NCBI GenBank assembly: GCA_044226625.1
Contig: JBGAGQ010000097.1
Location: 1 to 16,547, forward strand
Origin: Thermoanaerobaculia bacterium
Lineage (GTDB): Bacteria > Acidobacteriota > Thermoanaerobaculia > Multivoradales > UBA5704
Direction: 5' to 3'
DNA length: 16,547 nt
Both the position numbers and the translations under genes were made by a program. The notes beneath the pieces were generated by a model, which was given only the letters and a program-made list of their open reading frames with translations, made no database searches and was not told the origin of the DNA. Shown here one piece after another: positions 1-16,547 of this stretch (the first letter of the stretch is position 1; the number at the start of each line of letters is the position of its first letter).

Positions 1-1
1 G

Positions 2-361
2 TCGCTCGATCTGATGCGCTACCGCCGCGACGCTCCGGCGGGGGTGATGGACTACCTGTTTCTCGAGCGGCTGCTCTGGGCGAAGAGCGCCGGATACGCC
101 TGGTTCAACCTCGGGATGGCGCCGCTCTCGGGGCTTCCCGGAAGAGCCCTGGCACCGCTCTGGAGCCGGCTCGGCTCGACCGTCTACCGCCACGGCGAGG
201 CGTTCTACAACTTCCAGGGGCTTCGCCAATACAAGGAGAAATTCGATCCGGTCTGGGAGCCACGCTATCTCGCGGCCCCCGGAGGCCTCGCCCTCCCGCG
301 CATCCTCGGCGACCTCGCGAGCTTGATCGGAGGAGGGCTGCGCGGAGCGCTCGGGCGGTAG
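2..361 (+). CDS. mprF: C-terminal part of MprF-type aminoacyl-phosphatidylglycerol synthase (DUF2156 domain), 5'-truncated by the window
   Basis: Translation SLDLMRYRRDAPAGVMDYLF...FNLGMAPLSG...FYNFQGLRQYKEKFDPVWEPRYLA matches the characteristic MprF/LPG synthase C-terminus; the frame is open from the window start. Confidence 0.9.
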   Translation, partial: SLDLMRYRRDAPAGVMDYLFLERLLWAKSAGYAWFNLGMAPLSGLPGRALAPLWSRLGSTVYRHGEAFYNFQGLRQYKEKFDPVWEPRYLAAPGGLALPRILGDLASLIGGGLRGALGR

Positions 362-389
362 GGATGGGCCGGACCTTCGGCCCTCGTCC

Positions 390-2531
390 TCACCCCCGGC
401 CGGAGATCCACCGCCGCGCGGCCAGGCTCGGCATCGCCGCCGCGGCGAGGTATCCCTGATAGAGGTCGCACCCGCGCTCGCGCAGGAACTCGAGCTGCGC
501 CGGGGTCTCGACACCTTCCGCGATGGTCTGGAGCCCTAGCCCGCGGGCGAGCTCGATGATCGCGGTGACGATCGCCCGCCCCTGGCGCCCTTGGTCGATG
601 CCGCGGACGAACTCGCGGTCGATCTTCAGGACGTCGAGCGGCAGCCGCTGCAGATAGGAAAACGACGCGTGCCCCGCGCCGAAGTCGTCGAGCGCGACGC
701 GCACGCCGGTCTCGCGGATCGCCGCGAGCAGATGCGCCGTCCGCTCGACCTCGGCCACCGCGGCGCTCTCGGTGATCTCGAGATCGAGCCGATTCGCCGG
801 AAATCCGGTCTCGGCGAGGATCGATTGGACTGTCGCGAGCAGGTCGCCGCGCACCAGCTGATGAGGCGATAGGTTCACCGCGAGGCGCGCCGACGCGGGC
901 CAGGCGCTCGCCTCTCGACAGCCGGCGGCGAGCGCCCAACGGCCGAGCGCGCCGATCAGGAACGAGCTCTCCGCCGCGGCGATGAACTCGGCCGGAGGCA
1001 CCAGACCGCGGGTCGGGTGGCGCCAGCGCATCAACGCCTCGAAACCCACCGTGCGCCCGGTCGCGATCTCGATCTGCGGCTGATAGAAGAGGTCGAACTC
1101 GCTCTGCTCGAGGCCGAGGCGCAGCTCGCTTTCGAGCGTCATCTGCGCGAACACCTGCGCAGACAGGTCGGGCGAGCAGAGCTGGTAACCGTTCCGGCCG
1201 CGATCTTTGGCGCGGTACATGGCGACGTCGGCGCCGGTGAGCAGCGCTTCGGCGTCCGCGCCGTCGGTCGGAAACAGGCTCAGGCCGATGCTGGTGGTCA
1301 CGAACAGCCGCCGGCCGTTGATCTCCATCGGCTCTTCGACCACCTTCAAGATCCGGCGCGCGAGCTCCTCGGCGCGACGCGGGTCGTCCATCCGCGGCAC
1401 GAGCAGGATGAACTCGTCCCCTCCCACCCGGGCGACCGTCTCGTCGCGGCCCGCGACGCGCAACAGCCGCGAGGCGATCTGCTGCAGCATGCGGTCGCCC
1501 GCGCTGTGCCCCAGCGTGTCGTTGACGCGCTTGAACTGGTCGAGGTCGAGGAACAGCACCGCGACGTCGCCGTCGAGCTCGGCCGCCTCGACCAGCGCTT
1601 CGTTCAGCCGTTCGAGCAGCAGCGCGCGATTCGGCAGACCGGTCAAAGAATCGTGGTAGGCGAGGTGGTAGATCTGGCGCTCCGCCTCTTTCCGCGCGGT
1701 GATGTCGACGATCGAGCCTTCGAGAAAATCGGGCTCGCCGCCCACGCCCGGCTGGAGGCTCTCGGTCGCCGAAACCCAGACGGCGCTGCCGTCGCGGCGC
1801 CGCATGCACAGCTCGCGGTCGGAGAGGCTCGCGAACTCGCGCAGCTCGGCGATCGCCCGCTCCCGCTCGGCGACGTCGAAATAGAGCTCGACCGCGTCGC
1901 GGCCGATCAGGTCCCAGCGCGAGGAGTAGCCGAGGATGCGTGCGAAGGCGTCGTTGCAGTCGAGGATCTTCCCCTCGACGCTGTTGCGGAACAGGCCGCC
2001 GATGTGGCGCTCGAACAGGCTGCGGTAGCGTTCTTCCGAGGCCGCGAGCGCCGCCTGCGCCCGCACCCGCTCGGTCGCATCGCGAAAGCTCCAGACCCGG
2101 CCGACCGGCTCGCCCGCCTCGATCAGCGGAATCGAGAAGCGCTCGAAGACGCGCCCGTCTTTGAATCGCAGGACGTCGAACGACTCGCCGTACGGCTGGG
2201 CGTACAGCGCGCGGACCCGGGTGACGAAGTCGTCCGGATCGACGAGCTGATTGACCACCGCGGCGATCGCCGCGGCGTCGTCACCCGCCTCCAGGATCTC
2301 CTCGTCCACACCCCACATCTGACCGAAGCGGCGGTTGTGGGCGACGATCCGCCCCTCCCGATCGACCACGAGCAGTCCGTCCGCCGTCGACTCCAGGGTC
2401 GAGCGAAGGAGCGCGAGCGAACGCCGGATCGCCTCTTCGCCGCTCGCGAATCCTCGACCCAGGGTCCTCTCGCCCCTCTCGCCCCTCTCGCCCCTCTCCA
2501 AAGAGGCGCCGATTTCATCCAAGCTGCGCAA
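390..2531 (-). CDS. PAS-PAS-GGDEF-EAL diguanylate cyclase/phosphodiesterase
   Basis: Two PAS-like segments (STLESTADGLLVVD...VWSFRDATER; RYRSLFE...DITARKEAE), HDSLTGLPNR, FLDLDQFKRVND, ARVGGDEF, GFEALMRW, LEITES, ALDDFGAG, LKID, AEGVET, QGY. The TTG start is uncertain and overlaps the upstream stop by 17 bp. Confidence 0.93.
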   Translation of the reverse strand: MRSLDEIGASLERGERGERGERTLGRGFASGEEAIRRSLALLRSTLESTADGLLVVDREGRIVAHNRRFGQMWGVDEEILEAGDDAAAIAAVVNQLVDPDDFVTRVRALYAQPYGESFDVLRFKDGRVFERFSIPLIEAGEPVGRVWSFRDATERVRAQAALAASEERYRSLFERHIGGLFRNSVEGKILDCNDAFARILGYSSRWDLIGRDAVELYFDVAERERAIAELREFASLSDRELCMRRRDGSAVWVSATESLQPGVGGEPDFLEGSIVDITARKEAERQIYHLAYHDSLTGLPNRALLLERLNEALVEAAELDGDVAVLFLDLDQFKRVNDTLGHSAGDRMLQQIASRLLRVAGRDETVARVGGDEFILLVPRMDDPRRAEELARRILKVVEEPMEINGRRLFVTTSIGLSLFPTDGADAEALLTGADVAMYRAKDRGRNGYQLCSPDLSAQVFAQMTLESELRLGLEQSEFDLFYQPQIEIATGRTVGFEALMRWRHPTRGLVPPAEFIAAAESSFLIGALGRWALAAGCREASAWPASARLAVNLSPHQLVRGDLLATVQSILAETGFPANRLDLEITESAAVAEVERTAHLLAAIRETGVRVALDDFGAGHASFSYLQRLPLDVLKIDREFVRGIDQGRQGRAIVTAIIELARGLGLQTIAEGVETPAQLEFLRERGCDLYQGYLAAAAMPSLAARRWISGRG
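2468..2498. repeat. Short 9-bp tandem repeat (TCTCGCCCC x3) encoding GER-GER-GER
   Basis: tctcgcccc tctcgcccc tctcgcccc tctc is seen directly; translates as ERGERGERGER near the N-terminus of the GGDEF/EAL protein. Confidence 0.75.
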
Positions 2532-3798
2532 ACGCCGCCTCGAGTCGCGGTAATGCCTCTTCGATCGCCGCTCGGGACACCGCGCCTACCGAGAGGCGGA
2601 ACCAGCCGGAGTCGTACGGATAGCCGAAAGCCCGGAACGGCACCACCGCGACGCCCGCCTTCTCGAGCAGGAACCGCCGGATCTCACCGTCCGAGCCGAA
2701 ACGCTCGAGCAGGTCGAACTTCGCCGACAGGTAGATCGCTCCCGCGGGCGGCAGCGCCGCGACCGGCCGCCCGGCGCGCCCGAGCGCCGAGAGTCCGTCA
2801 TAGAGCGCCTGCAGCCGCTCGAGCGCTCCCGAACGGATCGGCTCGACGAGGTCGTCGACCGCCAGGGGATCGGCGAACACCTCGGCGGTCGCGATCTGCT
2901 CGGGCCGGGGCGCCCAGGCTCCGACGTGGCCGATCAGGTCGCGCATCCGGGACAACAGATAGGGCGGCCCCACCGCCCAACCCACGCGCAAACCGGTCGC
3001 CGCGAACGCCTTGCTGATGCCGTCGACGAAGATGGTGTACGGCGCCGCCTCGGGCACCAGCTCGACCGGCGTGAAATGCGGCGCCGAGGCCGCGGCGAGC
3101 AGCCAATAGATCTGGTCGAACAGGATGAACAGCGGCCGCTCCGCTCCCTTCCGCCGGCGGTTCTCCGCGACGACGAGCTCGGTGATCTCAGCGAGGGCGT
3201 CGCGGTGGAATCCGGTGCCCGCGGGGTTCAACGGGCTGTTCAGGACCAACATCCGGGCGCCCTGGAGATGCGGCGCGAGGTCGGCCGCGGTCGGCAGAAA
3301 CCCCGCCTCGGGCGTCGTCGCGACCGCCACCCCTTGGGCGCCGGTGAGGTGGCAATAGTGGTTGTTGTTCCACGAAGGGATCGGGTAGATCACCTTGTCC
3401 CCCGGCTCCACCACCGCCTGATAGCTCGACCAGAGAACCGGCCGCGCCCCCGAGGCGATCCCGATCCCCTCGATCGGATACGGAAGGCCGAGCCGACGCT
3501 CGTAAAAAGTCGCCACCGCGCGACGGAGCGCCGGGACGCCGTCGGAGGGGGGATAGTTGGTCTCCCCCGCCGCGTAGGCCCGACAGACCGCGTCTTCGAG
3601 CGCTTTCGGGATCCGGAACTGCTGCGGCGAGAAGTCGCCCACCGTCAGATCGCAGATCGGCGCGCCGCTCTCGCGCAAGGCCCGGACCTCGCCGGCGATT
3701 CGCAAGATCTCCGAGCCGACGAGGTGGAAGGCCATCGAGCTGACCCCTTCCCGTGCGACGTCCGGAGGAGAGAGGGCGAGGACGGGCGTGGAGGTCAT
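2515..3798 (-). CDS. PLP-dependent aminotransferase class I/II (aspartate aminotransferase-like), 427 aa
   Basis: Motifs DLTVGDF, NYPPSDGVPALR, LNSPLNPAG, FDQIY, GISKAFAATGLRVGW (PLP lysine), GWFRLS. ATG at 3798 is preceded by AAGGAG, so it is preferred over the longer ORF start at 3882. Confidence 0.92.
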   Translation of the reverse strand: MTSTPVLALSPPDVAREGVSSMAFHLVGSEILRIAGEVRALRESGAPICDLTVGDFSPQQFRIPKALEDAVCRAYAAGETNYPPSDGVPALRRAVATFYERRLGLPYPIEGIGIASGARPVLWSSYQAVVEPGDKVIYPIPSWNNNHYCHLTGAQGVAVATTPEAGFLPTAADLAPHLQGARMLVLNSPLNPAGTGFHRDALAEITELVVAENRRRKGAERPLFILFDQIYWLLAAASAPHFTPVELVPEAAPYTIFVDGISKAFAATGLRVGWAVGPPYLLSRMRDLIGHVGAWAPRPEQIATAEVFADPLAVDDLVEPIRSGALERLQALYDGLSALGRAGRPVAALPPAGAIYLSAKFDLLERFGSDGEIRRFLLEKAGVAVVPFRAFGYPYDSGWFRLSVGAVSRAAIEEALPRLEAAFAQLG

Positions 3799-3907
3799 TC
3801 GGTCTCCTTGAAAACGAGGGCCTGGGGCGGAAGAGCGCGGTACCGACGGCCGTAGGTTACCGAACCCTAGGCCCGGAGCCAAACGGCGTTTGCTCGATCC
3901 CGACGAG

Positions 3908-3950
3908 AAAAAGGCCGGCGGCGCCCGGTTCGAGCGGGCTCCGCCGGCCT
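3908..3950 (-). terminator. Intrinsic terminator downstream of the beta-helix gene at 3982-4893
   Basis: Minus strand AGGCCGGCGGAGCCCG-CTCGAAC-CGGGCGCCGCCGGCCT followed by a T run (TTTTTCTC), about 30 nt after the stop. Confidence 0.75.
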
Positions 3951-3981
3951 CGAGAGCCGGTCAACCTGTTCTAGGGAAAGC

Positions 3982-4893
3982 CTATTGCGGCGCGACGGTC
4001 GACGTCGGGGCGCCGTTGGTGGCGTTGCCGCCGTTGCGGATGTCGCCGTGCGAGATGATCTGCCCGGAGTTGGCGGTCACGAGACCGGTGCCGTTGGCGT
4101 AGACCGTCGTGTCGGCGACCCGCACGATCGTGTTGACCCCGTCCGCCCGGATGCCGCCCAACCCGTTGGACACCGAGCTCGAGCCCGAGACGAACAGACC
4201 CGCCGCGCCGTTGGTGTTGAGCGCCTCGAAGCCCTGGGTCGAGTTCGCCGCGGCATAGCTGTCACGGATCGACATGTTGACCAGGCCCTCGACGTGCACG
4301 CCGAAGAGGTTGCGCTCCATGTTCACGTGGTCGATCGTGCCGTTGGCCGATCCCGCGCCGCTCGGCTTGACGAAGATCGCGCCGGCCGCGTTCTCGATGA
4401 ACACCGAATTCGCAACGTAGAGCTGGGAGGCGCCGCTCGGCTCGAAATCGATGCCGCGCTGGGTGAAGCCCTTGAACGAGCACCGCTCGACGCGCAGCGC
4501 GCCACCGGCGAGGAATCGGACGCCGTTCAGGCCCGTGCCGAGGCCCTCGATGTCAAGGCCGCGCAGGACGACGGTATCGGTCGCCGCGGCGTTGACGATG
4601 ATCGCGTTGGTGCCCGAAACGAGCACACCGGCCTCGATGTGGTCGGAGACGATCGAGATCGACTTGGTGATCGTCACACCGCCGAAGCCGCCCGGATCGA
4701 GGACGTTGATCTCGCCCTTGGCGGCGGTCTTCGAAATCGCGCCGGCGAAGGTCTTACACGGGGCGGTACGGCTGCACGGATTGGCGTCGTCGCCGACGCC
4801 GGAGACCCAGGTTCGCGTCGCCTGTCCGTAGGCGAGCGAGGGGACGAGGAGCAGAGCGGAAAGCGCGAGGATATGGCGGAAGGATCGGTACAT
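3982..4893 (-). CDS. Secreted right-handed parallel beta-helix protein (paralog 2)
   Basis: Signal peptide (MYRSFRHILALSALLLVPSLAYG), conserved N-terminus QATRTWVSGVGDDANPCSRTAPCKTFAGAISKT, Gly/Asn-rich beta-helix-type repeats (LRGLDIEG, NGVRF, NLFGVHV, NGTGL); AAAGGAG RBS. Confidence 0.85.
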   Translation of the reverse strand: MYRSFRHILALSALLLVPSLAYGQATRTWVSGVGDDANPCSRTAPCKTFAGAISKTAAKGEINVLDPGGFGGVTITKSISIVSDHIEAGVLVSGTNAIIVNAAATDTVVLRGLDIEGLGTGLNGVRFLAGGALRVERCSFKGFTQRGIDFEPSGASQLYVANSVFIENAAGAIFVKPSGAGSANGTIDHVNMERNLFGVHVEGLVNMSIRDSYAAANSTQGFEALNTNGAAGLFVSGSSSVSNGLGGIRADGVNTIVRVADTTVYANGTGLVTANSGQIISHGDIRNGGNATNGAPTSTVAPQ

Positions 4894-4906
4894 CGCAATC
4901 TCCTTT

Positions 4907-5002
4907 CGAAAACGCGCGGTAACCCGCGCGATTGTCGCTTGGCTGGTGAAGCTCGAAACGATGAGCTTACCAGCACCCTAGGCTCCGCGACGCGCGTTTT
5001 CG
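4907..5002 (-). promoter_or_regulatory. Putative structured leader (terminator/antiterminator-like) between the paralogs
   Basis: Minus-strand hairpin CGCGCGG-GTTA-CCGCGCG followed by TTTT just before the RBS; upstream CGAAAACGCGCG (5002-4991) is perfectly complementary to its 3' arm plus the T run; an internal hairpin GCTGGT-AAGCTC...GAGCTT-C-ACCAGC lies between them. Confidence 0.45.
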
Positions 5003-5039
5003 TTTCACCTGGGACCGCAGAAGCTCGAAACGGGCCGTC

Positions 5040-5963
5040 TCACTGCTTGGTGAGCGTCATGGTCGGCGCTCCGGATCCGTCGTTCTGATTGCCGCCGTAG
5101 GAAATCAGAGCCCCGCCGCTCGCCGCCACCAGACCGCTGGTATTCCCCGTGAACGTCGAGTCCGTGATCCGCACCGTCGCGAGCCCTTCGGACCGCACGC
5201 CCGTGCCGTTGAAGGACGACACCACACCGGTGAGCGAGAGCGTCGGATTCCCGGAGGTACCGATTGCGCCGAAGCCTTCCGCCGTGCTGTTCGTCGCGAT
5301 GCTGTCGGTAACCACGGCGCGCGAGGACTCCTCGATGCGCAGGCCGAAGAGGTTGCGATCCATCTGGACCCGGTTGAGGGTCACGGAGGCGAGACCTCCC
5401 GTCGGGTGGACCCAGATCGCCCCCCCGTTGACCGAGTTGTTCTGGTTCTGGATCCTCGTGTCGACGACCGTGAGCCGGGCCTTGGTCGGGGGCGAGAAGT
5501 CGATCGCCCTCTGGTTGAAGTTCCGGAAGGTGCACTTGTCGACCGTGAGCGATCCGCCGCTGATGAAGTGGATGCCGTTCAAGCCCGTGCCGAGCCCTTC
5601 GAAATCGAGGCCGCGCAGCGTCACCTCGCCCGACCCGGCATTGATGACGATCCCGTGGGTGCCGGAGACGAGAACGCCCGCCTCGAACCCTTCGGAGCTG
5701 ATCGTGATCGATTTCGTGATCGTCACCGAACCGAAGCCGGCCGGATCGAGGACGTTGATCTCGCCCCCCGTCGCCGTCTTGCTGATCGCTCCGGCGAAGG
5801 TCTTACAGGGGGCCGTGCGGCTGCACGGGTTGGCGTCGTCGCCGACGCCGGAGACCCAGGTCCGGGTGGCCTGGGCGCCCGCGGGCAGGGCGGCGAGCGA
5901 GAGAAACGCAAGGGCAGCGGCGAGCGCGACAGGAATCCGGGAAGCGCGAGAAGAGGCCGGCAT
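5040..5963 (-). CDS. Secreted right-handed parallel beta-helix protein (paralog 1)
   Basis: Signal peptide ending PAGA; identical QATRTWVSGVGDDANPCSRTAPCKTFAGAISKTA block; colinear with 3982-4893; AGGAG RBS. Confidence 0.85.
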   Translation of the reverse strand: MPASSRASRIPVALAAALAFLSLAALPAGAQATRTWVSGVGDDANPCSRTAPCKTFAGAISKTATGGEINVLDPAGFGSVTITKSITISSEGFEAGVLVSGTHGIVINAGSGEVTLRGLDFEGLGTGLNGIHFISGGSLTVDKCTFRNFNQRAIDFSPPTKARLTVVDTRIQNQNNSVNGGAIWVHPTGGLASVTLNRVQMDRNLFGLRIEESSRAVVTDSIATNSTAEGFGAIGTSGNPTLSLTGVVSSFNGTGVRSEGLATVRITDSTFTGNTSGLVAASGGALISYGGNQNDGSGAPTMTLTKQ

Positions 5964-6050
5964 GGCAATCTCCTAGAAGGAACGGACGGACTCTCGGCGC
6001 CATGCCCGGCGGGCGGCCCGAGGGACCGCTAGGTTTGGACGGAACGATTT

Positions 6051-6059
6051 ATTCTAACA
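6051..6059 (-). promoter_or_regulatory. Candidate extended -10 promoter (TGn-TAGAAT) for the beta-helix pair
   Basis: Minus strand GGTGTTAGAATAAAT, the only AT-rich patch in this intergenic region, about 90 nt upstream of the ATG at 5963. Confidence 0.5.
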
Positions 6060-6153
6060 CCCTCACCGGGGCGTACCACGGGACAGAACGGGAGGGGACG
6101 GGCGTGGACGACCCGTACCGGCGGGATGTCGCGAGGCCGGACTAGAGGCCGGA

Positions 6154-6999
6154 CTAGAGATAGACCGTCGCCACCGAGGCGGCGACCGCGACGAAGCTCG
6201 CGAGCAGGCTCACGACGCCCCAGAGCACGTGATCGGCGCGCTCTTCGCGCAGCGGATCGAGCCACAGCGCGAGCAGCCACCCGCCGGCGAAACCGCCGAA
6301 GTGGGCCCAGTTGTCGACGTTCGGCACCAGGAAGCCGAAGGCGATCAACGGCAGCAGCCAGCCCCAGGTTTGGCTCTTGATGTAACGGTTGCCGGTCCGG
6401 CGGCCGTAGTAGATCAACGCCGCGAGCAGGCCGCAGATCCCAGCCGAGGCGCCGAGCGTGAGCCCTCCCGGCTGCCCCGTCATCATCGAGCGGACGTACC
6501 CCGCACCCGTGCTGGCGAGAAAACCCGTGACCGACGAGACCGAGAAAAGCAGCACCATCCGCCCCGGCCCGTACAGGTGCGCGACGCCGGGCGCCAGATT
6601 GCGCAGCGACATCATGTTGAAGAAGAGGTGCAGGAGGCCGGCATGGAGCAGCCCGGCCGAGAGCGGCGTCCACCATCGGCCGAACACCGTCACCGGGAAC
6701 GAGCCGCTCGCGCCGAACACCACCATCGCCTTGGAGCTCGGCGAGAGGAAACCTAGCAGGCCACCGCTCCCTTGGATACCGCTCGGGTCGTACCAGAGCA
6801 TCAGCGCGTAGATCGCGACGCACGAGCCGACCAGGAGCATCGAAAACCCGAGGTCGTCCCCCAGCCGTTGGAGCACGCCGACGAAACCGAACAGCCCCGG
6901 CCGCGCCCTACCGCAGTAAGGGCACTTGGGCTCGCCCACGTCGACCAGCCGGCCGCAGCTCGGGCAGACGACCGCGCCGGTTCGCTGGCGAGGGATCAA
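6154..6999 (-). CDS. Rhomboid-family intramembrane serine protease with N-terminal zinc ribbon, about 281 aa
   Basis: CPSC-x10-CPYC at the N-terminus; WWTPLSAGLLHAGLLHLFFNM, GASAG (catalytic Ser), DNWAHFGG (catalytic His); several TM segments. TTG start overlaps the aconitase TGA (TTGA at 6996-6999). Confidence 0.88.
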   Translation of the reverse strand: MIPRQRTGAVVCPSCGRLVDVGEPKCPYCGRARPGLFGFVGVLQRLGDDLGFSMLLVGSCVAIYALMLWYDPSGIQGSGGLLGFLSPSSKAMVVFGASGSFPVTVFGRWWTPLSAGLLHAGLLHLFFNMMSLRNLAPGVAHLYGPGRMVLLFSVSSVTGFLASTGAGYVRSMMTGQPGGLTLGASAGICGLLAALIYYGRRTGNRYIKSQTWGWLLPLIAFGFLVPNVDNWAHFGGFAGGWLLALWLDPLREERADHVLWGVVSLLASFVAVAASVATVYL

Positions 7000-8990
7000 G
7001 CGGCGCCCGCCGTTTCGCGAAACATGCCCGGGGTATAGGCGGTGATCTTGCCGGTAAACGCCGAGGCCGCCACGGTGAGCGGCGAGGCGAGCCAGAGCTT
7101 GCCCGGGCCGGAGCGCCCCTTGTAGTTGCGGTTGATCGCCGAAATCGTCACCTGGTCGGCGGTCTCCGAAACGCCCGGGCCGCAGCCGATGCACGCGCCG
7201 CAGCCGGGCCGGATCAGCGTCACCCCCGCCTGCTCGAACGCCCGGTCGAGCCCCTGCTCGTGGACGAAGCGCTCGACCGCGATCGAGCCGCACTGGATCA
7301 GGAACCTGACGCCCGGCGCGACCTTGCGGCCGGCGTCGACCGCTTCCTTGACCACCTGATGGTAGAAGACCAGGTCGTCGATCTTCCCCGCCGTGCAGCT
7401 GCCGCCATACGCGATCTCGATCGGCACGGAGCCGAGCGCCTCGACCAGCTCGCCGTTCGTGGGATCGGACGGGATGCCGCGGTCGGGATCGCCCGGATGG
7501 GCCACCATCGGCCGGATCGAGGAGAGGTCGATCGTATGGACGCCCCCCGCGTACTCGGCCCCCGGATCGGGCGCCACGGCCTGCTGGCGCAGCCGCTCGA
7601 CGTCGGTCCCGGGCCGCCATTCGGCGATCCAGCGGACCGTCTCCTCGTCGGCGATCACGATCGCGGTGCGCGCCGCGCACTCGGTGGCCATGTTGGTGAG
7701 CGTCGCCCGCTCGTCCATCGAGAGCGACGCGACGCCCGGGCCGGTGAACTCCATCACGCGGTTGAGCGTCGCCTCGGGCTTCGCGTAATGGAGCAGGATG
7801 TAGAGCATCACATCCTTCGCGGTGACGCCGGGCGCGAGCCGGCCGGTGAGCTCGAAGCGGATCGACTCCGGCACCTCGACCTGGGTGAAGCCCGCGTGGA
7901 CGAGCCCCGCGTACTCGGTCGCCCCCACGCCCCAGGCGAGCGCGTTGTTGACGCCCCCCATGCAGGTGTGGCTGTCGGTCGCCTGAATGAAGTCCCCCGG
8001 CTCGATCAGCGCCTCGCGCGCTACCTCGTGGCAGATGCCCGGCGAGACCCCGTCGCGCGCCGAGAAATCGCGCACGCCGGTATGCCGCTGGAACTCGCGC
8101 TGCAGCTCGCGCAGCGTCTCGATCTTCCCCGCGAAGGCGCGCATCTTCGGCACCTCGTCGGCGTAGATCAGGTGATCTTCGAAGACGGCGAAGCGCTCCG
8201 GGTTCTGCACCTTGTAGTCGGCGCCGTACTCCTGCTCCAGGAAGTAATGGACCTGGGCGGTCGTGAACTCGTGGCTGTAGCCGCCGTCGACGCGGACGAT
8301 CACCGCGTCGCCGGGCTTCACGAACTTCTCGCCTTCTCCTAGCACCTTATGGGCGAGGATCTTCTCGGCCATGGTCATCGGGCGCGGCCCGGTGTCGGGT
8401 TTCGGCAGCTCGACCTCGCCGGCCGCGAGCGCCTTCGAGAACGGGAACAGCCCGCCGTGGCGGATCACCAGCTGGGTGATCGGGTCGTGCCCCTGGCAGA
8501 ACTCGTCGAGCGGAATCCCCTCCCCCGCCTCCAGCCGCAGGAGCATCGCGTGGTCGCCCATCAACACGCCCTGGTTCACGTTGTTGCCGGCGTGGATCGG
8601 AGCGAACGACGCGGCGATCGCGAGCCGGATGCCGCTCCACTTCTCCGCCTGGACAGCGGTCTCGCGCGAGCTGCCGACGCCTTTCCGGTAGCCCGAGACG
8701 ATGACCTCGAAATTCCCCTGGATCAGCGCGTCCTTCTCGAACAGCCGCTTGCCGTCGACGATCAGCCCGGCATACGCGTCGCGCGCGAGGTCCTCCGGCC
8801 GATGGGAAAAGCAGACCCAGGCGGGGGTCATCGCATCCGTATTGATGTCGTCGAGCAGGTCGCCGACCGAAAGGTCGGCCATCTTCAGATCCAGCTCGCC
8901 CGCAAGCTGACGGCGGATCAAGTCGGGGTCTTTGGTCAGATACAGCACCCTCTTGCCGGGTGAGAGGCGAAAGGTGTCGGCTGGCTTCAT
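6996..8990 (-). CDS. Aconitase-family [4Fe-4S] hydro-lyase, small-subunit (LeuD-like) domain fused N-terminal to the large-subunit (LeuC-like) domain, 664 aa
   Basis: N-terminal DDINTD and GVGSSRE swivel-domain motifs, then PMTMAEKIL, DH, GICHE, DSHTC, GSCT, PGCGACIG, NRNYKGRSG, LASP. ATG at 8990 has a GAGGA RBS. Confidence 0.9.
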   Translation of the reverse strand: MKPADTFRLSPGKRVLYLTKDPDLIRRQLAGELDLKMADLSVGDLLDDINTDAMTPAWVCFSHRPEDLARDAYAGLIVDGKRLFEKDALIQGNFEVIVSGYRKGVGSSRETAVQAEKWSGIRLAIAASFAPIHAGNNVNQGVLMGDHAMLLRLEAGEGIPLDEFCQGHDPITQLVIRHGGLFPFSKALAAGEVELPKPDTGPRPMTMAEKILAHKVLGEGEKFVKPGDAVIVRVDGGYSHEFTTAQVHYFLEQEYGADYKVQNPERFAVFEDHLIYADEVPKMRAFAGKIETLRELQREFQRHTGVRDFSARDGVSPGICHEVAREALIEPGDFIQATDSHTCMGGVNNALAWGVGATEYAGLVHAGFTQVEVPESIRFELTGRLAPGVTAKDVMLYILLHYAKPEATLNRVMEFTGPGVASLSMDERATLTNMATECAARTAIVIADEETVRWIAEWRPGTDVERLRQQAVAPDPGAEYAGGVHTIDLSSIRPMVAHPGDPDRGIPSDPTNGELVEALGSVPIEIAYGGSCTAGKIDDLVFYHQVVKEAVDAGRKVAPGVRFLIQCGSIAVERFVHEQGLDRAFEQAGVTLIRPGCGACIGCGPGVSETADQVTISAINRNYKGRSGPGKLWLASPLTVAASAFTGKITAYTPGMFRETAGAA

Positions 8991-9033
8991 CGGTTCCTCG
9001 TGGAAGGGGTCCGGCGGATCGTGGGTCGGGGGC

Positions 9034-9039
9034 ATTCTA
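9034..9039 (-). promoter_or_regulatory. Candidate -10 element (TAGAAT) for the aconitase-rhomboid operon
   Basis: Minus-strand TAGAAT about 45 nt upstream of the ATG at 8990; no convincing -35 seen. Confidence 0.35.
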
Positions 9040-9135
9040 TCGCCGACAAGGGCCGGCCGGGTCCGGCCTGAGCCCCTCGACCGTTTTCCGACCAGGGAAT
9101 TGGCCCGTCAAGGTAAGAGCGCCGAAGAAGCGGAT

Positions 9136-9222
9136 CCTGGGACCGCCGGCGGCCTCGCCGGCATCGACGAGGAGCGAACGCCCGACGCTTCGAAGGCCGG
9201 CGGGGACGCCGGCGCTCCCAGG
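9136..9222. repeat. Inverted pair of REP-like palindromic units (REPIN-like)
   Basis: 9136-9162 CCTGGGACCGCCGGCGGCCTCGCCGGC and the reverse complement of 9196-9222 CCTGGGAGCGCCGGCGTCCCCGCCGGC match at 24/27; each unit has its own GCCGGCG-N4-CGCCGGC hairpin. Confidence 0.65.
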
Positions 9223-9316
9223 GACGTGGGCTTGGACGGTCTGGCCTACGGCGTTACGGCTCGACCGGCTAGGCGTTCGTTGCCGAGCTGGTGCTCGGCG
9301 GTCCCGGAGAAAAAGC

Positions 9317-12250
9317 TCACGACGCCAACGCTGCCTCGGCGTCCTCCAGCTCCCCCAACCGCCTCCCGTAGCCGTGCTTCTCGATCAACCGGCGGGCCTC
9401 CGCCAGGGCCTCGCGGTCGCCGAACATCCGGCCGCGGTAGAGCGCGATGTCGGCGAGGAACAACGGCATCGGGCCGCGCTCGGCGATCTCCTGCGCCTCG
9501 GCCAGGTCGGCGCGGGTGGCTTCGGGGTTTCCCAATTCGAAATGCAGCCAGGATCGGGTGAGAAGACCCCCAGCGATGAATTCGAGAGCGCCCGCGCGGC
9601 GGAGGCCGTCCAGGGCCAACTCGATCTCGGCTTTCGCGGCGGCTGGGTCCGAGCCTTCCAGGCTCGATCGATAGAGCGTGGCGCGGCCGAGGGTCAGTTG
9701 GTCGAGGGCGATGTCGAGAAGCCAATGATTGTTCCGCGCAAACTCAATCGCGTAGGCCGCCCGCTCCTCGACCTCGCGGATCGCCTCGAAGTGCTCCGCC
9801 CCCGCCGCTTCCGCTCCCCCTTTCCGACCCGCCGCACGCTCGGCAGCGCCGAGCAGAAGGTCGCAGTACCGGAAGCCTCCGAGCGAGGAGAGCCGCGGGT
9901 ATTCCGGCTGAAACTCGGCCTGCATCCCCTCCGCCTCGGCGAAGAGCGTCCGCGACTCACCCACCCGGCCCAACTGGTGCAGCGCGTCGGCGCGGACCGT
10001 TCGGTCAGCCATCCGCTCGAAGGCATCCCCGCTCCGGTCGGCGAAGGTCACGGAGCGTGCCGCGTCCTCCGCGGACCGGGCGACCTCTCCCAGCGTCAGC
10101 TCCAGCTCGCTCAAGTTGGAGGCGCGGATCGCAGCGGATTTCCAGTTCTCCTGGGCGATTCCCATCTCGAGTCCCGCCCGCAACGGCTCCAGGGCCTCGG
10201 TCAGCCGGCCCAGGGCGCGCAGGCGGAAGGCGGCCGCGCTCAGCAGCCACGCCTGGGCGGCTTCGGAGAGGGCGGGCGAGACGCGGCCCCAGGGCGGATC
10301 GAAAAAGCAGGCCACGGCCCCTAGGTCGGCGCCAAAGGCTCCGAGCTTCTTCACGACGAACGCTTCGGCCCCGCGTGAAATGCGATCCAGGTAGATCCCG
10401 TCACACGCCTCCTGCTGCCGCCCCGCGTGGCAGCCGTGGGCGACGGCCTGGTAGAGCGGCTGGAGACCTTCGAGCGTGTCGGGCTGGTGAGGGGTCGAAT
10501 CCCGCAGGTGCTCGAATAGCCGCCCGTGCGCGGAGCGCCAGGATTCCGGGTTCTTCGTTTTGAGCTGCACGGCGAAGTAGTCGCGGACGAGCGGATGGGC
10601 GTCGAGGGTCTCGCCTTCGCTCGACGCCAGACCCCGCGCCGCGAGGCGCGAGACGGTGAGGTTCCATTTCGTCTCGGACATGCCGACGAGCGGACCGGTC
10701 AGACCCTGGATGGCCGGCTCCTTCCGCAGCGCGGCCAGACACTTCTTGTCCGCCGGCCGGTCGAACAGGCCAAGCAGCCGAAGCGCGGCAAGCTCGCGGG
10801 AGGCCTCGTCTTTTCCCTCGTTGACAAACCACCTTTCATAGGCCGCGATTACCCGGAACGCGTGACCGCCTTGCTCTTCTTGATCCGCCTCGTGGAGATC
10901 GACGAGATCGACTCTCCGAATGTCTCCCTCGAAGCCGTCTCGCAGGAAGGTGCCGAGAAGGCTCAAGGTAAGCGCGTGGCCTTGGACCTTCTCGACCACG
11001 GCTTCCTTCTCCTTCCTGTTCCCCTTAACCCCCAGCTTTTCGAGAAGATCCACCCCGGCGGCCGTGCTCAGGCGCTCCAGCTTCCACTCCGGCGCCGTCG
11101 TGGTCCGAAAGCGAGCGAGATCCTCGACACTTTCTCGCGTCGTCACCACACAGAGGCCGGGGTTGTTCCCAGCTAGGCCCCGAAGAAGAGCAGCCACGCC
11201 AGGATCTTTCACCTGTCCGGCCGTCGCCTTCGGACCGGCGCTTGGATATTGGAGCGGTTCCAGACCGTCGAGGACCAAGAGCGCCTTCCGTCGCGCCACG
11301 AGCTCCGCCAACCTCGCGCCCTTCTCCCAGCCGGACATCGAACTGGCCGCGATCCTCTCGCCCTCCTCACCGCCGAAAAACCGAAGCGCCGCGTTCACGA
11401 ACGGCTCGCCGGAAGCCGAGCCCTCCTCCCTCGTCCCCTGGCTGTAAAACGACCAGTCGAAATAGTCCGACCCGCCGAGATCTTTCTCCGCCGCCCACTT
11501 GCCGACTAACGACGTTTTGCCGACGCCGCCCCAGGCGACGAGGGTGACCACGCGGACGTTTGGATTGGCCCACGCGACATCCAAGGCGGCGCATTCTTTC
11601 TCTCGGCCGATCAGCTCTTCGACGACGTGGGTCAGGCGGGTGGGGGCGGCCTTCCGCTGTATTTCGACGACCTTGGGCTCGGCGGAAAGGGTGTTGAAAA
11701 TCGTAACGTTTCCCAAGACGCTCCCGCCGATCGCGGCTCCACCCGGTCCGGCAGAAACAGTCGTCGAACTTACTTCCTGCGGCGCACTTTGAGTTCGCCA
11801 GATCGAAGGCCAATACTTCGGTCCAAGCCGACGAAGCAGCTCCGGTCGCGCCTTGATCGCTTCCCAGATCTCGTCCCATGACCAGACTGCAACTCGGAAC
11901 CCACCGTCGCTGATCTGCCGTGCCCGCTCCTGGACAGCTTGAGCACGCGGGCCGGTCGTGGCGACGATGAAAAAACTCAACGAGGGAGAAAAGCCGCGGG
12001 CCTTTCCGACTTCTTTCTCCAGCTCATCCACGGTGAGCTTCGAGTCGACCTGCGCGCTCTTCTGTTTGCACTGGATACCAACCCAGCTCCCGCCGTCGCG
12101 CCCGTAGACGTCAACCCCGGCTTGCGGCTGGCCGGATCGGCCATTCTTCTGTGCGTCGCTTGTGGGACCCCAGATCTCTCGCCAGAGATCGAGGCAGAGC
12201 GACTCGAACTCGGAGGGATCCTCCAGCGGCGGCAAGGAATCGACGCTCAT
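9317..12250 (-). CDS. Mrr-like PD-(D/E)xK nuclease + STAND P-loop NTPase + TPR-like protein (Avs/NLR-like), about 977 aa
   Basis: N-terminal EFESLCLDLW...GRSGQPQAGVDVYG...GIQCKQK (D...QxK); Walker A AWGGVGKTS; Walker B LLVLDGLE; VVTTRE; GHALTL (GxP-equivalent); LDAHPLVR (MHD-like); C-terminal helical repeats (LRALGRLTEA, LTLGEVARS, LHQLGRVGES). Start at MSVDSL chosen; the ORF is open to 12316. Confidence 0.85.
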   Translation of the reverse strand: MSVDSLPPLEDPSEFESLCLDLWREIWGPTSDAQKNGRSGQPQAGVDVYGRDGGSWVGIQCKQKSAQVDSKLTVDELEKEVGKARGFSPSLSFFIVATTGPRAQAVQERARQISDGGFRVAVWSWDEIWEAIKARPELLRRLGPKYWPSIWRTQSAPQEVSSTTVSAGPGGAAIGGSVLGNVTIFNTLSAEPKVVEIQRKAAPTRLTHVVEELIGREKECAALDVAWANPNVRVVTLVAWGGVGKTSLVGKWAAEKDLGGSDYFDWSFYSQGTREEGSASGEPFVNAALRFFGGEEGERIAASSMSGWEKGARLAELVARRKALLVLDGLEPLQYPSAGPKATAGQVKDPGVAALLRGLAGNNPGLCVVTTRESVEDLARFRTTTAPEWKLERLSTAAGVDLLEKLGVKGNRKEKEAVVEKVQGHALTLSLLGTFLRDGFEGDIRRVDLVDLHEADQEEQGGHAFRVIAAYERWFVNEGKDEASRELAALRLLGLFDRPADKKCLAALRKEPAIQGLTGPLVGMSETKWNLTVSRLAARGLASSEGETLDAHPLVRDYFAVQLKTKNPESWRSAHGRLFEHLRDSTPHQPDTLEGLQPLYQAVAHGCHAGRQQEACDGIYLDRISRGAEAFVVKKLGAFGADLGAVACFFDPPWGRVSPALSEAAQAWLLSAAAFRLRALGRLTEALEPLRAGLEMGIAQENWKSAAIRASNLSELELTLGEVARSAEDAARSVTFADRSGDAFERMADRTVRADALHQLGRVGESRTLFAEAEGMQAEFQPEYPRLSSLGGFRYCDLLLGAAERAAGRKGGAEAAGAEHFEAIREVEERAAYAIEFARNNHWLLDIALDQLTLGRATLYRSSLEGSDPAAAKAEIELALDGLRRAGALEFIAGGLLTRSWLHFELGNPEATRADLAEAQEIAERGPMPLFLADIALYRGRMFGDREALAEARRLIEKHGYGRRLGELEDAEAALAS

Positions 12251-12320
12251 CTCGCACGTTTCCGGAAACAGCGCAAAGCGTAACACTGTGAAGACCCGAA
12301 CGTCGGGCGACGGCAACGCC

Positions 12321-12326
12321 TATAAT
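12321..12326 (+). promoter_or_regulatory. Consensus -10 (TATAAT) positioned for a leaderless transcript
   Basis: TATAAT-CCGGAC-ATG: 6 nt between the hexamer and the MNT start codon, leaving no room for a Shine-Dalgarno sequence. Confidence 0.65.
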
Positions 12327-12332
12327 CCGGAC

Positions 12333-12659
12333 ATGGCGCCATCACAAGCTCTGTCTCGCCTGGGTGCTTCGACCTCCGAGCTCAACGCCTTCTGCCAACG
12401 GTGGGACGTCGAGACGCTGGAGCTGTTCGGCTCCGCCCTTCGCGCCGATTTTGGACCGGCAAGCGACGTCGATCTCCTCGTTCGGTTTCGCGGCGGCGCG
12501 CCCTGGAGCCTGTTCGAGATCTACGACATGGAGCGCGAGCTGGAGGCGATCTTCCGCCGGCCCGTCGATCTCGTCGAACGGCGCGCGGTTGAAAAGAGCC
12601 GAAACGCGTTTCGGCGCGACGAGATCCTCCGCGACGCCGCCCTGCTTTATGCAGCGTGA
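12333..12659 (+). CDS. Minimal nucleotidyltransferase (MntA-type antitoxin of a HEPN/MNT module), 108 aa
   Basis: FCQRWDVETLELFGSALRADFGPASDVDLLV (GS-x10-DxD), ELEAIFRRPVDLV, NAFRRDEIL, LLYAA are all typical MNT-family features. Confidence 0.9.
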   Translation: MAPSQALSRLGASTSELNAFCQRWDVETLELFGSALRADFGPASDVDLLVRFRGGAPWSLFEIYDMERELEAIFRRPVDLVERRAVEKSRNAFRRDEILRDAALLYAA

Positions 12660-12735
12660 CCTGGCCTACGTGAACGACATCGCTCTCTCGGGGTGCCGCG
12701 GCACCCTACATCAGGTGGGTCCGAGAAAACGATAG
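12649..12735 (+). pseudogene. Truncated HEPN (DUF86/HepT-type) toxin remnant
   Basis: ATG overlaps the MNT 3' end; MQRDLAYVNDI resembles the typical DUF86 N-terminus; the frame stops after 28 aa with no R-x4-6-H motif. Confidence 0.65.
12691..12706. repeat. Perfect 16-bp palindrome GGGTGCCGCGGCACCC
   Basis: Self reverse-complementary; sits where the HEPN-like sequence ends. Confidence 0.8.
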
Positions 12736-12831
12736 TTTTCCGGGAACTTTCTTTTTCGTGGGCAGATCGGGACCTCAGGGGGCGATCGGGGAGGAAATAA
12801 AGAGGCTCGCCAAAAACTATCGTTTTCTCGG
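12721..12831. repeat. Perfect 19-bp inverted repeat with 73-nt spacer (MITE-like or long hairpin)
   Basis: CCGAGAAAACGATAGTTTT (12721-12739) and AAAACTATCGTTTTCTCGG (12813-12831) are exact reverse complements and AT-rich in a GC-rich context. Confidence 0.85.
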
Positions 12832-12888
12832 GGGCACCGGGTGTATGGTTCCGGCGTTCCTCTCCGGTTGGCCGCTTCACCCGTCCAT

Positions 12889-13189
12889 GACCACCGCTGT
12901 TCTGCTGCGCGTAAGCGGTGGCTCCGGGCAGATCTTCGGTTGGCGGCTCCAGATCACTGGTGAACCGGACCGGATCACCAGTGGCCTGCTCCGGCCCACC
13001 GGTGTTCACGTTCAGATCACTGCTTGCGCGGGCGGGACCACTACCGATCTCGTCCGGATCACTGGTGGCGCCGTCCGAATCAGCACCTATCGGGGCCGGA
13101 CCACCTCTGGCCGGATCCCGATCAGCGGTGGCCCGCTCTCGATTACCGGTGATCTCGGCCCGATCACTGGTCGTCCGAACGGGACCCAC
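12889..13189. repeat. Degenerate tandem array of 21-bp units, consensus roughly GATCACYGGTG-N-rich-CCG
   Basis: GATC/GACC-type unit starts at 12889, (12910), 12931, 12952, 12973, 12994, 13015, 13036, 13057, 13078, 13099, 13120, 13141, 13162, 13183, exactly 21 apart. Confidence 0.85.
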
Positions 13190-13190
13190 C

Positions 13191-13232
13191 GAAAAGCGAA
13201 GCACCGCCCCGTCGGGTTGGACGGAGCGGTGC
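13191..13232 (-). terminator. Intrinsic terminator of the small exported-protein gene
   Basis: Minus strand GCACCGCTCCGTC-CAACCC-GACGGGGCGGTGC (13-bp stem, one U.G pair) followed by TTCGCTTTTC, about 50 nt after the stop at 13284. Confidence 0.65.
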
Positions 13233-13283
13233 GGATCGAGGCGAGCTTTCCGGAGGATCTCGCTGGGCGCGTAGGAGTGGGGC

Positions 13284-13646
13284 CTACGCGTGGCCGAGGA
13301 GCGCGACGTCGGTCGCGGTCATCGAGGTGCCCTGGGTGGTGTAGCTGACCTCGACCTTTTCTCCGACCTTGAGGTCGCTGACCGACGCCGACTTGCCGTG
13401 GGAGGTGATCTTCGCGCCGGCGAGGGAGAAGGTGTCGGTGCCCTTCTTGGTCTCGACCACCAGCGTCGAGGACGTGGCGTTGACGGAGGTGATCTTGCCG
13501 ATCGCCTTGCCTGTCGTCGCCTTGGCCGTGGTGGCCGCGGTGGTGGCGAGCGGATGGCTCGCGGGAGCGGTGGTCGCGGCGAAGGTGGGCAGCGCCAGGG
13601 CGGTCAGGGCGAGGGCGGCGGCGTAGGTGAAAACCTTTTTCAACAT
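13284..13646 (-). CDS. Small exported OB-fold-like protein (DUF5666/CusF-like pattern), 120 aa
   Basis: Signal peptide MLKKVFTYAAALALTALALPTFA, Ala/Thr linker, then GKITSVNATSSTLVV...SDLKVGEKVEVSY...ATDV; AAAGGGAG RBS 6 nt before ATG 13646; strong GC3 codon bias. Confidence 0.82.
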   Translation of the reverse strand: MLKKVFTYAAALALTALALPTFAATTAPASHPLATTAATTAKATTGKAIGKITSVNATSSTLVVETKKGTDTFSLAGAKITSHGKSASVSDLKVGEKVEVSYTTQGTSMTATDVALLGHA

Positions 13647-13722
13647 GGGCATCTCCCTTTCTTTATGTCGTTCTCGGGCTTTCGGAAGCCCGTCCCGGTC
13701 ATCGGCCGGCGACCACCGAAAG

Positions 13723-13738
13723 AGCATGGGTCGTGCCA
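13723..13738 (-). promoter_or_regulatory. Sigma-54 (-24/-12) promoter
   Basis: Minus strand TGGCACGACCCATGCT = TGGCACG-N4-(A)TGC with exact GG-N10-GC spacing, about 77 nt upstream of ATG 13646, next to a GAFTGA activator gene. Confidence 0.8.
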
Positions 13739-13871
13739 GGCCGGGCCTCCGAGGGGAGCGTGGGTCGTTCGCCCGGAAACCATGCGCCGAGGCCGTTTTC
13801 GAGCGTTGGCGGCCGCGCGACCGAACATGTTGGCGCGCCATCGTGCCGCGGTGCGTTCGGCCGGGGTGCAC

Positions 13872-13880
13872 TGCTACCAT
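13872..13880 (+). promoter_or_regulatory. Candidate extended -10 (TGC-TACCAT) for the two-component operon
   Basis: TGn + TAnnnT about 50 nt upstream of ATG 13930. Confidence 0.4.
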
Positions 13881-13929
13881 CGGATTCGGCGAGGGTACGC
13901 TCGCCGCGGAGGTCCTTCGAAAAAACGCC

Positions 13930-15414
13930 ATGGCCGACCGGGCCTCGAACGTTTCGCTCCGGCATTCCGACGCGCGCATCTGGTGGATCGCCGGGGCGGC
14001 GCTGCTCGCGACGCTTGCGCTCGCCGCGGGGATCGTGCTCGAAGAGCGGCGCTTGACGAGCGGCGAGCAGCTGTTGATCCGTACCGCGCGCAACGACGGG
14101 CGGCACCTCGCGGGACTGCTCGCCGCGGAGCTTCGCCATACCGGCTGCTCGCGGCTTGCCGAGGTCGCCTCCGAAGAGCGCTTCGAGCGGCAGGCGATCC
14201 GGGCGGTCTCGGAGTCGCCCGAGATCAGCTACCTTTACGTCCTCAACGCGAACGGCGAGATCGTCTGGAGCTCGAACGAGGGCACGCTCGGAAGCCAATG
14301 GCGCGGCGGCGTGCCCGAAGACTTCCTGAACGAAGGGGCGCAGCGGGCGCGCGTCCCCGATCCGGGCGCGCCGAGCGACGCCGACGTCTTCGTCGAATTG
14401 GTTTCGGCGGCCGGGGCCGCGCCCCGCTGCGGTGCGGTGGTCGTCGGACTCTCGGAACGCGGGCTCGCCCAGCGATTGGAGCGCGGCACGTCGCGCATGC
14501 TCTGGAGCCTCGCGGGCATCCTCGGCTCGATCCTGATCGCCGTCGGCGGCGCGAGCCGGGCGCTCGCGAACCGGCAAGGGGAGGCGATCCGCCGCCGCGC
14601 CCAGGCGGAGCATCTGGCCGAGATCGGCCTGCTCGCCGCGGGACTCGCGCACGAGCTGCGGAACCCCTTGAACGCGATCCATTTCGCCTCGGATTCGCTC
14701 GCCCTGCGCGCCCGGCAACGGACCGACGACTCGTCGACCGAGATGGTCGAGATCACCGAGGAGATCACCCAGGAGGTCTCGGAGCTCGACCGGATCGTCC
14801 GCTCGTTCCTCTCCTATGCGCGGGAGTTTCGCGACCTGCCCGAGGATCTCGACGTCGCGGCGCTCGCGCGCTCCGCGCTCACGGTGGCAAGGCCCGAGCT
14901 CGACCGCTCGGGGGCCGAGGTGTCGCTCGACGTACCGTCGGAGCCGGTCGAGGCGCACCTGCCCGCCGGTCCCCTCCGGCAGGTGCTCGTGAACCTGCTC
15001 CAGAACGCCGCGCAGGCGTGCGGCCCGGGCCGGACGATCGTCCTCCGCGTCCGAGAGACCGAGACCTCCGTCTGGCTTGCGGTCGAGGACGACGGCCCGG
15101 GTGTGCCCGAGGCGCTCCGCAAGACGTTGTTCCAACCGTTCGCGACCGGACGGAAGGAGGGGACCGGTCTGGGTCTCGCGATCTGCCGCCGGCTCGTGAC
15201 GGCGATGGAGGGGACGATCCGCCACGAGGACCTCGCCCCGGGAAGCCGGTTTTCGGTCGAGCTGCCGAAACGCCTGGGCGCTCGCGCCGTACGGCGGTCT
15301 CCTAGCCTCTCCCCTGTCGCGTCCGCGTCCCCTAGCCCGTCCGCCTCTCCCTCCCTCTCCGCGATCCCCCCGTCCGCTTCGACCGAGAACCGGAGGAATT
15401 CCAAAACGCCATGA
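13930..15414 (+). CDS. Membrane sensor histidine kinase (NtrB/ZraS-type), about 494 aa
   Basis: Two TM helices flanking an extracytoplasmic domain; H-box LAAGLAHELRNPLNAI, N-box QVLVNLLQNAAQA, DDGPGV, LFQPFATGRKEGTGLGLAI; Ser/Pro-rich tail. Start chosen at MADRAS. Confidence 0.92.
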   Translation: MADRASNVSLRHSDARIWWIAGAALLATLALAAGIVLEERRLTSGEQLLIRTARNDGRHLAGLLAAELRHTGCSRLAEVASEERFERQAIRAVSESPEISYLYVLNANGEIVWSSNEGTLGSQWRGGVPEDFLNEGAQRARVPDPGAPSDADVFVELVSAAGAAPRCGAVVVGLSERGLAQRLERGTSRMLWSLAGILGSILIAVGGASRALANRQGEAIRRRAQAEHLAEIGLLAAGLAHELRNPLNAIHFASDSLALRARQRTDDSSTEMVEITEEITQEVSELDRIVRSFLSYAREFRDLPEDLDVAALARSALTVARPELDRSGAEVSLDVPSEPVEAHLPAGPLRQVLVNLLQNAAQACGPGRTIVLRVRETETSVWLAVEDDGPGVPEALRKTLFQPFATGRKEGTGLGLAICRRLVTAMEGTIRHEDLAPGSRFSVELPKRLGARAVRRSPSLSPVASASPSPSASPSLSAIPPSASTENRRNSKTP

Positions 15415-16547
15415 CGACACGCGTTCCGATCCATCCGATCCACGTCCTCCTGGTCGAGGACGACGAGGCAGGGCAGAAAGCGCTCGCGCGCTACCTTCGG
15501 GACGTGGGCTTCCAGGTGACCGCCGTCGCCGACGCCGAGGCGGCCGAGGCGCTCCTCGACGACGGCGACGTCTCGGTGCTGCTCACCGACTTCAAGCTCC
15601 CCGGCATCGACGGCATCGAGCTGGTCCGCCGGGTGAAGGCTCGCGCCCCGAGCTGCCCTTGTTTGATGATCACCGCGCACGGCGAGGTGCAGAGCGCGGT
15701 CGAGGCGATGCGCGCCGGGGCGAGCCATTTCGTCGAGAAGCCGGTGAACTCCGCCCTCTTGGTCGAATTGATCAAGGAGGCCTACGAGAAGCATGCGCTC
15801 CGCTTGGAGCTCGACCATCTACGCCGACAGCTCAACGAGCGGTACGGCTTCGACCACCTGGTCGGCAACTCCCCCGCGATGCGCGCCGTGCTCGATCGGA
15901 TCAAGCTCGCGGCGCCTTCGTCTTCCACCGTCTTGATCACCGGCGAGTCGGGCACCGGCAAGGAGCTGGTGGCACGCGCGCTCCACCTGAACAGCTTGCG
16001 CAAAGCTGGTCCGTTCGTAGCGGTCAACTGCGCGGCGCTCTCCGAGAGCCTCGTCGAGAGCGAGCTGTTCGGCCACGAAAAAGGGGCGTTCACGGGAGCG
16101 CAGGCGACCCGGCGTGGCTTCTTCGAGGCTGCGGAAGCAGGGACGCTGTTCATCGACGAGATCGGCGACCTGCCGCTCGCGCTCCAGCCGAAGATCCTGC
16201 GCGCGCTCGAGCTGCGGGCGATCACCCGCGTCGGCTCGACGCGCGAGATCCCGGTCGACGTCCGGATCATCGCGGCGACCCATCAGGGACTCGAAAAAAT
16301 GGTGAAGGAAGGCCGGTTCCGCGCCGATCTCTTTTACCGATTGGCGGTGATCCGGATCGAGCTGCCGCCGCTCGAAGGCCGCAGGGAGGACATCCGTCTG
16401 CTCATCCAATCCTTCCTCGAACCGCTCGCCGTGGCCGCCGGGCGCCCGCCGTTCGAGATCAGCCCCGAGGCGCTCGACGCGCTCGAATGCTACGACTGGC
16501 CGGGCAACGTCCGGGAGCTGAAAAACCTGATCGAATCGCTCGTGGTG
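15411..16547 (+). CDS. NtrC-family sigma-54-dependent response regulator (REC + AAA+), 3'-truncated by the window
   Basis: Not in the ORF track because it has no stop. My translation from ATG 15411 (ATGA overlap with the kinase stop): VLLVEDD...LLTDFKLPGIDG...MITAHG...FVEKP, GESGTGKE, ESELFGHEKGAFTGA, LFIDEIGD, FRADLFYRL, WPGNVRELKN. Confidence 0.95.
   Translation, partial: MTTRVPIHPIHVLLVEDDEAGQKALARYLRDVGFQVTAVADAEAAEALLDDGDVSVLLTDFKLPGIDGIELVRRVKARAPSCPCLMITAHGEVQSAVEAMRAGASHFVEKPVNSALLVELIKEAYEKHALRLELDHLRRQLNERYGFDHLVGNSPAMRAVLDRIKLAAPSSSTVLITGESGTGKELVARALHLNSLRKAGPFVAVNCAALSESLVESELFGHEKGAFTGAQATRRGFFEAAEAGTLFIDEIGDLPLALQPKILRALELRAITRVGSTREIPVDVRIIAATHQGLEKMVKEGRFRADLFYRLAVIRIELPPLEGRREDIRLLIQSFLEPLAVAAGRPPFEISPEALDALECYDWPGNVRELKNLIESLVV

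Follow-up and report, generated by a model that had tools for sequence, protein, structure and literature searches.

Genes and features around the array

The window, that is, the whole stretch of 16,547 nucleotides that was analysed, carries an array of about 300 bases composed of fourteen worn, self-complementary 21-base copies. The array occupies the gap between a decayed HepT remnant with a long hairpin on one side and, on the other, the terminator belonging to a convergent gene. The features of this part of the window are as follows.

9317..12316, minus strand: gene for a 999-aa protein with an Mrr_cat nuclease and an NB-ARC/STAND NTPase (Mrr_cat E 8e-4, NB-ARC E 7e-4, both below cut-off)
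12330..12659, plus strand: MNT-type nucleotidyltransferase, antitoxin partner of HepT (NTP_transf_2, 6.6e-14)
12649..12735, plus strand: N-terminal remnant of a HepT (DUF86) toxin (7/11 identical to the plasmid DUF86 protein P0009, E 0.003)
12690..12860, no strand: long imperfect hairpin with 58-nt arms (inverted-repeat search)
12782..12832, plus strand: possible HepT middle remnant, AIGEEIKRLAKNYRFLG (7/17 against residues 46-62 of P0009, E 0.032; a weak match)
12846..12879, no strand: diverged, out-of-register copy of units 2-3 (25/34 identical)
12880..12888, no strand: 9-nt insert after the displaced copy (alignment)
12889..13182, no strand: array of 21-bp units, 14 in register
13183..13203, no strand: stretch counted as a 15th unit by the earlier note, not an array member (6-10/21 matches to the other units)
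13201..13232, minus strand: intrinsic terminator of the convergent DUF5666-like gene (13-bp stem, 10 G-C pairs, tail TTCGCTTTTC)
13284..13652, minus strand: gene for a small secreted DUF5666-like protein, running towards the array (match to DUF5666 at E 0.004, below cut-off)

The defence-like patch in which the earlier note had placed the array consists of the Mrr_cat/STAND gene, on which PADLOC gave no hit, and the MNT gene, which also matched MntA_antitoxin (5e-10, below cut-off) and PADLOC PDC-S09 (4e-22). Between the ATG of the HepT remnant and the MNT stop there is an overlap of 11 nt, just as in locus L023. The similarity of this remnant stops near 12690. The possible middle remnant lies in the next reading frame and is collinear with the N-terminal one within 2 nt. 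Pfam, NCBIfam and PADLOC recognised neither of them. An intact HepT/MNT type VII toxin-antitoxin pair was rejected, since MNT is present while HepT is represented by two short matches in different frames. The hairpin contains a perfect A/T-rich 20-bp stem formed by 12720-12741 with 12809-12830, which had been noted earlier as a 19-bp inverted repeat, and folds with -81.2 and -67.2 kcal/mol (z -4.2 and -4.7).

On the other side, the terminator forms the right bound of the array. The protein of the convergent gene starts with MPMLKK and has a signal-like N-terminus, and the GC3 of the gene is 0.94-0.98. A role of the array as enhancer of the neighbouring sigma-54 activator was discarded because the -24/-12 element is situated at 13738-13723, beyond the DUF5666-like gene. 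No direct repeats marking island boundaries were found. The G+C content of the array locus is 0.64-0.67.

Periodicity, symmetry and decay of the units

Autocorrelation over 12889-13203 gave a base identity of 0.490, 0.546 and 0.540 at lags 21, 42 and 63, against 0.27 after shuffling (z 8.9, 10.1 and 10.0 against 500 dinucleotide shuffles), and no lag-3 signal (z 0.6). When the whole window was scanned, the top three 210-nt windows by lag-21 identity were all situated inside the array. The strict 21-nt register described in the earlier note is thus borne out by z values of 8.9-10.1. Its estimate of 14-15 units holds for 14 of them, which are in phase from 12889 to 13182; the supposed 15th resembles the units at about the level of the non-array flanking 21-mers. 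The unit at 12910 is a weak member. The units are about 52% alike and, as had been stated, all of them differ, the best pair among the 14 sharing 16 of 21 positions. Units far apart are as similar as close ones (10-12/21), and on this ground a higher-order structure of 42 or 63 nt was rejected. CRISPR arrays are defined by near-identical repeats of about 23-50 bp with unique spacers of similar length between them. The whole period here is only 21 nt, the units share at most 16/21 positions and TRF detects only 2.1 copies at 78%, so that a CRISPR array was rejected, in agreement with the first reading of the sequence.

The consensus unit, GATCACCGGTGGTCCGGTCCG, is composed of a 14-bp imperfect palindrome (GATCACC|GGTGRYC) and a 7-bp G+C spacer (CGGWCCG). 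It is a circular palindrome in which 9 of 10 pairs are formed under one reflection, a degree of pairing matched by only 0.11% of 20,000 random 21-mers (p 0.0011). As a result of this circular symmetry, dyad axes recur every 10.5 bp along the array. The best 19 of 463 reflection centres all fall on one 10.5-nt lattice, with a Watson-Crick complementarity of 0.46-0.59 at those centres against 0.27 +/- 0.08. A position-weight matrix found every unit, on the plus strand at phase 0 and on the minus strand at phase 14. With up to 3 mismatches, GATCACCGGTGATC has 9 matches in the window, 7 of them inside the array, compared with 1.15 expected, and none of 200 shuffles reached 9. The unit is also rich in short palindromes (GATC, CCGG, ACCGGT, CGGWCCG). 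GATC occurs 10 times per 294 nt in the array against a window mean of 3.58; as a special signal this enrichment is weak. Counts as high as 10 are also reached when every scanned 294-nt window is considered, a set that includes windows overlapping the array.

Drift of the units away from the consensus amounts to about 30%. Across the 294 nt from 12889 to 13182 there are 89 departures from it and no indel, whereas the neighbouring HepT remnant shifted frame within about 140 nt. The best-kept contiguous block comprises columns 19-21 and 1-11, 14 columns in all, as compared with columns 12-18 (p 0.02). The division into conserved and variable columns proposed by the earlier note is real but modest, the overall column heterogeneity being non-significant (p 0.17). 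The description of the array as indel-free applies within 12889-13182 and fails at its left edge, where 12846-12879 is displaced by indels. This stretch aligns with 12918-12951 at 25/34 positions (74%) with one 1-nt and one 9-nt gap, and repeat finding also pairs the displaced copy (16/19). The array has grown by block duplication.

The main rival to a lattice of binding sites is a neutral decaying minisatellite, that is, a palindromic 21-bp seed which slippage or block duplication multiplied within the junk left by a dead HepT gene, and which then decayed by substitution without ever having had a function. A uniform-decay model with a retention of 0.58 accounts for how widely the columns differ in conservation (variance 3.71 observed against 2.90 +/- 0.86, p 0.17). 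Drift likewise fits the distance-flat identity and the pN/pS values of the open frames, which are about 1.1-1.3. The copy of units 2-3 ahead of the array, with its 1-nt and 9-nt indels, is ordinary minisatellite behaviour, and the adjoining HepT remnant shows that dead DNA does persist at this locus. Against these points stand the 9/10 circular palindrome, which is rare for a random seed (p 0.0011), the 89 substitutions accumulated over 294 nt without an indel, and the contiguous conserved block (p 0.02). By our estimate, two random indels in 339 nt would leave such an in-phase stretch with a chance of about 0.05. Bacterial deletion bias should moreover clear long-dead DNA. We regard a neutral relic as possible, if somewhat less likely than a binding lattice. 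If it is one, the array is ordinary, and its sole lesson would be that a palindromic repeat in G+C-rich DNA, though not a gene, keeps three frames open and looks like heptad proteins on either strand.

Coding potential and RNA folding

Three frames are open across the array (plus strand, 12674..13348 and 12915..13274; minus strand, 12647..13318), as the first reading had it. The candidate coding frames were the plus-strand ITGxxxR heptad frame with an ATG at 12887 (open over 12674..13348), the minus-strand xATSDx frame (open over 12647..13318) and the minus-strand RSxPPVI frame, interrupted by three stops. The terminator said to lie upstream of the minus frame is indeed there (13232-13201, 13-bp stem, T-rich tail). 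The third positions of the plus heptad frame had been described as the more conserved ones; with a mean information of 0.88 bits they exceed the second positions (0.64 bits) but equal the first (0.89 bits).

A heptad-repeat protein, present or decayed, would agree with a period which is a multiple of three, with the three open frames, with the continuity between the plus frame and the HepT middle remnant and with a 9-nt indel divisible by three. The swaps at the variable columns 3, 6 and 9 are also conservative, both in the plus frame (I/T, T/S and G/A) and in the RSxPPVI frame (I/V, V/L and P/A). The codon-usage scores of the plus and minus frames, however, are -0.04 and -0.20 bits per codon, compared with 0.48 +/- 0.17 in 67 windows of real genes and 0.08 in the best off-frames, and the GC3 of the array frames is 0.72 against 0.80-0.94. 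Host-rare codons (GGT, ACT, GAT and AGT) are fixed in the array: glycine at heptad position 3 is GGT in 8 of 8 cases and aspartic acid is GAT in 9 of 11, while the host uses GGT at 11% and GAT at 21%. The pN/pS between units is 1.14 in the plus heptad frame and 1.18 and 1.32 in the other candidate frames, all within column-permuted nulls, and the comparison of units thus shows no purifying selection on a heptad protein in the three candidate frames. The ATG at 12887 has no Shine-Dalgarno sequence upstream, and the plus ORF crosses the terminator and reaches 64 nt into the convergent gene.

Protein searches gave the same picture. An exhaustive HMMER search, phmmer with the plus frame against 1.84 billion representatives, gave 4 hits at E of 1e-3 or better, 0 at 1e-10 and no real homologue. 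The four matches (E 1.8e-5 to 8.8e-4) are all large unrelated repeat proteins, two of them resembling translated eukaryotic minisatellites. Word-indexed searches with the plus frame, with the minus frame and with the minus frame against longer proteins gave nothing at E 0.01 or better. No significant Pfam, NCBIfam or PADLOC family was found on the array frames, where ComC (E 0.057 and 0.28, below cut-off) was the sole match. The ESM Atlas gave no usable match for the plus and minus frames. ESM recognition was 1035 and 1020 for these two frames, while 91% of known families reach 2300. AlphaFold2 models of both frames had a pLDDT of 34.4 and 59.6 and a pTM of 0.18 and 0.11.

A 21-bp array which does code is known from gp81 of Salmonella phage Sasha (NC_047786.1, 52088-52369), with 13.6 tandem copies. 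It has the same period and nearly equal copy number as the present array and was the only phage (two records) reached by tblastn with the plus frame against 50,697 phages, at E 0.07. The phage copies differ in being 99% identical and in encoding AEPPVAR heptads of an annotated protein, and their unit matches our consensus at 12/21 positions (p 0.16). The match was therefore rejected as a non-homologous coding repeat, and the likeness is analogy, not homology. Codon usage, pN/pS of at least 1.14, the lack of homologues and the poor folds disfavour the heptad gene proposed as one option by the earlier note in all frames, and we consider such a gene, live or decayed, improbable. It is likely that the array is a non-coding DNA element and not a gene.

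The array could alternatively act as structured RNA or single-stranded DNA, perhaps together with the upstream 170-nt hairpin, for example as a sponge or processing substrate. The array RNA of either strand folds better than shuffled sequences (-157.8 kcal/mol, z -4.4 on the plus strand; -155.6 kcal/mol, z -3.7 on the minus strand), the plus-strand centroid is nearly the same as the minimum-free-energy structure, and the adjacent hairpin also folds well (z -4.2 and -4.7). The good folding energy of the array is a by-product of its palindromic consensus. Within units, 71 of 140 cells are complementary compared with 75.1 expected when the right halves are permuted, so unit-specific compensatory pairing is absent. 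Symmetry residing in the consensus and not in compensatory pairs fits a consensus-reading protein better than a hairpin. A single specific long hairpin across the array was also excluded, as many centres tie, those at 12969 and 13116 both at 0.59, and none stands out. No Rfam family reached the gathering score in the whole window, and in 12550-13400 there were only 3 chance-level matches (E 4.7-8.2). The tRNA scan gave nothing, and no sigma-70-like promoter was found in 12300-13700. The non-coding RNA put forward by the earlier note thus gains no specific support, as Rfam is empty, no promoter-like site was seen and within-unit pairing is not in excess; we hold this option to be quite remote.

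Type III toxin-antitoxin RNA repeats of the ToxI kind are defined by near-identical tandem repeats followed first by a terminator and next by a toxin gene in the same orientation. They were rejected because the units are degenerate and the array leads into a convergent gene on the plus strand and into the hairpin and antisense MNT on the minus strand.

A putative lattice of binding sites and its known counterparts

We tentatively interpret the array as a set of palindromic sites for protein binding, arranged in a phased lattice similar to a centromere or iteron array and probably vestigial by now. It would be a non-coding element of fourteen diverged in-register units and two displaced copies, in which imperfect 14-bp palindromes spaced by 7 bp of G+C may form the lattice. 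Because the dyad axes come every 10.5 bp, one per helical turn, all sites would lie on the same face of the helix. A dimeric sequence-specific DNA-binding protein could then coat the lattice cooperatively, as happens with sopC, parC, pSM19035 parS and iterons. Binding by a protein and origin from a mobile element are both inferred, and the array probably came with the MNT/HepT-STAND islet. Its vestigial state is suggested by the absence of a partner gene in the window and by the drift of about 30% in the units. A phased binding array had been among the options of the earlier note; the circular palindrome, which that reading had not seen, with its dyads every 10.5 bp, is a new argument for it, while the evidence for constraint is modest and the window holds no binder gene.

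Several observations bear on how such a lattice is to be viewed. Zero indels beside 89 substitutions in 294 nt and the better-kept 14-column block (p 0.02) speak for it. Against it, evidence for present constraint is weak (p 0.17), the similarity of the units does not change with distance, and the two indels at the left edge show that the phase can be broken. A likeness of about 52% is also far below what is usual among known centromere and iteron repeats. The array is also an orphan: Pfam detected no ParA, ParB, ParR, Rep or small ribbon-helix-helix gene among the 39 ORFs of the window. Blastn in distant mode with 12660-13290 found no match in 72,556 plasmids and 50,697 phages, and neither did tblastn with the plus and minus frames in the same plasmids. 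A genome-contig search with the neighbouring histidine kinase gave 21 loci of at most 38% identity (Acidobacteriota, Thermoanaerobaculia and others), none of which has the array, the hairpin, or DUF5666, MNT, STAND or aconitase neighbours. The lack of a binder gene in the window and of relatives in plasmids, phages and these 21 loci would suit a neutral relic as well. In the literature the 12-mer core turned up in 3 papers, none of them on bacterial repeats, and a search on plasmid 21-bp direct repeats at two helical turns found no paper.

A live lattice appears very improbable. In that case a dimeric protein encoded elsewhere would coat the fourteen palindromes into a filament serving the defence islet, as a centromere-like or silencing anchor, or as a methylation-state pad read by the Mrr-nuclease/STAND protein; the latter option is suggested by the many methyltransferase-type short palindromes of the unit. 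Should the binding lattice be real, the array would represent a chromosomal high-G+C example of the centromere or iteron design with unusually clean geometry, stranded beside a dead toxin gene, and it could serve as a marker for an old mobile element and as bait to find the binding protein.

REP and BIME elements lie outside genes, where convergent genes have their 3' ends, and are defined by many dispersed genomic copies, each a self-pairing stem-loop of 20-40 nt. The array is extragenic in a similar manner, being situated between the HepT remnant (plus strand) and the terminator of the DUF5666-like gene (minus strand). Within the window, the best position-weight-matrix score outside the array is 13.5 compared with 14-24 for most units. 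The iterons of P1, R6K and RK2 are direct repeats of about 17-22 bp at roughly two helical turns, sometimes forming arrays of 5-9 copies which titrate the initiator. The array likewise consists of direct repeats of similar length spaced at about two helical turns. Iterons are, however, asymmetric and well conserved and have a rep gene, DnaA boxes and A+T-rich DNA as neighbours, all of which are missing at the array. Replication-origin iterons were rejected, as the array units are about 52% alike and symmetric, no Rep family is present and the G+C content is 0.65.

Among plasmid centromeres, sopC of plasmid F is made up, by the account in PMC3177203, of 12 copies of a 43-bp direct repeat, in every one of which SopB binds a 16-bp inverted repeat. 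As far as that account goes, the array resembles sopC in having about a dozen tandem, phased direct repeats, which combine a palindromic core with a part that is variable or lacks the palindrome, and in having a period of a whole number of helical turns. It differs in its period (21 against 43 bp), in units that are about 52% alike, in the absence of sopA- or sopB-like genes nearby, and in being chromosomal and without sequence similarity in the plasmid set. The centromere of pCXC100 from Leifsonia xyli is described in PMC3074162 as an unbroken run of nine weakly conserved 9-bp repeats, to which a ribbon-helix-helix ParB binds in a cooperative and phased manner and which were first spotted only as a weak periodicity. 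By this description the array shares with it a high-G+C host and a degeneracy that leaves a weak periodicity as the only trace of the repeats. Unlike the array, which is 21-bp, palindromic and without par genes, the pCXC100 repeats are non-palindromic and lie upstream of a parA-parB operon.

The parS of pSM19035 is described in PMC9499535 as 7-10 contiguous 7-bp WATCACW repeats, direct or inverted, each binding a dimer of the ribbon-helix-helix protein omega. The every-third heptad of the array is an unrelated G+C spacer, whereas pSM19035, in the same description, needs at least 4 gapless contiguous repeats; the array also has no omega- or delta-like gene and belongs to a high-G+C host. The similarity of GATCACY to the omega heptad extends over five bases and could be a chance match. 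To the extent described there, the two are alike in their 7-bp modules (21 = 3 x 7), in a left heptad GATCACY with exact ATCAC in 5 of 14 units, in a next heptad that is its inverted copy, the high-affinity -><- arrangement, and in their linkage to a toxin-antitoxin locus. Of the hallmarks of plasmid centromeres, an adjacent partition operon is missing among the 39 ORFs of the window and the dyad core is visible at consensus level only (9/10 pairs and a 10.5-nt dyad lattice), while the tandem repeats in strict helical phase are present in full, as 14 units at exactly 21 bp.

Periodicity and symmetry of the array

When the array region was aligned from the anchor unit of the earlier note, a strict 21-nt register was visible. 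Identity at lags 21, 42 and 63 over 12889-13203 was 0.490, 0.546 and 0.540 (z = 8.9, 10.1 and 10.0) against a mean of 0.27 in 500 dinucleotide-preserving shuffles, and lags 3 and 6 were without signal in the same test (z 0.6 and 0.7). The unit-by-unit identity matrix placed 14 units in phase at 12889-13182, with a weak unit at 12910. The proposed register is thus real. Of the 14 to 15 units suggested earlier, 14 were borne out; the segment at 13183, with 6-10 of 21 positions in common with the others, is not a unit. The claim that no two units are identical held, the closest pair sharing 16 of 21 positions. Ordinary repeat finders miss most of so degenerate an array, Tandem Repeats Finder giving just 2.1 copies. 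Similarity between units did not depend on their separation (9.9-12.1 of 21 for units 1-11 apart), so the array has neither a higher-order period nor recent homogenisation.

The consensus unit, GATCACCGGTGGTCCGGTCCG, is close to a palindrome when its ends are joined: one reflection makes 9 of the 10 position pairs complementary, a value reached by just 0.11% of random 21-mers of the same composition (n=20,000). In the actual array sequence, the 19 best of 463 reflection centres all fell on one 10.5-nt lattice, with complementarity of 0.46-0.59 vs 0.27 +/- 0.08. A position-weight matrix built from + strand units recovered every unit on the - strand at a constant offset, and the idealised core GATCACCGGTGATC had 9 matches in the window at <=3 mismatches, 7 of them inside the array (expected 1.15). 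This circular palindrome is a new observation and sharpens the earlier one, which is real. The symmetry is a property of the consensus and not of individual copies; complementary cells inside units numbered 71/140, vs 75.1 +/- 4.6 with right halves shuffled among units.

Because the unit is symmetric, the + ITG and - TSD heptad frames share codon boundaries, three frames stay open across the array, and on both strands the array RNA is more stably folded than shuffled sequence (z -4.4 and -3.7). Such folding would suit an RNA role. Since pairing within units is not in excess and no reflection centre stands out among the 463, there is no covariation for a specific hairpin, and an RNA role appears highly improbable.

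Coding potential of the array

With codon-usage log-odds trained on 4023 codons from Pfam-supported genes of the window, the + heptad frame scored -0.04 bits per codon and the - frame -0.20. Real genes gave 0.48 +/- 0.17 (67 windows of 300 nt) and the best wrong frames 0.08 +/- 0.17. The window has a G+C content of 68% and its core genes a GC3 of 0.88-0.94; GC3 of the array was 0.72 vs 0.80-0.94. Codons avoided by the host are fixed by position in the units: all 8 glycines at heptad position 3 are GGT (host usage 11%), aspartate in the - frame is GAT in 9/11 (host 21%), and ACT and AGT occur five times each (host 2% each). Nei-Gojobori pN/pS over all unit pairs was 1.14 for the + ITG frame, 1.32 for the - TSD frame and 1.18 for the - RSxPPVI frame, which contains three stops; all three values lay inside nulls from permuting each column among units.

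A phmmer search with the + frame only, against 1.84 billion representatives, returned four matches (E 1.8e-5 to 8.8e-4; 0 at 1e-10), all large unrelated repeat proteins and hence rejected as homologues. Word-indexed protein searches of the array frames found no match. No significant family emerged from Pfam, NCBIfam or PADLOC, the sole match being ComC below cut-off (E 0.057 and 0.28), and ESM Atlas gave no usable match (recognition 1035 and 1020 for two frames). Single-sequence AlphaFold2 models of two frames had pLDDT 34.4 and 59.6 and pTM 0.18 and 0.11. No array frame behaves like a gene, and the decayed heptad gene proposed earlier was unsupported by codon usage, pN/pS, homologue and family searches, and folds. 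A coding reading is largely excluded; coding in some frame, which the open frames might suggest, is improbable, and the array is probably a DNA-level non-coding element.

Genomic surroundings and related loci

The features around the array are as follows:
9317-12316, - strand: gene of 999 aa with Mrr_cat (E 8e-4) and NB-ARC/STAND (E 7e-4) domains, both weak Pfam matches, left of the array
12330-12659: MNT antitoxin nucleotidyltransferase (NTP_transf_2 6.6e-14; PADLOC PDC-S09 4e-22)
12649-12832: putative remnants of the DUF86 toxin HepT, N-terminal and middle pieces in different frames
12690-12860: imperfect 170-nt hairpin overlying the HepT remnant (RNA fold z -4.2 on +, -4.7 on -)
12846-12888: out-of-register copy of units 2-3, reaching into the hairpin's right arm
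13232-13201, - strand: terminator of the convergent DUF5666-like gene, 18 nt beyond the array end
13284-13652, - strand: small, secreted DUF5666-like gene, convergent on the array from the right
13738-13723, - strand: sigma-54-type -24/-12 element TGGCACGACCCATGCT, 71 nt upstream of the DUF5666-like ATG

The 999-aa protein matched no PADLOC model and by its domains resembles an anti-phage-type nuclease-STAND NTPase fusion. The MNT gene looks intact. The HepT start codon (ATG, 12649) and the MNT stop share 11 nt, an overlap identical in a Synechococcus-plasmid MNT/DUF86 pair. The first 11 HepT residues match a plasmid DUF86 protein at 7/11 (E 0.003), and beyond about 12690 the similarity is lost. 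Residues 46-62 are matched at 7/17 (E 0.032) by another piece, AIGEEIKRL... from 12782, which keeps collinearity to within 2 nt but has moved to the next reading frame. The RX4HXY region was not recognisable at 12649-12832. Pfam, NCBIfam and PADLOC profiles recognise neither piece, so the case that the HepT partner is a dead gene remnant is weak to moderate. The hairpin stem is a perfect 20 bp, A/T-rich in a 68% G+C genome (12720-12741 pairing with 12809-12830). HepT-derived coding sequence (..LAKNYRFLG..) apparently makes up the right arm of the hairpin, and the stem may therefore come from inverted duplication or quasi-palindrome correction and not from mobile-element insertion.

On the right, TGGCACGACCCATGCT has 1 mismatch to the sigma-54 consensus. 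As the DUF5666-like gene is divergent from the adjoining histidine kinase and sigma-54 activator operon, they likely form a local regulon. No ParA, ParB, ParR, Rep or small ribbon-helix-helix gene was found in the window. GATC occurs throughout the window (203 in 16,547 nt, ~12 per kb), probably because of codon usage (GAG ATC, CGA TCG); the 10 per 294 nt of the array are therefore only ~3x the local mean.

Neither the 72,556 plasmids nor the 50,697 phages gave a blastn match to 12660-13290. A contig scan queried with the neighbouring histidine kinase returned 21 loci (<=38% identity), with no array, no hairpin, and synteny limited to the kinase-regulator pair. Tblastn of the array translation against phages gave one weak match (E 0.07), in Salmonella phage Sasha, which has a 21-bp repeat of 13.6 copies, 99% identical (NC_047786.1 52088-52369; 1502-1787 of the extracted locus L025). 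It encodes AEPPVAR heptads within hypothetical protein gp81, on the other strand. The phage repeat sits close to the end of the genome, with a ParB-like gene ~1 kb upstream of it. Its consensus unit matched that of the array at 12/21 (p 0.16) and it was rejected as a relative; it is an instructive analogue, a young coding array with 99% identical copies.

Constraint, decay and comparison with known arrays

Across its 294 positions the array differs from the consensus at 89 and has no indels. The claim that it is indel-free stands within these 294 nt and fails at the edge, where 12846-12879 repeats units 2-3 at 25/34 (74%) identity but has been thrown out of register by one indel of 1 nt and another of 9 nt. 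Growth was thus by duplication of blocks, and indels do occur at the edge of the array; by a rough estimate, two random indels would spare so long an in-phase run ~5% of the time. Overall column conservation fits uniform decay (variance 3.71 vs 2.90 +/- 0.86, p 0.17), as expected of a decaying minisatellite that never had a function, and a contiguous block of 14 columns (19-21 plus 1-11) is better preserved than columns 12-18 (p 0.02). The case for constraint is modest, and the minisatellite origin is the main alternative, somewhat less likely than the binding lattice considered next.

The feature most needing explanation is the palindromic tandem design. With a near-perfect circular palindrome as unit, dyad axes recur once per helical turn, all on the same DNA face, and to our knowledge cooperative binding by a dimeric protein is the only known reason for such a design, which leads to the reading as a binding lattice. 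A dimeric protein would coat the array cooperatively, one dyad per turn, on a single face. Our leading but tentative reading is that the array may be such a lattice, probably one left behind by a mobile element that used it for its maintenance; against this speak the absence of the partner gene from the window, the ~52% identity of the units and the thin support for present constraint. The array represents an orphan element and no new kind of system.

As far as the cited accounts describe them, the closest designs are sopC, with 12 x 43 bp and a 16-bp inverted repeat in each (PMC3177203), the arrays of 7-10 contiguous WATCACW heptads, in either orientation (direct or inverted), to which the pSM19035 ribbon-helix-helix protein omega binds (PMC9499535), and the barely periodic centromere of 9-bp repeats in the high-G+C plasmid pCXC100 (PMC3074162); such architectures are reviewed in PMC5016525. 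The array unit can likewise be divided into a heptad with the core ATCAC, an inverted copy of it and a spacer; this division, which recalls the WATCACW of omega, is a lead and not evidence.
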